DNA of 64,000 bases, taken from contig CAYOLO010000001.1 in the NCBI GenBank assembly GCA_964404855.1, positions 222,894-286,893 on the forward strand, written 5' to 3'. Of the stretch, positions 1-64,000 are shown piece after piece. Positions within the stretch are counted from its first letter, which is position 1; every line of letters starts with the position of its first letter. A program made the translations under genes and the position numbers. The notes beneath the pieces were generated by a model, which was given only the letters and a program-made list of their open reading frames with translations, had not been told where the DNA came from and did no database searches. The stretch is from an uncultured Gammaproteobacteria bacterium. Lineage in GTDB: Bacteria > Patescibacteriota > Microgenomatia > CAYQLK01.

Positions 1-910
1 ATCAAGGTGCCTGAGATAGTATTTAAAAAGAACGTCTGACCAAGCAAGCTTATCTTTGAGATTTGAAGGAACGGGGGCCGATTGATATTTTTCGTAAGCA
101 GAAACAAAGTCCGGATTCGTTTGGGGGGATTTTAGGTTAATAATGTTTACTTGATTGGCTCTGTTATTTGATGTTGGATTTATAAATGTAAGCAGAATTG
201 GCAAACAAAAGATTAGTCCAAACAATAATGAAATTGATACAAATTTAATGTTTTTTATTAGTGATTTGAGATAGAGTACCGTAAAAACGATTAAGACTAT
301 TGGAACAATAATTCTGGTGTGGTAGTAGAAGTAGAAGGAGAGAGAAAAAAACAAACTAGAGAATAATAACTTGGATGGTTTTGTAAGACTAGCTAGTAGA
401 AAATATACTCCAAGTACATAAAGCGTAGTTGCGCTGTTGGCCTCGAAGGAGGCTCTTGAGAATTGTAAATGCCAAGGGGAGGTTGCGAGTAAAAAGGCAG
501 CAAATAGTGCTATGATTTTTGATCTTTTGGAGTGGTTTTTTTCTGTTAGTTTGGCAACTAGTAAGTAAATTGCATAAATAGCCAATATGCCCATTAATGC
601 GGAAGGTAGTCTAACTGAAAAATTATTAAGTCCAAAAATTAAGGTGAATGGAGCAGTTAAATAAATTTGGCCAGGAAGCTTGTATTCACCAAATGATTGA
701 AAACTTAGCGGTAAAAACTTACCCCATTCATCCCTTGCAGTTTGAGAAATCGAATATGCATTATATCCAATTGATGCTTCGTCCCAATATGGAGAAATTG
801 GATTACTGTTGATATTAAACAGTCTCAATATAGAGCCTAGAAAAATAATTGAAATTAATATTTTATGACGAATGAAAAACTTCTTTGGGTGTTTGATGTT
901 TGGCTGCACA
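1..910 (-). CDS. Polytopic membrane protein, 5' portion only, possibly a GT-C fold (ArnT/PMT-like) glycosyltransferase. No in-frame ATG; the likely GTG start is near 910 and the gene runs off the window start.
   Basis: The minus strand has an uninterrupted frame from about 910 down to 1, with a stop immediately upstream. The translation (…FIRHKILISIIFLGSILRLFNINSNPISPYWDEASIGYNAYSISQTARDEWGKFLPLSF…) is multi-TM with an N-terminal pattern resembling the ArnT/PMT family. The ORF track omits it for lack of an ATG. Confidence 0.35.
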
Positions 911-965
911 ATTATTTTTTTTACTTAGTTGATTATAAGACAGAATAAAATGGGTTTATAATTAA

Positions 966-1385
966 GTGATTATGATAAATATATTTAAACCTTCTCAAAA
1001 AGTTTTTGCTCACTGCGATGTTCCTTGCGGAATATATGACCCAAGGCCAGCTCAAATAGCTGCTGCAACTGTTTTAAAAATGGTAGAAAAAATTCTTGCT
1101 TTACCAAATGAAATGTCGCAGGCGGAGATGAATAGTTTTGTAAGAATGGTGGAGGCAAAAGAGGAGCATGCCAGAATATGTAAGCAAGAAATTTTGGTGC
1201 TTTGGACTGATTTTTTCAAACCAGAACACTTGGAAAAGTTTCCAGATTTGCACGAAAAGGTTTGGAATACTGCTAAGCTGGTTTCAGAAAACAAACAACA
1301 TGTTCATCTAGATGCTGCTCAGCGCCTAGTTAAATCTGTGGATGAGATTGCGAGTATTTTTGACCAAATTAAGATGGGTTCTTAG
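966..1385 (+). CDS. sodN: Nickel-containing superoxide dismutase precursor (Ni-SOD)
   Basis: A 15-aa propeptide is followed by the HCDVPCGIYDP Ni-hook motif. The C-terminal 'VLWTDFFKPEHLEKFPDLHEKV' matches the Streptomyces SodN core. The length of about 139 aa is typical. Confidence 0.9.
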   Translation: MIMINIFKPSQKVFAHCDVPCGIYDPRPAQIAAATVLKMVEKILALPNEMSQAEMNSFVRMVEAKEEHARICKQEILVLWTDFFKPEHLEKFPDLHEKVWNTAKLVSENKQHVHLDAAQRLVKSVDEIASIFDQIKMGS

Positions 1386-1403
1386 TTTTTTAGTATTTTA
1401 TTT

Positions 1404-1712
1404 ATGAGATTTGAGGTGTTTGGAGAAAGTATGTTGCCAACTTTTGTGGCAAATGATTATTTATTGGTATTTAAGTCAAGATCGGTAAAGTGTGGAGATT
1501 ATGTGGTTTTTTGTGATCCTAGAGACGGTGATCGAAGATTATTAAAGAAGGTAAACAGAGTAAGGCATGGTGAGATTTTCGTTGAGGGATTAAATAAAAA
1601 GCAGAGTACTGATTCACGGATATTTGGTTGGGTAAATAAAGATTTGATTGTTGGCAAGGTCTTTATGAGATATTATCCGCTTTTTGGTCGTGGTAAATTT
1701 TGGTTTTGGTAG
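1404..1712 (+). CDS. sodX: Ni-SOD maturation peptidase (signal peptidase I / S26 family, SodX-like)
   Basis: It carries the 'GESMLPTF' Ser-protease motif of the S26 family. It is small and lies immediately downstream of sodN, the conserved sodN-sodX arrangement. Confidence 0.8.
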   Translation: MRFEVFGESMLPTFVANDYLLVFKSRSVKCGDYVVFCDPRDGDRRLLKKVNRVRHGEIFVEGLNKKQSTDSRIFGWVNKDLIVGKVFMRYYPLFGRGKFWFW

Positions 1713-1730
1713 TGTAGAATTCATTTCGTT

Positions 1731-2414
1731 ATGGCACTTGGAATTTTTGATATTAAAACAATAATCGAATCAGTTGATCCTTCGTTAAGTAATGTCGTTG
1801 GAGTAGGGTTAGTTTCGCTGATTGTTTTTGCGGAATCGGGACTATTGGTTGGATTTTTCTTGCCTGGTGATTCAATGTTGATTTCGGTGGGAATTTTAGC
1901 TTCAAAAGGTTTGATAAATATATACTTTTTACTGTTTTTTGTTTTTTTATCGGCGGTTATTGGTGATAATGTTGGTTATTCGACTGGTAGGAGATTTGGG
2001 AAAAGATTATTTACTAGAAAGGAATCAAAATTTTTCAAACCAGAACATTTGATTAAGGCGCAGGAATTTTATGAAAAACATGGTGGTAAAACGATAATAT
2101 TGGCTAGATTTATACCATTTGTCAGAACCTTCGCGCCGGTGGTGGCAGGGATAGGTGATATGAACTATAAAACTTTTTTTCTTTATAATTTGACTGGTGG
2201 ATTTTTGTGGGCAGTTGGGGTTACTTTGTTGGGGTTTTTCTTAGGTAAAATACCAGGTATTGATAACTATCTCCTTGCAATTATTGGGATAATTATTTTT
2301 GTTTCAGTTGCTCCGGCTGTATGGCATATTTTTAAAGAGCCAGAGAATAGACAAACCTTAAGGAGGACTGCAGCTAGTTCTTACAGTAAAGTAAGACGCC
2401 GAAAAAATGTCTAA
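1731..2414 (+). CDS. DedA/SNARE-associated family membrane protein
   Basis: It has multiple TM helices and the DedA signature region 'GDNVGYSTGRRFGKRLF…ILARFIPFVRTF'. Confidence 0.8.
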   Translation: MALGIFDIKTIIESVDPSLSNVVGVGLVSLIVFAESGLLVGFFLPGDSMLISVGILASKGLINIYFLLFFVFLSAVIGDNVGYSTGRRFGKRLFTRKESKFFKPEHLIKAQEFYEKHGGKTIILARFIPFVRTFAPVVAGIGDMNYKTFFLYNLTGGFLWAVGVTLLGFFLGKIPGIDNYLLAIIGIIIFVSVAPAVWHIFKEPENRQTLRRTAASSYSKVRRRKNV

Positions 2415-4140
2415 ACATACAAACAACTTATTTGGTTTGGTAAAAAAAATTCAAAAATTTGTTTTGGATAACAAGGGGATTGTTCTCGTTTTTGCGCTTT
2501 TTTTGGTGCTTGCACTAGTTAATGCTGTTCATGAATCTTTCCCTGATGAGTACGATAATATTCTGGGGGGATATTATATAAACAAGGGGATGCTGCCCAA
2601 TATTGGGTTTTTTACTCATCATAATATTGGTGCATATTTTTTGGCGGCAATCAATGCGTTTTTTACTCAACAGTCGTTTGTTTGGTTTAGGTTGTTGTTC
2701 GCTTTTGAAATATGGGGAGCAATAATAGCTACCTATTTGTTATTTAGACGTGGATTTGGTGTAGAAAAAAGTAAATTTTATCTGTGGTTTGCGCTGTTTA
2801 TGCTCGTAGGATCGACATATTGGTGGGGGCAGATGTTTTTGTCGGAGACATTAATTTCGTATCTAATAATCCCTGTATATGGGTTGATTTTATTAAAATC
2901 TTTTTATAAGAAGATTTGGACACTTACCGATCTTGTTTTGGTGTCTATTCTGACATTTTTAAGTTTTTCTATTTCGTTAACTTACATTTATATATTTGCT
3001 TTGATTTACCCATTAGTTTTGGTGCTTTATGTATTGGGATTAAAGAACAGATTCGATATTAGAAAAATATTTATCGCGTTAGTTATTTTGGGAATGCCTT
3101 ATGTAATATTTGGAATTTATTTATTAGTTACTAATTCTTACGAAGAGTTTTATTTTCAGCAGTATTTTTATAACTTTAACTACTATATTTATAATTTCCC
3201 AGACGTAGCCGGCGTTCGATCCACGAATCCGATTAGATATGCGGTTTCTACTGCTTATCAGACTCTAAACGGGTTTTATGGATTGTTTATTCAAGTTAAA
3301 GATTTGAATTTGGAATACCCATTTAATGTTTCTTTGGTTTTGGGTAATTTGTTGGCTGTGGTTTATCTGATTGTTAGGAGAAGGTTTTGGATAGCTGGAA
3401 TGGTGGTGTTTGTAATTATCTTTTCAAACACAAGGAGTGAGCCATTAAATATTAAAGAAACGGATTTTCATGCGACGGTTTTTATAGCACTAACTTTATT
3501 TAATCTTGCTTGGGCAAGTTTTGAGATAGTTAAAAAATTGAACAAAAAAGTGTTTAATTATTCCCAAACGATATTGTTAACTGCGTTAATGATAATTGTT
3601 TGGATTTATGTGGTTTTTGCAATGTTATTACTGGCAGATAAATTTGGAGAAAAGGTTTATGCAAAATACATGGGGCAACAGCCATTGATTTATGACAGGC
3701 CTGAAGTCGCGCCAATCTTGAATAAGATTACTACAAAGGATGATTTTGTTTGGGTTGGTCCGTTTGCTTTTCACGAACTTTTGTATCTGAACGCAAAGAA
3801 TCCATCAAAGTACCATTGGTTTTTGCCGCAGAGTGAAGCCTTTGGAAGATTTAAAGAAGGAATAATTAATGATTTAACAATTAGAAGACCGAAGGTGATT
3901 GTTTTTGAAAAAGGGTATACAAACTTTGGTAAAAGAGCGGAAGAGTGGAATTATCCGATTACGGACTTTTTGTCAAAAAATTATTTTAGTTTTGAGCAGT
4001 TAAGCACTTTGGGTTATGTTTCAAAGGCTTCATCGGCTATGCATTTTGATTTTACTCAAACATATTATTTTGATAATAATCGTAGAGAAGAAATAATTAA
4101 CGATTTGGTTAGTACTGGTTTGATTGAGAAGATTAGGTAG
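2407..4140 (+). CDS. Large polytopic membrane protein (577 aa) of unknown function, possibly an envelope glycosyltransferase
   Basis: It has 10 or more predicted TM segments followed by a soluble C-terminal region. Its start overlaps the dedA stop (ATG…TAA overlap). Confidence 0.45.
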   Translation: MSKHTNNLFGLVKKIQKFVLDNKGIVLVFALFLVLALVNAVHESFPDEYDNILGGYYINKGMLPNIGFFTHHNIGAYFLAAINAFFTQQSFVWFRLLFAFEIWGAIIATYLLFRRGFGVEKSKFYLWFALFMLVGSTYWWGQMFLSETLISYLIIPVYGLILLKSFYKKIWTLTDLVLVSILTFLSFSISLTYIYIFALIYPLVLVLYVLGLKNRFDIRKIFIALVILGMPYVIFGIYLLVTNSYEEFYFQQYFYNFNYYIYNFPDVAGVRSTNPIRYAVSTAYQTLNGFYGLFIQVKDLNLEYPFNVSLVLGNLLAVVYLIVRRRFWIAGMVVFVIIFSNTRSEPLNIKETDFHATVFIALTLFNLAWASFEIVKKLNKKVFNYSQTILLTALMIIVWIYVVFAMLLLADKFGEKVYAKYMGQQPLIYDRPEVAPILNKITTKDDFVWVGPFAFHELLYLNAKNPSKYHWFLPQSEAFGRFKEGIINDLTIRRPKVIVFEKGYTNFGKRAEEWNYPITDFLSKNYFSFEQLSTLGYVSKASSAMHFDFTQTYYFDNNRREEIINDLVSTGLIEKIR

Positions 4141-4914
4141 TTGTATTTTATGCAGGTTATTTTTCAAGCTAGGGAGTATGTAATTAGAGGGTTAAGGCTT
4201 TGTGCAAAGGATCCTTTTGGGCTACTGGCTTTGGCTGGGCTTTTTGCATTGTTTGATGTTTCAAGTGTGGCTTTTTCTAACCAAAACAATATATGGGCAT
4301 CTTGGGTGGCCTTGGTATTGCCGTGGATTTCAATTGTCGGAGGAAATTTGGCGCTTATTTTTGCAGTTGAATCCCTTGCTAAAAATGAATTAGTGGTACC
4401 GGCTAAGATTTTGCCTCAGACGTTTAAATGGTTAAGACGGTATTTAGAAGTAAATGGTATTACCACAATAATTTTTTGGGGAATGTTTGTGCCACTAAAA
4501 ACCTTATTAGATTATTGGGCAACGAGAAACGGATATAGTGATATTCTTACTTGGATTATTATTTTGCCGTTTGCGGTTCTGGTGCATGTTCGGTTAGTTT
4601 TTGCGACCTATGCGGCTGTTGTAGATAATCAAAATGCAATTAAAGCAGTGGCAATAAGTTGGAGAGTGGCTCATAAAAGATGGGTACTTGTGACTTTAAG
4701 TTTTTTGTTTGCACTGGTTGCGGTTTCACCGTTTGCACTGCCCGCCTTGGTATTATCAATGTATTCGCCAAAAGAAATTCAAAATGGTATTAACTGGACA
4801 ATAATTCAGTTAATTAGGCCTGTCTTAATCGCAACTTTGCATGAATTATATGTAGATTATGGAATGAACGGAAAATTAAAAACCAAAAATGTTAATGGAA
4901 AAAAAGTTAAGTGA
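4141..4914 (+). CDS. Integral membrane protein, hypothetical
   Basis: It has hydrophobic helices throughout and is tightly packed between the neighbouring genes. Confidence 0.4.
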   Translation: MYFMQVIFQAREYVIRGLRLCAKDPFGLLALAGLFALFDVSSVAFSNQNNIWASWVALVLPWISIVGGNLALIFAVESLAKNELVVPAKILPQTFKWLRRYLEVNGITTIIFWGMFVPLKTLLDYWATRNGYSDILTWIIILPFAVLVHVRLVFATYAAVVDNQNAIKAVAISWRVAHKRWVLVTLSFLFALVAVSPFALPALVLSMYSPKEIQNGINWTIIQLIRPVLIATLHELYVDYGMNGKLKTKNVNGKKVK

Positions 4915-5974
4915 TAGACAGATTGAGCTGGATGTAATTAAGGCAGTTGCGATAATTGCTGTAGTGCTTGTTCACACTACAAGTCTTAGTTATTCGTATT
5001 TTCCAAGAAACGGAATTGGTTGGAGTAGTTTGTTGGTTATCGATCAGCTGACAAGATTTTGTGTACCTGTTTTTGTGGCGCTAAGCGGTTATGGGCTTGG
5101 AATAAAAAACATGGATATTGGCCGAGATTACAGGCAGTTTTTTAGAAGAAGAGTAGTTAAATTATTGCCATGGTATTTGTTTTGGTCGGGAATTATTTAT
5201 TTTTATATTAGATTAGGTGATGAGTGGAATCATGTGGAGCATTTTCCATTGTGGAAGATTATTTTTATGGGAAAAGCTGACTACCATTTGTACTTTGTGC
5301 CAATGATTGTGTCTTTATATTTAATATTTCCAATACTCGCTTTTTTAATTAAAAAGTTTGGATGGAGAATTATTTTATTTTTGGGTTTGCTGCAGGGTCT
5401 TTTGTTTTTTCTTACAAGCTTGGAGGCAGAAAAAATTATTAAATTGGGGTTTTCGTGGGGAGATCAGCAACAATATTTGTTTTTTGGGTCTTGGATATTT
5501 TATTTTGCTTTAGGAATTTACCTTAATTTTTTACCTGGTGTTATGTCGAAAAGAAATAATTTAATCAAGTTGGTTGCGGTTGTATCGTTGACTCTGGGTC
5601 TGGCCTTTATTTTGGTCGATACATTTAGATTGGTGGGTGAGGGTGCGGATATTATCGCGGCAACAAGGTTTACAAGAATTCCGGTATTGGTTTTTGCGAC
5701 TGGTTTTATATTATCGTCTTTGGTGTGGAGAAAGTTTTGGCTTGGGTTTCCTCGAATCTTTATTTGGATTGGGGAGAGGTCGTTTATTATTTATCTTTCT
5801 CATACATTAGTATTAAGAGAATTACTTGAACTGTTAAGACCCAGTAATTTGGTTGACTTTGTTTCATACTTTCTTTTGGCTTTTATGTTGTCGACAATTT
5901 TGGCCGAGGTGGCGTTTCAGATAGCGAGGTTTTTGTCGAAACAAAAGTTTCATAAATTATTAATTAGATTTTGA
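4889..5974 (+). CDS. Acyltransferase family 3 (OafA/OatA-like O-acyltransferase) membrane protein
   Basis: The N-terminal 'R…ELDVIKAVAIIAVVLVHT' motif and roughly 10 TM helices are typical of PF01757. Confidence 0.75.
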   Translation: MLMEKKLSDRQIELDVIKAVAIIAVVLVHTTSLSYSYFPRNGIGWSSLLVIDQLTRFCVPVFVALSGYGLGIKNMDIGRDYRQFFRRRVVKLLPWYLFWSGIIYFYIRLGDEWNHVEHFPLWKIIFMGKADYHLYFVPMIVSLYLIFPILAFLIKKFGWRIILFLGLLQGLLFFLTSLEAEKIIKLGFSWGDQQQYLFFGSWIFYFALGIYLNFLPGVMSKRNNLIKLVAVVSLTLGLAFILVDTFRLVGEGADIIAATRFTRIPVLVFATGFILSSLVWRKFWLGFPRIFIWIGERSFIIYLSHTLVLRELLELLRPSNLVDFVSYFLLAFMLSTILAEVAFQIARFLSKQKFHKLLIRF

Positions 5975-6039
5975 GTTATAGCCGTAAATTGTGCTAAAAT
6001 TCTTAGAATCGTTTTTGGGATACGGAATCAATTGTCTTT

Positions 6040-6650
6040 TCTTGACAATCCAAAACGTGTTTTTAGAGGAAAACACGAAAAGTCGAGGAGAGGTTTTTGG
6101 TTTGAGTTCCAACAACGAGCACATAACAATCGGAGAGGCACAGTTGACGAACATGTTGACGAGCACCGTGCATACCCTTGAGGAGTTGGCCGATATGGCT
6201 GATTCACCAAGGGCGGCGGATACCTATCGGGCATTCGCTAGTGCCGAGTGTCTCATGATGGTCGTAACCTCATCCAAGAATGTGGGCGAAGCCGCCGTCT
6301 GCGTTCCCCATTCCGGGCAGTCTGAAAGCCCCAGCGTGACTGTCGTGAAGCACCCCCGCTTCACCATCCCTGCGTCTGACTTGTTTCAGGTGATCTCGCC
6401 CGAAATGGCAAGCCGTCGCAGTCGCGAATCGCTGGCCATGAAGAGCACGCCGGTTAATCCGAAGTACTCGACGAACCATCAGGTCTTGCGGTTGCAACAG
6501 GAGAATGTTGCGAAGGTCGCAAGGCTTATGGCTGTTCTGACAGGGAAGCCGATCGAGGTCCGCTTCCAGGAAGCTGGTGGGCGCAACTTCCCTTACTTGG
6601 ACGAAGTGGTTCATCCTTAACCGGATTACGCGCCTTTAATTGGAACTGTG
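6040..6650 (+). other. GC-rich, ORF-poor island: a candidate large structured ncRNA or a foreign, pseudogenised fragment
   Basis: GC content rises sharply above both flanks. The only long frame (5991..6620) translates to a protein with no family resemblance and overlaps antisense ORFs rich in Arg, Pro and Gly. There are many local hairpins, for example a 7-bp stem at 6345-6364. A + strand intrinsic terminator follows. Confidence 0.25.
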
Positions 6651-6804
6651 AGGTATTTTTGGGCTTAGCACCCCTAGCTTCTTTAGTTTTGTTTGAGATG
6701 GAGAAATTTCATCACAGACAAACTTAGCGAAGCGTCTGTTTTTTTGCAGAGCTAGCCTCCTCACAATTACTTTTTAAGGCTTGTGGTTTGGTTGTTGTGT
6801 GAGT

Positions 6805-6851
6805 GGTGGGTGGTAGGATTAATTTCTTGCCCCCACCTCTTTTTTTGTTTT
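6805..6851 (+). terminator. Rho-independent terminator candidate
   Basis: The stem GGTGGG (6805-6810) pairs with CCCACC (6832-6837), followed by TCTTTTTTTGTTTT. It lies between the GC-rich island and the convergent rimK-like gene. Confidence 0.4.
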
Positions 6852-8190
6852 AGCTATGATTTGGTTTGGGAATTTTTGGAATGAATGGTTTGACAACGAA
6901 CCCTTGAATATCTCTGCGTCCAATAAGTAATGGATATTTTAAATGAGATCTGTCTGCAACTGAGGCATTTGAGGTAATAAGTTTGCCGGCGACTGAAAAT
7001 TTTAGACTAACATATTCTCTTTTCGATCTGCCGTGGGCAGATCTTACGCCTTTTATTTTGGTTATTAGGGTTGAGTGATATATTCCTAGGTTTTGAGCTA
7101 AATGTCTGTCGATTGAAGAAGATTTGGCTCCAGTATCGATGCGAGCTTTAATCTCAAGTCTTTTGCCAGTTGAACTGACGACTTTAACAACTTCGACTGC
7201 GTCTAAGATTGTACGATTTGGCTTGATTTTTTCTGACACAGATGAGGAAAAAATTGTTTTGGCTAGCGCAACACCTCTTTCGGTTGAGGTCACTTCCAGA
7301 TCCTCAACGCGTTTGAGTCGTCTAAGTAGTGGGGCTCGATTCGCGTTTTGAATAGAAAGTCCTGGCCTGGCGTTTATTTCGATAACGACGGGTCCTTTGT
7401 TTTCGTCGAGGATAATATCAACGCCAGCAAATCCAAGTTTGGAGGCAACTTGAGCTTCAACGGAAAGCCTGAGTATTTCTTCCCAGTGGGGAACTTTAAT
7501 TCCGTTAAGTTTGATTTTTGTGTCAGGAACATATTTGATTGGTTGGTCATAGCGAATAGCGTGGACTGTAACGCCTGTTGCGATATCTATACCGACGCCA
7601 ATTGCACCACCGTGGAGATTAGCTGTTCCGTTACTTTCTTCAGTAGGAAGCCTTAACATTGCCATTACTGGAACTTTGTTGAAAACTATAACGCGAATAT
7701 CGGGTGCTCCGCGCCAAGTATATTTTTTGAAAGTTTTGCTACGCCTAATTCTTTCTTCAATAAAGGCTGCATCTGGGACTTGGTTGAGGGAATAATTGCC
7801 ATCAAGTATGTCTTGAATATGTCTTTTGAGCCCAGCGCTGTCGATGTTGTTTTGATCAGTTGTTTCTCCTTTACCATTTTTGAATTTTCTAACAAGAAGA
7901 ATACCTTCTCCACCATAACCAGCGTTCGGTTTAACGACGAAGTCTTGTGGAAGACTGTCCCAGTCAAAATCATCAAGGTCTTTGAACCGATAAAAGGACG
8001 CGTAGAGTTTTGGGGTGGCGACGTTGTTTTTAATCAAAACTCGTTTGGTTAAGAGTTTTTCGTCGGCAAATCTGCGGGCGCGCATACGGTTGTAGCGTCC
8101 GATATAGAGAAGGTTCCTGGCGTTGATGCCTAGAACATGTTTACTCTTTACCATACTTGAGAACCTCTCTGAAGCGGAGATATTCGACAA
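6850..8190 (-). CDS. RimK-like ATP-grasp (alpha-L-glutamate ligase-related) protein fused to a C-terminal retropepsin-like aspartic peptidase domain
   Basis: The N-terminal two-thirds has the ATP-grasp ligase pattern (…FVVKPNAGYGGEGILL…IEINARPG…). The C-terminal roughly 130 aa contains 'ARIDTGAKSSSID', a retropepsin D[TS]G motif. This matches the RimK-associated peptidase family that is normally a separate neighbouring gene. Confidence 0.7.
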   Translation of the reverse strand: MSNISASERFSSMVKSKHVLGINARNLLYIGRYNRMRARRFADEKLLTKRVLIKNNVATPKLYASFYRFKDLDDFDWDSLPQDFVVKPNAGYGGEGILLVRKFKNGKGETTDQNNIDSAGLKRHIQDILDGNYSLNQVPDAAFIEERIRRSKTFKKYTWRGAPDIRVIVFNKVPVMAMLRLPTEESNGTANLHGGAIGVGIDIATGVTVHAIRYDQPIKYVPDTKIKLNGIKVPHWEEILRLSVEAQVASKLGFAGVDIILDENKGPVVIEINARPGLSIQNANRAPLLRRLKRVEDLEVTSTERGVALAKTIFSSSVSEKIKPNRTILDAVEVVKVVSSTGKRLEIKARIDTGAKSSSIDRHLAQNLGIYHSTLITKIKGVRSAHGRSKREYVSLKFSVAGKLITSNASVADRSHLKYPLLIGRRDIQGFVVKPFIPKIPKPNHS

Positions 8191-9058
8191 GTCTTAGTCC
8201 GGTCCATCTGCCGATAAGAATTATAAAGGCAATAATTGCGACGAAAGTTAGTTCGGGATTAATTAGCACGATTCTTTGTAAATAGCTCCACTGCATTATT
8301 AAAAACCCAATGACTGCGAGGACAAGTGTTTCAGCTGTTATCACGGCTGCTTGTCTAAGATTTTTATCTAATTGAATATTAACGAAGTTTTCTGTCAGGG
8401 TAATAAGAATCAAAATAGGGAAGATAGAAATCGTTTCAATCCTGACGATATCGAGCATTGATCCGAAAAATAGAGTAATAAACATTGCCATTGAAACAAA
8501 AAATAAAATCAGTGCTGTTCTGGGTAAATAGAGGATTTTGAGATAACGAAGAATGTATCTAGATAGAGTTGTCGTTAAAACAATGACAATGAATAAAGCT
8601 AACCCTACTTTTAATCCTGTAGCAACAAAGGCGACTGCTGTGACGGTTGGAGTGTAGATACCAAAACTTTTAAAACCAATGACTTGTCTTGAAAAGGCAG
8701 CAATTGCGGCAATAATTGGCAGCATCAAGACTAAAACAATTGTATTAGTTGGAACTCCATCGTTGACCATTGATCTGATTCCATAGGAAATAAAATTATT
8801 CCACGATAGTGAGGTGATTGGATTTTGGTCAAGTAGAGTTTTGAGCTGTGATTCGGACACCTCAGGATTAGTTAAATCGGAAGACGGCTTGATTGTTGAA
8901 CTGATTGATGCCTCTTGAGCTTGAGTAGTAGCTTCGATTGTGGGCTGGGTTGCGAGAGGGGTTGTAGTTGGATTTTTGGCTTGCGCGGAAATTTGTGGTG
9001 CGTAAATTAAGCCAGTCAACACGATAGAAAGAATAATTAGGGTTTGCAAGAATCTCAT
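8141..9058 (-). CDS. Multi-pass membrane protein (signal peptide plus about 7 TM), partner of the RimK-like ligase
   Basis: It has an N-terminal signal (MRFLQTLIILSIVLTGLIYAPQISA), a Thr/Pro-rich linker and then 6-7 TM helices. It is co-directional with the rimK-like gene and overlaps it by about 50 nt, suggesting an operon. Confidence 0.5.
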   Translation of the reverse strand: MRFLQTLIILSIVLTGLIYAPQISAQAKNPTTTPLATQPTIEATTQAQEASISSTIKPSSDLTNPEVSESQLKTLLDQNPITSLSWNNFISYGIRSMVNDGVPTNTIVLVLMLPIIAAIAAFSRQVIGFKSFGIYTPTVTAVAFVATGLKVGLALFIVIVLTTTLSRYILRYLKILYLPRTALILFFVSMAMFITLFFGSMLDIVRIETISIFPILILITLTENFVNIQLDKNLRQAAVITAETLVLAVIGFLIMQWSYLQRIVLINPELTFVAIIAFIILIGRWTGLRLVEYLRFREVLKYGKE

Positions 9059-9202
9059 TTTAGTTTAAAATTTTATTTCACTAAATTACTTTCGCTAAGA
9101 GCTAGTTAAGGTAACTTTAAAGCGCCCACATTATAATACTAAATATAGCTGTGACAAGTGTGTAGAAAATGTGCGGTTTGTAATTAAATAAAACAAATAA
9201 AT

Positions 9203-10120
9203 ATGAATGTTTCAGATGTTGTGATAATTGGTTCGGGGCCTGCAGGCTTAACGGCTGCTATTTATACGAGTAGAGCACTACTTTCAACGGTTGTAGTTTC
9301 TGGGGAAACTCCTGGTGGACAACTAATGATAACTAGTGAAGTTGAAAATTTTCCAGGATTTGATGAGGGAATAATGGGTCCGGAGTTGATGGATAAAATA
9401 AAAAAACAAGCTGAAAAGTTTGGAACTGAGTTCGTGGCGGGAAATGTAATAAGGGTGGATTTAAAAGGAGAATTAAAAAAACTGTGGGTGGGGGAAGTAG
9501 AAATTCAGGCAAAATCAGTAATAATTGCGACTGGATCTAATGCAAAATGGTTAGGTCTTCCTTCTGAGGAAAAATATTGGGGTAAGGGGGTTTCGGCGTG
9601 TGCAACTTGTGATGGGTTCTTTTTTAGAAACAAAGAGATAGCAGTTGTGGGTGGTGGAGATTCAGCCATGGAAGAAGCGACATTTTTAACTAAGTTTGCT
9701 AGTAAGGTGACAATTATTCACAGAAGAGATGAGTTTAAGGCATCAAAAATTATGCTTGAGAAAGCGAGGAATAATCCTAAAATTGAATTTTTAACTAATA
9801 AGTCAGTGTCGGAAGTTATAGGTGGAGAAATGTTGACAGGGGTAAAATTAGTCGACACAAATACAAATGAAGAAAGCGAGTTAAAAGTTGAAGGTTTATT
9901 TGTAGCCATTGGGCACGCTCCTAATACTGAAATTTTTAAAGGTCAGCTAGAAATAAATGAGAAAGGTTATTTGGTTGTGGTTGATTATGTGAAGAGTTCC
10001 ACAGAAGGAGTGTTTATAGCTGGAGATGTGTCTGATTACCGATACAGGCAGGCAATAACAGCATCTGGTGCAGGGTGTATGGCCGCACTTGAGGCTGGGA
10101 AGTTTTTGACTGGAGAATAG
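9203..10120 (+). CDS. trxB: Thioredoxin-disulfide reductase
   Basis: It has the GSGPAGLTAA FAD-binding fold, the CATCDG redox-active motif and a GGGDSAMEEA NADPH-binding fold, with the expected length. Confidence 0.9.
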   Translation: MNVSDVVIIGSGPAGLTAAIYTSRALLSTVVVSGETPGGQLMITSEVENFPGFDEGIMGPELMDKIKKQAEKFGTEFVAGNVIRVDLKGELKKLWVGEVEIQAKSVIIATGSNAKWLGLPSEEKYWGKGVSACATCDGFFFRNKEIAVVGGGDSAMEEATFLTKFASKVTIIHRRDEFKASKIMLEKARNNPKIEFLTNKSVSEVIGGEMLTGVKLVDTNTNEESELKVEGLFVAIGHAPNTEIFKGQLEINEKGYLVVVDYVKSSTEGVFIAGDVSDYRYRQAITASGAGCMAALEAGKFLTGE

Positions 10121-10124
10121 AGAT

Positions 10125-10703
10125 ATGGCAAAACAGATTACTTTGGATGTTGAGACAAAGAATATTTTTCAGGAGGTTGGGAATGAAACCAAGAAATTAG
10201 GCATTTCTTATGTTGGCTTGCACGATTCGGAAACTAATGAATATTTTGGATATTTTGAAAAAGATTTGGGGAAAATGTGGCCACTACTTGAATCTGCTGA
10301 TTTGTTGATTGGATACAATATTAAGAGTTTTGATTATGAGGTACTTGCGCCCTATTACCGCGGTGACCTCAAAAAATTTCCGACTATTGATTTGTTAGAG
10401 ATTGTTAAAGATATATTAGGTTTTAGGTTAAAGCTAGATAATTTGGCTAAGGCAACATTGAATAAGGGAAAAATCGGAGATGGGTTGGATGCGGTTAGAT
10501 ATTTCCGTGAGGGGAAGATGGATAAATTGGCAGAGTATTGCCTCGAAGATGTAAGAATTACAAGGGAAATTTTTGATTATGCAATGATGAATGGTAGGTT
10601 AAAATATCCTGACCTGGGTGGTGCGACTAAAGAATTTGTTGTTGATTTGGAAAAGTATTTACCAACATCAACGAATGATACTCAAATGAGTTTGGCGCTA
10701 TAA
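10125..10703 (+). CDS. DnaQ-like (DEDDy) 3'-5' exonuclease / RNase H-like superfamily protein
   Basis: Exo I is 'LDVETKN', Exo II is 'YNIKSFDYEVL' and Exo III is 'YCLEDVRITREIF'. Confidence 0.55.
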   Translation: MAKQITLDVETKNIFQEVGNETKKLGISYVGLHDSETNEYFGYFEKDLGKMWPLLESADLLIGYNIKSFDYEVLAPYYRGDLKKFPTIDLLEIVKDILGFRLKLDNLAKATLNKGKIGDGLDAVRYFREGKMDKLAEYCLEDVRITREIFDYAMMNGRLKYPDLGGATKEFVVDLEKYLPTSTNDTQMSLAL

Positions 10704-10721
10704 AAAGTTATAATTAATTGT

Positions 10722-11087
10722 ATGCAAGCGCAATCAAAAACTAAAAAATCAGAAAAATTTAAGGTCGATATATCAGATTTTTTGCTAAATACCGAGGATG
10801 ACGATTTGATGTCGCGGGCACTTGTTGCTCCAGATTTTGGAAGATTAGGAGAGAGAAGGTTGATGGCATTGGAGGATTTTTTGGTGGGTGAAGTTGGAGA
10901 AGATGGAGTGTTTGTTATCTCAGTGGGATTAAGAAAAGGCGGCAGGGTGTATTTGAAGTATCAGACGGCGGGAAATTTGTTTTTGAAACCAAAGGCGTTT
11001 ATTAAAAATGACCCCAAGGAGCTTGCACCTGAAGAAGTACTAGGTATGGCTACAATAGCTTGGGAAGATTTGGGAAGTTTTGTTTAA
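10722..11087 (+). CDS. Hypothetical protein
   Basis: The ORF has an in-frame ATG and typical local codon usage. No motif was recognised. Confidence 0.35.
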   Translation: MQAQSKTKKSEKFKVDISDFLLNTEDDDLMSRALVAPDFGRLGERRLMALEDFLVGEVGEDGVFVISVGLRKGGRVYLKYQTAGNLFLKPKAFIKNDPKELAPEEVLGMATIAWEDLGSFV

Positions 11088-11371
11088 TTTTTTTTTGACA
11101 AGTCAGCCTAATTGTTTAAAATAGCTTGATATGAATCATTGGATGCTTGTATCCAGTCCAGAAAATTTTGAAATTTCTCGAGGTTTAGGTTTTGGATTGG
11201 CTGGGATGCAGTTGCAATATAGAAAAAAAGCCATTGATGTCCGAATAGGGGATGAGGTTAATAGCAATGTTTTGATTGTGAAAAACTTGGCCGCAAAAAG
11301 TTATTGCGGTTGTGGAAGGAGTTTTTCGATTTAGTTATTTTTCGTATTGAAAAAAACATAAAAAAAGAATT

Positions 11372-12121
11372 ATGAAAGGTTTAATAATTAAAAATCTGTC
11401 TGTATCTGTTGCAGGAAAAAGAGTCGTTGATGGGCTTAACCTAGAGGTTAAACAAGGTGAAGTGTTAGCCTTTATGGGGCCTAATGGTTCTGGAAAGTCA
11501 TCACTGGCTATGGCTGTCGCTGGCTCGCCAAAATATATCGTTGAAAGTGGTCAAGTGTTACTAAATGGTATTGATTTGTTGAAGCTTAAACCTGATGAGA
11601 GAGCAAAAAAAGGAGTATTCGTTAGTTTTCAACACCCTGTTGAGGTGGTTGGGGTAACTGTGGCGTCTTTTTTGAGAATGGCTTATTTAGCCAAAAATAA
11701 GGGTAAAAAAATGGGCTTCGGTGAATTTGGCAAACTATTAAGCGAAAAAATGGAGTTAGTGGGAATAGACAGTAAATTTGCCTCGCGAGAACTTAATGTA
11801 GGGTTTTCTGGTGGAGAAAAAAAGAAACTTGAAGTATTGCAGTTATTAGTTCTTGAGCCTGAATTTGTGATTTTGGATGAATTGGATTCGGGATTAGATA
11901 TAGATTCTGTCGCTTTTTTGGCAAAAGCTGTTTCTGAGATGGTAAAAACGAGAAAAATTGGTGTGATTGTAATTACGCATTACGAAAGAATTTTGAAGTT
12001 TTTGAAGCCAGATAAGGTTGGGGTGTTTGTTGATTCTAAGCTTCGCACAGTTGGTGGCCGAGAAATTGTTAAAAAATTAGAAAAAGAGGGATACGTAAAT
12101 TTTAGAGGAGCAGGAGTTTAA
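11372..12121 (+). CDS. sufC: Fe-S cluster assembly ATPase SufC
   Basis: It has Walker A 'GPNGSGKSS' and the ABC signature 'LSGGEKKKLEVLQL', is about 250 aa and directly precedes sufB. Confidence 0.9.
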   Translation: MKGLIIKNLSVSVAGKRVVDGLNLEVKQGEVLAFMGPNGSGKSSLAMAVAGSPKYIVESGQVLLNGIDLLKLKPDERAKKGVFVSFQHPVEVVGVTVASFLRMAYLAKNKGKKMGFGEFGKLLSEKMELVGIDSKFASRELNVGFSGGEKKKLEVLQLLVLEPEFVILDELDSGLDIDSVAFLAKAVSEMVKTRKIGVIVITHYERILKFLKPDKVGVFVDSKLRTVGGREIVKKLEKEGYVNFRGAGV

Positions 12122-12122
12122 G

Positions 12123-13517
12123 ATGCAAAGTGTTGTTGGAATTGACCAGTCTGAAGTTTCAGCAAACAAGGAAAGGTTTGTTGTTAGGCCAAGTAAGGGT
12201 ATTAGCCGTCAAATAGTTGAGCTTATCTCGAAAGAAAAAAATGAGCCTCTCTGGATGCGCGAGAAGAGATTGGCAGCTTTTGAGATTTTTTTAAAAAAAC
12301 CAATGCCTACTTGGGGGGCGGATTTGTCTGGTTTGGACTTTGACGAAATTACTTTTTATCTCAAAGCTGATTATGGTAAATACGAAAGTTGGAAGGATGT
12401 CCCAAAGGACGTTAAAACAACATTTGAAAAATTAGGAATTCCCCAAGCTGAAAGAAAATTTTTGGCAGGGGTAGTTGGCCAATATGAGTCAGAAGGGTTT
12501 TATCAGAGTTTGATGGAAAAGTATTCTAAGCAGGGGGTGATTTTTTGCGATACAGATACGGCAATACAAAAGTACCCTGAAATATTAAAGGAATATTTTA
12601 TGACAAGGTGTGTGTCGATAGCCGATCACAAGTTTGCATCACTACACGGCGCTGTGTGGAGTGGTGGAAGTTTTGTTTATGTGCCTGCAGGAGTCAAAGT
12701 TGATTTGCCGCTTCAGACTTATTTTAGGATGAATGCAAAAAATTATGGGCAGTTTGAGCACACGTTAATTGTGGCCGAAGAAGGTAGTGATGTTCACTAT
12801 ATTGAGGGTTGTACGGCGCCAAAATATTCTTCGACATCGATGCATAGTGCGGTGGTTGAGATTTTTGTGAAGAAAAATGCGCATGTTAGATATACAACGG
12901 TTCAGAATTGGTCTACAGATGTTTATAACCTCAACACGAAAAGAGCAATCGTGGAAGAGGGCGGTTTTATTGAATGGGTTGGTGGTTCGATGGGTTCAGG
13001 GGTAACGATGCTGTATCCGGCCTCAATGCTAATTGGTAGAGGGGCTAGAGCTGATCATTTGAACATAGCTGTTGGTGGTCCAAATCAGTATAAAGATACG
13101 GGGGCTAAGGTCTTTCATGGAGCTTCAGACACCACATCGACTGTTGTATCTAAGTCCATAGTCTTTGGAGGAGGAGAAACGGTTTATAGGGGCTTACTTA
13201 GGGTTGCTAAGGGGGCTATAAACTCTAAGGCGCACGTACAGTGTGATGCATTAATGCTTGATGATATTTCTAAGTCAGATACAGTTCCAACGATGGAGGT
13301 TTTTGAAGATCAGGTTTCGGTTGGTCATGAAGCGACAGTGGGAAGAATTTCTGAAGAAATGCTTTTTTACTTACAGTCTCGGGGATTAACAGAAGCTGAG
13401 GCGATGGCAATGGTCGTGCGAGGATTCGTTGAACCTGTGGTTAAAAAATTACCCTTGGAATATGCTGTGGAGTTGAATCGTTTGATTGAGCTTGAGATGG
13501 AGGGATCAATTGGCTAA
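12123..13517 (+). CDS. sufB: Fe-S cluster assembly protein SufB
   Basis: It is 464 aa with a SufB-typical C-terminal beta-helix region (…YTTVQNWSTDVYNLNTKRA…). Confidence 0.9.
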   Translation: MQSVVGIDQSEVSANKERFVVRPSKGISRQIVELISKEKNEPLWMREKRLAAFEIFLKKPMPTWGADLSGLDFDEITFYLKADYGKYESWKDVPKDVKTTFEKLGIPQAERKFLAGVVGQYESEGFYQSLMEKYSKQGVIFCDTDTAIQKYPEILKEYFMTRCVSIADHKFASLHGAVWSGGSFVYVPAGVKVDLPLQTYFRMNAKNYGQFEHTLIVAEEGSDVHYIEGCTAPKYSSTSMHSAVVEIFVKKNAHVRYTTVQNWSTDVYNLNTKRAIVEEGGFIEWVGGSMGSGVTMLYPASMLIGRGARADHLNIAVGGPNQYKDTGAKVFHGASDTTSTVVSKSIVFGGGETVYRGLLRVAKGAINSKAHVQCDALMLDDISKSDTVPTMEVFEDQVSVGHEATVGRISEEMLFYLQSRGLTEAEAMAMVVRGFVEPVVKKLPLEYAVELNRLIELEMEGSIG

Positions 13518-14011
13518 TGAATCATAATTTGGTACTGGGTGATAATGAAGAAAAAAACATAAGAGAACAGATATTGCCTGGTAAGATAAATGTAGAAATC
13601 GAAATTAAAGGTAATGATAGTAGTTTTGATTATTATGGTGTTTTGGATGGCAAGGATGAGGAAGAATTTGATATTTCTACAGTTGTAACGCATGTTGGGC
13701 TTAAGGCTAAGAGTAATGTTTGGATTAAGGGAGTATTAAGAAATAATTCAAAAGTTGAGGTAAGCGGTTTGATTAAGGTACTAAATGGTGCAAAAGGCAG
13801 TGATGGTAGATTTAAGGCTGAGTTTTTGGTTTTTGATAATGCTGTAGCTAAGCCAATTCCTGGTTTGGAGATTGAAGAAAATGATGTTGCAGCTGGGCAT
13901 AGTGCGTGGGTTACTAAAGTAAGTGAAGATATGATTTTTTATCTAATGACAAAAGGCTTAAGTAGAAAAAAGTCTGAAAAGGCAATTATTGATGGGTTTT
14001 TGAAAATATAA
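13517..14011 (+). CDS. sufD: SufD-like protein (short form)
   Basis: Its start overlaps the sufB stop as TAATG. The C-terminal 'AGHSAWVTKVSEDMIFYLMTKGLS' resembles the SufB/D C-terminal motif. It is unusually short at 164 aa. Confidence 0.6.
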   Translation: MNHNLVLGDNEEKNIREQILPGKINVEIEIKGNDSSFDYYGVLDGKDEEEFDISTVVTHVGLKAKSNVWIKGVLRNNSKVEVSGLIKVLNGAKGSDGRFKAEFLVFDNAVAKPIPGLEIEENDVAAGHSAWVTKVSEDMIFYLMTKGLSRKKSEKAIIDGFLKI

Positions 14012-14013
14012 AA

Positions 14014-15231
14014 ATGAACAGAAAAGATTTTCCAATATTTGACAAAAAAGTTAATGGGAAAAGATTCGCTTACTTGGATAATGCTGCGACAACACATAAA
14101 CCTCAAGTGGTTATAGATAGAACTAATAAGTTTTATGGTCATGAATATGGAACAATTAATCGCGGGGTATATAAATACTCAGAAATGGCAACAGAAGCTT
14201 TTGAGACAGCTAGAAAGACAGTGGCTAATTTTCTTAATTGTCAAAAACCAAAAGAGATAATTTTTACTTCTGGAACAACGGAAAGTATTAATTTGGTGGC
14301 CTATTCTTGGGGACTAACTAATTTGAAAAAAGATGATGAGATAGTTCTTTCAGTGTCCGAGCATCATGCAAATATTGTGCCTTGGCAGATAATTGCAAAG
14401 ATTACTGGAGCGAAACTAGTGTTTGTAAATATTGACGATTTTGGACTAATTGATGTAGTAGATTTGAGGCAAAAAATAACCAAGAAAACAGCTTTAGTGG
14501 GACTGGTTCATGCTTCAAACGTATTAGGCGGGGTGAATGATGTAAAAACTTTAGTTAAAGAGGTTAGGAAAATAAACAGTAAAACGAAGATTCTAATTGA
14601 TTCCGCTCAAACAGTTGGAAAAATGAGAGTGAGTGTTCAGTCGATTGGAGCTGATTTTTTGGTATTTAGCGGACATAAAACATTAGGACCAACAGGAGTA
14701 GGAGTGCTTTGGATAAGGGAAGAGATTGCTCAAAACATGAATCCGTTTATGGGCGGAGGCTCGATGATTAAAGATGTCACAGAAAATGGCTCAATTTGGA
14801 ATGATATTCCTTACAGATTTGAGGCTGGTACGCCGAATATTGCTGGAGTATTGGGGTTAGCTACTGCAATTAATTATTTGGAACGTGTTGGATTAGATAA
14901 AATTGAAGAGGAAGATCAGAAACTGTCGGAATATATGATGGCGAAGTTTGAAGAGAAAAAGGTTGATTTTTTGGGACCAAATATTGCTAGTAACAGGGTG
15001 GGAATTTTTACATTTAATATAAAAGGTATTCATCCTCACGATTTGGCAAGTGTCTTGGATGCCCATGGTGTTGCGGTTAGATCTGGTTTGCATTGCGCGC
15101 ACCCTTTAATGAAAAGATTGAAATTGGATTCGGGTGTTAGAGCAAGTTTGTATTTTTATAACGACGAACAAGATATTGATCAATTATTTGACGGAATTGA
15201 AAAAGCTAAAAAAGTCTTAAAAATAACTTAA
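14014..15231 (+). CDS. sufS: Cysteine desulfurase SufS (class II aminotransferase V)
   Basis: It has the PLP-binding region 'SGHKTLGPTGVGVLW' and the active-site Cys region 'RSGLHCAHPLM'. Confidence 0.9.
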   Translation: MNRKDFPIFDKKVNGKRFAYLDNAATTHKPQVVIDRTNKFYGHEYGTINRGVYKYSEMATEAFETARKTVANFLNCQKPKEIIFTSGTTESINLVAYSWGLTNLKKDDEIVLSVSEHHANIVPWQIIAKITGAKLVFVNIDDFGLIDVVDLRQKITKKTALVGLVHASNVLGGVNDVKTLVKEVRKINSKTKILIDSAQTVGKMRVSVQSIGADFLVFSGHKTLGPTGVGVLWIREEIAQNMNPFMGGGSMIKDVTENGSIWNDIPYRFEAGTPNIAGVLGLATAINYLERVGLDKIEEEDQKLSEYMMAKFEEKKVDFLGPNIASNRVGIFTFNIKGIHPHDLASVLDAHGVAVRSGLHCAHPLMKRLKLDSGVRASLYFYNDEQDIDQLFDGIEKAKKVLKIT

Positions 15232-15233
15232 AA

Positions 15234-15593
15234 ATGGATAATTTATATCGAGACGAATTGTTAGATTTGGTAAGAGAGAGTGCAGTACAAAGAAAAGTTC
15301 GTAAGCCGGATATTATTGTAGAAGATTTTAATAGTCTTTGTGGTGATAAGTTGTTAATTAGTATCAAACTTGATGGCGACGAAATTATGCAATACGGATT
15401 TGAAGGGAGTGGGTGTTTGATTTCTCAAGCTTCGGCATACTTATTAAAAGAGAAGGTAATAGGGATGAAACTATCTGATTTGAAAAATATTAGTGACGAT
15501 GAGGTTTTGGCAGAACTAGGTATTCCAAAACTTACGCCATCGAGAATGAAGTGTGCTTTGATGGCTGTAAAAACTTTAAGAGAAAAGATATAA
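15234..15593 (+). CDS. sufU: SUF system Fe-S scaffold, NifU/IscU-like (SufU)
   Basis: It has conserved Cys ligands in 'NSLCGDKL…GSGCLISQASA…' and is about 120 aa. Confidence 0.8.
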   Translation: MDNLYRDELLDLVRESAVQRKVRKPDIIVEDFNSLCGDKLLISIKLDGDEIMQYGFEGSGCLISQASAYLLKEKVIGMKLSDLKNISDDEVLAELGIPKLTPSRMKCALMAVKTLREKI

Positions 15594-15603
15594 TTTGCAC
15601 TAA

Positions 15604-15924
15604 TTGAAAGTGAGTAAGTATACTAATAAAAAGTTTAGAAAGGTAGGAAATATGTCAGAGGAACAAATAAATAAAATAGTCGATGAGTTGCCAAAAGAAA
15701 AAGGTAAATATCGCATTGAGGTTAATCGAAGTTTGTGTATTGGGGCAGCATCATGTGTAGCCGTAGCTCCGAATACATTTGAATTGGATAATGAGAATAT
15801 TGCTGTATTAACATCTGGTGATTACGATTCTGATGAAACAAACTTGTTGGCGGCACAGAGTTGTCCGACGAAAGCGATTGTTATTACTGATATAGAAACT
15901 GGTCAGCAGGTATACCCTTCGTAA
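15604..15924 (+). CDS. Small single-cluster ferredoxin ([3Fe-4S]/[4Fe-4S] type)
   Basis: 'CIGAASCVAVAPNTF…SCPTKAI' gives a Cys-x5-Cys…Cys-Pro ligand pattern. Confidence 0.7.
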   Translation: MKVSKYTNKKFRKVGNMSEEQINKIVDELPKEKGKYRIEVNRSLCIGAASCVAVAPNTFELDNENIAVLTSGDYDSDETNLLAAQSCPTKAIVITDIETGQQVYPS

Positions 15925-15930
15925 AATTAA

Positions 15931-17118
15931 ATGGAAATTTTTGACTGCCTAATAATCGGTGGAGGTATAGCCGGTACTACTGCGGCGGAAACATATCGTA
16001 GGTACAATGCTGATGCGTCAATAGTAATTCTCAATAAAGAACCAGAATTACTGTACTCGAGAGTGTTGCTTTTTCAGCTGCTCAAACACGAAGTTTCTGA
16101 AGAGCAGGTTTTTATGCGAAAATTGGAGGAATATCAGGCAAAAAAAATCGATATTAGGACAGGTGTGACCGTTACAAAAATTAATACTGCTAATAAAATA
16201 GTAGTAACGGATAAGGGTGAAATTGGTTATCAAAAATTATTAATTGCGTCTGGTGGAATTCCCAGAAAATTAGGTGTTTTAGGAGAAAATTTGCCTGGAA
16301 TTTTTTATTGGAGATCAATTCATGATTCCAGAGCGATTGAAAAATATGTAAATGGTAAAAAATCGGCTGGGGTGGTAGGTGGAGGATTTATTGGGTTGGA
16401 GCTGGCGCAGGCGTTTGTAAAATTTGGTTTGGAAACAAACTTTTTTATCCTTGAGGAGTGGTTTTGGCAGAATATGCTTGGGGCCGAATCGGGTAAGCTT
16501 CTCGATCAAGTACTTACAAGAAATGGTGTAAAAACGATGTATAACGTGGCAGTTGATCATTTTGAAGGAGTAGATAAATTGCAAAAGACAGTGTTTAAAA
16601 ACGGTCAAAGTGTTGCGACAGATTTATGTGGAATTGGGGTAGGTATTGTTTCGGATACGGAATTTGTAGGAGAGGAGATTAAGCGTAATAAGGGTAAAGT
16701 TGTAACAGATGAATTCCTGAAGACTTCGGTTGCGGATGTCTGGGCGGCAGGAGATATGACAGAATTTTGGGATATGAATCTTAAGATGCCTATTAACTAT
16801 GGAACCTGGGTGAACGCATCTGAACAAGGCAGGATAGCAGGTGAAAATATGAGTGGGAATACAAAAGAATTTAAGCTGATTGCTGCTTATTCTGCGCCGG
16901 TGTTTGATGCGAATCTGACAACCGTTGGTGTAGTTAGGCGTGATTTGGCACAGCAAATTGAAGTAATTGGTAGCGCCACAGAAGGAAGCGTAGCGGAGGT
17001 ATTGATAAGTGGTGGAAAGGTATTAGGTGCGACGCTTGTTAATGCTCAAGCAATGCGAGGAAAAATTACAAAGATGATTGAGAGTGGGGAAGCGTTTGAT
17101 AGGGTGAAGCTGGTATAA
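15931..17118 (+). CDS. FAD-dependent pyridine nucleotide-disulfide oxidoreductase (ferredoxin/rubredoxin reductase-like)
   Basis: It has 'IIGGGIAGTTAAE' FAD and 'VVGGGFIGLELA' NAD Rossmann motifs. It lies adjacent to the ferredoxin. Confidence 0.75.
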   Translation: MEIFDCLIIGGGIAGTTAAETYRRYNADASIVILNKEPELLYSRVLLFQLLKHEVSEEQVFMRKLEEYQAKKIDIRTGVTVTKINTANKIVVTDKGEIGYQKLLIASGGIPRKLGVLGENLPGIFYWRSIHDSRAIEKYVNGKKSAGVVGGGFIGLELAQAFVKFGLETNFFILEEWFWQNMLGAESGKLLDQVLTRNGVKTMYNVAVDHFEGVDKLQKTVFKNGQSVATDLCGIGVGIVSDTEFVGEEIKRNKGKVVTDEFLKTSVADVWAAGDMTEFWDMNLKMPINYGTWVNASEQGRIAGENMSGNTKEFKLIAAYSAPVFDANLTTVGVVRRDLAQQIEVIGSATEGSVAEVLISGGKVLGATLVNAQAMRGKITKMIESGEAFDRVKLV

Positions 17119-17410
17119 GGTTATATTTTTCTTTTCGAGAAACAAGGTTTTTAAACTATTTTTTTAATTACATTCTTTTTTCAATCTACTTTCTTGGACG
17201 CAATTTTGGATGTTTGCTTTTTGCTAAAAGCGAACTCTGCGCAACCAAAGTTGCTTCGACCCGAGAGATTTCTTTCTTTCACTTTTTGCTCGCTCTTTTG
17301 CTAAAACAAAATCTGTGCCCACTCAAAAAAAGAGATCCAAGAAAACAGATTGAGGGATATGGGAGACAGAAAGAGATCAACAAAAGGAAAGTTTGGAGTA
17401 TTAAAAGATA

Positions 17411-17440
17411 AAAAAGAGCCCTCCTTTTTAGGGGAGGGCG
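17411..17440 (-). terminator. Intrinsic terminator: CCCTCC/GGAGGG hairpin plus U-tract on the minus strand (family member 1 of 3)
   Basis: GCCCTCC (17418-17424) pairs with GGGAGGGC, preceded on the + strand by an A-run, which is a T-run on the minus strand. It sits directly downstream of the 17457..17681 minus gene. Confidence 0.6.
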
Positions 17441-17456
17441 TGGGGTGTGAGGAGTG

Positions 17457-17681
17457 TTATTCCTCTTCGTCTTCTTTTTTGATCTTGACGATTCCCAGAA
17501 GGGAGATCAAGAAGAGGACGCCGTTGATGACGGCCGCAGTCACGAAGACGTAGCCGAACAGGCTCCAGAGATCTTGAGAGCTGGTTTCCGCTGCACTGTC
17601 CTGCGCAATGTCGATGAGAAAGAACGCAAGTACAGTGAGGGCCGTGTTGACGGCCAAAATTACGGGAACGATGTATTTCAA
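17457..17681 (-). CDS. Small two-TM membrane protein with an acidic C-terminus, GC-rich relative to its surroundings
   Basis: The 74-aa ORF has two hydrophobic helices and a higher GC than its neighbours, with the conserved terminator directly downstream. Confidence 0.45.
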   Translation of the reverse strand: MKYIVPVILAVNTALTVLAFFLIDIAQDSAAETSSQDLWSLFGYVFVTAAVINGVLFLISLLGIVKIKKEDEEE

Positions 17682-17828
17682 AGGACTTTACTCTCCTGCG
17701 GGGATAGGCGAGTGTTGCAGATGAAAAGTATTTCTACAACAGTACTATTATACCATATTTAGGCCTATAGTTCAATAATTTATTGTAATGTTTTTGGTTA
17801 AAAAACCAAAATTGTTTAGAATAGAGTA

Positions 17829-18260
17829 ATGATTTATGTTGCAAGTGATCACGCTGGTTGGCATTTAAAAAACAAAATTATTGAGTGGCTTGAAGCGTCT
17901 GAATATACAGTTGAAGATTTGGGACCAAAAGAACTAATAAAAGGGGATGATTATCCAGACTACGCCAAATTAGTTAGTGAAAAGGTCAAATTAAATGGCG
18001 GAACAAAAGGGATACTTATTTGTGATACGGGTATAGGGATGTCAATTGCAGCTAATAGATATAAAGGTATTCGAGCAGCATTAGTTGTAAATGATTTTAT
18101 GGCTATAAGAAGTCGGAAACATAACAACGCCAATATTTTGGTGTTGGGGACAGAACTAAATACTTTTGAGGAGCTTGAGAGAATAATGAATACTTTTTTG
18201 ACAACGGATTTCAGCGAAGAAGAGAGACATATTAGAAGATTAGAAAAGATAGAGAAATAA
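17829..18260 (+). CDS. rpiB: Ribose-5-phosphate isomerase B
   Basis: It has 'ILICDTGIGMSIAANR' in the RpiB/LacAB fold and is about 143 aa. Confidence 0.85.
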   Translation: MIYVASDHAGWHLKNKIIEWLEASEYTVEDLGPKELIKGDDYPDYAKLVSEKVKLNGGTKGILICDTGIGMSIAANRYKGIRAALVVNDFMAIRSRKHNNANILVLGTELNTFEELERIMNTFLTTDFSEEERHIRRLEKIEK

Positions 18261-18262
18261 TC

Positions 18263-18901
18263 ATGTTAAAAGTAGTTCCTGGAATTTTTGTTAATGACGA
18301 AGACCATTTGAATGGACTAATAAAAGTGGCGAGAAGTTTTAGTAATGAGATTCATGTGGATATTGCAGATGGTGAATTTGTTCCAACGAGGAGTGTTGGT
18401 ATCGAAGTCGTACAGAAGATTGTTCCAAATGGATATGAATATAATTTGCATCTAATGACATTTTTGACCAAAGAAGGGTTAATAACTTGGTCTGGAACAT
18501 CTGCAAAAAGAATATTTATTTATTCAAATGCTTTAAGAGGTGTGGAGTTTGAAGAAGCTTTTCGGATTATTGAGAGTACTGGTAAGTTGTCGGGTCTAGT
18601 AATCGAGCCAAACCAGTCGGTTTTGGAATTAACAGAACATATTAAACTTGTTGACGAAGTCATGATTATGGGAGTGAATAGTGGTCGCTCTGGTCAGCCT
18701 TTTATTGGTGGAGTATTGCCAAAATTAGGTCAGGTTAGATCAATTAGACGCGATGCAAGGATAGGTGTTGATGGAGGGATTAATTTGGAAACAATAAAAA
18801 GACTCAGGGGATTTGATTTTGCGGTGTCATCTAGTGCAATATTTGGTGGAGAGCCACAAAAAGGTTTTAATGACTTAACGGAGTTAGCAAAATATATATA
18901 A
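18263..18901 (+). CDS. rpe: Ribulose-phosphate 3-epimerase-like (TIM barrel)
   Basis: It has the 'IHVDIADGEFVP' metal-binding motif and sits in a pentose-phosphate gene context. Confidence 0.65.
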   Translation: MLKVVPGIFVNDEDHLNGLIKVARSFSNEIHVDIADGEFVPTRSVGIEVVQKIVPNGYEYNLHLMTFLTKEGLITWSGTSAKRIFIYSNALRGVEFEEAFRIIESTGKLSGLVIEPNQSVLELTEHIKLVDEVMIMGVNSGRSGQPFIGGVLPKLGQVRSIRRDARIGVDGGINLETIKRLRGFDFAVSSSAIFGGEPQKGFNDLTELAKYI

Positions 18902-18914
18902 AAGGGGGAAAATT

Positions 18915-20261
18915 TTGAAATTAGGTTTTTTTGGAGCAGATAGAGGGGTAACTGGAAGTAATCATCTAGTGGAATTCGGAGAGACTAAGGTGCTTTTCGA
19001 TTGTGGGATGTATCAGTGTGGTAAGTTTTGCGAAATCGAAAACCATAAACCTTTTGTTTACGATCCAGCGAGTGTAGCGGCAGTATTTGTCTCTCATCCC
19101 CATGCGGATCATTGTGGAAAGTTGCCAAAATTGTACAAAGATGGTTTCCGTGGCAAGGTTTATTGTACTGCTCCAGCAAGAAAATTGGCTCAGGTCGTAT
19201 TAGAGGATAGTGCGAAGTTGATTGGGAGAGAAGCGAGAAAAGATAATATTGAACCGCTTTTTACGCTCGAACATGTTGATGGGGTGATGCAACATTTTGT
19301 TGATTTGGACTATCATACTGAAGTAGAAATCGGAGGTGGAAGATTTAGACTACTTGATGCAGGACATATTTTGGGTTCAGCTATGGTGGTTGGAGAAATC
19401 GAAGGTCGAACTTTGGTTTTTAGTGGAGATTTGGGTAACTCACCAGCACCGCTATTGCAACCAACGGAGACATTACGAAAAGCTGATTTCGTAATTATGG
19501 AATCAACTTATGGTAATCGGTTGCATGAATCGGTAACGGAAAGAGAAAGAAAATTATTGGAAGTTATTCTCGAAGTTGTACAAAATCGCGGAGTATTATT
19601 AATTCCAAGTTTTGCGATTGAGAGGACTCAGGAGTTGTTGCACGATATTGACCATATCCTTGAGGCGAATAATTTAGGGAAGATTAAGGTTTTCCTTGAT
19701 TCGCCAATGGCTATAAAAGCTACAGAAATATACGAAGAATCGTTTAGTTACTTGTCGGACAAGATTAAGGATCACGAAACAGCAAACACTTTGTTTAATT
19801 TCCCACAACTTGAGTTTACGGAATCGAAAGAGGATTCATTAGATATTGATAACGAGAGTAATCCAAAAATAATTATCGCGGGAAGCGGAATGATGAATGG
19901 CGGAAGAATACTTTCGCATGCGGTAAAAGTGTTGCCTGATCCGAAAAACGTTTTGTTAATTGTTGGCTACCAGTCCGAAGGTACTTTAGGTAGGAGGTTA
20001 TTGGAAGGTGAGAGAAAGGTAAGAATTGAAGGGAAAGATGTGTCAGTACAAGCTAGGGTAAAAGCTATTGGTAGCTATTCGGCACACGCTGATCAAAACC
20101 AAATTTTGATGTGGTTTAAGGCAATGGGAAGAATGCCGGAAAAAGTGTTTTTGGTTCACGGTGAAATAGATCAAGCACAAGGACTAGCTGATAAATTAAA
20201 AGCTGAGGGTATTTGTGATGACGTTGTTATTCCATCGTTTGGAGAGGTATTTGAGATTTAG
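18915..20261 (+). CDS. Metallo-beta-lactamase fold beta-CASP ribonuclease (CPSF/RNase J-like)
   Basis: It has the 'HPHADHCG' MBL motif, is about 450 aa and carries C-terminal beta-CASP His motifs. Confidence 0.7.
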   Translation: MKLGFFGADRGVTGSNHLVEFGETKVLFDCGMYQCGKFCEIENHKPFVYDPASVAAVFVSHPHADHCGKLPKLYKDGFRGKVYCTAPARKLAQVVLEDSAKLIGREARKDNIEPLFTLEHVDGVMQHFVDLDYHTEVEIGGGRFRLLDAGHILGSAMVVGEIEGRTLVFSGDLGNSPAPLLQPTETLRKADFVIMESTYGNRLHESVTERERKLLEVILEVVQNRGVLLIPSFAIERTQELLHDIDHILEANNLGKIKVFLDSPMAIKATEIYEESFSYLSDKIKDHETANTLFNFPQLEFTESKEDSLDIDNESNPKIIIAGSGMMNGGRILSHAVKVLPDPKNVLLIVGYQSEGTLGRRLLEGERKVRIEGKDVSVQARVKAIGSYSAHADQNQILMWFKAMGRMPEKVFLVHGEIDQAQGLADKLKAEGICDDVVIPSFGEVFEI

Positions 20262-20305
20262 AAAATCAATTTGACACAAGTTATCTCAAAAGACAAAGAT
20301 TAGTT

Positions 20306-20917
20306 ATGGCAGTAAAAATCAAGCGCATTTCATTTTTGGGTTACTCAACAACTTATCCAGGTGAGGAGTTATATCGTGACGCTTATGAGACCGCAAAAGC
20401 TGTAGCAGAAGCTGGATACACGATTGTGAATGGTGGAGGGACTGGTGTAATGGAAGCAGCCAGTAAGGGTGGAAAAGCAGGCGGTGGCGAGGTAATTGGG
20501 GTAACATTTTATCCAAAAGGTGCAACGCACTTTGAAGGTAGGGACACACACAATCCAATGGATCGAGAAATAATTACTGAAAATTATCTCGAGCGAACCT
20601 TGAAACTACTTGAAATCGGAGAAATCTATGTGATTTTTAATGGCGGAACTGGGACGATTTCGGAGTTTGGGATGGCTTGGGGGATGAGTAGAATATATTT
20701 TGGCCACCACAAACCGATGGTTTTGTATGGAAATTTTTGGGAAAAAATTATTAAAACTTTTGAGGAAAATATGCTACTTAGACCAGAGGAGTTGAAGGTC
20801 TATGAGATTGCGACGACTCCAAAAGAAACCGTTGAAGCAATAAAGAGACTGCAAAAAAGGATGAAGAAGGTTCATGATCATGGTAATTTGGGAAGTGAAA
20901 AATCCTTTATTATTTAA
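20306..20917 (+). CDS. LOG-family (TIGR00730) nucleotide 5'-monophosphate nucleosidase-like protein
   Basis: It has 'VNGGGTGVMEAASKG' and a 'NGGTGTISEFGMAW' PGGxGTxxE-like motif. Confidence 0.7.
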   Translation: MAVKIKRISFLGYSTTYPGEELYRDAYETAKAVAEAGYTIVNGGGTGVMEAASKGGKAGGGEVIGVTFYPKGATHFEGRDTHNPMDREIITENYLERTLKLLEIGEIYVIFNGGTGTISEFGMAWGMSRIYFGHHKPMVLYGNFWEKIIKTFEENMLLRPEELKVYEIATTPKETVEAIKRLQKRMKKVHDHGNLGSEKSFII

Positions 20918-20941
20918 TGGTATTAACTGCATAATATAAAT

Positions 20942-21784
20942 ATGACTGTCCAAGAATTAGAGTTGACGGCAAATACCGTAAGGCAAGATATTATTAAGAT
21001 GTTAGTTGAAGCTGGATCTGGCCATTCTGCGGGACCATTAGGGTCAGCAGATATTTTTACCACACTTTATTTCGCAGAAATGGATGTCGATCCAAAAGAT
21101 CCAAGAAAAGAAGACAGAGATAGATTTGTTTTAAGCTGTGGACATTATTGTCCGGTTTGGTATGCGACGATGGCTAATCGCGGGTTTTTTTCCAGAGAAG
21201 AGCTTATGACTTTGAGAAAGTTCGGTACGCGTTTGCAGGGGCACCCGCACAATATGGCTTTACCTGGAGTAGAAAACTCTTCAGGACCATTGGGGCAGGG
21301 GCTTAGCCAGGCAATTGGTATGGCGATGACAGCAAGAATGGATAAGAAAAAATGGCGAACTTATTGTATGACTAGTGACGGGGAGCATAATGAAGGTCAG
21401 ATTTGGGAAGCGATAATGTTTGCAGGAAAAGAACGGCTAGATAATTTGGTTTCAATAATTGACAGAAATAATATTCAGATTGATGGGGACACTGAAGATG
21501 TGATGCCTTTGGAGCCGTTAGGGGATAAATATAAGGCTTTTGGTTGGCATGTAATAGATATTAATGGTAATGATATTAGTGCGCTTTTGGAGGCATATAA
21601 AGAGGCGGATAGCGTGAGACAAATGCCTTCAGTGATAATTGCGCACACGACACCTGGAATGGGTGTGGAGTTTATGGAAGATGATTTTAAGTGGCATGGA
21701 ATGCCGCCAAACAAAGAACAGGCTAAAGAGGCATTAAACGAATTAAGAACATTAAGAGGAAGGATAAGAGCAGAACATGAGTGA
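20942..21784 (+). CDS. tktA: Transketolase, N-terminal (TPP-binding) subunit
   Basis: It has the TPP-binding 'GHSAGPLGSADIFT…' region. Split two-gene transketolase is typical of small genomes. Confidence 0.9.
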   Translation: MTVQELELTANTVRQDIIKMLVEAGSGHSAGPLGSADIFTTLYFAEMDVDPKDPRKEDRDRFVLSCGHYCPVWYATMANRGFFSREELMTLRKFGTRLQGHPHNMALPGVENSSGPLGQGLSQAIGMAMTARMDKKKWRTYCMTSDGEHNEGQIWEAIMFAGKERLDNLVSIIDRNNIQIDGDTEDVMPLEPLGDKYKAFGWHVIDINGNDISALLEAYKEADSVRQMPSVIIAHTTPGMGVEFMEDDFKWHGMPPNKEQAKEALNELRTLRGRIRAEHE

Positions 21785-22751
21785 TATTAAGGATTATTTA
21801 GCAAAAGATTTTTTAACAAAGCCTGAATTAAAACCGACTCGAGATGGGTTTGGTACTGGTTTGGTTAAAGTTGGTCATTTGGACGAGAATGTGGTGGTAA
21901 TTTGTGCAGATCTGACTGATTCGACGAGAAGTGCGGCATTTGCAAAAGAATTTCCTGAAAGATTTATTGAGGTTGGGGTAGCTGAACAAAATATGATGGG
22001 AATAGCGGCTGGCATGGCTTTGTCTGGTAAGGTGCCATTTATTAGTTCTTATGCTGTATTTAATCCAGGTAGGAATTGGGATCAGTTGAGAGTGTCGGTC
22101 GCGTATTCTAAAGCAAATGTTAAAATAGCTGGAGCACATGCGGGGATTAGTGTTGGACCAGATGGTGCAACACATCAAGCTTTAGAAGATATGGCGATTG
22201 TTAGAGTGCTGCCAAATATGACGGTGATTGCGCCTTGTGATTGGGTCGAATGTGAGAAAGCAACGATTGCTGTTGGGAAAATGTATGGACCAGCTTATGT
22301 AAGATTTGGGAGAGAAAATGTGGTGACTGTTACGACTGACAAAACTCCATTTGAAATCGGTAAAGCAGAAGTTTACAGAGAAGGGAAAGATGTAACGGTT
22401 GTTGCTTGTGGAGTAATGGTTTTTGAGGCGTTAAAAGCCGCAGAAGAGATGTCAAAAGACGGGGTTGAGTTAGAGGTAATTAATTGCCACACAATTAAAC
22501 CAATAGACATTAGAACCATAATTGAGTCGGCCAAAAAAACAGGTAAAGTGGTGACAGCTGAAGAACATCAGATTAATGGTGCTCTAGGTAGTGCAGTTGC
22601 TGAAGCTTTAAGTGAAAATTGTCCTGTTCCTCTAGCTAGAGTAGGAGTACTTGATACTTTTGGTGAATCAGGCAAGCCAGATGAGCTTATGGACGCTTAC
22701 TTACTAAGATCAAAAGATATTGTAAGAAAAGTAAAAAGTTTAATTAAATAA
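21777..22751 (+). CDS. tktB: Transketolase, C-terminal (pyrimidine-binding) subunit
   Basis: It overlaps the preceding gene by 8 nt and carries 'EVGVAEQNMMGIAAGMA'. Confidence 0.9.
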   Translation: MSDIKDYLAKDFLTKPELKPTRDGFGTGLVKVGHLDENVVVICADLTDSTRSAAFAKEFPERFIEVGVAEQNMMGIAAGMALSGKVPFISSYAVFNPGRNWDQLRVSVAYSKANVKIAGAHAGISVGPDGATHQALEDMAIVRVLPNMTVIAPCDWVECEKATIAVGKMYGPAYVRFGRENVVTVTTDKTPFEIGKAEVYREGKDVTVVACGVMVFEALKAAEEMSKDGVELEVINCHTIKPIDIRTIIESAKKTGKVVTAEEHQINGALGSAVAEALSENCPVPLARVGVLDTFGESGKPDELMDAYLLRSKDIVRKVKSLIK

Positions 22752-22752
22752 A

Positions 22753-23730
22753 ATGTTTGATTTAATCGCCATTGGGGATACATCAAGAGATGTTTTTAAT
22801 GTTGTTCCTGAAGAAACGGCTTACTGTAGTATTGACACTAAAGAGTGCGTAATCGCGTTTAACTACGGAGACAAGATAATTGTTGAGGAGATGGTTACGA
22901 CAATTGGTGGTAATTCGGCAAACGTAGCAGTCGGAGCCTCAAGGCTTGGACTAAATTCTGCACTTTATACACAAATTGGTGACGACGAAGTGGGGCAGGT
23001 AATAATAAGTGAACTAAAAAAAGAAAAAGTTTCGCCAAATTATGTTTTGGTTGAAAAAAACAAGAGAAGTAATTACACAACGGCGATTTCTTTTCAGGGG
23101 GAGAGGACATTGTTTGTGTACCACGAGCCGAGAGTTTATGAGTTGCCTGATTTGGAAAAATCGGCCTGGGTATATCTAAGTTCAACTGGTAATGGGTTTG
23201 AAAAAATGCATAGCCAAGCTGTGGAGTATGTAAAAAGAGTAGGGGCAAAACTGGCTTATAATCCTGGGAGTCATCAGATGAAAGCTGGAATGAGTGTAAT
23301 GGGTCCGGTGATTATGAGTAGTGAAATTGTTTTTTTGAATCGTGAAGAGACGGCCAGAATATTAGGAGATGGTTATGATGCTTCGGATGATGTCAAAAAA
23401 TTAATGGATGGAGTAATTAATTTGGGGGCAAAAATTGCAGTACTTACTGATGGTCCATCTGGATCTTATGCAACGGACGGGAAAAATTACTGGAACTGTG
23501 GAATATTTGATGCACCAATTGTAGACAGAACTGGTTGTGGTGATGCTTTTTCTACTGGGTTTACTGTAGCTATTTCTAAAGGTTTGGATATACCAACAGC
23601 GATGGTTTGGGGAACAATGGAGAGCGCTGGAGTGATTGCAGTTATGGGACCGCAAGGCGGATTGTTAACAGCTCAAGAGATGGAGAGAGTGGTAAGTCAA
23701 AATCCAGATTTTAAAGCTAAGTTAATTTAA
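22753..23730 (+). CDS. PfkB-family carbohydrate/nucleoside kinase (ribokinase-like)
   Basis: It has the 'DRTGCGDAFSTGF' anion-hole/catalytic Asp motif and a GG motif near the N-terminus. Confidence 0.8.
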   Translation: MFDLIAIGDTSRDVFNVVPEETAYCSIDTKECVIAFNYGDKIIVEEMVTTIGGNSANVAVGASRLGLNSALYTQIGDDEVGQVIISELKKEKVSPNYVLVEKNKRSNYTTAISFQGERTLFVYHEPRVYELPDLEKSAWVYLSSTGNGFEKMHSQAVEYVKRVGAKLAYNPGSHQMKAGMSVMGPVIMSSEIVFLNREETARILGDGYDASDDVKKLMDGVINLGAKIAVLTDGPSGSYATDGKNYWNCGIFDAPIVDRTGCGDAFSTGFTVAISKGLDIPTAMVWGTMESAGVIAVMGPQGGLLTAQEMERVVSQNPDFKAKLI

Positions 23731-23802
23731 TTGTTTTTTATTCCATTGTTCACTTTAAGCTCTTTGGCTTGCATTGCGTTAGAGCACTTTATAGGATATA
23801 AA

Positions 23803-23843
23803 AAGTCAAAAAAAGCCCCTAAGTCTGTGAAGACTAAAGGGGC
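23803..23843 (-). terminator. Intrinsic terminator for the adenylosuccinate-lyase (purB) gene
   Basis: The + strand reads A-run, then GCCCCTaAGTCT-GTGA-AGACTaaAGGGGC. On the minus strand this is a hairpin followed by TTTTTTT. Confidence 0.55.
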
Positions 23844-23863
23844 TAAGGTAAGGCGGAGACAGC

Positions 23864-25330
23864 TTACAGGTTTAGCTGTTTTCTCCAGTTGGCGACGATT
23901 GTGCCTGTTTTGGTTTTGGCGATGCCAGTGTAGAGCGTTGGGTCTTGCAGGACGAGGCGTTGCTTCGGGCTCATTCTGGCGATGTACGAAGCAAGTTCTG
24001 GGTCTTGGTTAAGAATGTCTTCCATTCCTTTGCCTTCACGAATCGCTTGCTGTGTTAGTTTGCGGACTTTTTCGTGCGCGTCTGGGTGACCGAGGAAGGC
24101 GAGGATGATCTGAAGTGGTTCGGCCAAAATCAGACCTTTTTGTAGGTTGAGATTGGCTGACATGTTGCCTTGGTCGACTTCGAGCTTGGCGATGATACGG
24201 CTGAGTCTCTTGGAGCTGACAACGAGGTAATTGACGCTTTCGCCGTAGGTTCGACCCGAGGCAGAGTTGGTCAAATCTCTTTGGTGCTCGCTGAGCTGGT
24301 CTAGGAAAACCGTGACAAGACGGCCAATGCTGGTTTTCCAGAGACTTTTCGCGTTCTCGAGGCCGATAGGGTTTCGTTTTTGCGGCATTATCGAAGAGCC
24401 GACCTGTTCTTCTTCGAATGGTTCTCCAACTTCGCCGATTTCGGTCCGTTGCAGGTGCCTGAGGCTGTCTGAAAGATCAGCAAGGATTCCGTGTGCGATG
24501 GTTATTTCGCACATCAGACGAATCATTGGCTCGGGCGGAGCGATTTGGGTCGAGTGCTCGGCGGGTTTAAGGCCGAGAATGAAGAGGATTTCACGTTCGA
24601 ATTCCTCAGGGTCATCGAAAAAGAGTGAGGAGGCATTGTAGGCTCCAACTGAGCCTGAGAACTTGCCTTCGAGTTCTTTGGCGAGACTTTCGAGCTTTTC
24701 AATCGATTGGCCAAGCCTAACGACGAAGCCTGCGACGAAGAATCCGAAGGTGAGGGGCGAAGCGTGTTGTCCGTGAGTTCGGCCGACCTCGACTGTTTCT
24801 GCTTCGCGAGAAGCAAGTTCAATCAAAAATCGCTCGAGTTTTTTTAGTTCAGGAATGACGACTTTTATTGTCACATCCCTAAAGCGCATGGCCGTGGCGG
24901 TGTCTCTGATGTCAAAAGAAGTAGCCGGCGTGTGAACGAACGGCTTATTTTTTTTGCTCAGACGGTTTCTAATCAGGTTGACGAGGGCACGAATATCGTG
25001 CTTAATTCGGTTTTCTTCCTGATAGATTTGGTGGGTTGTGATCTGTTTGGCGGCGCGTTCAACTTGCTCAACCGCAGAAGCTGGAGCCATGCCTCGTCTG
25101 TTGAGCACAGTGACGAGAGCAAGTTCAACCTGCAGAAGGTAGCCAGTGAAGGCGTTCTCGGAGAGGTATTTGGCAACATCGGAATCCCAGTACCGATAGT
25201 CGGCGGGGGAGATGCTGTCGTAGACATCACGAGTAAGAAAGCGCGGAAGTCTGACCATCCTTTTGTCCTTGTAACGTGCGAAATTTCCAAGCTCGCTTAT
25301 TAGCGAACTATAGGTTGGCAAGGTTAGCAT
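23864..25330 (-). CDS. purB: Adenylosuccinate lyase family protein (fumarate lyase superfamily), compositionally GC-rich
   Basis: It has the 'GSSIMPQKRNPI' fumarate-lyase signature and is 488 aa. GC and codon usage (GCC, CTC, CCG, ACG) differ clearly from the surroundings. Confidence 0.8.
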   Translation of the reverse strand: MLTLPTYSSLISELGNFARYKDKRMVRLPRFLTRDVYDSISPADYRYWDSDVAKYLSENAFTGYLLQVELALVTVLNRRGMAPASAVEQVERAAKQITTHQIYQEENRIKHDIRALVNLIRNRLSKKNKPFVHTPATSFDIRDTATAMRFRDVTIKVVIPELKKLERFLIELASREAETVEVGRTHGQHASPLTFGFFVAGFVVRLGQSIEKLESLAKELEGKFSGSVGAYNASSLFFDDPEEFEREILFILGLKPAEHSTQIAPPEPMIRLMCEITIAHGILADLSDSLRHLQRTEIGEVGEPFEEEQVGSSIMPQKRNPIGLENAKSLWKTSIGRLVTVFLDQLSEHQRDLTNSASGRTYGESVNYLVVSSKRLSRIIAKLEVDQGNMSANLNLQKGLILAEPLQIILAFLGHPDAHEKVRKLTQQAIREGKGMEDILNQDPELASYIARMSPKQRLVLQDPTLYTGIAKTKTGTIVANWRKQLNL

Positions 25331-25406
25331 TTTTGTTTGGAAGTTGCAAATAAAACTTGGTAAAAATTAGTTAATGCGATATTGTTGAGATAGAGAGGAA
25401 AATTAA

Positions 25407-26375
25407 ATGATGAAAGTTTTTGTAACTAGGCCGATACCTGAACCTGGAATAAGTATGCTTAAAGAAGCAGGGTACGAGGTTGAAATAAATACAGAGGATA
25501 GAGTATTAACTACGGAAGAGCTTAAGGAAAAAATATCTGGAGTTGATGCAGTTTTATCTTTGTTAACTGACAAAATAACTCCTGACGTTTTGGAATCTGC
25601 GGGTAGTAACCTAAAAATCGTAGCTAATTATGCTGTGGGTTTTGACAATATTGATTTGGAGGTCGCAGCATCAAAAAATGTGGCGGTGACTAATACTCCA
25701 GGAGTTTTGACGGAAGCAGTGGCAGAACATTCCTTGGCACTTATTATGGCTGTAGCTAGAAAAATTGTGGAAGCTGATAAATATGTCAGAGATGGTAAAT
25801 ACAAACAGTGGGAGCCCGCACTTTTGGTGGGGGAAGAAATGTTTGGAAAGACAATTGGAATCGTTGGAATGGGTAGAATTGGCAGTTATTTAGCCAAAAT
25901 TTGCGCTGCAGGACTGGAGATGAAGGTTTTGTATCAGGATATGATGAGGAATGATTTGATGGAGGGTGAGTTTGGGATACAAAAAGTCGAGCTTGATCAA
26001 TTGGTGAGAGAATCTGACATTATTTCTGTTCACACACCACTAACTGACGAAACAAAACATTTGATTGATGAAGAAGAGTTCGCAGCTATGAAGCCAAATG
26101 TGATTCTTATAAATACTTCTCGTGGTCCAGTGGTGTCGGAGGCGGCACTTATTAATGCGCTTAAGTCTGGCAAAATTGCTGGGGCGGGAATTGATGTGTA
26201 TGAATTTGAGCCTGAAATATCACCAGAACTAATGAGTGTGCCCAATTTGGTAATGACGCCTCATATTGCTTCAGCTACGACAAAAGCCCGACAGAGTATG
26301 AGTGAGATTGCCGCGAAAAATATAATTGCTGTTCTTTCTGGACAGCCAGCACTTAACCAAGTTGTAAAAAAATGA
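25407..26375 (+). CDS. D-isomer specific 2-hydroxyacid dehydrogenase (glycerate/phosphoglycerate dehydrogenase family)
   Basis: It has the 'GIVGMGRIGSYLA' NAD-binding motif and the catalytic His/Glu/Arg pattern. Confidence 0.85.
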   Translation: MMKVFVTRPIPEPGISMLKEAGYEVEINTEDRVLTTEELKEKISGVDAVLSLLTDKITPDVLESAGSNLKIVANYAVGFDNIDLEVAASKNVAVTNTPGVLTEAVAEHSLALIMAVARKIVEADKYVRDGKYKQWEPALLVGEEMFGKTIGIVGMGRIGSYLAKICAAGLEMKVLYQDMMRNDLMEGEFGIQKVELDQLVRESDIISVHTPLTDETKHLIDEEEFAAMKPNVILINTSRGPVVSEAALINALKSGKIAGAGIDVYEFEPEISPELMSVPNLVMTPHIASATTKARQSMSEIAAKNIIAVLSGQPALNQVVKK

Positions 26376-27130
26376 CAACTCAAGAATCAATTAAGCTTTT
26401 AATCAAAAATTCAAAAGCCCTTTGGTTGGCTTATGATCAAGGAATGGAGCACGGAACGATTGATTTTAATGAAGATAACATTGACCCAAAATATATACTC
26501 GATATTGCGGTTTCAGGCTATTACAGTGGTGTAATTGTTGGACGTGGAATAGCCGAAAAATATTATCAGGATGAAAAATATAAAGGTAAAGTTCCTTTAA
26601 TTATTAAGGTCAACGGAAAGACAAGATTTCATAGGGATGATCCAATTTCTTCACAACTTTGTACGGTTGATGAGGCAAAAGCTTTGGGGGCTGTGGCTGT
26701 AGGCTACACGGTTTATGTCGGTGCGCCGTCGGAGCACATTATGATGAGGGAGTTTGCAAGACTAGTTAGTGAGGCTCACGAAAAAGGTTTGGCAGTAGTT
26801 GGGTGGATGTATCCGAGAGGTAAGTTGGTTGGAGAATTAACACCAGAAATAATTGCTTATGCGGCACGCGTTGGTATGGAAGTTGGGGCTGATTTTGTAA
26901 AGGTTAGTTATCCTAAGAGTTTGAAAAATATGGAGTGGACTGTTAAGGCTGCAGGAAGAACACATGTGATGATTGCGGGTGGTGATGCGAGTGAAGAAGC
27001 AGAGTTTTTAAAGATGACTAAAACCGTAATTGAGTCTGGAGCGACAGGGCTTGCGGTGGGTAGAAATGTCTGGCAGGCAAAAAACCCAGTTGAGATTAGT
27101 AAAAAGTTAAACGAGATTGTTTTTGGTTAA
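26372..27130 (+). CDS. Class I fructose-bisphosphate aldolase, DhnA/FbaB (archaeal-type) family
   Basis: It is a TIM barrel of about 250 aa with the 'VKVSYP…GLAVGRNVWQ' region typical of DhnA-type aldolases. Confidence 0.7.
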   Translation: MTTQESIKLLIKNSKALWLAYDQGMEHGTIDFNEDNIDPKYILDIAVSGYYSGVIVGRGIAEKYYQDEKYKGKVPLIIKVNGKTRFHRDDPISSQLCTVDEAKALGAVAVGYTVYVGAPSEHIMMREFARLVSEAHEKGLAVVGWMYPRGKLVGELTPEIIAYAARVGMEVGADFVKVSYPKSLKNMEWTVKAAGRTHVMIAGGDASEEAEFLKMTKTVIESGATGLAVGRNVWQAKNPVEISKKLNEIVFG

Positions 27131-27188
27131 AGAGTTAGTTGATTCAGGTTTGAATATTCATATTTTATTGGTCTAGAATAGCGGGAAG

Positions 27189-28055
27189 ATGTTTTTACCC
27201 TTTGTGGGAGCTTTTGTTTTGGCTCTAATTTTTATTACTAGCAGTGTTTTTTGGGGCAACCTAAATACCAAGGTTGAAATTAAGATGGAGCCTCAGGCGC
27301 AGATAAACCAAGTGTCTGTTTTGCCAGAAAATAGTGTAGAAATTAGAAAAGAAATTGATTTTGGTGAAATGCGGGACAAGGTCGAAGAGATTGTTAATCA
27401 GTATGAAAGTGACATTGGTGTAAGTTTTAAGGATTTGGTTACGAATGAAACTTGGGGAATAAACGATGACAAAGTATTTACTGCGGCTTCGACGATGAAA
27501 GTTTTGGCGGTTTCGGCTTTGTATGATGCTGTTGAAAGAGATGTAGTTAGTTTGGAGAAGAGTGTGGGTGGAATAGCGCTTAGGGAGCACGCAAGACTGG
27601 CTTTGGAAGTATCAGATAATAATTCTTGGGAGACAATAAATAACACGGTCGGATATAAAAATTTACAAAATTACGCTCTTAATTTGGACCTAGCTGATGT
27701 TGATGTTTTTAATAATTCTATAACCGCGCTTAATTTTCGAGTGCTTTTGGAAAAGCTATATCGAGGACAGTTGTTAAACAATACAAACACAAAAGAAGTG
27801 TTGTCGTTTATGGATCACACTGAGACTGAAAATAGGATACCTGCAGGTATTGATGGGGCGGAGGTTATTTATCACAAAACTGGAACGCTAGACGCATTGA
27901 CTCACGATGGGGCGATTGTTAAGAGCGGACAAGGAGATTATATTTTGACTGTTTATACGGAGTTTTTGGAAGGGGATGTTGATGAAAGATCAGCAGTAAT
28001 TGCAGAAATATCTAAAGTAGTTTGGGATGAATATAATCTCCAAATGCAAAATTAG
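27189..28055 (+). CDS. Class A beta-lactamase-related serine hydrolase (secreted or membrane-anchored)
   Basis: It has an N-terminal hydrophobic anchor plus the 'STMK' (SxxK), 'SDN' and 'KTG' motifs in canonical order. Confidence 0.65.
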   Translation: MFLPFVGAFVLALIFITSSVFWGNLNTKVEIKMEPQAQINQVSVLPENSVEIRKEIDFGEMRDKVEEIVNQYESDIGVSFKDLVTNETWGINDDKVFTAASTMKVLAVSALYDAVERDVVSLEKSVGGIALREHARLALEVSDNNSWETINNTVGYKNLQNYALNLDLADVDVFNNSITALNFRVLLEKLYRGQLLNNTNTKEVLSFMDHTETENRIPAGIDGAEVIYHKTGTLDALTHDGAIVKSGQGDYILTVYTEFLEGDVDERSAVIAEISKVVWDEYNLQMQN

Positions 28056-28098
28056 TTTTGCAACCTTATAAAAAGATATGTAAAATCAAAAGCTAATT

Positions 28099-28779
28099 AT
28101 GTTAAGTCGAATTCCTATTGCAGCTTGGTTCGCGATTGCCACAACAGTACTACTAGTTGTTGGTATGGTGATTGTTTGGAAGACAACAGGAGGGGCAAAA
28201 GCGCCTTCAGTGAATGCGACGGTTGATGCTCCAATCGAAATAAAACCTGAGCTGTATGACAAGGTTGTGCGCGATGATAGTTGGACAAGACAAGGGACAA
28301 GAGACGCAAAAGTAACAGTTGTTGAGTATGGTGATTTTCAATGTCCAGCTTGTGGTGTGGCTTATCAACCACTTAAAGAGCTTGAAGAAGAATACAAGGA
28401 AAAAAGTGTAAGGTTTGTTTACCGTCATTTTCCTTTAACACAAATACACCCGTTTGCTTACAGGGCTGCAGAAGCTGCTGAGGCAGCAGGTGCTCAGGGT
28501 AAGTTTTTTGAGATGCACGACAAAACTTATGAGAATCAAACCAAACTTAGTGATGATGATTTGAAGGCTTATGCTAAAGAGGTCGTGCCAGATTTTGCCA
28601 AATGGGAAGAGGATTTTAAATCTGGAAAATATAGAGGGAGAGTAGATCAAGATATGGCGGATGCAAATGTTTTGGGAGCATCATCGACGCCAACTTTTAT
28701 TGTTAATAATAAAATAATTGCTCACGGGCAGGGCTTGTCTAATTTGCGTGCGGTTATCGAAGCAGAATTGGCAAAATAA
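28099..28779 (+). CDS. DsbA-like thiol:disulfide oxidoreductase (thioredoxin fold), membrane-anchored
   Basis: It has an N-terminal TM and a 'CPAC' active site in a DsbA-like context. Confidence 0.75.
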   Translation: MLSRIPIAAWFAIATTVLLVVGMVIVWKTTGGAKAPSVNATVDAPIEIKPELYDKVVRDDSWTRQGTRDAKVTVVEYGDFQCPACGVAYQPLKELEEEYKEKSVRFVYRHFPLTQIHPFAYRAAEAAEAAGAQGKFFEMHDKTYENQTKLSDDDLKAYAKEVVPDFAKWEEDFKSGKYRGRVDQDMADANVLGASSTPTFIVNNKIIAHGQGLSNLRAVIEAELAK

Positions 28780-28803
28780 TTTTTAGTGAACTATAGAAAA
28801 TAA

Positions 28804-29970
28804 ATGACTAAGACTGACAGTATCAGTTATCACAAAGAGTTTGGCGGAAAATTGGCTGTATCCAGTAAGGTAAAGATTGAAAACAGAGAAGATCTTAGTT
28901 TGGCTTATACGCCTGGAGTTTCTGAAGTATCGAAGTATATAGCTGAAGACGCGACACGGGCATGGGAGGTTACAGGTAAAGGGAATGCAGTGGCGGTGGT
29001 GACTGATGGGTCGGCGGTTTTGGGCTTAGGAAATATTGGTGCTGAGGCGGCGTTACCAGTAATGGAAGGAAAAGCAATTTTGTTTAAAGAGTTAGGTGGA
29101 GTTGATGCTTATCCAATTTTAATAAAAACTCAAGATAACCAAACAATAATTGATTTGGTCAAAAATATTGCGCCAGGGTTTGGGGGCATAAATCTTGAAG
29201 ATATTGCAGCGCCGAATTGTTTTGTAATTGAAGAGGCTTTGCAGGGTATTGGTATTCCTGTTTTTCATGATGACCAATGGGGCACAGCGATTGTGGTGCT
29301 AGCTGCTTTACAAAATGCCTTGAAGGTGGTCGATAAGAATTTTACTAAGGTAAAAGTTGTTGTTTCTGGTGCAGGAGCTGCCGGAATGTCTATTTCGAAG
29401 TTGCTACTTAGGCGCGGTGTAGGGGACCTGATCTTGGTTGATTCAAAGGGGATTATTTATGACGGTAGAGAGGATATGAATGAGTACAAAAGAGAGATTG
29501 CTGATATTTCTAATTTTAATAAATTAACTGGAACGATTGAGGATGCGTTAGTTGGTGCGGATGTTTTTATTGGAGTTTCGAAAGGTGGAATTGTCGATAA
29601 AACAATGATTGAAAAGATGAATAGTAAGGCGATTGTTTTTGCAATGGCTAACCCTGATCCAGAAATTATGCCTGAAGAAGCAAAGTTGGGTGGGGCTTTT
29701 ATTGTGGGGACAGGAAGATCTGATTTTGATAATCAGATAAATAATTTATTGGCTTTTCCTGGTATTTTTAAGGGTGCTTTATCGGTTAGAGCAACTTCTA
29801 TAACGATGGAAATGAAACTTGCGGCGGTTGAGGCAATAGCAACTTCGGTTACAAATCCAACTGTTGATAAGATAGTGCCAGATTCGTTAGACAAGAGTGT
29901 GACAGGTAGGGTAGCGGTGGCGGTTGCTGAGGCTTGGGGAGAGAAAACAGAACCGAGTAAAAAGGGTTAG
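28804..29970 (+). CDS. NAD(P)-dependent malic enzyme (short form)
   Basis: It has 'LAYTPGVSEV…VVTDGSAVLGLGNIG' and a 'VVSGAGAAG' Rossmann motif, and is about 390 aa. Confidence 0.85.
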   Translation: MTKTDSISYHKEFGGKLAVSSKVKIENREDLSLAYTPGVSEVSKYIAEDATRAWEVTGKGNAVAVVTDGSAVLGLGNIGAEAALPVMEGKAILFKELGGVDAYPILIKTQDNQTIIDLVKNIAPGFGGINLEDIAAPNCFVIEEALQGIGIPVFHDDQWGTAIVVLAALQNALKVVDKNFTKVKVVVSGAGAAGMSISKLLLRRGVGDLILVDSKGIIYDGREDMNEYKREIADISNFNKLTGTIEDALVGADVFIGVSKGGIVDKTMIEKMNSKAIVFAMANPDPEIMPEEAKLGGAFIVGTGRSDFDNQINNLLAFPGIFKGALSVRATSITMEMKLAAVEAIATSVTNPTVDKIVPDSLDKSVTGRVAVAVAEAWGEKTEPSKKG

Positions 29971-30021
29971 CGTTTTTTTGCTAGAATTAAGCTGGGCTTA
30001 GGAGCCCTTAATCTGCCCTTA

Positions 30022-30354
30022 ATGAGTGAACTTACAGCCAATAATCACGATATAGCGGATACAACACAGCTTCCAGAAGAGAGGGTTGATTTTGTGCCGG
30101 AAGAAATAGTGCATTTTGAGCCAGTTTTGCCAACAATAGATATAAAAGGTGCAGAGGTTTTAGGGAATTTAGGAGAATCTCATACTGAACATATTCAGGC
30201 TGTTGGAGGAATAAATGTTGATTCTGAATCGGCTAAGGTCTTGCCAAATCATATACCTGAAACGGTATTGGTTGGAAAAGGTGATGTGGATAAATCATCA
30301 AGTTGGTTTATGGAAGTGAGAAATAGGATGTCTAAATTGAAAGGAGCGGCGTAA
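30022..30354 (+). CDS. Acidic hypothetical protein
   Basis: A 110-aa, D/E-rich ORF immediately upstream of the ATPase gene. Confidence 0.35.
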   Translation: MSELTANNHDIADTTQLPEERVDFVPEEIVHFEPVLPTIDIKGAEVLGNLGESHTEHIQAVGGINVDSESAKVLPNHIPETVLVGKGDVDKSSSWFMEVRNRMSKLKGAA

Positions 30355-30360
30355 GGGAAG

Positions 30361-32685
30361 ATGGATTTGGACTTAGCTAGTTTGATTAGCACACTACTAA
30401 CAATAATTGGAGTGGTTTTGATATTGGGTGTAACCAGTGCTGTTGGTGCGTATTTTGGGGCGATTAAGTATAGGAACAAAGATAGGGAGGAAAGATCATT
30501 AAATTTTGTTCTGCTTTCTGTAGCTGTACCAAGGGATAACGAGGTCAAAATCGATGCGATTGAGCAGATGTTTTCTTCACTTTCGGCTTTATCAGTGCCA
30601 GAAGGTTTTTTGAGTTTTCTTAAACCAAAGGATCATATTTCGTTCGAGATTGTGGCGTTACCTGGAGATATTAGATTCTATGTTTCTACGCCTAAAGAAT
30701 ATAAAGATTTATTGGTGAAGCAGATTTATGCTACTTATCCTGGAACGATGGTTCAGGAGGTCGAGGAATACAATATTTTTAATGAAACGGGGGAAGTAAG
30801 TTATGGGGCAATGAAGCTAGCTAAGGCGAATTATTTTCCGATTAAAACTTATAAAGAGCTGGTAACAGATCCTTTGTCATCACTAACATCACCTTTGGCT
30901 TCGTTGCAGGAGGGTGAGGGGGCTTGTATTCAAATATTGGTTTCTGGGGCTGATTCTAAGTGGAAAGATGCAGCCAAAGCGTTTGTGGCCAAGCAGAAAC
31001 ATGTATCGACAGACGATAAAGGTCCAAAGAGTAGTGGAGACCCAAGACAGATTGAGGCAGTTGAGTCCAAGGTGTCAAAATTGGGCTTGGAAACTTTAGT
31101 AAGAATTGTTGTCTCTAGTAATACAAAAGAAGGTTCAAAAATTCACTTCGACAATATTAAGAATGCTTTTTCACAATTTAGCTCAGACTTTAATAAGTTT
31201 TCTTCTGAGAAAGTAGGAAATAAACGAGCCTTTATGGAAGATTTTATATACAGGTATATGCCTGTAAGAGGTCGAGGGTCGATATTAAATATTGAGGAAC
31301 TTGCGAGTTTGTTCCATTTTCCAAATAAAAGTGTAGAGACACCGAATATTCACTGGCTGAATTTTAAGCGGGCTCCAACTAGTTCGAATATGGCGACGGA
31401 AGGATTACTTTTAGGCAAAAGTGTTTTTAGAGATACTGAGCGAAATGTTTACTTGGGCGATGATGATAGGAGAAGACATGTATATATTATTGGACGAACA
31501 GGAACAGGTAAAACGGAGCTACTTAAATCGATGATTTTGCAGGATATTAAGGCTGGAAAAGGTATTTGTTTTATTGATCCGCATGGTGACGCTGTTGAGG
31601 ATTTGTTAACAAAAATTCCAAAAGAAAGAGCCGAAGATGTTATATATTTTGACCCTTCTGACATGGAAAGGCCGATGGGGCTGAATATCATCGAAGCACA
31701 CACTGAAGAGCAAAAGGGAATGATTATTTCGAACTTTATTGGGCTAATGTACAAGCTTTATGATCCTCACCATCAAGGAATTGTGGGTCCGAGGCTTGAA
31801 CATGCGATTAGAAATTCAATGTTGACGGTAATGAGCATGCCAGGTGCTACATTAATTGAAACATATCGAGCTGTAACAGATTTAAATTATGTAAAAGAGA
31901 TTTTGCCAAAAGTAACTGATCCAGTAGTAAGAAGGTATTGGACGGACGAGATAGCCAATACAAACGAATATCACAGGTCGGAGACATTGGGATATTTTGC
32001 ATCAAAATTCGGCAGATTTGTGACTGATAGAATGATTAGAAACATTATTGGCCAGTCCGAGAGTGCTTTTGATATTCGTGAGGTAATGGATAATCAAAAA
32101 ATATTACTAATTAATCTTTCTAAAGGGAAGATTACTCCAGAAAATTCACAATTTTTGGGACTTATTTTGGTACCAAAAATACTAACTGCAGCGATGAGCA
32201 GGCAAGATATGCCGGAGGCTGATAGAAAAGACTTTTATTTGTATGTAGATGAGTTTCAGAATTTTGCGACTGAAACATTTGCTGAAATTTTGTCGGAGGC
32301 GAGAAAATATAGGTTGAACTTGATTGTCGCTAACCAGTTTATTAATCAGATGGAAGAGAATGTGAAAAATGCGGTGTTTGGTAACGTGGGTACCTTAATA
32401 TCTTTTAGAGTTGGTACTGAAGATGCGAATGTGTTAACCCATGAGTTTAAGGGGTTATTTAATGAGTTTGATTTGACCAATGTGGCGAGGTTTCAGACAT
32501 ATGTTCGGACGATTTACCGTAATGAACCACTTGAGCCGTTTTCGATGGATACTACAAGAGATTTAAGTAAGGATGTAAAAAATAACGAATTAGCTGAAAT
32601 TATTAGACAGTTGTCGAGACAGAAATTTGGCAAGGATGTTACAGTGCTCGAGCCTGAGATTGTGCAGAGAGCAAAGCTTGGTTAA
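30361..32685 (+). CDS. TM-anchored P-loop ATPase of the VirB4/TraC / HerA-FtsK superfamily (T4SS-like)
   Basis: It has an N-terminal TM helix, a long middle domain, Walker A 'GRTGTGKTE' and a Walker B-like 'FYLYVDEFQNFATE'. At 774 aa it is comparable in size to Gram-positive VirB4 homologues. Confidence 0.5.
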   Translation: MDLDLASLISTLLTIIGVVLILGVTSAVGAYFGAIKYRNKDREERSLNFVLLSVAVPRDNEVKIDAIEQMFSSLSALSVPEGFLSFLKPKDHISFEIVALPGDIRFYVSTPKEYKDLLVKQIYATYPGTMVQEVEEYNIFNETGEVSYGAMKLAKANYFPIKTYKELVTDPLSSLTSPLASLQEGEGACIQILVSGADSKWKDAAKAFVAKQKHVSTDDKGPKSSGDPRQIEAVESKVSKLGLETLVRIVVSSNTKEGSKIHFDNIKNAFSQFSSDFNKFSSEKVGNKRAFMEDFIYRYMPVRGRGSILNIEELASLFHFPNKSVETPNIHWLNFKRAPTSSNMATEGLLLGKSVFRDTERNVYLGDDDRRRHVYIIGRTGTGKTELLKSMILQDIKAGKGICFIDPHGDAVEDLLTKIPKERAEDVIYFDPSDMERPMGLNIIEAHTEEQKGMIISNFIGLMYKLYDPHHQGIVGPRLEHAIRNSMLTVMSMPGATLIETYRAVTDLNYVKEILPKVTDPVVRRYWTDEIANTNEYHRSETLGYFASKFGRFVTDRMIRNIIGQSESAFDIREVMDNQKILLINLSKGKITPENSQFLGLILVPKILTAAMSRQDMPEADRKDFYLYVDEFQNFATETFAEILSEARKYRLNLIVANQFINQMEENVKNAVFGNVGTLISFRVGTEDANVLTHEFKGLFNEFDLTNVARFQTYVRTIYRNEPLEPFSMDTTRDLSKDVKNNELAEIIRQLSRQKFGKDVTVLEPEIVQRAKLG

Positions 32686-32704
32686 TAAAAGTAAGGAAAA
32701 AATG

Positions 32705-32778
32705 TGGGCGCGCTTGGACTTGAACCAAGGACATCGACCTTATAAGAGTCGCGCTCTAACCAACTGAGCTACGCGCCC
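32705..32778 (-). tRNA. tRNA-Ile, anticodon UAU
   Basis: The reverse complement GGGCGCGTAGCTCAGTTGGTTAGAGCGCGACTCTTATAAGGTCGATGTCCTTGGTTCAAGTCCAAGCGCGCCCA folds as a cloverleaf with a 7-bp acceptor and a 5-bp T-stem. The anticodon loop is CTTATAA. CCA is not encoded. Confidence 0.8.
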
Positions 32779-32849
32779 ATGACTTCCTTCTGTTTGGGTA
32801 AAGGAGATTTTACTTCAAAAATCTGCCTGTGACAAAGATGTAAAATATA

Positions 32850-33041
32850 TTGGAACTAATAAATATGCTGAAACGTTACACAATTTTTGCAATGATTGGC
32901 TTGGCGGGAATCGGTGGATTGTTTTTGATTTTTTACCTTAGCTGGTTTTGGAGACTGTTTTTGGTACCAATTATGGTAATTGTTGGGTACGGGCTGATTT
33001 CGTCAGAGCTAGATAAAACAAGAGGGAAGAAGGATAAGTAA
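32850..33041 (+). CDS. Small membrane protein (2 TM), hypothetical
   Basis: A 63-aa hydrophobic ORF, which might be spurious. Confidence 0.3.
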   Translation: MELINMLKRYTIFAMIGLAGIGGLFLIFYLSWFWRLFLVPIMVIVGYGLISSELDKTRGKKDK

Positions 33042-33093
33042 GTACCTTTACTCCATAAAATAACAGAAAATACAGAAGTATATGAGCTTAAGT

Positions 33094-33990
33094 TTAAAGC
33101 TCTTCGAGTTTAACTTTTTCCGAATTTTTCTTTGGTTCGATTAAACCAAGGTAGCGTTCAGTTGTTGATAGTCTTTTGTGTCCAGCAAGTTTGGAGATAA
33201 GTACAACAGATGTTCCTCTTGAAAGGTGGTGGTGTACCCAAGTGTGGCGTAAGTCGTTGACCTTGGCGTGGGCGATACCGGCTTTTTTGAAGTAACGATC
33301 GATTGCTGTACGGATGTTGCGAATAAGAAGAGGTTTGTTGTTTTTGGTAACAAACAAGTTGTCATCAGGTTTGGCTTCTTTGCGTTCTTTAAGATAGCGT
33401 TTAACTGCTTCTTCGGCAGCAGTATTTAGTGGAATTGTACGCTCAGTGTGGCCTTCAAATGGGCGAATATAGATTCTGCCTTCTTTTTTGCCTTCGGAAA
33501 GAAAAATATCTTCGATTCTGATTCTGGCGAGTTCTCCGATACGCATACCGGTTTGAAGCAAAAGTTCAATTACAGCAGAAATTCTTGCATCACTGCGAGC
33601 AGCATCACGAAGAGCGCGATACTCAAGCGGCGTGAGAACTCGAGGCTGTTTGGTTTCGAATTTGGGGTGTGCGACCATTGCCGAAGGGTCATCAGTGATT
33701 ATTTCTTCTATTTTTAGAAAACGGAAGAATGTTTTAGTTGAATTAAGCTTTCTTGAAACGCTTTTTGGAGTGTATCCTTCTTTGCCGAGCTTGGCTAAAA
33801 AGGCATTAATATCAGCTGTTGAGACTTCGTGAACATGGTTTTTTTGCAGTTCTTGTAGGAATGCTACAAGCTGCTCAATATCTTTACCGTAAGCTAGAAC
33901 CGTAGCGGATGCTCGGTTTTTACCTCGAAGGTGGTCAATAAATGTTTGATGGGCATTTTTAAGGGCAATTGGATCTGATTTTGCGGCCAT
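33094..33990 (-). CDS. Tyrosine site-specific recombinase (XerC/XerD-size phage-integrase family)
   Basis: The C-terminal catalytic region '…LRHTWVHHHLSRGTSVVLISKLAGHKRLSTTERY' carries the R, H-x-x-R and Y residues. At 298 aa it is XerC/D-like in size. It lies between tRNA loci. Confidence 0.8.
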   Translation of the reverse strand: MAAKSDPIALKNAHQTFIDHLRGKNRASATVLAYGKDIEQLVAFLQELQKNHVHEVSTADINAFLAKLGKEGYTPKSVSRKLNSTKTFFRFLKIEEIITDDPSAMVAHPKFETKQPRVLTPLEYRALRDAARSDARISAVIELLLQTGMRIGELARIRIEDIFLSEGKKEGRIYIRPFEGHTERTIPLNTAAEEAVKRYLKERKEAKPDDNLFVTKNNKPLLIRNIRTAIDRYFKKAGIAHAKVNDLRHTWVHHHLSRGTSVVLISKLAGHKRLSTTERYLGLIEPKKNSEKVKLEEL

Positions 33991-34124
33991 AATTAATTTT
34001 TAAGTAATAATCAAATTTCAGGGTAAATTAGCTTTGATTGCCCTGGGGCATTATGAACTATGGGATAGTGTAGCTTATGTATAACAGTACTGTCAAGTAT
34101 GATTTTGGTTAATAATTTTTACGT

Positions 34125-34493
34125 TTGGTGCTTAAAAGATACAATGGAGATATGAGATCAAAATGGGTAATACAGTTAATAATGATAGCGTTTGGTTTGT
34201 GGCTAATAATTGTTTTTACTAGGCAGTTTTTAGAGTTTTTTGATAGTGGGGATAGAATTGAACAGACTCAAACAGAAATGCAAAAACTTGAGGCTGAAAA
34301 TGCCAAATTGAAGGAAGAAAAGGCTTATAGGCAGACTAATTTTTTTATTGAAAAAGAGGCTAGAGAGAAGCTGGGGTATGGCATTGAAGGAGAATCAACG
34401 GTGATTTTTAAACAAGAGCAGGCAACACCTGAGGCTCAGGTAAAAACTGAAGAGATTCCTAATTGGAAAAAGTGGCTTGATTTCTTGTTTTAA
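34125..34493 (+). CDS. FtsB/DivIC-like septum formation initiator (TM plus coiled coil)
   Basis: It has a single TM, a coiled coil (KLEAENAKLKEEK) and 'EKEAREKLGYGIEGE', which matches the septum-formation-initiator family motif. Confidence 0.6.
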   Translation: MVLKRYNGDMRSKWVIQLIMIAFGLWLIIVFTRQFLEFFDSGDRIEQTQTEMQKLEAENAKLKEEKAYRQTNFFIEKEAREKLGYGIEGESTVIFKQEQATPEAQVKTEEIPNWKKWLDFLF

Positions 34494-34550
34494 TTGACGG
34501 TTTTAGCTTCAAGTGATAGAATTCTGCGACGGATAGAATAACTTTAATAT

Positions 34551-34622
34551 AGCGGTGTGGTGTACCGGGAACACGCCAGGCTCATAATCTGGAGATACGT
34601 AGTTCGACTCTACGCGCCGCAA
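34551..34622 (+). tRNA. tRNA with CAU anticodon (Met/Ile2-lysidine class), with an A1·A72 acceptor mismatch
   Basis: The cloverleaf has acceptor AGCGGTG / CGCCGCA, D-stem GTGT/ACAC, anticodon stem CCAGG/TCTGG with loop CTCATAA, and T-arm CGTAG-TTCGACT-CTACG. U8, A14, U33 and A58 are present. Confidence 0.6.
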
Positions 34623-34635
34623 CAAGTAAGGAAAA

Positions 34636-34663
34636 ACCGACTCTAAAAGGGTCGGTTTTTTTT
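34636..34663 (+). terminator. Intrinsic terminator downstream of the tRNA
   Basis: ACCGAC…GTCGGT hairpin followed by TTTTTTTT. Confidence 0.55.
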
Positions 34664-34678
34664 GTTAAGATTTAGAAA

Positions 34679-34891
34679 ATGGGTGTAGAAAAAACTAAAA
34701 TTTGTCCGAAATGTAAGTCAAAAATGGAAGAGGGTGTTGTGCCTGACAGATCTGAAGATTGGCAAAAATATAATTTACAGTGGGGTAAGAAAGTGACGAG
34801 GTTGGGTTTTGGGTTAAAAGATACGACTGATTTAAGAGCTTTTAAGTGTGAAATTTGCGGTTATATTGAGCTATACACTAAAAAGGTTTAA
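34679..34891 (+). CDS. Small zinc-ribbon protein
   Basis: A 70-aa ORF with CPKC…CEIC Cys pairs. Confidence 0.45.
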   Translation: MGVEKTKICPKCKSKMEEGVVPDRSEDWQKYNLQWGKKVTRLGFGLKDTTDLRAFKCEICGYIELYTKKV

Positions 34892-34892
34892 G

Positions 34893-34965
34893 TGGCGACG
34901 GTTGGGCTCGAACCAACGACCGCGGGTTTATGAATCCCGTGCTCTACCAACTGAGCTACGCCGCC
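34893..34965 (-). tRNA. tRNA with CAU anticodon (elongator Met or Ile2 class; G1-C72 paired)
   Basis: The reverse complement GGCGGCGTAGCTCAGTTGGTAGAGCACGGGATTCATAAACCCGCGGTCGTTGGTTCGAGCCCAACCGTCGCCA forms a cloverleaf with T-stem GTTGG/CCAAC and anticodon loop TTCATAA. Confidence 0.75.
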
Positions 34966-35069
34966 AAGAAATAATTATTTATTTGAAGTGCCGAGGCATT
35001 CTCTCAATTTTTGGCATAATTTTCAATCATTTTTGAGTAAAAGTGTCTCTTTAAAGTACAATAAGGATT

Positions 35070-36053
35070 ATGAAAAAGAGAATTTTGACTGGTGATAGGC
35101 CGACTGGGCCATTGCATTTGGGTCACTATTTTGGGTCGCTTGCTAATAGAGTACAGTTGCAAGACGAGTTTGATACTTATATCTTGGTAGCTGATGTGCA
35201 AGCTTTGACGGATAATTTTGATAATCCAGAAAAGGTTAAGGAAAATGTTTTAGAGGTGGTTAAGGACAATTTGGCGGTAGGAGTGGATCCTAAAAAGGCG
35301 ACGATTTTTCTGCAATCAGCCATTCCGGAAATAGCAGAATTAACTGTGTTTTTTGCTAATTTGGTCACAGTTTCTCGTTTACAGCGTAATCCGACCGTAA
35401 AAGATGAGATGAAGCAGAAAAAAATGGAAGAGTCACTTCCTTTAGGATTTTTGATGTATCCAGTTTCTCAGGCGGCAGATATTTTGGTGGTTAAGGCTAA
35501 TCTTGTGCCTGTTGGTGAGGATCAAGTACCTCATATTGAGCAAACGAGAGAGATTGCAAGGAATTTTAATAAGATTTATGGAGAGGTTTTCCCTGAGCCT
35601 GTGGCTAGAGTAGGTGAAATGCCAAGGTTGGTGGGAATAGATGGAAAAGCAAAAATGAGTAAGAGTTTGGGGAATGCAATTTATTTGAAAGATTCCACCG
35701 ACGAGCTTAAGAAGAAGATAAATAAGATGTATACCGATCCGACAAGAATAAAAGCGACTGACCCTGGGCATATTGAGGGTAATGTGGTTTTTATGTATTT
35801 GGATATTTTTATGAAGGACAAGGGTATGTTGGATTCACTTAAAAGTGATTATAAAAAGGGCCAGTTGGGAGATGTGGTGATAAAAGAGTATTTGTTTGAT
35901 GAAATTAATAATTTTTTGACTCCAATTAGGCAAAAAAGAGAATCAATTAGCGATAAAGATGCTATGGAGGTATTAAGAGATGGTACGGATAGGGCGAGTG
36001 TGGTCACGCGAGAGACAATGAGGGAAGTTAGGAAAGCGATGAGGTTACTCTAA
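35070..36053 (+). CDS. trpS: Tryptophan--tRNA ligase
   Basis: It has the 'HLGH' HIGH motif near the N-terminus and 'KMSKS', and at 327 aa is TrpS-sized. Confidence 0.9.
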
Positions 36054-36303
36054 CTCCTGATATTTTAAGAGTTTTTTATTTTAAATACATATTTTTTTCA
36101 ATTCGCTTACTCGCACACTTGAATCCCCTTGCGACGACTCTCATTCATTTGTGTTTGATCGAAGGATGGGGTTGTCAAAGGACGGTTTCTCCTTGAAGGT
36201 GGAATTAACTGAGATGGATTTTAACATAAAAAGTTAACTATGAGCTTGCTATTAAAAAACTTGAGCTGATATACTTGGCGCTAGTTTTAACAAGATAAAT
36301 TTT

Positions 36304-36639
36304 ATGCCTCTTAAGCCGACAATTACTTATGACGACTTTGCAAAGCTTGATTTGCGGGTTGGTACAGTTGAGAGTTTTGAAGATGTAGAAAAATCTGAAA
36401 AACTTGTCAAATTGACTGTAAATATAGGCCTTAATACTCGCCAAATATTGGCTGGAATTAAGGACGCGGTCAAAAAAGAAGATTTGGTCGGTAAACAGAT
36501 AATAATTGTGGTTAATTTAGAAGCAAAAAAAATGGCAGGACTTGAATCTCAGGGCATGATACTTGCAGCTGATGAGGATGGGAAGGCTATAATTGTTTCT
36601 CCAGTTAGAGAATTGGAGAACGGGACAGTGGTGAGATAA
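36304..36639 (+). CDS. tRNA-binding domain protein (CsaA/Trbp111-like OB fold)
   Basis: 'DFAKLDLRVGTVESFEDVEKSEKLVKLTVNIG' matches the EMAP/Trbp111 tRNA-binding domain. Confidence 0.7.
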   Translation: MPLKPTITYDDFAKLDLRVGTVESFEDVEKSEKLVKLTVNIGLNTRQILAGIKDAVKKEDLVGKQIIIVVNLEAKKMAGLESQGMILAADEDGKAIIVSPVRELENGTVVR

Positions 36640-36641
36640 AT

Positions 36642-38549
36642 ATGAGAAAAATACCAAAAGTTAATTCAAAATTTAAAAATAAAGTAAAAAAACAAACTCT
36701 TATTCCTGCGTCTGGTAAGGGTAGCCCTTGGCGAGGATATTTGATTTATGGTGTCATGGCCTTACTGCTTTTTATGGTGTTTTTTAACTTTTCTGGTAGT
36801 GGAGTGGCTGGAGAAAAAATAACCTTGTCTCAAGCTCTTTCTGATATTAAAGAGGATAAAGTTAAAAATGTTTTGGTCGATGGGGATAAAGTTAATTTGA
36901 CATATAAAGATGGTGCAGAAAAACTTGCGCAAAAAGAGAAGAATGAATCGTTAGTTGAGACTTTTTCGGCAAGTAGTATTGATCCATCAAAAATTTCCTA
37001 TGAAGTTAAAGATAATTCGACGAGTGAGCTAATTAGTTCGGTATTGATTAACTTTTTGCCAATTATTGTAATTATTGTGGTGTTTTTTCTTATTTTTAGA
37101 CAAGCAAGAGAAGGCGCAAACTCGGTTTTTTCTTTTGGGCAATCTAAAGCTAAAAGATTTAGTAAAGATAATCCTACTGCAACATTTAAAGATGTGGCTG
37201 GCGTTGATGAAGCTAAAAAAGAACTTGAGGAGGTTGTTGAGTTTTTGAAAAATCCGAAAAAATTCACCGCACTTGGTGCTAAGACCCCAAAAGGAGTGTT
37301 GTTGGTTGGTCCAGCTGGAACAGGTAAAACTTTACTTGCTCGAGCAGTAGCAGGGGAAGCTGGGGTACCGTTTTTTTCAGTGGCAGGAAGTGAATTTATG
37401 GAAATGTTAGTTGGTGTAGGAGCAGCTAGAGTTCGTGATTTGTTTGCTAACGCGAAAGCTTCTGGTAGTGCAATTATTTTTATTGACGAAATCGAATCTA
37501 TTGGTCGCCAGAGAGGAATGAGTATGTCTGGTGGACACGATGAGCGCGAACAGACTTTGAATCAGATACTAGTTGAGATGGATGGGTTTAATCCTAACGA
37601 TAATGTGATTGTAATGGCTGCAACTAATAGACCAGATTTGCTTGATCCAGCATTGGTACGACCTGGAAGATTTGACAGAACTGTGGTTTTGTCGCTGCCT
37701 GATATTGAAGAGCGAAAAGCAATTTTATCGATTCATAAAACAGGCAAGCCGTTTGTTAAAAATGTTGATTGGACAAAAATTGCCAAACGTACGGTTGGGT
37801 TTTCTGGGGCTGATTTAGCAAATATGTTGAATGAAGCAGCAATATTAACTGCCAGAGAAGGTAAAAAAGAAATTACATCGCTTCAGCTTGAAGAAGCGGC
37901 CACAAAAGTAAAAATGGGTCCACAGAAGAAGAGATTGCAGAGCCAAGAAGAGAAGGAAATGACGGCGTATCATGAAGGTGGACATGCGATAGTTGCCCAC
38001 TTTAGTCCGAATATGGATCCTGTACATAGAATTTCTATTGTTTCTAGAGGAATGACAGGTGGGCATACTTTGATTCCACCATCAGTTGATAGAACAACAG
38101 AGAAGAAATCACACTTACTTGAACAGATTGCGACATTGTTGGGTGGTAGAGCAGCAGAGGAGCTAGTTTATGGAGAGGTTTCGACAGGGGCTTCTAATGA
38201 TTTGTCGGTTGCAACGAATATTGCCAGACAAATGGTAACTGAATTCGGTATGAGTAATTTGGGAGCTATTAATGTTGGAGGACAAAAAGACTTTGGAGTA
38301 TGGGGTGTTGATTCTGGCCCTGGATATTCTGAAGAGTTTGCTGCCAAAATCGACAAAGAAATTGTAAGAATATTAGACGAAGGTTACAAGGATGCTGTTG
38401 TATTGTTAAAGAAAAATAAGAAGGTATTGGATTTGGTCGTAAAAAGATTAGTAGAAGTTGAGACAATGGAGTCAGAAGAGTTTGAGAAAATTGCGGGACC
38501 AAGGCCAATGGTGGCTAAAAAAGTCGAAGCATCCAAGAGCTTGAGTTAA
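36642..38549 (+). CDS. ftsH: ATP-dependent zinc metalloprotease FtsH
   Basis: It has N-terminal TMs, AAA Walker A 'GPAGTGKT', the second region of homology (SRH) and the HEGGH zinc motif. Confidence 0.9.
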   Translation: MRKIPKVNSKFKNKVKKQTLIPASGKGSPWRGYLIYGVMALLLFMVFFNFSGSGVAGEKITLSQALSDIKEDKVKNVLVDGDKVNLTYKDGAEKLAQKEKNESLVETFSASSIDPSKISYEVKDNSTSELISSVLINFLPIIVIIVVFFLIFRQAREGANSVFSFGQSKAKRFSKDNPTATFKDVAGVDEAKKELEEVVEFLKNPKKFTALGAKTPKGVLLVGPAGTGKTLLARAVAGEAGVPFFSVAGSEFMEMLVGVGAARVRDLFANAKASGSAIIFIDEIESIGRQRGMSMSGGHDEREQTLNQILVEMDGFNPNDNVIVMAATNRPDLLDPALVRPGRFDRTVVLSLPDIEERKAILSIHKTGKPFVKNVDWTKIAKRTVGFSGADLANMLNEAAILTAREGKKEITSLQLEEAATKVKMGPQKKRLQSQEEKEMTAYHEGGHAIVAHFSPNMDPVHRISIVSRGMTGGHTLIPPSVDRTTEKKSHLLEQIATLLGGRAAEELVYGEVSTGASNDLSVATNIARQMVTEFGMSNLGAINVGGQKDFGVWGVDSGPGYSEEFAAKIDKEIVRILDEGYKDAVVLLKKNKKVLDLVVKRLVEVETMESEEFEKIAGPRPMVAKKVEASKSLS

Positions 38550-38558
38550 GATTAAATC

Positions 38559-39458
38559 ATGACCAAAAAATTTATTGTCGTTGATGGTAACTCGGTATTT
38601 CACCGTGCATATCACGCTATTCCATATTTGAGCACAAAAAACGGAGAGACTGTGAACGCTGTTTATGGTTTTAGTAGCATTATTTTGCGCACAATAGCTG
38701 AACTCAAGCCAGAGAAAATAGTGGTGGCTTTTGACAGAGCTGCGCCGACATTTAGACACATTGAATACGAGGCATACAAGGCCAAAAGAAGTGTTCCTCC
38801 TGAAGATTTGTATCCACAATTACCTTTAGTTAAAGAGTTTTTGGATTCTTCTGATATTAAGTATTTTGAGTTGGATGGTTATGAGGCTGATGATTTGATT
38901 GCAACAATTGTAACGAAGGTAGAGAGAGATAGTGATGAGCATATTTATATTGTGTCGGGGGATAGAGATGGTTTGCAGTTGGTTAACTCGAGGATTAGGG
39001 TATGGGCGGCAGGGTCAAAGGTAACTGAAGGAATTATTTTTGATTATGACAAGGTTAAAGAACGCTACGGAGTAACACCTGATCAAATAATTACTTATAA
39101 ATCTTTAGTTGGTGACAGCTCTGATAATATTCCAGGAGTTAACGGAATTGGCCCTAAGGGGGCAGCGGATTTGATTAATAGGTTTGGTGACCTTGAAGGA
39201 ATATATGAGAATATTGATCAGATAACAGGTGGTATTAAGCAAAAACTAATTGACGGAAAAGAACAAGCTTTTAAGGCAAGGTCTTTAGTTATTTTGGACA
39301 AGGAAGTGCCGTTTGATTTTGAATGCGAGAATATTCCTTCGGAGATTAATTGGGATGGAATGCATGAATTTTTTAAGAGGTTAGAGTTTAAATCTTTAGT
39401 AGCAAAACTACCTATGGGTGTTGTTAAAAATGATGATAATCAAACTAAATTAATATAA
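38559..39458 (+). CDS. Stand-alone 5'-3' exonuclease / flap endonuclease (Pol I N-terminal domain-like)
   Basis: 'VDGNSVFHRAYHAIP' in a PIN-like domain plus an H3TH region 'LVGDSSDNIPGVNGIGPK'. Confidence 0.8.
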   Translation: MTKKFIVVDGNSVFHRAYHAIPYLSTKNGETVNAVYGFSSIILRTIAELKPEKIVVAFDRAAPTFRHIEYEAYKAKRSVPPEDLYPQLPLVKEFLDSSDIKYFELDGYEADDLIATIVTKVERDSDEHIYIVSGDRDGLQLVNSRIRVWAAGSKVTEGIIFDYDKVKERYGVTPDQIITYKSLVGDSSDNIPGVNGIGPKGAADLINRFGDLEGIYENIDQITGGIKQKLIDGKEQAFKARSLVILDKEVPFDFECENIPSEINWDGMHEFFKRLEFKSLVAKLPMGVVKNDDNQTKLI

Positions 39459-39504
39459 GTAGTTAAAAAGTGTTCATTTGTTTTAGTTTTTATTATTAAA
39501 CCTA

Positions 39505-40599
39505 ATGAAAAAAAATATTAAAATTGCCCTAGTTCACGATTTTTTAACAGAATATGGTGGAGCCGAAAGAGTCCTAGAAACATTAGTTGAAATGTATCCA
39601 TCGGCTAAAGTTTATACTGCTTATTTTGATAAAACTAAGTTTGGTAAAGGTGGAATATATTTAACTGAAACCGAAATTGAAGGAAGCTTGTTTCAAAATA
39701 TTCCATTGTTTCCAAAGATACTTTCACCCATGAGAATATTTGCACCTATGGTGTTTAGGAAGTTTGATTTGAATGGATATGATTTGGTTATTTCTTCGAC
39801 AAATACTTATTTTGCAAAAGCGGTTAATTTTGACAGTGTTCATATTTGCTACTGTCATACACCACCGCGATATTTGTATGGGTATCCAACGGCAAGAAAC
39901 TGGAAAAAGAGTTTTGTCGGCCGAGTCGTGGGAGAATTTATGAATTTTTGGCTAAGGCAGATTGATTTTAATGTTTCACAAAAACCAACGGTAATGATAG
40001 CTAACTCAAAAGAGGTTCAAAAAAGGATTAAGAAATTTTATCGCCGTAATTCGATTGTTGTTTATCCACCAATAGATACTAATAAGGCACAAAAACCTCA
40101 AAAAGGAGAATATTATTTGGTTGTGTCGAGGCTGGCTCGCGCAAAAAGGGTTGATTTGGCTGTAAGGGCAGCGAAAAAGTTAAACACGAAATTATTAGTT
40201 GTTGGAACGGGAATAGAAATGGAGGGGTTAAAAGAAATAGCTGGTAATAAAACGAAGTTTTTGGGCTTTGTGCCAGATAACGAGCTTTGGAAAGTTTATT
40301 CTAAAGCTAAAGCCTTTATTTTTTCAGCTGAAGAAGAAGATTTTGGAATGACGGCTGTGGAGGCGATGGCGGCAGGAAAACCGGTAATTGCTTTAAGACA
40401 GGGTGGAGTTAAAGAATCGGTAGTTGAAGGAGAAACAGGAATATTTTTTGATGAAGCTACAGTAGAAAGTTTGGTAAATGCGATTAAACAATTTGAAAAA
40501 ATGAAGTTTGATACAAATAAAATATTAAATCAGTCGAAAGAATTTTCTAAGGAAAAATTTGAAGAGGGAATTAAGGCAGTAATTGAAAAATATGCCTGA
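39505..40599 (+). CDS. Glycosyltransferase family 4 (GT-B, group 1)
   Basis: It has the 'EDFGMTAVEAMAAGKPVIA' E-x7-E motif. Confidence 0.8.
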   Translation: MKKNIKIALVHDFLTEYGGAERVLETLVEMYPSAKVYTAYFDKTKFGKGGIYLTETEIEGSLFQNIPLFPKILSPMRIFAPMVFRKFDLNGYDLVISSTNTYFAKAVNFDSVHICYCHTPPRYLYGYPTARNWKKSFVGRVVGEFMNFWLRQIDFNVSQKPTVMIANSKEVQKRIKKFYRRNSIVVYPPIDTNKAQKPQKGEYYLVVSRLARAKRVDLAVRAAKKLNTKLLVVGTGIEMEGLKEIAGNKTKFLGFVPDNELWKVYSKAKAFIFSAEEEDFGMTAVEAMAAGKPVIALRQGGVKESVVEGETGIFFDEATVESLVNAIKQFEKMKFDTNKILNQSKEFSKEKFEEGIKAVIEKYA

Positions 40600-41452
40600 G
40601 TTACCTGAGGTTGAAACAATTAAGAGAGGATTGGAAAAGGCAGTAATTGGTTTGAAGCTTATTTCTGTGGAAACTGATAATCCTAAGAAATTTATTGGAG
40701 ATAAGGCGGAAATTATTGGTGCAAAGATTAAAGATGTTAGACGAAGAGCAAAAGTACTAATAATCGACTTTGATAATAATAATTCACTACTAATTCATCT
40801 AAAAATGACTGGTCAATTGATATTTGAAGATTCAAAAGGCGGGCGGATAAAAGGTGGTCATCCGATACCGCCACTTAATTTGCCAGTACCAAATAAATCG
40901 ACACACGCAGTTTTTAAGTTTGATTATGGAGTAATTTATTTTAATGACATCCGAAAGTTTGGTTGGTTATTAGTCACAAAAACAAAAGAAATTGAGCTTT
41001 TGAGTTTTTTTGTTGGACTTGGTCCGGAACCGCTAGAAAGTGGTTTTAGTAAAGATAAGCTAAAAGAGCTTTTGGTTAAGAAAAAGAATTTAAAAATAAA
41101 ACCGACATTGATGGATCAGAAGATTTTGTCGGGAATTGGGAATATTTATGCTGATGAAGCGTTATTTTTAGCTAAAATTCACCCAGAAGAGAGAATATCT
41201 AACTTGGTGGATGGAGACTATTTAGCACTCTATGAGGGAATTATTAAAGCACTTAAAACTGGAATTAAACATAAGGGGGCGTCTGATAGCAGTTATGTTG
41301 ATTTAGGTGGTGAAAAAGGTGTTTTTTTGACTTATGCGAATGTTTATCACAGGACTGGAATGGAGTGTAAGGTGTGTAAAACACTAATTGAGCGTATTGT
41401 GGTTGGCGGAAGGGGGACTCATTTTTGTCCAAAGTGTCAGAAGTTAAAGTAA
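40583..41452 (+). CDS. mutM: Formamidopyrimidine-DNA glycosylase
   Basis: It has the N-terminal 'MPELPEVE' with catalytic Pro2/Glu3 and a C-terminal zinc finger CKVC…CPKC. Confidence 0.85.
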   Translation: MKNMPELPEVETIKRGLEKAVIGLKLISVETDNPKKFIGDKAEIIGAKIKDVRRRAKVLIIDFDNNNSLLIHLKMTGQLIFEDSKGGRIKGGHPIPPLNLPVPNKSTHAVFKFDYGVIYFNDIRKFGWLLVTKTKEIELLSFFVGLGPEPLESGFSKDKLKELLVKKKNLKIKPTLMDQKILSGIGNIYADEALFLAKIHPEERISNLVDGDYLALYEGIIKALKTGIKHKGASDSSYVDLGGEKGVFLTYANVYHRTGMECKVCKTLIERIVVGGRGTHFCPKCQKLK

Positions 41453-41455
41453 ATT

Positions 41456-42502
41456 ATGCTAATTAGAAAACTTAAACTGGTTAACTTCCGTAGCTGGAAA
41501 AAGATTGAATTGGAGTTTAGTTCGGAAACTAATATTATCTGGGGACTTAATGCGTCAGGAAAGACAAATATTCTTGAGGCGATTGCGGTTGTTTCTTTGG
41601 GCAAAAATATTCGTGGTGAATATGAGTCAGAAGTTATTAGGCAAGGCAAGGAAGCAGGTATTGTTGAGGCAAGGGTTGAAAGAAATAGTGAGATTGTAAG
41701 GCTAAGATACTCCATTGGTAAAACAGAGTATGGTAGGGTAAGTAAAAAATTTGCTGTTAATGGAGTCGCAAAAACCAGAAATGCTTTTGTGGGTAATTTG
41801 GCGGTTGTTTATTTTGGACCAGAAGAGCTGGATTTGGTTGTTGGGTCACCAGGACAAAGAAGGAAGTTTTTGGATACTACTTTGTCGATTGCTAGCCGTG
41901 AATATGCCAAGAATCTTTTGGAATACGGCAAAGTGGTTAGGGTAAGAAACAGACTGCTTTTTCGGATTAGGGAAGGCCATTCAAAGCTGAATGAATTGAG
42001 TTTTTGGAATGAAAAAATGCTGGAATTTGGGGAGCAAATAGGAAAAGAACGTGAAGGGTTTTTTTTGTTTATTAATAATTTTGAAAATCCATCCAAAAAA
42101 GTTAATTGGGAGTACAGGCGTTCAGTTTTGGGCAGGCAGAAAATGGCAGATAATTTAAATCGCGAAATAGCGGCTGGTGTTACGTTGTCTGGTCCACACA
42201 GGGATGATTTTAAGTTTTTTGATGGGACTAGGAATTTGGCAAGTTATGGATCAAGGGGCGAACAAAGAATGGCAGTGTTGGCATTAAAAACAGCGGAAAT
42301 TGATTACTTGTCAAAAGTTTTTTCCAGCAAGCCGGTTTTGCTTTTGGATGATATTTTTTCTGAGCTGGACTTAGTAAATCAAGAAAAAGTGTTGGGTCTT
42401 ATAAAAAATCAACAGAGCATTATTACTTCGACAGAAAATCATAACGACCTTAATGGGTTGGAAAATGTGAAGGAGTTTCGAACTAAAGATTTGATTAATT
42501 AA
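41456..42502 (+). CDS. recF: DNA replication and repair protein RecF
   Basis: It has the N-terminal 'LKLVNFRSW…GLNASGKTNILEAI' Walker A and a C-terminal signature/Walker B '…LLLDDIFSELD'. Confidence 0.85.
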   Translation: MLIRKLKLVNFRSWKKIELEFSSETNIIWGLNASGKTNILEAIAVVSLGKNIRGEYESEVIRQGKEAGIVEARVERNSEIVRLRYSIGKTEYGRVSKKFAVNGVAKTRNAFVGNLAVVYFGPEELDLVVGSPGQRRKFLDTTLSIASREYAKNLLEYGKVVRVRNRLLFRIREGHSKLNELSFWNEKMLEFGEQIGKEREGFFLFINNFENPSKKVNWEYRRSVLGRQKMADNLNREIAAGVTLSGPHRDDFKFFDGTRNLASYGSRGEQRMAVLALKTAEIDYLSKVFSSKPVLLLDDIFSELDLVNQEKVLGLIKNQQSIITSTENHNDLNGLENVKEFRTKDLIN

Positions 42503-42703
42503 TAACCTTTTAAGTTAAAGAGATTATAGGTTCTCGCTCAAATTCGCAAAATAATTTGAGTCCCCCAAAATTTTAAGTGAGTGCTCGTTTTCTGGTGAAA
42601 ACTACACCTCGGTTTTGATTCTCAAAAACTCAGTTTGAGCTACAAGCCTTCTTTAATGTGAAACACGCAAAAAAGGAACACTCCTAACTCTCGCAAACTC
42701 AAG

Positions 42704-42731
42704 AAAAAACCCTCCTTTTGAGGGGAGGGTT
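42704..42731 (-). terminator. Intrinsic terminator: CCCTCC/GGAGGG hairpin family member 2
   Basis: The + strand reads AAAAAACCCTCCTTTTGAGGGGAGGGTT, directly downstream of the 42749..42997 minus gene. Confidence 0.6.
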
Positions 42732-42748
42732 GTGGTAAGCGATTAGCT

Positions 42749-42997
42749 TTAGACGGCTCGCGGTGGAAGGTCGATGAGGCCGATGAGGCAGGCCATTCCG
42801 AAGACCGAAAGAAGTATTGCTACTGCTCCGGTTCCGAATACGCCAAATGCCTCGTTGCGACCGAGAGAGAAAAACTCGATGGCTTGATGAGTTGGTTGAC
42901 TGTATGTCGGACGACTTTGTTCTTGGTGTGTACCGAGGGACATTAGTCCAAAGATAGCTCCAAAAACGAGGAAGAAGATTCCGATCGGGATTTCCAC
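42749..42997 (-). CDS. Small two-TM membrane protein, GC-rich
   Basis: An 82-aa ORF with the same architecture as the 17457..17681 gene and elevated GC. Confidence 0.45.
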   Translation of the reverse strand: MEIPIGIFFLVFGAIFGLMSLGTHQEQSRPTYSQPTHQAIEFFSLGRNEAFGVFGTGAVAILLSVFGMACLIGLIDLPPRAV

Positions 42998-43027
42998 GTG
43001 AGATTAAGTCTCCTTTTTGCCGAGGAA

Positions 43028-43510
43028 TTAGGCTTCGCTTGTGCGCATTGCCAGCTTGACTAGCAGGTAAACCCCCGAAAGGATAAGTCCTGCGTATAGC
43101 ATGAACGGATCTTCGTCCATGCTACTGATCATTGCGCCGAGGGTGGCAATTGCGACCATTCCTAAGATGTCTCCAAGGGAGATTCTCCAGAAAAGCCTAA
43201 TCGAGTCCATTTCGTAAGCGTTCACTATTACACCAAGCAGAAGCAAGGCGAAAAGCGGAACGGCGAGAATACAGAGAACGAGGGCGACTTCTTCGATTGC
43301 CAGAAAGTCCTTAAAGAAGTACCACGGCATGGCCGAAGCAAAGACTTTGAGGATAATTTCTGCGATTGAGGGGAAGCGTCTTGGGCACTGTTCGTCTGCT
43401 TTGCGAAACAGCTCTTGGATGTTGTTCCTAAAGAGAAAGATTAGGGCAGCTAAGGAGAGGATGACCCCTCCAAGGTTTTGGATGACCCAGAGAAACACGT
43501 AATAGGGCAA
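43028..43510 (-). CDS. Membrane protein (4-5 TM), hypothetical, GC-rich
   Basis: A 160-aa ORF, co-directional with the small membrane gene and separated from it by 30 nt. Confidence 0.5.
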   Translation of the reverse strand: MPYYVFLWVIQNLGGVILSLAALIFLFRNNIQELFRKADEQCPRRFPSIAEIILKVFASAMPWYFFKDFLAIEEVALVLCILAVPLFALLLLGVIVNAYEMDSIRLFWRISLGDILGMVAIATLGAMISSMDEDPFMLYAGLILSGVYLLVKLAMRTSEA

Positions 43511-43675
43511 CGCTCATTCCTTCTTTTTTGCGCGAGTTAAAGTACAGATCTTACCCACCTATTATATCACATTTTAAGCCTATAGTCAACTGATTTGAAG
43601 CTAAATTTTTGAATTTTAGAAAAGTTTTTATTCTGCGGGAATTGTGCGATAATATGAGTATAATTATAGGTAATT

Positions 43676-44740
43676 ATGATTCAATATCAGCCGAAATTTA
43701 CGATTAATAATCAGATTCTTACTAATATCGCCAATATTGTGGCGGCTAAAGAATTTATTGAAGATGCACCACTTATTCCTGCATGGGAAGCTAAGTTTAG
43801 GCGTGAGGCTATGGAGCGAACTGTTCATCATGGAACGCATTTGGAAGGCAATAAGTTGAATATGGAACAGGCCAAAGAAGTGCTCGATGGAAGGCAGATT
43901 TTGGCAAAACAGGATGATATTCAAGACATTATTAACTATCGGGAGGTTCTTAGTTATATCGATAGTGTGGCTAAAAAGGAAGGAAAATTGACTGAGGAAG
44001 TATTACTTAAAATTCATAGTTTAACGGTTGATAAGTTGTTGCCTGACGACCAAAAAGGGAAGTATCGTACTTTGCAGGTTTATGTGACGAACAGTCGAAC
44101 TGGAGAGGTGTCTTTTACACCACCAAAACCTGAAGAGGTGGCTGGTGAAATTAGATATTTTTTGGATTGGCTTAATTCAAAGGAATCGGAAAATATTCAT
44201 CCGACTCTAAAAGCCGGTGTGGTTCACTATAATTTGGCCAGAATTCATCCGTTTGTTGATGGTAATGGGAGAACTTCTAGGGCGTGTGCAACATTAGTTT
44301 TGTTCTTGTCTGGCTATGATATTAAAAAGTTTTTTGCGTTGGAAGAGTATTACGATATGGATGCAGCTAGTTACTACCAAGCTTTACAGGAAACAAGTAA
44401 TCAGATAGTTGTGAAAGAATCTGAGCGTGATTTGACTGGGTTTTTGGAATATTTTACGAAAGGTCTGGCGGTAGAGCTTATGCGTGTACGAGAAAGAGTT
44501 CAGCATCTCTCTAGTGATTTGAGGCTCAAAAAACGTGTGGGACAGTTGGCTCTGACTGAGAGACAGGCAAAGATTGTGGAATATATTCAATCGTATGGAA
44601 AAATTACAAACAGAGAGTGGAGATCTTTGTTGCCTGACTATTCTGACGATACGGTTTTGAGGGATTTGAAGGATTTGATTAAGAAAAAAATCATTAAGAA
44701 AAAAGGAATGACAAAGTCGGCTGCTTACGTGATGAAATAA
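43676..44740 (+). CDS. Fic-family protein (AMPylation fold) with C-terminal winged-helix domain
   Basis: It has the canonical Fic motif 'HPFVDGNGRTSRA' and a C-terminal HTH-like region. Confidence 0.85.
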   Translation: MIQYQPKFTINNQILTNIANIVAAKEFIEDAPLIPAWEAKFRREAMERTVHHGTHLEGNKLNMEQAKEVLDGRQILAKQDDIQDIINYREVLSYIDSVAKKEGKLTEEVLLKIHSLTVDKLLPDDQKGKYRTLQVYVTNSRTGEVSFTPPKPEEVAGEIRYFLDWLNSKESENIHPTLKAGVVHYNLARIHPFVDGNGRTSRACATLVLFLSGYDIKKFFALEEYYDMDAASYYQALQETSNQIVVKESERDLTGFLEYFTKGLAVELMRVRERVQHLSSDLRLKKRVGQLALTERQAKIVEYIQSYGKITNREWRSLLPDYSDDTVLRDLKDLIKKKIIKKKGMTKSAAYVMK

Positions 44741-44770
44741 AAAAAAGACCCTCCTTTTTAGGGGAGGGTG
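44741..44770 (-). terminator. Intrinsic terminator: CCCTCC/GGAGGG hairpin family member 3, between convergent genes
   Basis: The + strand reads AAAAAAGACCCTCCTTTTTAGGGGAGGGTG. The minus-strand reading gives a hairpin plus T-run. It is 5 nt after the fic stop. Confidence 0.6.
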
Positions 44771-44791
44771 TGAGGTGAGTTGATGTTTTGT

Positions 44792-45373
44792 CTAGCTTGG
44801 TGGGGCCAGATGTTCGATGAGGGCGGTGAACTCGCGAATTTGGCACTGAACCAGACCCGCTCTAAGGTGTTTGGCTAGGGCGTTTACAATTGCAGTGTCG
44901 AACCTTTGGGTGAGTTCGATTTTGGCGACATTACCAGTTGTGGTAATAGAAACCAGCCAATGATCGCCAGCGTTGCCGTGTTTGGTGAGTTCGATTCTCA
45001 GCTCAACTTGGTCAGTGTCAGCCTCTTGATATACAAGAGGGTTTGGTTCAGATAACTTGGCTGTGGTTTTGACGCTCCCTACTGAACCGATTGTTTTTAG
45101 GCCTTCGGTTATGGCAGGCAAAATGGTTTGGGTCAGGAGAATGAAGTGCGGATTTTGAGGGTCTGAGATTCGATGTTTTTCGGCTGTTCCGATCGAAGCA
45201 TCAGTGATATTGCCACAGAAGGCAAAGTGGTTGAGCGAATCGGTTTCGAATCTGACGTTTACACTTGTTCGGAGCATTGTGTTAGCGGTGACCACCTTTT
45301 TGATTAAAGTGCTGTTTTGGGCTTTGCGGATTGAGATTGTAAATATTTTGAGATTCAAATGCAAACAAAACAC
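44792..45373 (-). CDS. Hypothetical protein, GC-rich (start likely at an internal Met)
   Basis: A 193-aa ORF with higher GC than its neighbours and no recognised motif. Confidence 0.4.
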   Translation of the reverse strand: MFCLHLNLKIFTISIRKAQNSTLIKKVVTANTMLRTSVNVRFETDSLNHFAFCGNITDASIGTAEKHRISDPQNPHFILLTQTILPAITEGLKTIGSVGSVKTTAKLSEPNPLVYQEADTDQVELRIELTKHGNAGDHWLVSITTTGNVAKIELTQRFDTAIVNALAKHLRAGLVQCQIREFTALIEHLAPPS

Positions 45374-45582
45374 TTAAAAAGGTAAAAGAGTTACTCGTCA
45401 AAACTTTTCCAAAAACTGCCTCCGGCATTTTTGTCATCAGTTTTGGCTACGTCCTGCGCTTTAGGAGGCCTAAAGCTATAGAATAATCATATTTTATAAG
45501 ACTGTTTTTTTTAGCTTTTTGGATTAAGTGCTTGAATTAACAGTATTAACTGCGAGGTATAGATTTGAGTTAAAATTGTAGT

Positions 45583-47367
45583 GTGAAATTTAGTGAATTG
45601 GCAGCAAGTTTTAATGAAATAGACATGACGGCTTCTCGAAACGAGATGACGGCAATGTTGGCGAACTTGTTTAAAAAGGCAACCCCAGAAGAACTGGAAA
45701 AAATTACGTATTTATCGCTTGGTAGACTTGCGCCTTTGTATGAGCCAATTGAGTTTGGAATGGCGGACAAGTCGGTGGTTATGGCTTTGTCACGCGCTTT
45801 TGATATTAACCAAGCAGAACTTACAAAAGATCTTAAAAGTTTGGGGGATGTGGGAGAGTTGGCGAGAAAGGTTGCAAAAAATGACAATTTTAATGAGAGT
45901 GTGACGGAAGTTTTTGCGAAGCTGTATCAACTTGCTATGGAGCATGGGGCTGGATCGGTTGAGCGTAAAAGTATTATTTTGGCGGACTTATTAAGAAATG
46001 CTGATGAGATATCAGCAAAATATTTGGCAAAAATTCCAACTGGCAAGTTACGGCTTGGGTTTTCGGACATGACAATACTTGATGCTTTGTCTGTGATGGA
46101 GGTTGGAGACAAATCGATAAAAAAGACTTTAGAAAATTTTTATAATTTGGGTCCAGATTTGGGAAGAATTTCAAAAATATTTAAACAAAAAGGGCTGAAA
46201 GGATTGTCTGGAGATTTAATCAAAGTGGGAACTCCGGTTTTGATGGCAAGGTGTGAAAGGTTAAATGATGCAAAAGAAATTTTGGAAAAGTCTGGAGGAA
46301 AAGTTGCTTTGGAGCCCAAATATGATGGTTTTCGGTTGCAGGTTCATTTGGATAGAAAAGGCGGGCTTAAAACCAGAGATAAGGATGGGGAAATAATAAG
46401 TGCCAAGGTTAAGCTTTTTACGCGTAATTTGGAAGATGTGACTTACATGTACCCTGATATTGTTGAGGGAACACTAAAGGAGGTTAAGGCAGATAGGGCG
46501 ATATTTGAAGGTGAGGCTCTAGCATATGAGGAATCGACGGGAGAGTTTAGACCTTTTCAAGAGACGGTACAGAGAAAGCGTAAGCATGGAATTGAGGCAA
46601 AAGTATTAGAAATACCGCTAAGGCTTTTTGTGTTTGAATTTTTGTATTCAGATGGGGTGAGTTTAATTGATGAGCCTTATGAGAAAAGACGAGAAACTAT
46701 GAGAAAGAGTTTTAATCAGGGAGAGATTGTGGTTTTGTCTGAAGAGGTTGTAGCTACGACAGAAAAGGAAATAGAGGATTATTTTGTTCGAGAGATTGAG
46801 CGTGGTTTGGAGGGAATTGTTGCAAAGAAACTAGATGGAGTTTATCAGGCAGGAGCTAGAGGCTGGAACTGGATTAAGTATAAGAGGGGATTTTCTGGTA
46901 AGAATTTAACAGACACCATTGATTGTGTTGTGCTTGGTTATGATTACGGAAGCGGAAAAAGGGCAAAATTTGGAATTGGGGATTTTTTGATTGGTGTTTA
47001 TGACGAAGAGAATGATTGTTTTACAACAATTGCAAAAGTAGGGACTGGTTTAACTGATGAGGAGTGGGTGAATATTCGTGAGTCTCTAGACAAAATAAAA
47101 ACGGACGGAATACCTAAGAATGTTGTGGTTAAAAAATTAGCAGAGGTTGACGTTTGGGCTGATCCTCAAATTGTGGTTGTGATTAGGGCTGACGAAATAA
47201 CTAAATCGCCAATGCATACTACGGCAGAAAAAGACGGGTTAGGATTAGCTCTTAGGTTTCCTAGGCTAATTGAGTTCGGTAGAAAAGATAAAAAACCAAC
47301 CGACGCAACCTCTGTAAAGGAGATTATTTCGATGTACAATGGACAGAAGAAACAAAAGTCTACATGA
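45583..47367 (+). CDS. ATP-dependent DNA ligase (archaeal/eukaryotic Lig1-like architecture)
   Basis: It has the motif I adenylation lysine 'KYDGFRLQVH', an N-terminal DNA-binding domain and a C-terminal OB domain. At 594 aa it is Lig1-sized. Confidence 0.85.
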   Translation: MKFSELAASFNEIDMTASRNEMTAMLANLFKKATPEELEKITYLSLGRLAPLYEPIEFGMADKSVVMALSRAFDINQAELTKDLKSLGDVGELARKVAKNDNFNESVTEVFAKLYQLAMEHGAGSVERKSIILADLLRNADEISAKYLAKIPTGKLRLGFSDMTILDALSVMEVGDKSIKKTLENFYNLGPDLGRISKIFKQKGLKGLSGDLIKVGTPVLMARCERLNDAKEILEKSGGKVALEPKYDGFRLQVHLDRKGGLKTRDKDGEIISAKVKLFTRNLEDVTYMYPDIVEGTLKEVKADRAIFEGEALAYEESTGEFRPFQETVQRKRKHGIEAKVLEIPLRLFVFEFLYSDGVSLIDEPYEKRRETMRKSFNQGEIVVLSEEVVATTEKEIEDYFVREIERGLEGIVAKKLDGVYQAGARGWNWIKYKRGFSGKNLTDTIDCVVLGYDYGSGKRAKFGIGDFLIGVYDEENDCFTTIAKVGTGLTDEEWVNIRESLDKIKTDGIPKNVVVKKLAEVDVWADPQIVVVIRADEITKSPMHTTAEKDGLGLALRFPRLIEFGRKDKKPTDATSVKEIISMYNGQKKQKST

Positions 47368-47747
47368 GTGAAATGTCAGGTGCTCCTCTTCAATCAGAAA
47401 TGATCGAGGGCAAGTCTCAAGGTCAAGGGGATAGTCAGTTGCTTGCGGCTCTAGGTTGTTTTTATCTGTTTTCCGTTTTGGTTGTACTACTAAAGCCTAA
47501 AGATCAGTTTGTTTTATGGTATGCCAAACATGGTGTTTTGTACACTGGTTTAGCTATTTTTTTCTGGATAACAACTTTTTTTGGAATACTTTCGATTTTT
47601 GGACTAATTGGTGAGTTGGTGGTACTTGCTTTGGCGGTAACTAGTTCCGCAAAAGCAATGACTGGGGAAAAATATTTAATTCCACATGTGTCACCAATTG
47701 CAGCCAAAATTGAGCTTAAATGGCTAACTGATATATTGCAAAAGTAA
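47364..47747 (+). CDS. Small membrane protein, paralog of the next gene (DUF4870-like)
   Basis: It has a TM core and a C-terminal 'KAMTGEKYLIP' resembling the downstream paralog's 'KAYQGETYKLP'. Confidence 0.45.
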   Translation: MSEMSGAPLQSEMIEGKSQGQGDSQLLAALGCFYLFSVLVVLLKPKDQFVLWYAKHGVLYTGLAIFFWITTFFGILSIFGLIGELVVLALAVTSSAKAMTGEKYLIPHVSPIAAKIELKWLTDILQK

Positions 47748-47822
47748 CAAGGTTAGGGTAAAAAGAACAGGTAATTTTTATAATGCTATAGAGAATTTTT
47801 GGAAGGGGGTGTTTGAGGGAAA

Positions 47823-48170
47823 ATGGCAAAAACTAATGTAAATAATCCAATGTCAATTGTTGCTTACCTTTGGTTTGTTGGGGCAATTATTGTTTTGGTT
47901 CAGAACCCATCGGACAAATTTTTGAAATTTCATGCATGGCAATCAATATATCTATCAGGTGTTTGGATTGCTGTTTGGATAGTACTGAATATTGTTATGG
48001 GGGCAATGTACAATCCTTATAATGGATTGGGTCTACTTGGACTTCTAACTCCGCTATTATCATTGACTTTCTTGGTCGCTTGGATAATGTGTGTTGTAAA
48101 GGCATATCAAGGAGAAACCTACAAGCTTCCGGTAATTGGTGATATGGCAGAGAAACAAGCTGCTAAGTAA
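47823..48170 (+). CDS. DUF4870-like small membrane protein
   Basis: It has the 'KFHAWQSIYLS' conserved motif and 3 TM helices. Confidence 0.5.
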   Translation: MAKTNVNNPMSIVAYLWFVGAIIVLVQNPSDKFLKFHAWQSIYLSGVWIAVWIVLNIVMGAMYNPYNGLGLLGLLTPLLSLTFLVAWIMCVVKAYQGETYKLPVIGDMAEKQAAK

Positions 48171-48322
48171 AAGTTTGGTAAAAATTTTGTTACCAAACAA
48201 CGAAATTAACAACTAAATAGAGGCTGCACTGTACGCTTACTTGTGAGGTGTTTTAGGAAATCTACGCAAAAATTACGGCAGAGCGGCCTCTTTTTTAATG
48301 CAGTTTTGTATAGAATAAGTGG

Positions 48323-48856
48323 ATGAGCAAAAAAATTATTATTGGTTTAGGTAACCCAGGTGAAGAGTACGAAGAGACGAGACATAATATAGGCAAGGAG
48401 ATTGTTGGTGAAGTTGTGAGTGGTTTTGGTTTGAAATGGGTTGACTTAGGGTACGGCCAAAAGGCAGTTTTGAATAATACAGTTACTTTTTTTATCCCAA
48501 AGACATTTATGAACAATTCTGGAACGGCCGTGTACCAAATGTTGAAATCTGCTGATTTTTCTCCGATTCAGACATTGATAGTCAGAGATGATTTGGATAT
48601 GGAATTAGGTAAGGTTAAGGGGGTGGTTTTTAGGTCGGGTGCCGGAGGTCATAATGGAGTAGTTTCAATAATTGAAGAGCTTGGCACTAATGACTTTGGT
48701 CAAATAAAAATTGGTATTGGTAGACCAGAAAATAAAGATCAGATTGATGAGTTTGTAGTGGGAAAATTCACAGATCTTGAGAAGGAAACTATTGATGTAT
48801 CTCGTGTAGAGGTAATTTCAAGAATAAAAGATTGGATTAATAGTCGTGAAGAGTAG
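48323..48856 (+). CDS. pth: Peptidyl-tRNA hydrolase
   Basis: It has the N-terminal 'IIGLGNPGEEYEETRHNIG' and is about 177 aa. Confidence 0.85.
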   Translation: MSKKIIIGLGNPGEEYEETRHNIGKEIVGEVVSGFGLKWVDLGYGQKAVLNNTVTFFIPKTFMNNSGTAVYQMLKSADFSPIQTLIVRDDLDMELGKVKGVVFRSGAGGHNGVVSIIEELGTNDFGQIKIGIGRPENKDQIDEFVVGKFTDLEKETIDVSRVEVISRIKDWINSREE

Positions 48857-49151
48857 TGAAGTTGATAAGTTAACGATTACTGTTTTTGGTAGGGTGACTA
48901 TGGTTGGTTATCGGGCATTTGTGGCTAAAAGGGCACAAAAGTTAGGTTTGACTGGTTGGATAAGGAATTCAAAAGAGAAACTTTTTTTTCTAAATGGTGA
49001 GGTAGATGCTTATTTTGAGGGTTCTAAAAATGACCTTGAGCAGATTCTGGTTGAGTGTAAGCGGGGGCCGATAGGGTCAGGAGTAAAGCAGATTAAAACA
49101 AAGTGGGGAAGAGGTAAAAAGGTCTTTGGAAGTTTTGAGATCTTAAGATAA
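48846..49151 (+). CDS. acyP: Acylphosphatase
   Basis: 'VFGRVTMVGYRAFV…LGLTGWIRNS' matches the acylphosphatase signature, and it is about 100 aa. Confidence 0.75.
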   Translation: MKSSEVDKLTITVFGRVTMVGYRAFVAKRAQKLGLTGWIRNSKEKLFFLNGEVDAYFEGSKNDLEQILVECKRGPIGSGVKQIKTKWGRGKKVFGSFEILR

Positions 49152-49180
49152 TATTAGATTTAGGTAAAAAATTAATAATT

Positions 49181-49957
49181 TTGGTAGAATTGGCCGATAA
49201 TTTTTTGCAGAGACTGTTTATGCAGATTATAAAAAGAGTTTTAGGAAATAAAAAAGTTGATGAAAAGCCGGACTTTGATCCGGAGCTTTTGCCGAAGCAT
49301 GTAGTTCTTATTCCTGATGGTAATAGAAGATGGGCTAAGGAACGGCACTTGCCTTCGATAGAAGGCCACAGAAGGGGATTGGAGTTAGCTAAACAATTAG
49401 CAACTGCTTGTCGTGATTGGGGGATTAGAACTGTCTCGATTTGGGCTTTTTCGACTGAGAATTGGGGAAGAGCGAAAGAGGAGGTTGGATATTTAATGAA
49501 GGCATTTGATCAGTATTTGAACGATAATCTCAAACAGTTTATTGAAGACGGAGCCAGAATAAGAATTTTGGGAAGGAAAGACAGAATTCCAAAACATTTA
49601 TTAAAAACGATTGAGAAAGTTGAAAAAATGACAGCTAAAGGGAATGAGTATCAGTTAAATATTTGTTTGGATTATGGTGGAAGGGATGAAATAATTAGGG
49701 CTGTAAATGGACTTATAAAGAAAGGTAAAAGTGTTACTGAACAGGTTTTTTCAGATACGCTCGATACTGCTGGATTACCTGATCCGGATTTTATAATTAG
49801 AACTTCGGGGGAGATGAGAACTTCGGGAATGATGCCTTGGCAGGCGGCTTATGCGGAATATTATTTTTCGCCTGTTTATTTTCCTGATTTTAATGTAGAT
49901 AGGTTAAGGGAAGCGATTGCTTCTTTTGCAAGCAGACAAAGGCGTTTTGGTAAGTAA
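49181..49957 (+). CDS. uppS: Undecaprenyl diphosphate synthase (cis-prenyltransferase)
   Basis: It has 'HVVLIPDGNRRWA' and a C-terminal 'RTSGE…R' region. Confidence 0.85.
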   Translation: MVELADNFLQRLFMQIIKRVLGNKKVDEKPDFDPELLPKHVVLIPDGNRRWAKERHLPSIEGHRRGLELAKQLATACRDWGIRTVSIWAFSTENWGRAKEEVGYLMKAFDQYLNDNLKQFIEDGARIRILGRKDRIPKHLLKTIEKVEKMTAKGNEYQLNICLDYGGRDEIIRAVNGLIKKGKSVTEQVFSDTLDTAGLPDPDFIIRTSGEMRTSGMMPWQAAYAEYYFSPVYFPDFNVDRLREAIASFASRQRRFGK

Positions 49958-49974
49958 AAAAAATAAAAAAAATT

Positions 49975-50514
49975 ATGTTAGATAAAAGTAGTCAGAGAGT
50001 GGGAGTTTTTCTTGATGTAGCCAATTTATACCATTCGGCAAAGTCTTTATATAATGCAAGGGTAGATTTTCAGGAGTTACTTAATGAGGCGATTGGAAAC
50101 AGAAAGTTAGTTAGGGCTTTGGGGTACACGGTTTCTTCAGGTGAAGAGGATGAGAAGGAGTTTTTTTCAGCACTAAATAAAATGGGCGTTGAGGTGAGAA
50201 CTAAGGAATTGCAGACATTTTCATCAGGTAAGCAAAAAGGAAATATGGATATGGAGATTGCGATTGAGGCGATGGCGATGGCACCCAAGTTGGATGTGAT
50301 TATTCTTGGAAGCGGTGATGGCGATTTTTCGGTGTTGGTAAACTATCTAAAAAGTATGAGTTGTTTAGTTGAGGTTGTGGCTTTTGGAAAGAGTACTTCA
50401 TCAAAATTAATTGAATCCGCCGATAGGTTTGTTGACTTGGACGGTGATGTGCCAAGGTTTACCAGAATAAGAAATCGAGGAATCGTATCAAAGGTTATAA
50501 GAAACAGAAGGTAA
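49975..50514 (+). CDS. NYN-domain (LabA-like) protein
   Basis: It has 'VGVFLDVANLY' and an Asp-rich PIN-like core. Confidence 0.65.
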   Translation: MLDKSSQRVGVFLDVANLYHSAKSLYNARVDFQELLNEAIGNRKLVRALGYTVSSGEEDEKEFFSALNKMGVEVRTKELQTFSSGKQKGNMDMEIAIEAMAMAPKLDVIILGSGDGDFSVLVNYLKSMSCLVEVVAFGKSTSSKLIESADRFVDLDGDVPRFTRIRNRGIVSKVIRNRR

Positions 50515-50530
50515 AGAGTCAAAAAATAAA

Positions 50531-51604
50531 ATGTTTCGACTGGACGATATTGACGAACTAAAAAAATTTAATAACTCTCATTTGGCTGATTCGATTCGTG
50601 GTTTAGATAAGCAAGTTGAACAGGTTTTTGAAGACTTAAAAAGTTTTGAATATTCGGAAAAATATAAAGGGATAGGGAATATTGTTGTTTGTGGAATGGG
50701 TGGATCTGGTTTGGGTATGAGGGTTTTTCAGAGTGTGTTTTCAGATAAGGTAAAAGTTCCAATGGAACTTATAAATGGCTACTCTCTGCCTAATTATGTA
50801 GATAGTGATACTTTGGTTATGCTTTGTTCGTATTCCGGATCAACTGAAGAGGTTTTGTCTTGTTTTGTTGACGCGCAAAGAAGAAACGCAAAAATTAGTT
50901 ATTTTTGTGCTGGAGGAGAATTGGCTGATAAGGCGTCAAGTGCTGGTGCGGAAGGGTATGTATTTGATCCAAAAAATAATCCGTCTAATCAACCAAGAAT
51001 GGGGCTTGGTTATGCGATAACAGCTCAAATTGTCCTTTTTGCTAAATTGGGTTTAATTGAATTTAGTCAGGAGGATAGAGAGAGTATTTTGAATTCTATT
51101 AAGGAAACTAATTTTAGATTTGGGGAATTAGTGGTAACTGAGAATAATCAAGCCAAAAGGGTGGCTTTGGAGATTTTGGATAGACAGCCGGCGATTGTTG
51201 GAGCTGAACACTTGAGAGGATTGGCGTGGGTTATGAGAAATCAAATTCATGAGAATGCAAAAAATTATGCAAATGCTTATTTTTTGCCAGAGCTAAATCA
51301 CCATCTATTAGAAGGTTTGGGTTATCCGGAAGGTATAGAAGAAAAATTGTATTTTGTAATGTTGGAGTCAGAAAATTATTCCAAAAGAATCAAACAACGA
51401 TTTGAAATAACCAGAAAAGTTTTGGATAAACAGTCGGTTGAATATGCAATTTTTGTTCCGGATCAGAAATCGTTATTGGGTGAAATTTATGAAGTTTTAG
51501 TGTTTGGGTCTTGGGTTTCTTATTATTTGGCATATTTAAATGGCATAGATCCAGCACCGATACCGTTTGTTGATTTTTTCAAGGAAGAATTGGGCAAGTT
51601 ATAG
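50531..51604 (+). CDS. SIS-domain bifunctional phosphoglucose/phosphomannose isomerase (archaeal-type)
   Basis: It has the 'VVCGMGGSGLGMRVF' SIS motif and a two-SIS architecture, and is about 357 aa. Confidence 0.7.
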   Translation: MFRLDDIDELKKFNNSHLADSIRGLDKQVEQVFEDLKSFEYSEKYKGIGNIVVCGMGGSGLGMRVFQSVFSDKVKVPMELINGYSLPNYVDSDTLVMLCSYSGSTEEVLSCFVDAQRRNAKISYFCAGGELADKASSAGAEGYVFDPKNNPSNQPRMGLGYAITAQIVLFAKLGLIEFSQEDRESILNSIKETNFRFGELVVTENNQAKRVALEILDRQPAIVGAEHLRGLAWVMRNQIHENAKNYANAYFLPELNHHLLEGLGYPEGIEEKLYFVMLESENYSKRIKQRFEITRKVLDKQSVEYAIFVPDQKSLLGEIYEVLVFGSWVSYYLAYLNGIDPAPIPFVDFFKEELGKL

Positions 51605-51638
51605 CCTGAATTTGTTTTGACATATTGTCTCAACGATT

Positions 51639-54600
51639 GTGTTGTTTTATTATTTGGGGCAGTATATGGCTGCCTCAAAAAATGATTATCCAGTATATAG
51701 ATTGACGCTTAGTCGCAAGAGTAAGTTTGGCGGGGCGTTAAAGAAATTGGTCGTTTTGAATGTTTTGTCTTTGTTAATTTTTTCTTCACTTTTTGCCCCA
51801 CTTATACAATTTAATATTTTGAACTCTAGACCATTAGATGGGCTGTTTGAAGCTATGGCGGCCGAGCAAAGTTTTGACGATGAGTCTCCACAGACTGATA
51901 AAGAAATCGTTATTATCAGAGAGGTTTGTGGAATATCAGGTTCGGTTGAGGTGACTTTTGCGTGGAAAGAAATTGATAACGCTTCGAAATACAGTTTAGA
52001 GATTTCGAGAATGGCTGAATTTGACCCTGCATCGACATTAACAGCAGTAACTTCGTCACTGGAACACACAGTAACATTGGAGGCAGATGTAAGGTTTAGA
52101 GTTAGAGTGGTTGGCGAAGGTCAAAATGGCGAGACAAAATCGTCACTGGCTGCTACCTATTACAACACTGATTGTGCACAAGAAAAAGAGACAAATAGAT
52201 TGGCAGCTTATTCCAAAACGTTAAGTGAAAATATTGGAGCGGGTGGTAGTGGTGCAGTCGCTGGGGAAAAACTGATTGCTCAGTCTAGCTCAATGACTTG
52301 TACTATGAATCCCGATAATGTGTTTAGTATTAATGTAGGACCGTCGACGGTAGTTACTAATTTTAGTGTCAATATTAATAATCTTGATCAGGGTGAATTA
52401 TATGTTGGCGCAACTTATGTGGATGGTACGGTAAGGTTTTTTAAGCAACAGCCAAACGCGGAGCTAACTTTGTCGGGCAATGCCAGAATTCGTGCTGGAG
52501 CAGATCAGGGATATTATAATTCCTCGTCTCAGGGTGGAAATAAGACAATGTATTTTTCTATCTATACAGATGGGGGGCATGTAGCCCAACAGAATGCATA
52601 TACGCTTAGCGCTTTTTATGTTCAGACAGTTGTTAATGGTCAGCAAGTAGGAAGCAATAAACAGTGTAATGGTGCTTCAAGCGGTTTGGGTGGACTAGTA
52701 ATTCATACTGTAGCCAGTGCTACGCCAACACCAACACCAACAAGGACGCCAACACCAACAAGAACACCTACGCCTACGCCAACAACAACGGCTGCAACAC
52801 CTACACCAACAAGAACACCTACGCCTACGCCAACAACAACGGCTGCAACACCTACACCAACAACTCCAGTTAGTGCGATGACTTGTAAAATGAATCCTGA
52901 TACGACATTTAATTTGACAGTTGGATCATCTCCGGTTGAGCAGAATTTTAATATTACTGTTTCAAATCTTGAAAAAGGAGAGTTGTATGTTGGGGCTACA
53001 TATGTTGATGGGACTGTAAGATTTTTCAAACAACAGCCGAATGCAGAATTGTCGTTATCTGGCAACGCTAGGATTAAATCGTCATCTGATCAAGGATTTT
53101 ATAACTCTCCAAGTGCTGGAGGAAGTAAGACTTTTAACTTTTCAATCTCATTAGACTCTAATCATGTTGCACAGAGTAGGGCATATGAACTTAGCGCTTT
53201 TTATGTTCAGACAGTTGTTAATGGTCAGCAAGTAGGAAGCAATAAACAGTGTAATGGTGCTTCAAGCGGTTTGGGTGGAATGGTGATTAATACCCTTGCT
53301 GGACCAACTCCGACTCCGACACCAACACCGCCTTCAGTTGGTACTTTTTCGATTAGTTATTCTGGGGTGTCTTCAGTTGAATCATTAGATCGTGGTCAAA
53401 ACAAAACATTTAGTGTTATTTATAAAGATACAGGTGGTTGGGGAGGGAAACCTGTAGAGATTTATGTTAACGATAGTGCTTTGACGAGTAATAATACAGC
53501 TTCTTTGGACAACGGAAATGTCTATTTGTCTTTTGTTCAAAAAACGATTTATCCAACGACAACTCAACAGTCTTTGTCTTTTACATTGAGCGCGAACGAG
53601 TATGCGGCCGCAAAGGACTTTGTTTTTAAGTTACAGGGTTTATATGTCGCGTCTTCTCTAGTTCTACCGTCATCATCGTCAACTGGTTTTGCGGTATCGA
53701 ATCAGTTTACCGCTCGAGTTGCTGCCCCTGTTAGTCCAACACCTACTGCGACCAGCGTTCAAAACACGCCTACTCCTACAACTACGGTTCAAAACACGCC
53801 TACTCCTACTACCTTTGTTTCAAATATGGCCTGTGTGATGAATCCGGCTAGTGGGGTATTTAATATTCAGGCAAGTTCGACTCAACAGACTCTTTCGCCG
53901 TTTACAATAACGGCTAATAATTTGGACAGAGGAGAATTGTACATTGGAGTCAACTATGAGGAAGCAGGAGTGTACAAGTTTTTTAATTATGAACCGAACA
54001 ACACAATTATCTTATCGGATCAGCCTAATTTTTCTGCAACGATAAGATCGGAAGATACGGGTTACTACAACTCTCCAGGAGGTGGTTCAAAAACATTTAG
54101 GTTTAATATTATTCTGAGTGCAAATCATCCAGGTGCAACTCCAGCTTATCGTTTACCGGAAATCTATATTCAAACTGTAGATCGAAGCAGTGGAACAGCT
54201 CAGCAGATTGGTAGCAACAAGAACTGTACGACTAATGGTATTACCGTAAACACAATCGGTGCACCAACCCCAACAGCGACTAATGCACCGACTTCGACGC
54301 CGACTCCAACAGTCACTCCGTCAGCTAATATTGCCTGTTCGTTAAGTGTTACGGCTACTAATTTTGTTCGTGGAACCGCGGCAAGTAGTTTGGGAAATAT
54401 AGTGATGAGTGGAGGAGTAAGTGGAACAGCATATTATATTGGCTTAATTAGTGGAGTAAATAACACTCTTTTTGCAAATCAACCTGGAAATAAAATTGAA
54501 ATTGGAGATAAAGATTTTAATCCATTAAAAGTTTATCCACAGGCAACTACATTCTCTGGTTCTAGCGGTCAGACTGCAGTGTTTATTGATCCGTCAAATA

Positions 54601-57600
54601 CGGTTTTAAGTGGAAGTTACAGTTTTGAACTGGGCTTGTTTACACAATCAGCTGTTTTGGTTAAGAATTGTGGAAATCCTGTTACTCTGACTGTTTCGGA
54701 TGGGGGATCTAATCCGACACCACTAGGCAAAGTAACACTTGAAACATGTAGTAATGGCAAGGTTAACGCTACTTTGGACTGGTCGCTTTGGTCCTCGACA
54801 ATTGGATCAACTCCAACAAAATATATTTGGGAATATAATTATGGGGGATTAATTGGGACAGGAGAGAGTGGGTATACAACCAGTGAAAGTTTTTCAAGAA
54901 CAGCAAATATAACAGGGCTTACTTCTCAATCAGAAATTGCTTGGAGAGCTAAGGCGTATAACGGTACTACTTTGTTAGCAACCTCTCCGGTTTTTACTCA
55001 CACAATAATATATTGTGAGCCACCAGTAGCTACAGGAACGACTGGTGTAGGTGATTCAATAATGTTGGGAGCAAAGAGTACTTTGGAAGCAAATATTCCA
55101 GGAATTGATATTGATGCGGTTGTGAGTCGAGGGGCAGCAGCAGGAATTTCAGTATTACAAGCAAAACTGGATTCTGGAACCCTTGGAGCCAAAGTAATAG
55201 TTGGATTAGGAACTAATAATGGAATTACTGATTCTCAAATTGATCAAATTGCTTCAATAGTTGCGTCTCCGAGAAAACTTTTCTTGATTACTGTAAAAGT
55301 TCCTCAAGGCCATGAATCTTCATCAAACAACACGATTATAAATGGAGCCAGTAGGCATGGGGCTACATTAATTGATTGGTATTCGAATTCGATTAATCAT
55401 CCCGAATATTTTGCGTCTGACGGAATACATTTAACTGGCCAAGGTATTAGTGCTTATTCAAACCTAGTTTTGGCTGCATTAGGCTCAGCTCCAGTGACTA
55501 CACCACCAGGCGAGTTTACAGTTTTGAATAGAGTGTTTAATTGTGTTGATGCGAATAATATAAATATTGTTTTCACTTGGTCTCAGTCATCAGGAGCTGT
55601 CAGATATGATTTGTATTGGGAGAGGACTCCAAATGGTACGGCCTCGTTTGATATTAGAGACGAACAATATCTTGCTGGCTCAAGTACAACTCTTAGCCAT
55701 TCCAACTCAACATTTGCTCCGAACCAGAGACTTTGGTATGACGTAAAAGCCGTAAGTGCCAGCGGTGGAAGTGTTTGGTCCAAGAATGGTACATATTATG
55801 TCGACTTGCCAACTTGTTCATCTCCAACCGCAACGCCGACAAATACTCCAGTACCAACTGCAACAGCTACGCCAACGAAAACCCCAACAAATGTACCAAC
55901 CGCAACGCCGACAAATACTCCAGTACCAACGGCTACCCCAACTCCACAAATTGCTATGTCTTGCTCGATTAATCCAACATTGCTTGCATTAAAAACTGGC
56001 CAAATATTGCCATTTACAGTGACGGTAAATAATCTTGATCAAGGAGAATTGTATGTAGGTGCTTACTATTTTGACGATCCAAATGGACACTTCTTTAAGC
56101 TTCAAAGCGGAATAGTTACACTTAGTGACCAAGCCAGAATTGTTTCGGCTGATGCAAGTGCAGGGTATTATCAATCAGCTTCAGGTGGCGGATCGAGACA
56201 GTTTGCGTTTAAGATTGAGGCTGATGCTAATGGCCCAGTTGGTCAATATACTTTAAGAGAATTTTTTATTCAGACAGTTAGGAATGGACAGTTTATTCGA
56301 AATACAAATTGTGTAACTGGAGGAACTCAATTAGTTATTAATGTTAGTGCAGGCATAGTGCCAACAAATACTCCTACAAAAACTCCAACGCCAACCGCAA
56401 CGCCTCAACCTGGAACGCCCACAAATACTCCTGCAGTTAATACTCCTACACCAACCATAACGAGTACGCCTGGAAACTTTAAGCCAGTAATTAGTGATAC
56501 TTCTGCAAAATGTAGTTCAATTAGCAACGCAGAAATCTTAGTTAATTGGGGAGCTGTTAGTGGTATCGAGGGCTTTGGAATTGAAATGACGACTGCAGCG
56601 TTTAGCCCATCTGACTTTAGTTACTTTAGGTACCCATCAGATTGGAGCAATTTAACAAGTCTATATCAACAGACAAGAATTAGTGATTATGGTTTTATTT
56701 CGAATACAAATTATCAGATTAGGATAACGGCAATTAAATCTGATGGAACTCAATATCAATCCGATGTTCAAACTGTACAAACTGGTGACTGTGCGAAATT
56801 ATCAGCTGATGTCGGTGGCCTGAATGGTTCGGCGTCTAACAAGCTAGTGCCAATGACAATTGGTGGAGATGTTGTACCAAACGCCTTCGTGGCAGTTGCT
56901 TTGTATAACAACGGTTGGGAGAGGCCTGTTCAAATTGAGGTTAAGGGAGTTGGCGGGGTTTATCAGCCAATAACTGCTTCTGGTCAGGAAGTACAAATTG
57001 GTGCAGGAGTATTTGTTAAGGCTAAAGCGTCTGGAACACTTACTTCGCCGTTTGCAAAAAACGCACCTTCATATCGAGAGATATCTTATCGAACAGTGTA
57101 CTTTGATGCTTATGCAACGGCAGATGCGCAGGTTGGTAGCGATCCGATTTTTATGATTAGAATTAAAGATGGGGCTGTTTATTATGATGGTGCTAGTTAC
57201 GGGGCTGCAATTCCGATTGCGAAAAAAGCTACATATAATGGAACAAAAGAGTCGGGGTTTGAGTTTATGAAGGTATTGACTGGTGGAGCTAACGGAGGAG
57301 GGTGTAGAGGGTCGAGTTGTTACGAGGTGAATTACAATCCTCAAAGGGCAAAATTACTGGTAGGAATGTGGGGAACGGAATCTGGTTGGAGTACTGTGGG
57401 TACCAGTGGGTGTGACCAGTTTGGATGTCACTCAGAATCAATGTACTCATTCGGTGCAACCGATTGGGACAGATGGGGTGGCGAGACAGGGTTTTATGAT
57501 AGTAGTTTGCCGAATAGTGGAAGGGGTAATTTTGAGACAGAAACACGGGCTGTTGATAGGATGTTTACTCAATCGTTTAACGACCCTTCGTCAGGATCGT

Positions 57601-57755
57601 TCCGAATGTATGCGCCAACATATTTTGGCCCATGGAATTTAGGGGATGATAATCCAACATATGGTGGAAACTGGTGCACGCATCCATCAAATGGATATAG
57701 AGCTGCTTATAATACGGGACTACTTAACGACTTAGGGCCTAACTGTTACGATTAA
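51639..57755 (+). CDS. Giant (2038 aa) secreted/surface multidomain protein with Pro/Thr-rich linkers, repeated Cys-containing modules, FN3-like modules and an SGNH (GDSL) hydrolase domain
   Basis: It has an N-terminal TM/signal. PT linkers recur at about 52720-52870, 53290-53330, 53740-53820, 54250-54310, 55820-55940 and 56360-56470. Four paralogous modules of about 145 aa begin at about 52290, 52880, 53825 and 55960. The SGNH motifs are GDSIM, GLGTNNG and DGIHLT, at about 55040-55480. The C-terminal roughly 420 aa form a Cys/Trp/Gly-rich domain. Confidence 0.7.
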   Translation: MLFYYLGQYMAASKNDYPVYRLTLSRKSKFGGALKKLVVLNVLSLLIFSSLFAPLIQFNILNSRPLDGLFEAMAAEQSFDDESPQTDKEIVIIREVCGISGSVEVTFAWKEIDNASKYSLEISRMAEFDPASTLTAVTSSLEHTVTLEADVRFRVRVVGEGQNGETKSSLAATYYNTDCAQEKETNRLAAYSKTLSENIGAGGSGAVAGEKLIAQSSSMTCTMNPDNVFSINVGPSTVVTNFSVNINNLDQGELYVGATYVDGTVRFFKQQPNAELTLSGNARIRAGADQGYYNSSSQGGNKTMYFSIYTDGGHVAQQNAYTLSAFYVQTVVNGQQVGSNKQCNGASSGLGGLVIHTVASATPTPTPTRTPTPTRTPTPTPTTTAATPTPTRTPTPTPTTTAATPTPTTPVSAMTCKMNPDTTFNLTVGSSPVEQNFNITVSNLEKGELYVGATYVDGTVRFFKQQPNAELSLSGNARIKSSSDQGFYNSPSAGGSKTFNFSISLDSNHVAQSRAYELSAFYVQTVVNGQQVGSNKQCNGASSGLGGMVINTLAGPTPTPTPTPPSVGTFSISYSGVSSVESLDRGQNKTFSVIYKDTGGWGGKPVEIYVNDSALTSNNTASLDNGNVYLSFVQKTIYPTTTQQSLSFTLSANEYAAAKDFVFKLQGLYVASSLVLPSSSSTGFAVSNQFTARVAAPVSPTPTATSVQNTPTPTTTVQNTPTPTTFVSNMACVMNPASGVFNIQASSTQQTLSPFTITANNLDRGELYIGVNYEEAGVYKFFNYEPNNTIILSDQPNFSATIRSEDTGYYNSPGGGSKTFRFNIILSANHPGATPAYRLPEIYIQTVDRSSGTAQQIGSNKNCTTNGITVNTIGAPTPTATNAPTSTPTPTVTPSANIACSLSVTATNFVRGTAASSLGNIVMSGGVSGTAYYIGLISGVNNTLFANQPGNKIEIGDKDFNPLKVYPQATTFSGSSGQTAVFIDPSNTVLSGSYSFELGLFTQSAVLVKNCGNPVTLTVSDGGSNPTPLGKVTLETCSNGKVNATLDWSLWSSTIGSTPTKYIWEYNYGGLIGTGESGYTTSESFSRTANITGLTSQSEIAWRAKAYNGTTLLATSPVFTHTIIYCEPPVATGTTGVGDSIMLGAKSTLEANIPGIDIDAVVSRGAAAGISVLQAKLDSGTLGAKVIVGLGTNNGITDSQIDQIASIVASPRKLFLITVKVPQGHESSSNNTIINGASRHGATLIDWYSNSINHPEYFASDGIHLTGQGISAYSNLVLAALGSAPVTTPPGEFTVLNRVFNCVDANNINIVFTWSQSSGAVRYDLYWERTPNGTASFDIRDEQYLAGSSTTLSHSNSTFAPNQRLWYDVKAVSASGGSVWSKNGTYYVDLPTCSSPTATPTNTPVPTATATPTKTPTNVPTATPTNTPVPTATPTPQIAMSCSINPTLLALKTGQILPFTVTVNNLDQGELYVGAYYFDDPNGHFFKLQSGIVTLSDQARIVSADASAGYYQSASGGGSRQFAFKIEADANGPVGQYTLREFFIQTVRNGQFIRNTNCVTGGTQLVINVSAGIVPTNTPTKTPTPTATPQPGTPTNTPAVNTPTPTITSTPGNFKPVISDTSAKCSSISNAEILVNWGAVSGIEGFGIEMTTAAFSPSDFSYFRYPSDWSNLTSLYQQTRISDYGFISNTNYQIRITAIKSDGTQYQSDVQTVQTGDCAKLSADVGGLNGSASNKLVPMTIGGDVVPNAFVAVALYNNGWERPVQIEVKGVGGVYQPITASGQEVQIGAGVFVKAKASGTLTSPFAKNAPSYREISYRTVYFDAYATADAQVGSDPIFMIRIKDGAVYYDGASYGAAIPIAKKATYNGTKESGFEFMKVLTGGANGGGCRGSSCYEVNYNPQRAKLLVGMWGTESGWSTVGTSGCDQFGCHSESMYSFGATDWDRWGGETGFYDSSLPNSGRGNFETETRAVDRMFTQSFNDPSSGSFRMYAPTYFGPWNLGDDNPTYGGNWCTHPSNGYRAAYNTGLLNDLGPNCYD
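52285..53325 (+). repeat. Two tandem near-identical copies, about 450 bp each, of a protein module inside the giant gene. A third copy is at about 53823-54260 and a fourth at about 55957-56350.
   Basis: Long identical nucleotide runs are shared, for example 'agcgctttttatgttcagacagttgttaatggtcagcaagtaggaagcaataaacagtgtaatggtgcttcaagcggtttgggtgga' at about 52607-52696 and about 53195-53284. Confidence 0.7.
52758..52859 (+). repeat. Perfect 2 x 51-nt tandem repeat encoding the PT linker (RTPTPTPTTTAATPTPT x2)
   Basis: The unit 'acaagaacacctacgcctacgccaacaacaacggctgcaacacctacacca' occurs at 52758 and again at 52809. Confidence 0.75.
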
Positions 57756-57758
57756 AAT

Positions 57759-58253
57759 ATGGAAAATAACTTGGATATGCCAAATAGTACTAATAATAAA
57801 CGACTTACAAAAAAACACTTGTTGATATTTGGTTTAGTAACACTTGTGATTGGTGTTGGTGTGCATATGTTTACCAGAAGTAATAAGCCTAATTACGAAC
57901 AAGCCGATTTGGTTAAAACCGAACTTTATATTGATCCTAAAGTAGAAGATTTGGCTAGTTTTGTTTCAGAATTGCCTTATGAAACCGAAGGTTATATGGT
58001 TGAATATTATCCAAACTCTGGATTTTATTTCATTACATTACGAGGTCAAACTGATGCGGAAGTAAATAATAATAAGAATAAGGCGAATGATTGGATTGTT
58101 TCTCATACGGCTTTTTCAGAAAACAATAGTTTTTGTGGGCAAAAATACCAAATAGTATTACCACCTAAGGGTGATAATGTTGAGGTTAATAACTTGGAAA
58201 GTATGTTGACAATGCCGGGCTGTAATTACGCAAAACCTGAGAATACAAATTAA
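57759..58253 (+). CDS. Small secreted/membrane-anchored hypothetical protein
   Basis: A 164-aa ORF with an N-terminal TM, starting 4 nt after the giant gene's stop. Confidence 0.4.
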   Translation: MENNLDMPNSTNNKRLTKKHLLIFGLVTLVIGVGVHMFTRSNKPNYEQADLVKTELYIDPKVEDLASFVSELPYETEGYMVEYYPNSGFYFITLRGQTDAEVNNNKNKANDWIVSHTAFSENNSFCGQKYQIVLPPKGDNVEVNNLESMLTMPGCNYAKPENTN

Positions 58254-58268
58254 ACGAAAATAGAATTT

Positions 58269-60056
58269 TTAGTTGGTTAGACTCTTTCTAAGAGTATCGA
58301 AATAGTTTGTGTATGGATTGTTTTCTTGCGGGGCAGGGGTTGGGCTTTGAATGGAAAATCTAGACCCTTCGGCCCATGTTTCAAAATCAGCGTGTTGAAT
58401 TAAGGCAAGAATGTTGGTAGTAAGAAGTTTTTGATCTTGTTCGGATAGCGAGAGATATAGGCTATTAATTTCTGAGTGTCCAGAAATTAATCCAACAATA
58501 AAAGCTGAATCGCAATAATATTCAACAAAAAACCTTACATAATTACTTTCAGATTGATAATTGTGATTGGCAATTGAGTTTTTGCCTATTTTTGAAGCTA
58601 AATTATCCATTGTTTCCGGATTATCGATAAGCATTTTTACGAAAATTGCATAAAAATCAGAAGATTCGGCTAGTTTTTGAAGTTGGGGTAGTTTGGCATC
58701 AACAAATTCTTTGGATGACTGATATTGATTAGGTTGGAGTTCTAAAATTTGAGCAACTTCACCCAATGTGAATTTTTCTTCAGTTTGACTGTTTGTGGCA
58801 AAAGTGTGAGGCTCAATTTTGTAGAGCTTTTCTTGACTATTTGCTTCGGTGTTGGTGGTAAAGGTCTCAAATGCATAGTTAGACATTCCTGCAATATATG
58901 GATCTAGTTCCGAATATTTCTTAAACAACTGGTCCAGAGACCTGAACTGACTGCCGAAATCTGGATCTGTTAAGGCTTTTTCTTGAAGAGTGGCTAATTT
59001 AACTAGCTCTTCGGGTGAAAGTGAAGCAATAATCGATTTGTTTTGTGACAAGTTCGTCGCATGTGCCCATTCATGACGCAAACTTTGAGGGTTATTAGGA
59101 TTAACAACTAATAGATAACTATTACCGAGATCTTGGAAATAGTTAGGTTCAAAATTGCCGGCTTTTCTAATTGTGAATTTGCCACTAAGGGGAGCAAGTT
59201 CATCGACTAATGATTGTAAAGAATTAATTTCTGTTTCGGATAGATTTTCGTAAGTTATTTCATTGGACTTCTCGTTCTCTGCGTTGTTAAGGCGTAAGTA
59301 GTCGGACAAGGATATATTTAAGCCAAAATAAGGGCCATCTGGATTGAATACATGGTTGGTGTTGAATTGTATCTGCTCTAAGGTATTTTTCAGATCGACA
59401 ACATTAAAGTTTATAGTTAGTGTGTCGAGTTGTGGTTTAACAATAGTGTCAAGTATTTCTTGGTTTTGAAGAATAAAAATTTGTGATTCAGCTTCGAAAT
59501 TTGGAAGGGAAGGGTATTTTAATTTGGTTAGATGTAGAAGCTCTGGGGTTTTGTTATCTGAACTTAGATTTGAAGAGTATGAAGCAAGTAGTTTAGCTTG
59601 AATTGATTCTATTTTTTTAAGGTTCTCTACTTGGTTTATGTATTCACCTTTTTCTTTTTCTGTAAGATTAGAAGATGAAATTTGGCTTATTAGATTTTCG
59701 TAGGTTCCTTGTTCTGGAGTAGGGGTGACTTCAGGAGTTTGAGTCGGTGATATTTCAGGGGTAGATGTAGCAGTTGGTATCTCGATGGTTACCGTTGAGC
59801 CATCAGGTGTGGTGGCGGTAAATACTGGTTTAGGTGGTGTTTCGATTGTTAGGGTGGCTTCAGGACTTATTGTGGGGTATGAATTTGGATTGTCGGATTC
59901 ACAGGCTTGAGCTAGGCCGGCAATAATTGTGCTACCAACGGCAGCTCCAGCTGTGCCAAGAATAAACTGCTGACGTCTTGTGAGGCGAGATTTGTTTTTG
60001 GCTAGGTTTTTGGGATTAAATTCTTGAGGTTCGTACGGTTCGCGTTCGGTAGGCAT
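58269..60056 (-). CDS. Secreted HExxH zinc metalloprotease candidate with a Tat-like signal and PT-rich linker
   Basis: The N-terminus 'TRRQQFILGTAGAAVG' is a twin-arginine-like signal. A Pro/Thr linker follows. 'HEWAH' is an HExxH motif in the C-terminal domain. Confidence 0.5.
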   Translation of the reverse strand: MPTEREPYEPQEFNPKNLAKNKSRLTRRQQFILGTAGAAVGSTIIAGLAQACESDNPNSYPTISPEATLTIETPPKPVFTATTPDGSTVTIEIPTATSTPEISPTQTPEVTPTPEQGTYENLISQISSSNLTEKEKGEYINQVENLKKIESIQAKLLASYSSNLSSDNKTPELLHLTKLKYPSLPNFEAESQIFILQNQEILDTIVKPQLDTLTINFNVVDLKNTLEQIQFNTNHVFNPDGPYFGLNISLSDYLRLNNAENEKSNEITYENLSETEINSLQSLVDELAPLSGKFTIRKAGNFEPNYFQDLGNSYLLVVNPNNPQSLRHEWAHATNLSQNKSIIASLSPEELVKLATLQEKALTDPDFGSQFRSLDQLFKKYSELDPYIAGMSNYAFETFTTNTEANSQEKLYKIEPHTFATNSQTEEKFTLGEVAQILELQPNQYQSSKEFVDAKLPQLQKLAESSDFYAIFVKMLIDNPETMDNLASKIGKNSIANHNYQSESNYVRFFVEYYCDSAFIVGLISGHSEINSLYLSLSEQDQKLLTTNILALIQHADFETWAEGSRFSIQSPTPAPQENNPYTNYFDTLRKSLTN

Positions 60057-60106
60057 AACGTAATTATATTATTTTTTGACTTGGCTCGAAGAGGAAACCC
60101 CTTTTT

Positions 60107-60574
60107 TTAGGCTGCTTTTTCTATGGTGCTGTCTGAGGGTGTGCTAGCTGGAAGGTTGGGATTTTGTATTTGATCCTTTTTGGCTTCAAAGCTTGTGATG
60201 TTTTCTGGGACTGGTGATGATAACGGTGCTTGTTTTTTGGAAAAAAGTCCCAAGATTAACGCCTTGAGGCCAGTTTTTGGTTTAGGTTCTTGAGTATTTA
60301 CTACTGCTGTTTCTGTGGCAGAGGGAAGAGTTGAACTGATTTCGTGTCTAATATTTGGGTTTGGATTAACATTTTCTTCAATAGGTGTCGAAGGCATAGA
60401 GGCGAGGTCTTTGCGAATCAATGCGATGGCTTCTTGGTCAATATCCACCTCATTGGTTGCAGGAGTAACTGGAGTTGGGGTTTCATTGTAAGTAGTAGTT
60501 GCAGGTGTGATTGGAGATTCTGCTGGTTGTGGTGTAGGCGTGGTGGAAGGTGTTTCTAAGGTATTTGTACTCAT
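60107..60574 (-). CDS. Pro/Thr-rich low-complexity protein, hypothetical
   Basis: A 155-aa ORF, co-directional with the metalloprotease gene. Confidence 0.35.
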   Translation of the reverse strand: MSTNTLETPSTTPTPQPAESPITPATTTYNETPTPVTPATNEVDIDQEAIALIRKDLASMPSTPIEENVNPNPNIRHEISSTLPSATETAVVNTQEPKPKTGLKALILGLFSKKQAPLSSPVPENITSFEAKKDQIQNPNLPASTPSDSTIEKAA

Positions 60575-60653
60575 TGTTTATTAGTATAACAAGATTAGTT
60601 TTTGAAGTAAAAAGTTTAATGTTTTTGTTTGGTTTTTCAATTAGAATAAAGGC

Positions 60654-61799
60654 ATGAGTTTTACGCGTTTTGCTATTTTGTTTTTGTTTGCAATATTTTT
60701 GGCAATTTTATTGAATGCACTTTTTTTTCGTAAATCTGAGAATGGGTGTAGCAAGTGTGATGTGGTGCTTGTAACACTAGATAGTTGGAGATATGAAGAT
60801 TTTGATAAATTAAAAATGCCAAAGGGCGGTGTTTTTTTTAAAAATGCGATAGTGAACTCAACATGGACACTACCAAGCTATGCATCTATTTATACAAGTG
60901 ATTATCCAGCCAAACAGGCGGTTTGGCTTCCTTCTGATAAATTGAACCCAGATAGTGAAAATTTTGTATCAAAATTAAAGAGTTTGGGATATAAGACAAA
61001 TGCATATTCAGTTGGTCCGTTTTTTCAAAAAGAGTGGGGTTTTGAATCTGGATTTGATAAATTTCTAAATATTTCTAATACTGATGAGCTGAAAAAAGCT
61101 TGGACAACAGATCTGAATGCAAATAGCGCAAATAGTCAGCCGGATTTTTATTGGATTAGATTAGGAAGTAGGGAGTTGGTTTTGGATTATGAAAATAATA
61201 TCGATAAGACTTTGACAGGTGTTCAGGATTTGTTAAGCCAAATTGTAGATGATAAAAATACTGAGATTGTAGTTGTCGGGGCGTTTGGGAAATTGTCCGA
61301 AAAGCCTAGCTTAGATTCTATTAAGGTGCCAATGTTTTTTTATAGCCCAAAAACTTCGAATATAAATACTAAGGATGTTTTTGAGGTCAAAGATGTTAGT
61401 AAATTGATTTTGGGTGAAGCAGAGTTTTTGAAAAATAGAAATTCCAAAAATTCTTTAGTCGCTTTGACTTCGGTTACTGAGAGTGAAAAGTTGGTCAGAG
61501 AGATTTATGAGAAGGGTAAAGAGTTAGAGGTTAAGCCAGTGGTAAGAAATAAAGAGTGGAATCAGCCTTATTTTTCCTCATCAATCTCAAATAATTGGCA
61601 TTTAATAAAGGATTTAAGTGGAGAATATTTTTTATACGATTTGCAGTCTGATCCAGATGAGAAAAATAACCTATTTTCTAGTTGGAATTCATTGGCTGGA
61701 GAAAAGAGAGCTCACGCAATTGATGTAATACGCTCAATAGGTGGGGATGTGCCAGAGTTATGCGGAATATATTGTGGTTCAGATGAATTTTTTAAGTAA
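60654..61799 (+). CDS. Sulfatase-fold (alkaline phosphatase superfamily, PF00884-like) protein, paralog 1, likely degenerate
   Basis: It has an N-terminal TM, then 'CDVVLVTLDSWRYEDF' and 'WTLPSYASIY' aligning with paralogs 2 and 3. It lacks a clear C-terminal DHGE motif. Confidence 0.5.
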   Translation: MSFTRFAILFLFAIFLAILLNALFFRKSENGCSKCDVVLVTLDSWRYEDFDKLKMPKGGVFFKNAIVNSTWTLPSYASIYTSDYPAKQAVWLPSDKLNPDSENFVSKLKSLGYKTNAYSVGPFFQKEWGFESGFDKFLNISNTDELKKAWTTDLNANSANSQPDFYWIRLGSRELVLDYENNIDKTLTGVQDLLSQIVDDKNTEIVVVGAFGKLSEKPSLDSIKVPMFFYSPKTSNINTKDVFEVKDVSKLILGEAEFLKNRNSKNSLVALTSVTESEKLVREIYEKGKELEVKPVVRNKEWNQPYFSSSISNNWHLIKDLSGEYFLYDLQSDPDEKNNLFSSWNSLAGEKRAHAIDVIRSIGGDVPELCGIYCGSDEFFK

Positions 61800-63138
61800 T
61801 AAAAGAGTAACTATATTGTTTGCTGTTATTTTGATTGTCGTGGTTTGTTTGGTTATTAAAAACGATAATCTGTTTACGCATAATACTAGTCTGAGATGCG
61901 GTGGTCGTCAGTGTAATGTGATCTTGATTGTTTCTGATACATTATCAGCCCAACATATGAGTGTATATGGGTATGAGAGAGAGACTACACCTTTTATAAA
62001 GAGTTATTTTGAAAATAATGGTGTAATTTTTGATTCAGCATCAAGTACAGCTTCATGGACAATGCCGTCTTTTGCTTCGATGTTTAGATCTCAGTACCCT
62101 TCACAGATTTTAATGAAGGATTTGGCATCAAAAAAAGACCCAAATACTTTTGTTGATGTTTTGAGAATGCAGGGGGTGGAGATAAAAGGGGCAGTAGATA
62201 CGGGCCAGTTAATAAAAGAAAGTGTAGCGAATGTTTTTGAACCTAAAGAAGTTTTGGGTGGTAGTGGAGAGGCTAGGTTTATATCCGCTGGTCAGTGGCT
62301 AACGGAGCGAAATAATAAAAAGCCTTTTTTTATGATGATTCATGATTGGACAGTCCATGATCCATATACACCACAAAAGCAGTACCAGCATCTTTTTGGG
62401 GAGCCAGATGTATATGAAGGTGATGTTTCGCATGAAGAGATTGAGGGTGTGAAAGAAAATAAATTTCAATCAAATAGCCAAAAAGAAAAATTTGTCAGAA
62501 GATACGATCAGGAAGTTAAAGAATTTGATGATTTAATAAAAAAGTTTGTGGGCTCTTTAAGTCAGGATATACTTGATAGTTCAATAATAATTATTACTAG
62601 TGATCATGGAGAGGGTTTTGATGAACACGGATTTTTTTATCATGGAGCACACGTCTATGAGGAGTTTGTAAAGATTCCAATGCTTATTAAATTTCCCGAT
62701 AATGCATTTGCTGGAAAAAGAGTATCGGCTCCAATATCTTTAATTGATATGGGGCCAACAGTTCTTAATATCTTTGATAAAAAGGTTCCAGAAAGTTATT
62801 TGGGGGTTAACTTTTTTGATTTGATTGGTGATGAAAATCGATATAATGAAAGGAGTATTATTTCTGAGTTGGGAACTTTTGATTTGAGCTTAGGTGGAGA
62901 AGTAACATCGTTTGATCAGCTAGATAGTAGTGTTTTGGATAAGTTCATTTTTAATGATCGAGCGCAGTTAGCGGTACGCAAAAAGAATTGGAAATTAATT
63001 AAAAGCCTTAAAGGTATTGAATTGTTTAATCTTGAAAGTGATAGCTTAGAAAAAAATAACTTGATTCAGAAATGGGAGAGTTATCCTGAGGGGGATAAGA
63101 AAATTATAAAAGAATTACTTAAAGCTACAAAAAATTAA
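61741..63138 (+). CDS. Sulfatase-fold (alkaline phosphatase superfamily) membrane-anchored protein, paralog 2. The likely start is at the internal ATG at 61783.
   Basis: 'CNVILIVSDTLSAQHMS' is a metal-binding Asp region. 'ASWTMPSFASMF' is a Thr nucleophile region as in LtaS/EptA. 'ITSDHGEGFDEHG' is present. Confidence 0.7.
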   Translation: MGMCQSYAEYIVVQMNFLSNKRVTILFAVILIVVVCLVIKNDNLFTHNTSLRCGGRQCNVILIVSDTLSAQHMSVYGYERETTPFIKSYFENNGVIFDSASSTASWTMPSFASMFRSQYPSQILMKDLASKKDPNTFVDVLRMQGVEIKGAVDTGQLIKESVANVFEPKEVLGGSGEARFISAGQWLTERNNKKPFFMMIHDWTVHDPYTPQKQYQHLFGEPDVYEGDVSHEEIEGVKENKFQSNSQKEKFVRRYDQEVKEFDDLIKKFVGSLSQDILDSSIIIITSDHGEGFDEHGFFYHGAHVYEEFVKIPMLIKFPDNAFAGKRVSAPISLIDMGPTVLNIFDKKVPESYLGVNFFDLIGDENRYNERSIISELGTFDLSLGGEVTSFDQLDSSVLDKFIFNDRAQLAVRKKNWKLIKSLKGIELFNLESDSLEKNNLIQKWESYPEGDKKIIKELLKATKN

Positions 63139-63140
63139 TT

Positions 63141-64000
63141 GTGACTATTAAACGCATATCGTTAACTATTGTTTTTTTGATTGTGTTGGTAATTGGTGTA
63201 GTCTTTGTTAATTCCACCGGAAGTAAAAATATTAAAACCCATAAAGAGCTGTGCGGTAGTAAGAAATGCAATGTGGTGCTTATATATGTTGACACGTTAT
63301 CAGCCCAACATTTAAGTGGAAATGGATATTCTAGGCAAACATCTCCATTTATTGATGAGTTTTTTCTAAATCAAGGATTAGTATTTAAAAACGCGTTCAG
63401 TAATGGCACTTGGACTGTACCGTCTTTTGCTTCAATGTTTAAATCAAAACTTCCTTCTGAAATTACGGTAAATGAAATGATAAATAGTAATGATAATGGG
63501 GATTTTATCGATTACTTAAGAGAAGCTGGGGTAGAAGTAAAAGCAGTTCTTAGGAATCAGCCCACAACTGTTGACCAAGCTGTTGATTCAAGATTTAAAC
63601 AGGAAGAAATTATTCAGGCTTCAAGAGGCCATGCATTTGAGAAATCGACTGAATGGATCAGTAAAAGAGCAAGTTCAGAAAACGAAAGGCCGTTTTTTTT
63701 GATGGTGCATAGCTGGGATGTCCACCATCCTTTTGATCCACCTGAACCTTATCGAAATTTGTTTTCAGATAATCCAGACTACCAAGGTCCAATGGGTTTA
63801 GAGGAATTTCAGCCGCTTAGGAAAGTGCCAATTGAACAGTGGCAGGATAAGTTGGACAGCGTAAAGCTACAGTATGATCAAGGTATTAGAAAAACAGATG
63901 ACTATTTGAAAAATTTTATAGAGAGCTTTCCTCGAGAACTTGCTAAGGATACAGTTTTTATATTAACTGCTGATCATGGTGAGGGTTTTGCGCAGCACGA
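63141..64000 (+). CDS. Sulfatase-fold protein, paralog 3 (GTG start; 3' end beyond the window)
   Basis: 'CNVVLIYVDTLSAQHLS', 'GTWTVPSFASMF' and 'LTADHGEGFAQH' are colinear with paralog 2. Confidence 0.65.
   Translation, partial: MTIKRISLTIVFLIVLVIGVVFVNSTGSKNIKTHKELCGSKKCNVVLIYVDTLSAQHLSGNGYSRQTSPFIDEFFLNQGLVFKNAFSNGTWTVPSFASMFKSKLPSEITVNEMINSNDNGDFIDYLREAGVEVKAVLRNQPTTVDQAVDSRFKQEEIIQASRGHAFEKSTEWISKRASSENERPFFLMVHSWDVHHPFDPPEPYRNLFSDNPDYQGPMGLEEFQPLRKVPIEQWQDKLDSVKLQYDQGIRKTDDYLKNFIESFPRELAKDTVFILTADHGEGFAQH

Follow-up and report, generated by a model that had tools for sequence, protein, structure and literature searches.

Does an ATPase of type IV secretion appearance, lying beside tRNA genes and a tyrosine recombinase on a Candidatus Curtissbacteria (CPR/Patescibacteria) chromosome, mark the remnant of a mobile element, or is it an ordinary part of that chromosome? 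The original prediction, made for the 64-kb stretch of DNA analysed here (hereafter the window), was a decayed or minimal integrative or conjugative element that had entered at the 3' end of a tRNA gene and whose integrase was the recombinase. The genes on which it was built are all there (a T4CP/VirB4-type ATPase, tRNAs and a recombinase; Table 1), but the mobile element did not hold up. We consider instead, with a probability of roughly 0.6 for the explanation as a whole, that the locus is vertically inherited chromosome and that the ATPase descends from a coupling protein (T4CP, VirD4/TrwB type) of monoderm-host conjugation systems and likely serves a chromosomal CPR type IV secretion system (T4SS). 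CPR/Patescibacteria represent a large share of bacterial diversity and most of their conserved genes are without assigned function; our literature search for DUF8128, the N-terminal domain of this ATPase, found no paper, and the family has so far figured in the literature only in counts of VirD4 homologs, possibly exapted.

Table 1. Features of the ATPase locus, with positions counted along the window.
Feature	Position	Strand	Basis and remarks
Small partner ORF, 110 aa	30022-30354	+	ORF
DUF8128/T4CP-type ATPase, 774 aa, whole gene	30361-32685	+	ORF
N-terminal transmembrane helix, residues ~5-38	30373-30474	+	AF2 helix 5-38, hydrophobic sequence
DUF8128 domain, residues ~47-320, VirB4-N-terminal-domain-like alpha/beta fold	30499-31320	+	
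RecA-like ATPase domain, residues ~345-735	31393-32565	+	
Walker A GRTGTGKT, residues 378-385	31492-31515	+	G378, T380, G381, G383 and K384 invariant, 73 sequences
All-alpha insertion within the RecA-like domain, residues ~449-577	31705-32091	+	
Walker B YVDEFQN, residues 628-634	32242-32262	+	Y628-N634 invariant, 73 sequences
tRNA-Ile(UAU)	32704-32778	-	ARAGORN, Rfam
Two-TM ORF, 63 aa (gene callers: start 32865, 58 aa)	32850-33041	+	ORF
Divergent Xer-like tyrosine recombinase, 298 aa	33094-33990	-	Phage_integrase E 3e-31 and SAM-like N-domain; convergent with the ATPase
DivIC/FtsB-like septum protein	34125-34493	+	PF04977, E 2.4e-10; divergent from xer
tRNA-Met(CAU) number 1	34551-34623	+	ARAGORN, Rfam
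DUF6487 zinc-ribbon ORF, 70 aa	34679-34891	+	Pfam
tRNA-Met(CAU) number 2	34892-34965	-	ARAGORN, Rfam

The ATPase and its small partner

The expected N-terminal membrane anchor was recovered in the AF2 model, which predicts a single TM helix followed by a large domain foreign to canonical T4CPs, and, at the C-terminus, two helices (residues 742-771). A conserved linker at residues 319-339 is disordered. A basic stretch (KYRNKDREER) directly C-terminal of the TM helix suggests that the body of the protein is cytoplasmic. The GRTGTGKT Walker A and DEFQNF Walker B-like motifs noted at the outset are also genuine, being invariant across 73 aligned homologs, with D630/E631 as the acidic pair of the Walker B motif (YVDEFQNF).

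The ATPase passes the cut-offs of three Pfam coupling-protein models, T4SS-DNA_transf (37.7 bits, cut-off 20.1), TrwB_AAD_bind (33.4 bits, cut-off 20.5) and TraG-D_C (24.8 bits, cut-off 22), and falls far under those of the NCBIfam equivalogs TraD, TrbC, VirD4 and CD1115, so that it can be called a T4CP at the superfamily/Pfam level only. Its motor has a TrwB-like fold in which a Walker A/B-bearing NBD is combined with an all-alpha domain. The VirB4/TraC-class resemblance originally proposed is correct for the fold, which is of the T4CP/VirB4 class, and for the N-terminal domain, which gives the protein a VirB4-like two-domain (NTD and CTD) architecture; it does not extend to the VirB4 models themselves, since AAA_10 and CagE_TrbE_VirB gave no match, TIGR00929 reached 24.5 bits against a cut-off of 643.1 (NCBIfam) and BLASTP against the AAA_10 VirB4 of pBM69 gave an E-value of 0.07. 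Nor does the protein look like a housekeeping FtsK/HerA homologue: it did not qualify as an FtsK_SpoIIIE motor domain, it lacks the FtsK C-terminal gamma winged-helix (KOPS/XerD binding) and polytopic N-terminal domain, and it contains no HAS-barrel.

The preceding small ORF ends 6 nt short of the ATPase start codon. Its product has an acidic N-terminus of low complexity, its C-terminus bears the motif ...KSSSWFMEVRNRMSKLKGAA, and neither Pfam nor NCBIfam holds a match for it; it is kept in relatives at 80-86% identity. An ORF built in this way, with a low-complexity N-terminus and a C-terminal S-x-[WR]-W-L...R..K helix, directly precedes the ATPase gene in the same orientation in 29 loci according to BLAST clustering and in ~40 when C-termini are inspected. 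Partner and ATPase form a two-gene unit conserved across CPR.

Synteny, recombinase and the mobile-element question

Nearly all CPR genomes encode the ATPase family, which is conserved over its full length, as strongly as FtsH in the same loci. Among the 50 loci with at least 5 kb of downstream sequence, 25 carry a Xer gene downstream of the ATPase, on the opposite strand in all but one (24/25); by unbiased clustering the synteny was found in 37 of 77 loci, among them Dojkabacteria and a single Saccharibacteria locus, with DivIC following Xer in 25. In the species loci surveyed (80), tRNA-Ile(UAU) lies ~0-2 kb downstream of the ATPase in ~50, mostly on the + strand, and the tRNA-Met pair recurs downstream in ~20. 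tRNA-Ile(UAU) is a conserved downstream neighbour across Microgenomates; this lineage carries it in the orientation opposite to that of most loci, and close relatives differ in its orientation. Gene order is otherwise kept in close relatives and the synteny spans classes; the association of the ATPase with tRNA-Ile(UAU), the Xer-like recombinase and DivIC is ancestral.

Three genes of this segment had been overlooked, namely the two-TM ORF, the DivIC/FtsB-like gene and the DUF6487 ORF. The first is limited to this lineage and has no family match in Pfam or NCBIfam; the last is enclosed by the two tRNA-Met genes, whose 3' ends face it, and is missing in a relative at 80% identity. Rfam searches of the whole window and of the spacers of close relatives returned nothing but tRNAs; a GC-rich stretch at ~5.98-6.64 kb had no Rfam match even at E 1, and a folding z-score of only -2.4.

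The recombinase is Xer-like but not canonical. Its PDB matches are XerA-like 4a8e and XerD 1a0p, and its best NCBIfam scores, XerD (166.6 bits), XerC (160.9) and XerA (152.3), all miss the respective cut-offs (329.6, 335 and 220). In 38 syntenic homologs, the catalytic columns R150, R248, H271 and Y280 are conserved, Asn (N245) stands invariantly in place of His-II, and various residues (T, E, P and others) occupy the canonical hairpin Lys position, so the complete R-K-H-R-H/W-Y catalytic set is absent. A k-mer enrichment search for a dif-like site, covering 300 bp to either side of xer at 37 loci, retrieved only -10-like TATAAT words and pieces of tRNA. Neither the window nor any of the 80 loci contains a second copy of the ATPase or of Xer.

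The layout that had suggested an integration site is real: the tRNA-Ile(UAU) 3' end lies 18-19 nt past the ATPase stop codon (20 in the earlier count), and the tyrosine recombinase and two further tRNA(CAU) genes follow within 2.3 kb (Pfam, ARAGORN, Rfam). An element integrating at the 3' end of tRNA-Ile, however, would require a different geometry. Even when 3 mismatches in 24-25 nt are allowed, the window contains no second copy of the 3' end of any of the three tRNAs, no repeat family touches the tRNAs, and no direct repeats bound a cargo either here or in 55 species loci. The only exact k-mer match of at least 12 nt, AAGTAAGGAAAAA at 32689 and 34624, was rejected as an att site, because this 13-mer is A-rich and ~0.2-0.8 such matches are expected by chance. 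In related genomes the genes show no insertion polymorphism; housekeeping genes flank the locus, and GC (0.38-0.41) is like that of the surroundings.

Conjugation partners are likewise missing nearby. No relaxase or MPF (VirB4) gene occurs within 10 genes on either side of the ATPase in the window; across 84 sources, a VirB4-like gene lies within 10 kb of a family ATPase in one, a relaxase in none, and TcpC was not found near the family. Searches of plasmids and phages by tblastn gave only matches of at most 30% identity and no member of the close family, and a scan of IMG/VR retrieved nothing.

A remnant element would still account for some observations: the family's distant relatives are coupling proteins of conjugative plasmids, the tRNA is inverted between close relatives, and in some relatives the ATPase-Xer spacer contains small tRNA-associated scars, with nested tRNA ends in one locus (L042) and a 150-nt duplication plus a degenerate copy of the tRNA 3' end in another (L087). 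The L087 duplication, around tRNA-Ile, was considered as an att scar and rejected, as it bounds no cargo and is absent from the L088 contig carrying the same ATPase; it may be an assembly artefact of a strain mixture. Against the ancestral synteny, the native composition and a recombinase conserved jointly with DivIC, we regard an integrative or conjugative remnant as very improbable. The ATPase is a core, vertically inherited CPR gene, and the tRNAs and recombinase are its neighbours, neither att sites nor the integrase of an element.

Possible functions

A single helix anchors the ATPase in the membrane, and the VirB4-NTD-like DUF8128 lies between this anchor and the motor. We propose that six copies may form a ring at the cytoplasmic side of the membrane, where ATP would drive the reception or threading of a polymer, be it nucleic acid or protein. 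The small partner, by way of its C-terminal amphipathic helix, could be an adaptor. The ATPase would most likely work with the type IV secretion apparatus that CPR chromosomes encode at another site, much as other T4CPs serve a T4SS although their genes lie far from virB4. Some points count against this coupling role: canonical T4CPs have no VirB4-like NTD and as a rule two TM helices, and CPR genomes are mostly without relaxases, so that the ancestral substrate is gone. In Southlakia epibionticum, T4SS genes were reported to be essential for epibiotic growth and a T4CP homolog, the putative DUF8128 ortholog, non-essential (PMC12102498), which disfavours an obligatory T4SS role.

The recurrence of a convergent Xer beside the ATPase, followed by DivIC, raises another possibility, that the exapted coupling ATPase substitutes for FtsK as a division-site DNA translocase acting with the atypical Xer and DivIC/FtsB in dimer resolution and segregation. 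T4CPs and FtsK belong to one hexameric translocase superfamily (PMC12857230), and because the Xer clade is non-canonical, with Asn for His-II and no conserved hairpin Lys, a different mode of activation is conceivable. TM7x has an annotated ftsK. We consider this substitution unlikely, and slightly more so its elaboration, in which a coupling protein captured early in CPR evolution replaced or supplemented FtsK as a chromosome-handling motor within a septal, CPR-specific module with the partner, Xer and DivIC.

By analogy with the archaeal Ced system, the ATPase could instead be a nucleic-acid import motor that takes up host DNA or RNA, with or without a T4SS pilus, and feeds a nucleotide-auxotrophic epibiont. 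Its near-universal presence in CPR and the scarcity of relaxases would suit such a role, and, according to one report, a cultivated Patescibacterium feeds on RNA of its host and shows T4SS-like tubes where the two meet (bioRxiv 10.64898/2026.06.21.733656). The NCBIfam matches to the DNA-import ATPases CedB (3e-06) and CedD (4e-05), however, are weak, lie mainly in the P-loop region and fall far under the cut-offs (26 bits vs 700), and the ATPase has no linked gene for an uptake channel; import seems to us as doubtful as the replacement of FtsK, and service to a T4SS remains our preferred reading.

Comparison with known systems

Three features of this family came to light here: the VirB4-like N-domain, the conserved small partner gene and the ancestral link with tRNA-Ile(UAU), an atypical Xer and DivIC. 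Partner, neighbours and domain boundaries provide concrete handles for experiments in genetically tractable Saccharibacteria. For genome scanning, the locus is a caution that a T4SS ATPase with a tRNA and a tyrosine recombinase can be plain conserved chromosome and not an island.

Members of the T4CP family (VirD4/TrwB/TraD/DotL) usually have two TM helices and no VirB4-like NTD, whereas the CPR ATPase has one helix and an additional ~275-residue VirB4-NTD-like DUF8128, and is chromosomal, lineage-wide, vertically inherited and unlinked to relaxase or MPF genes. A relaxase-adjacent DUF87 domain-containing protein of Bacillus plasmids is homologous to it over the full length, N-terminal domain included, and has an identical domain order (WP_003349917.1 of B. 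methanolicus pBM69, 25% identity over 691 aa, E 6e-46). Further relatives occur on haloarchaeal, Sulfolobus and Streptomyces plasmids and as gp156 of Bacillus phage G. Identity to the plasmid relatives is only 24-30%, and these sit in conjugation clusters beside Replic_Relax, TcpC and AAA_10 VirB4, whereas housekeeping genes surround the CPR gene.

VirB4 proteins as a rule owe their anchorage to VirB3 and not to a TM helix of their own; compared with VirB4 (TrwK of R388, Thermoanaerobacter VirB4), the CPR ATPase has no VirB3, VirB6 or VirB8 neighbours. HerA, DptH (DndH) and the HerA-associated defence ATPases differ from it in their HAS-barrel, which it lacks, in its membrane anchor and in their partners (NurA, Sir2, DUF4297, Dnd), none of which is near it; such defence genes are patchily distributed, whereas the CPR family behaves as a conserved core gene. 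With FtsK/SpoIIIE and XerCD-dif it shares a setting, being likewise a membrane-anchored member of the hexameric-translocase superfamily whose gene has a Xer-like recombinase gene and a divisome gene as neighbours.

Identity of the ATPase and its small partner protein

The ATPase combines a membrane anchor, a hydrophobic N-terminal helix (residues ~5-38), with an intact P-loop (Walker A GRTGTGKT, residues 378-385; Walker B YVDEFQN, residues 628-634), and it is conserved over its whole length (mean column identity 75-76%) under strong purifying selection. In Pfam HMM searches it scored above the cut-off for T4SS-DNA_transf, TrwB_AAD_bind, DUF87 and TraG-D_C and below it for FtsK_SpoIIIE, a pattern that groups it, at the level of sequence models, with coupling proteins and HerA. 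NCBIfam matches were weak and partial for TraD, TrbC and CD1115-type VirD4 and faint for CedB, CedD and VirB4, all far under the equivalog cut-offs, and among proteins of solved structure DotL and TrwB are closest in sequence. Over 7,799 significant homologs turned up in the database. The top 120 (59-100% identity, full length), which belong to Curtiss-, Davies- and Beckwithbacteria, Saccharimonadia and unclassified Patescibacteria, have without exception the precomputed N-terminal PF26449 (DUF8128). This domain, found in ~2,070 representative clusters (E <= 1e-3), is N-terminal in every case, in proteins mostly of 800-860 aa. The family is already catalogued, by Pfam as DUF8128, by NCBI, which names the cluster mates from Candidatus Curtissbacteria 'type IV secretory system conjugative DNA transfer family protein', and in published counts (PMC12102498); a literature search found no paper mentioning DUF8128, and the family is without prior characterisation.

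A tblastn search of plasmids with the ATPase yielded 350 records, all at <=30% identity, 50 of which extend over 80% or more of the query and take in the N-domain (hosts: Bacillus/Priestia, haloarchaea, Sulfolobus and Streptomyces); gp156 of Bacillus phage G is a similarly distant relative. The homolog on Bacillus methanolicus pBM69 (E 6e-46, 25% identity over 691 aa) lies directly 5' of a Replic_Relax gene, in a cluster that also encodes TcpC and a separate AAA_10 VirB4, to which the ATPase has no significant similarity (E 0.07). Given these plasmid homologs, the pBM69 context and the dissimilarity to VirB4, the ancestor of the family was the coupling protein of monoderm-type conjugation systems rather than their VirB4. 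The fold of the ATPase is of the T4CP/VirB4 class, and the original reading is partly supported.

Directly 5' of the ATPase gene, on the same strand, a protein of ~145 aa recurs in 29 loci by BLAST and in ~40 by inspection, always in this position. Its N-terminus is of low complexity, and its C-terminus bears a motif such as 'SSWRWLAEWCIRRLK', within a helix of the pattern S-x-[WR]-W-L-[AS]-x-W-x-x-R-x-x-K, often ending in 'KAA'. The 110-aa ORF of the window ends in 'KSSSWFMEVRNRMSKLKGAA' and is a diverged member. Pfam and NCBIfam searches with the ORF gave no match, and the partner is a small-protein family without earlier description. Since it recurs directly 5' in 29 to ~40 loci, small ORF and ATPase would form a conserved functional unit.

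Chromosomal setting of the locus

All features first listed, namely the anchored ATPase with its Walker motifs, the recombinase and three tRNA genes, are present, together with three further ORFs.

Coordinates of features in the window and of equivalent spacers in related loci
Feature	Position	Strand	Remark
Small partner ORF, 110 aa	30022-30354	+	stop 6 nt 5' of ATPase ORF
ATPase ORF, 774 aa	30361-32685	+	stop codon 18-19 nt from tRNA-Ile 3' end
tRNA-Ile(UAU)	32704-32778	-	ARAGORN and Rfam
Tyrosine recombinase, 298 aa	33094-33990	-
DivIC/FtsB-like gene	34125-34493		not in original prediction
Two-TM ORF, 63 aa	same interval		not in original prediction
tRNA-Met(CAU) 1	34551-34623	+	ARAGORN and Rfam
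DUF6487 zinc-ribbon ORF	between both tRNA-Met genes		not in original prediction
tRNA-Met(CAU) 2	34892-34965	-	ARAGORN and Rfam
ATPase-to-Xer spacer	32686-33093; L087:10326-10900; L088:7591-7960; L089:7633-8060; L042:7836-8070
13-mer AAGTAAGGAAAAA	32689-32701; 34624-34636		just 3' of ATPase stop; just 3' of tRNA-Met 1
GC-rich region	~5980-6640
Hairpin element	17410-17447; 42701-42738; 44740-44777		at gene ends
Adenylosuccinate-lyase-like gene	23864-25330	-	minority strand
2,038-aa ORF	51639-57755	+

The recombinase (Phage_integrase plus SAM-like N-domain) best matches XerD, XerC and XerA in NCBIfam, at about half the equivalog cut-offs, and its nearest solved structures are the Pyrococcus XerA-like 4a8e and XerD. 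Of the catalytic residues, the 38 syntenic homologs retain Arg-I, Arg-II, His-III and Tyr; the His-II position holds an invariant Asn (NDLR; NDLRH), the residue at the canonical beta-hairpin Lys position varies, and an invariant Lys directly follows His-III (GHK(R)). The recombinase belongs to a divergent Xer-like clade, conserved with DivIC, and is not a phage-type integrase.

In 80 species-representative loci (ATPase at 45-64% identity), an Xer homolog lies 3' of the ATPase in 25 of the 50 whose downstream sequence extends for 5 kb or more, convergent with it in 24 of the 25, as in the window. Clustering independent of the window genes recovered Xer in 37/77 loci, followed by DivIC in 25; tRNA-Ile(UAU) lies just 3' of the ATPase in ~50 loci and the tRNA-Met(CAU) pair recurs in ~20. 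Woesebacteria keep the entire block through TrpRS, tRNA_bind, FtsH, 5'-3' exonuclease and glycosyltransferase.

The integrative or conjugative remnant at a tRNA, as originally proposed, is contradicted by this synteny and by several further observations. In relatives whose ATPase is 80-86% identical, gene order is preserved to either side, with no insertion polymorphism; GC content is unremarkable; and the ten flanking genes per side have housekeeping functions (on one side transketolase, PfkB, aldolase, DsbA and malic enzyme; on the other TrpRS, FtsH, Fpg, RecF and DNA ligase). The expected att repeats matching tRNA 3' ends were not found in the window, and among 55 loci with tRNA-Ile(UAU) extra tRNA-end copies occur solely in L042, where they lie within 100 bp and enclose no cargo. 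No close family members were found on plasmids, phages or IMG/VR contigs; across 84 sources, neither relaxase nor TcpC was found close to the ATPase gene, and only one source has a VirB4-like gene within 10 kb. The recombinase, also considered as integrase of an island at the tRNA-Ile 3' end, was rejected, since it lies on the wrong, 5' side of this minus-strand tRNA. The locus is conserved chromosome, and an island remnant is unsupported.

Side observations on the tRNAs and the window

The ATPase-to-Xer spacer is a hotspot for small tRNA rearrangements. The tRNA-Ile(UAU) is on the minus strand in the window and L087, and on the plus strand in L089 (an 80% identity relative) and most species. 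Although its ATPase protein is the same as that of L087, L088 lacks an intact tRNA-Ile and has only tRNA-like fragments. In L087 a 150-nt direct repeat (99% identity; possibly an assembly artefact) surrounds the intact tRNA-Ile and a degenerate tRNA 3'-end copy, and in L042 old 5' and 3' tRNA-end copies flank the intact tRNA. Two direct copies of AAGTAAGGAAAAA, A-rich and near chance expectation, enclose tRNA-Ile, the small TM ORF, xer, divIC and tRNA-Met. In Microgenomates, tRNA-Ile(UAU) is tightly linked to the ATPase gene 3' end (the window and 55 related loci). Most bacteria read AUA through a lysidine-modified CAU tRNA, so the mode of AUA decoding here and the unusual stability of the linkage could be of interest.

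Elsewhere, the 2,038-aa ORF starts with a signal or TM segment, contains several repeated ~190-aa internal modules and probably encodes a giant surface protein; the largest DNA repeat families of the window arise from its long Thr/Pro-rich linkers, and GC skew falls to ~0.05 across it. The three copies of the hairpin AAAAAAGAGCCCTCCTTTTTAGGGGAGGG(C/T)GTG resemble a shared motif of terminator-like or REP-like type. The GC-rich region (48% against ~37% for the genome) is covered solely by overlapping, doubtfully coding ORFs on both strands; its folding z-score is -2.4 and Rfam gave no family even at E 1. The adenylosuccinate-lyase-like gene (51% GC, the window maximum, with reduced GC skew) may have been acquired horizontally. 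Many public MAG records with the CPR-specific ATPase (related loci L005-L084) bear titles such as 'uncultured Gammaproteobacteria', 'Pseudomonadales', 'Bathyarchaeia', 'Ignavibacteriaceae' or 'Limisphaerales'; as their gene content is that of CPR, mislabelled taxonomy or contaminated bins are the probable cause.

Proposed function and comparison with canonical T4CPs

The ATPase, an orphan with a conserved partner, would assemble at the membrane into a hexameric ring that receives or translocates a polymer substrate at the expense of ATP, most likely serving a CPR chromosomal T4SS encoded elsewhere. In CPR, 5,713 VirD4-like homologs were counted in 2,918 of 3,035 genomes, only 148 of them near virB4; the Southlakia homolog was reported as non-essential, and exaptation is a possibility stated by the authors (PMC12102498). 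Southlakia cannot dispense with the T4SS itself (PMC12857230). An FtsK-like role, together with the adjacent Xer and DivIC, is suggested by the synteny of the three genes; however, the ATPase fold, the convergent ATPase/Xer orientation, the extension of synteny into housekeeping genes, the failure to find a dif signal beside xer and the annotation of ftsK in TM7x make it improbable. The faint CedB and CedD matches would fit a Ced-like nucleic-acid import motor, which we likewise consider unlikely.

Relative to canonical T4CPs, the ATPase is a distinct variant: it has a single TM helix and a VirB4-like NTD, stands as an orphan on the chromosome, has a core, lineage-wide distribution and is accompanied by a dedicated small partner.

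Follow-up and report, generated by a model that had tools for sequence, protein, structure and literature searches.

The locus described here lies on the minus strand at positions 42700-43589 of the window, by which the whole 64,000-nt stretch of analysed DNA is meant. At this site, a self-contained operon is flanked by recF and a Fic gene. The gene content suggests that the clade to which it belongs is that of a small-genome, CPR/Patescibacteria-like bacterium. The operon comprises two open reading frames (ORFs), both at the positions given by a preliminary description of the region. The first encodes a 160-aa integral membrane protein (43028..43510, minus strand) and begins with TTG. The second encodes an 82-aa protein with two transmembrane (TM) segments (42749..42997, minus strand) and begins with GTG. 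The Fic gene (43676-44740) is divergent from the operon, and a control region of 165 bp is common to both.

A sigma-70-type promoter is predicted at 43561..43589 (minus strand) with the elements TTGACT and TATAAT separated by a 17-nt spacer and accompanied by an upstream TG. It scores 11/12 with TG in a consensus scan and is conserved in 8 orthologs; the block ACTATAGGCTTAAA inside it (43573-43586, minus strand) is invariant in 8 orthologous loci. The coordinates of the preliminary description omit this promoter. Downstream is a 5' leader of approximately 50 nt (43511..43560, minus strand) with a conserved box, GTACTTTAAC, at 43536-43545 and the Shine-Dalgarno sequence GAAGGA. An alignment of 8 orthologous leaders reveals conserved sequence and no consensus base-pairing, and a riboswitch-like leader was dropped as a candidate on that account. 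An Rfam scan of the window returned three tRNAs and nothing else. The two genes are separated by a spacer at 42998..43027 (minus strand) that holds a Shine-Dalgarno sequence, AAGGAG, at 43010-43015, and since this spacer is short and carries its own Shine-Dalgarno sequence, the genes are read as one transcription unit. Among relatives the spacer is down to 3-32 nt. Beginning 17 nt past the stop codon of the 82-aa gene, the hairpin AACCCTCCCCTCAAAAGGAGGGTT and a T-run (42700..42731, minus strand) close the operon. With an 8-pair stem (5 G-C), an 8-nt loop and the following TTTTCTTG, the hairpin has the sequence features of a predicted intrinsic (Rho-independent) terminator.

Hydropathy of the 160-aa protein indicates four clear TM segments and one weaker segment. 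An AF2 model based on a 10-sequence alignment presents five long helices at modest quality (pLDDT 67, pTM 0.39); the model made with only 7 aligned sequences was unusable (pLDDT 51). All orthologs keep the N-terminus MPY, and six polar residues (K55, E73, N97, E100, D114 and K152) are invariant. For the 82-aa protein, hydropathy places TM segments at residues 3-21 and 57-75, and the family is marked by the motifs FS[LM]GR[NQ]E in the loop and G[LMF]ID[LI]P close to the C-terminus. Both genes bear the marks of purifying selection. The dN/dS of the 160-aa gene is 0.08-0.18 against all loci other than the most distant one, L010, where it reaches 0.36-0.50 with dS saturated; for the 82-aa gene it is 0.21-0.48 across relatives. 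Two antisense ORFs opposite the pair (46 and 57 aa) were rejected as genes because their length is not conserved and the sense frame carries the third-position substitution pattern.

The pair, its promoter and its terminator occupy the same recF/fic slot in L001-L019, L041 and L084, with L010 and L011 as the most distant members. The 160-aa gene is found there in every related locus covering the region, and the 82-aa gene directly follows it in every covering locus with the sole exception of L071. The whole neighborhood, consisting of FtsH, an exonuclease, GT4, mutM, recF, fic and a ligase, is syntenic in these relatives. Divergence of the pair tracks the order of the flanking genes but proceeds faster: in L010, Fic and RecF are 85% and 76% identical to their counterparts, against 27% for the 160-aa protein and 43% for the 82-aa protein. 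Two loci, L014 and L017, display a mosaic of identity between strains that may reflect recombination or assembly chimeras, and this mosaic was left out as evidence. Homology searches yielded 8 and 3 homologs for the two proteins, and the family amounts to 4 clusters among 1.84 billion representative proteins. No homolog was found outside the clade among 5.8 billion clustered and 1.84 billion representative proteins. Sequence comparison identifies both as genuine genes for predicted integral membrane proteins that evolve fast under purifying selection and are confined to one narrow clade, and both families merit family status. The public annotation of seven loci (L001-L005, L010 and L041) nevertheless leaves the 82-84-aa gene uncalled, and in L001-L004 and L010 spurious antisense ORFs are annotated where it should be.

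Three other genes are related to the operon by their surroundings. The first encodes a 74-aa two-TM protein (17457..17681, minus strand; GC 0.50, GC3 0.68) and starts with TTG. Its predicted promoter (17747..17775, minus strand) consists of TTGAAC, a spacer and TATAAT, contains the block ACTATAGGCCTAAA at 17758-17771 and is conserved in the ortholog L020. Substitutions between the 74-aa gene and L020 number 14/5/31 by codon position. An ORF of 102 aa on the opposite strand was discarded, as its length is not conserved and the third-position substitution pattern lies in the sense frame. The second gene encodes a 120-aa protein in a cassette of the same design, present in the near-identical strain L055. 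There, promoter, 120-aa gene and terminator form a unit of 592 bp between two promoter copies, bounded by repeats of the 25-bp promoter core. Both the 74-aa gene and the 120-aa gene adjoin rpiB, about 25 kb from the pair. The third gene encodes a 161-aa soluble ORFan that carries the family terminator (44792..45277, minus strand; GC3 0.49). Its promoter is unlike the others (TTTGCA, an 18-nt spacer and TACAAT at 45336-45365), although an upstream box, GCACTTTAATC, resembles the operon leader box. The 161-aa gene is absent from L001-L004 and present in L005, L006, L007, L010, L012-L014, L016, L018 and L041; coverage of it in L015 is partial. Both the 120-aa and the 161-aa cassettes are patchy among relatives, and a further 8 kb of genome beyond the window held no more cassette copies.

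The terminators of the 74-aa gene (17410..17441, minus strand) and of the 161-aa gene (44740..44769, minus strand, beginning 8 nt past the fic stop codon) belong to the same family as that of the operon. A 20-mer common to them, CCCTCCCCTNAAAAGGAGGG, has three copies in the window (17419, 42710 and 44749), all of them minus-strand, compared with 0.01 expected by chance. Each copy follows a GC-rich ORF of the same strand, 22-23 nt beyond its stop codon. This bears out the preliminary description, in which the 82-aa and 74-aa genes were said to have a terminator in common. In every relative examined, the terminator core follows only GC-rich cassette ORFs and its stem shows compensatory changes. 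The 20-mer also has 96 matches in viral contigs. Most of the examined rows share near-identical flanks and appear to represent a single orthologous site in an unrelated group of low-GC phages; none lies near a homolog of the cassette proteins. Given these matches in unrelated phages, the hairpin sequence alone was not used as a marker of common origin.

The promoter block is highly specific. In the form ACTATAGGnnTAAA it is invariant in 11 promoter instances belonging to three different genes (the 160-aa operon, the 74-aa gene and the 120-aa gene), and the window contains no other copy of it. As a palindrome it is imperfect, because the two bases at its center vary. Since ACTATAGG resembles part of the T7 promoter core, a T7-like promoter was entertained as a candidate and rejected, because conservation extends to the -35, TG and -10 elements surrounding the block. 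A search of metagenomes with the promoter pattern gave 72 matches, mostly chance or unrelated, and the contigs of the candidates that were checked contain no tRNA or Rfam RNA gene anywhere. On the strength of the same terminator, the highly specific promoter block and the habit of starting with TTG, the 74-aa gene belongs with the pair. The operon is one of a few head-on, GC-rich mini-cassettes, together with the 74-aa gene, the strain-variable 120-aa gene and, in part, the 161-aa gene. Their common shell consists of ACTATAGGnnTAAA between the -35 and -10 elements, a leader box, non-ATG starts (TTG in the first gene of each cassette) and a TCCCC[TA]NAAAAGGAG hairpin.

Such a shell raises the question of whether the small two-TM proteins of 82, 74 and 120 aa are true paralogs that arose by duplication of the whole unit and whose coding parts then diverged beyond recognition while the shell was retained. 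The preliminary description had proposed paralogy for the 82-aa and 74-aa genes, noting that they mirror one another in a plan of TM, polar loop and TM. Hydropathy confirms the likeness and extends it to all three proteins. The common promoter, leader box, TTG starts and terminator would fit such a history, as would the tandem arrangement with two promoter copies in L055 and a rate of evolution so high that orthologs drop to 27-43% identity next to flanking genes at 76-85%. Nonetheless, no similarity remains at either the sequence or the profile level: BLASTP gives no alignment of the 82-aa and 74-aa proteins at E values up to 100, and hhalign assigns them a probability of 0.1%. Each protein is conserved elsewhere in its own right, with motifs of its own. 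The 82-aa family bears FSLGRNE and GLIDLPP, and the 74-aa family follows quite a different pattern; the former protein ends in DLPPRAV and the latter in a charged tail, KIKKEDEEE. In addition, the same shell surrounds a 5-TM protein and a soluble protein, which argues for a shell that hosts unrelated ORFs. Paralogy of the small proteins is therefore considered doubtful.

The composition of the pair is unusual for this genome. Its GC content is 0.49-0.51 and its GC3 0.49-0.60, whereas ordinary genes on either strand have a GC of about 0.33-0.43 and a GC3 of 0.24-0.38. A compact cassette in which two genes for small membrane proteins share an atypical composition, as first described, is thus upheld. 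The preliminary description went on to call this composition foreign, and the pair and the other GC-rich genes might indeed form a horizontally acquired island, imported from a higher-GC host bacterium, phage or plasmid and still keeping the codon usage of the donor. Atypical composition is what a recently acquired genomic island would show. NNC codons make up a fraction of 0.66, compared with 0.43 in ordinary genes of the minus strand and 0.18 for genes of the plus strand, and C at fourfold sites stands at 0.39 against 0.28 and 0.07, respectively. The pattern resembles a general compositional shift more than classical translational selection, and a GC-rich gene for adenylosuccinate lyase (23864-25330) falls in the same compositional regime, as does an ORFan of the plus strand (6102-6620). 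Other features of an island are missing: the pair is not patchy, the 82-aa gene being lost only in L071, and no mobility genes lie at its borders. No donor can be named, given that no homolog turns up outside the clade, and the pair holds the same slot in all relatives with a divergence that follows the order of its flanks. Across all 8 genomes, cassette genes have a GC3 of 0.50-0.73 next to flanking genes at 0.27-0.47, with dS above 1.4 between lineages. The excess of the pair over its flanks (+0.14 to +0.32 in eight genomes) is about equal throughout even though synonymous sites are saturated, and amelioration should have erased it. A recent foreign origin is accordingly quite improbable, although acquisition may have taken place in the common ancestor of the clade. 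The atypical GC and codon usage stand while recent acquisition does not, and the elevated GC3 looks like a maintained property of cassette genes instead of the fading trace of an import. More generally, vertically inherited genes with such a stable GC3 excess provide a counter-example to the custom of reading atypical composition as recent horizontal transfer.

The divergent Fic gene offers another possible key to the function of the operon. Its product has a DeoR-like HTH at residues 296-342, a C-terminal winged helix and a full-length match to the PADLOC SoFic model (E = 7.8e-45). Fic might regulate the operon, or the membrane proteins could serve it as effector or anchor, for instance in defense of the SoFic type. 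The 165-bp control region is shared and the adjacency of the genes is conserved in all loci; however, with the whole neighborhood syntenic, adjacency conveys no specific signal. The same promoter block is present at the 74-aa and 120-aa genes 25 kb away, the pair has diverged at 3-5 times the rate of Fic, and SoFic is described as a single-gene system. A Fic-linked module is regarded as very unlikely.

The preliminary description had also raised the possibility that the genes are a holin-like or toxin-like pair. In this scenario the proteins, once induced, would permeabilize the membrane in lysis, abortive infection or a toxin-antitoxin-like response, and would otherwise be kept silent by an operator-bearing promoter, weak start codons and convergent read-through. 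Several features are suggestive. The 82-aa and 74-aa proteins have the size and two-TM plan of class II holins, with the charged tail in the latter; TTG opens the first gene of every cassette and GTG the small gene; a strong promoter includes an additional conserved block; sibling cassettes come and go between strains; and the neighboring gene fits a defense model. The searches give this identity no backing. Pfam, PHROGs, NCBIfam and PADLOC contain no above-threshold match for the 82-, 160- or 74-aa proteins, holin, toxin and defense families included. Pfam scans of divergent orthologs produced nothing above threshold, and their weak matches are inconsistent between orthologs. PDB sequence profiles have no match at E values up to 1, BFVD structures have none either, and the 120-aa protein has only a sub-threshold match to Phage_holin_3_6 (E = 0.034). 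The homologs in phages or plasmids that the preliminary description had thought worth seeking did not materialize, as tblastn of both proteins found none in 50,697 records of phages and 72,556 of plasmids. The pair has recF, mutM, fic and an ATP-dependent DNA ligase as neighbors, with no endolysin, spanin, antitoxin or prophage gene beside it. Stable inheritance in a core-genome slot under purifying selection also counts against a lytic or toxic role, and the 5-TM topology of the 160-aa protein is not known to resemble any described holin class. Taken together, a holin or membrane toxin appears unlikely.

The best explanation as a whole, to which a probability of roughly one half is given, is a lineage-specific, vertically inherited two-gene operon for a co-regulated accessory membrane complex, and a small complex of this kind is favored over a holin or toxin pair. 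From the predicted sigma-70-type promoter, which is strong, a transcript some 0.85 kb long would run to the terminator hairpin, encoding first the 4-5-TM protein and then, from a closely spaced gene, the 2-TM protein. The shared promoter block may be the binding site of one trans-acting regulator, in which case the cassettes would make up its regulon. The two proteins could come together as a small complex in the membrane. Its 5-TM subunit would present conserved charged or polar residues within or close to the membrane, and the 2-TM protein would be an accessory subunit that the complex can do without. Such a complex would neither lyse nor poison the cell and may serve an accessory envelope function, for example the handling of ions or small solutes or an interaction with the outside. 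Complex formation is suggested by operon structure, and the locus without the small gene, L071, counts against it. Similarly, the term regulon reflects few cases, as only three promoters of this type are known; the block could instead mark common descent of the cassettes or a contact for RNA polymerase as opposed to an operator. Non-ATG starts, tight insulation and small hydrophobic products would suit a toxic product equally well, and the databases scanned hold no family, fold or context match for the pair.

A broader and more tentative idea, to which we would not yet give much weight, is that the conserved shell hosts unrelated, fast-evolving, GC3-rich small envelope proteins. Placed head-on between core genes, these proteins would be gained, lost or swapped by recombination at the shell repeats, perhaps assisted by a MITE-like hairpin element. 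On this view, biased gene conversion would have left its mark in the GC3 excess, the products would face host cells, phages or competitors as a variable interface, and the whole would constitute a previously undescribed kind of cassette. CPR-like bacteria have many unexplained small membrane proteins, and a few of them are linked here by one promoter block and terminator. One regulator site with a handful of targets would provide a concrete way of testing how these genes are regulated and exchanged.

Several known systems share part of this design. Class II holins and pinholins such as S68 of phage 21, as well as holin-antiholin pairs, are likewise small (65-95 aa) two-TM proteins with seemingly tight insulation, and the 74-aa sibling adds a charged tail. 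Unlike them, the pair has no phage or lysis-cassette context, endolysin or dual-start motif; its partner is a 5-TM protein of 160 aa, and it is inherited vertically in a core slot. The CidA/LrgA-CidB/LrgB systems are also two-gene operons for small and medium polytopic membrane proteins and are chromosomal and outside prophage, but gene order and sizes differ (LrgA is approximately 120-150 aa with 4 TM and LrgB approximately 230 aa), and neither PF03788 nor PF04172 matches at E < 1. Type I toxins such as Hok, TisB and Fst have small hydrophobic products and weak or non-ATG translation signals as well, and an antisense RNA could come from convergent transcription of the upstream plus-strand gene. 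Most of those toxins, in contrast, are less than 60 aa with one TM, whereas the proteins here have 74-160 aa and 2-5 TM, with a 160-aa polytopic protein co-encoded. The pair does not qualify as a type I toxin-antitoxin system, and Rfam detected no antisense RNA gene or further known RNA family in the window, although an antisense RNA of an undescribed kind could be present.

Integron cassettes and Neisseria-type "minimal mobile elements" resemble the cassettes as compact, single-ORF, repeat-bounded units that vary between strains at fixed sites. In the present case, however, every unit comes with a promoter and terminator of its own, attC-like sites and an adjacent IntI integrase are lacking, and the main pair is fixed in all relatives. 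The only gene of the Phage_integrase family is that of an XerC/D-like tyrosine recombinase at 33094-33990, 9 kb from the pair. A last parallel, by analogy and not by homology, is with the regulons of stress-induced small membrane proteins in E. coli such as MgrB and AcrZ, which are short, hydrophobic and often unannotated, have dedicated regulated promoters and serve as accessory subunits of larger membrane proteins.

An operon of two small minus-strand ORFs separates recF (41456-42502, +) from a Fic-domain gene (43676-44740, +). A 160-aa ORF with a TTG start (43028-43510) is followed, after a 30-nt spacer containing AAGGAG, by an 82-aa ORF with a GTG start (42749-42997). Upstream is a near-consensus promoter (43589-43561) comprising TTGACT, a 17-nt spacer, TATAAT and an upstream TG; a hairpin and T-run (42731-42700) follow the 82-aa gene. 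Judged by sequence, the first qualifies as a sigma-70-type promoter and the second as an intrinsic terminator. Hydropathy gives two transmembrane (TM) segments for the 82-aa protein and four clear segments plus one weaker for the 160-aa protein, for which the AF2 secondary structure has five long helices. Both ORFs, the terminator and the GC-rich composition are as the preliminary description had them; its sole omission was the promoter, which lies beyond the stretch it covered.

Both ORFs are genuine genes. A collection of 5.8 billion sequences contains eight homologs of the large protein and three of the small one, and among 1.84 billion cluster representatives, searched in full by HMM, the large protein has just four clusters. 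In all relatives the operon occupies the recF-fic interval of a syntenic block: FtsH, 5'-3' exonuclease, GT4 glycosyltransferase, mutM, recF, the pair, fic and ATP-dependent DNA ligase. With the sole exception of one relative, L071, the small gene directly follows the large one in all fetched loci covering the downstream region, and this order is kept even in L010/L011, which at 27% identity is the farthest of the relatives. Pairwise dN/dS is 0.21-0.48 for the small gene and 0.08-0.18 for the large gene, the latter rising to 0.36-0.50 in comparisons with L010, where dS is saturated. Identity to L010 is 85% for Fic and 76% for RecF versus 27% for the large protein, 43% for the small and 44% for a nearby 161-aa protein; the cassette proteins diverge in the same rank order as their flanks and at a faster pace. 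Collectively, the operon is conserved and vertically inherited within one narrow clade. In L071 the terminator comes straight after the large gene and tblastn did not find the small gene, so the small protein is dispensable in at least one lineage. Public gene calls omit the 82-84-aa gene in seven loci (L001-L005, L010 and L041), for example at ~6474-6770 in L001/L002, 2774-3022 in L005 and 3822-4073 in L010; in L001-L004 and L010, short antisense ORFs of 37, 48 and 60 aa are called in its place.

The two protein families are new but tiny. Neither window protein has a significant match in Pfam, PHROGs, NCBIfam or PADLOC, nor do their divergent orthologs in Pfam, and profile searches of PDB sequences return nothing. 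The large protein conserves MPY at its N-terminus and, within helices or at helix ends, six polar or charged positions (K55, E73, N97, E100, D114 and K152). In the small protein the conserved motifs are FS[LM]GR[NQ]E, within the loop, and, close to the C-terminus, G[LMF]ID[LI]P. The phage and plasmid databases to which the preliminary description had pointed for homologues yield none for either protein by tblastn (50,697 phage and 72,556 plasmid records).

The cis-elements of the operon are common to a few other small-protein genes. Three copies of the terminator 20-mer CCCTCCCCTNAAAAGGAGGG lie in the window (17419, 42710 and 44749; 0.01 expected), always on the minus strand and after a GC-rich ORF: respectively a 74-aa gene (17457-17681, -), the 82-aa gene and a soluble 161-aa ORFan (44792-45277, -) that has a different promoter and whose start varies with the gene caller, giving lengths of 161, 193 or 214 aa. 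The terminator core TCCCC[TA]NAAAAGGAG is found, in every relative examined, only after GC-rich cassette ORFs, and its stem shows compensatory changes (CCCTCC/GGAGGG, ACGCTCC/GGAGCGT, GGCCTCC/GGAGGCC). A promoter block, ACTATAGGnnTAAA, reaches from within the 3' end of the -35 hexamer into the spacer. It is invariant in eight orthologous large-gene promoters (L010 and L071 included), in the 74-aa gene promoter of the window and its ortholog in L020, and in the promoter that precedes an additional cassette in L055, a related contig; it is found nowhere else in the window. TTG is the start codon of the first gene in every cassette unit. Orthologous large-gene leaders have a conserved box, G[TC]AC[TAG]TTAA[ACG], and a similar box, GCACTTTAATC, lies upstream of the 161-aa gene. 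The exact terminator 20-mer is also present in 96 viral contigs (IMG/VR, L097-L176), none linked to cassette proteins; the rows examined mostly have nearly the same flank (tccttggaccgaCCCTCCCCTAAAAAGGAGGGtttc) and look like one conserved low-GC phage-group site.

The 82-aa and 74-aa genes, suggested to belong to paralogous cassettes, have similar packaging (promoter block, TTG start of the first gene and terminator), but no relationship is detectable between the proteins, which BLASTP does not align and whose families reach a probability of 0.1% in profile-profile comparison. Cassettes may have been duplicated and their coding parts then have diverged beyond recognition; we consider this unlikely, and since it concerns origin rather than function, it is compatible with the reading favored below.

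Further variation is seen among relatives. In L055 (1296-1887; compare window 17772), two 25-bp promoter-core copies enclose a 592-bp unit made up of a promoter copy, a GC-rich 120-aa two-TM ORF that starts with TTG, a terminator of the family type, GGCCTCCCCAAAAAGGAGGCC, and a short repeat element; the 74-aa protein of this strain is identical to that of the window. The window, L005, L006, L007, L010, L012-L014, L016, L018 and L041 carry the 161-aa gene; L001-L004, where fic adjoins the ligase gene, lack it. Given the common promoter and terminator, the extra L055 unit and the presence or absence of the 161-aa gene, the cassettes are a small modular set under a common regulatory shell, some fixed and some strain-variable. 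A MITE-like element of ~110 nt (45378-45490, -) has a 7-bp hairpin whose sequence varies and, after it, conserved RCAGGACGTAG...AAAACTGATGACAAAAATG...TTTTGRCGAGTAAC. It recurs at differing cassette borders in other relatives (L005 3079-3157; L071 ~2120-2330, two copies; L055 ~1790-1887), with a degenerate 3' end at window 42529-42541. L014 lacks it at the 45378-45490 site although the adjoining fic and 161-aa genes are 100% identical.

Turning to composition, the window has a GC content of ~0.38, a strong positive GC skew and ~90% of its genes on the plus strand, where third-position C is ~0.07 and G ~0.24; ordinary minus-strand genes are the mirror image. The pair has a GC of 0.49-0.51 and a GC3 of 0.49-0.60 versus a GC3 of 0.24-0.38 in ordinary genes, the five other minus-strand genes included. 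Cassette genes, ordinary minus-strand genes and plus-strand genes have NNC fractions of 0.66, 0.43 and 0.18 and fourfold-site C of 0.39, 0.28 and 0.07, respectively. The GC-rich composition had been described as foreign, and a foreign island would account for it; the signal, however, does not fade as that of an import should. In eight genomes, cassette genes have a GC3 of 0.50-0.73 against 0.27-0.47 for recF, fic and mutM, with a within-genome offset of always +0.14 to +0.32, despite synonymous sites saturated between deeper lineages (dS 1.4 to >2.7). A foreign island is therefore decidedly unlikely. Since the offset stays within this range despite the saturation, we take the composition to be maintained. 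Biased gene conversion at recombination-prone cassettes is one candidate cause, with a local mutational regime and selection as others; the pattern at fourfold sites speaks against classical translational selection.

Two other genes have cassette-like codon usage: an adenylosuccinate lyase gene (23864-25330, -; GC 0.51, GC3 0.56, C-ending bias) that has a different terminator and may have been horizontally acquired, and an ORFan of ~172 aa (6102-6620, +; GC 0.52, GC3 0.63) with no family match, in whose region a long antisense ORF (6270-6614) is probably a product of high GC content alone. The window also encodes SufB, SufS, an aCPSF1-like beta-CASP nuclease, archaeal-type PGI/PMI, an ATP-dependent DNA ligase and VirD4/VirB4-like proteins, two tRNA-Met(CAU) genes (34551-34623 and 34892-34965) and a tRNA-Ile with anticodon UAU (32704-32778, -), which is unusual in bacteria. 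A 2038-aa ORF (51639-57755, +) with ~585-bp internal repeats and runs of periodic 12-18-nt repeats at ~52.7-56.5 kb is probably a large surface protein. Such a gene content suggests a CPR/Patescibacteria-like bacterium with a small genome.

As to role, the pair forms an autonomous two-gene operon of genuine integral membrane proteins. The architecture, non-ATG starts and tight insulation would suit the holin-like or toxin-like pair raised in the preliminary description; genomic context, vertical inheritance and the absence of matches to protein families speak against it, and we regard it as unlikely. A functional link to the neighboring fic is very unlikely. That gene, always adjacent and divergently transcribed, encodes a SoFic-like protein with a canonical HPFVDGNGRTSR motif, a C-terminal DeoR-like winged helix and a full-length match to the PADLOC SoFic model (E = 7.8e-45). 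The favored reading, to which we assign a probability of about 0.5, is that of a conserved autonomous operon in which the invariant promoter block is the putative site of a common regulator, by which the cassettes would be co-regulated, and the 5-TM and 2-TM proteins may assemble into a small complex in the membrane that has an accessory role in the envelope. Viewed as accessory small-membrane-protein cassettes, these units are unusual in their common shell of promoter block, leader box, TTG start and terminator and in their stable GC3 offset, and the operon does not fit the definitions of holins, type I toxin-antitoxin systems, integron cassettes or recent genomic islands.
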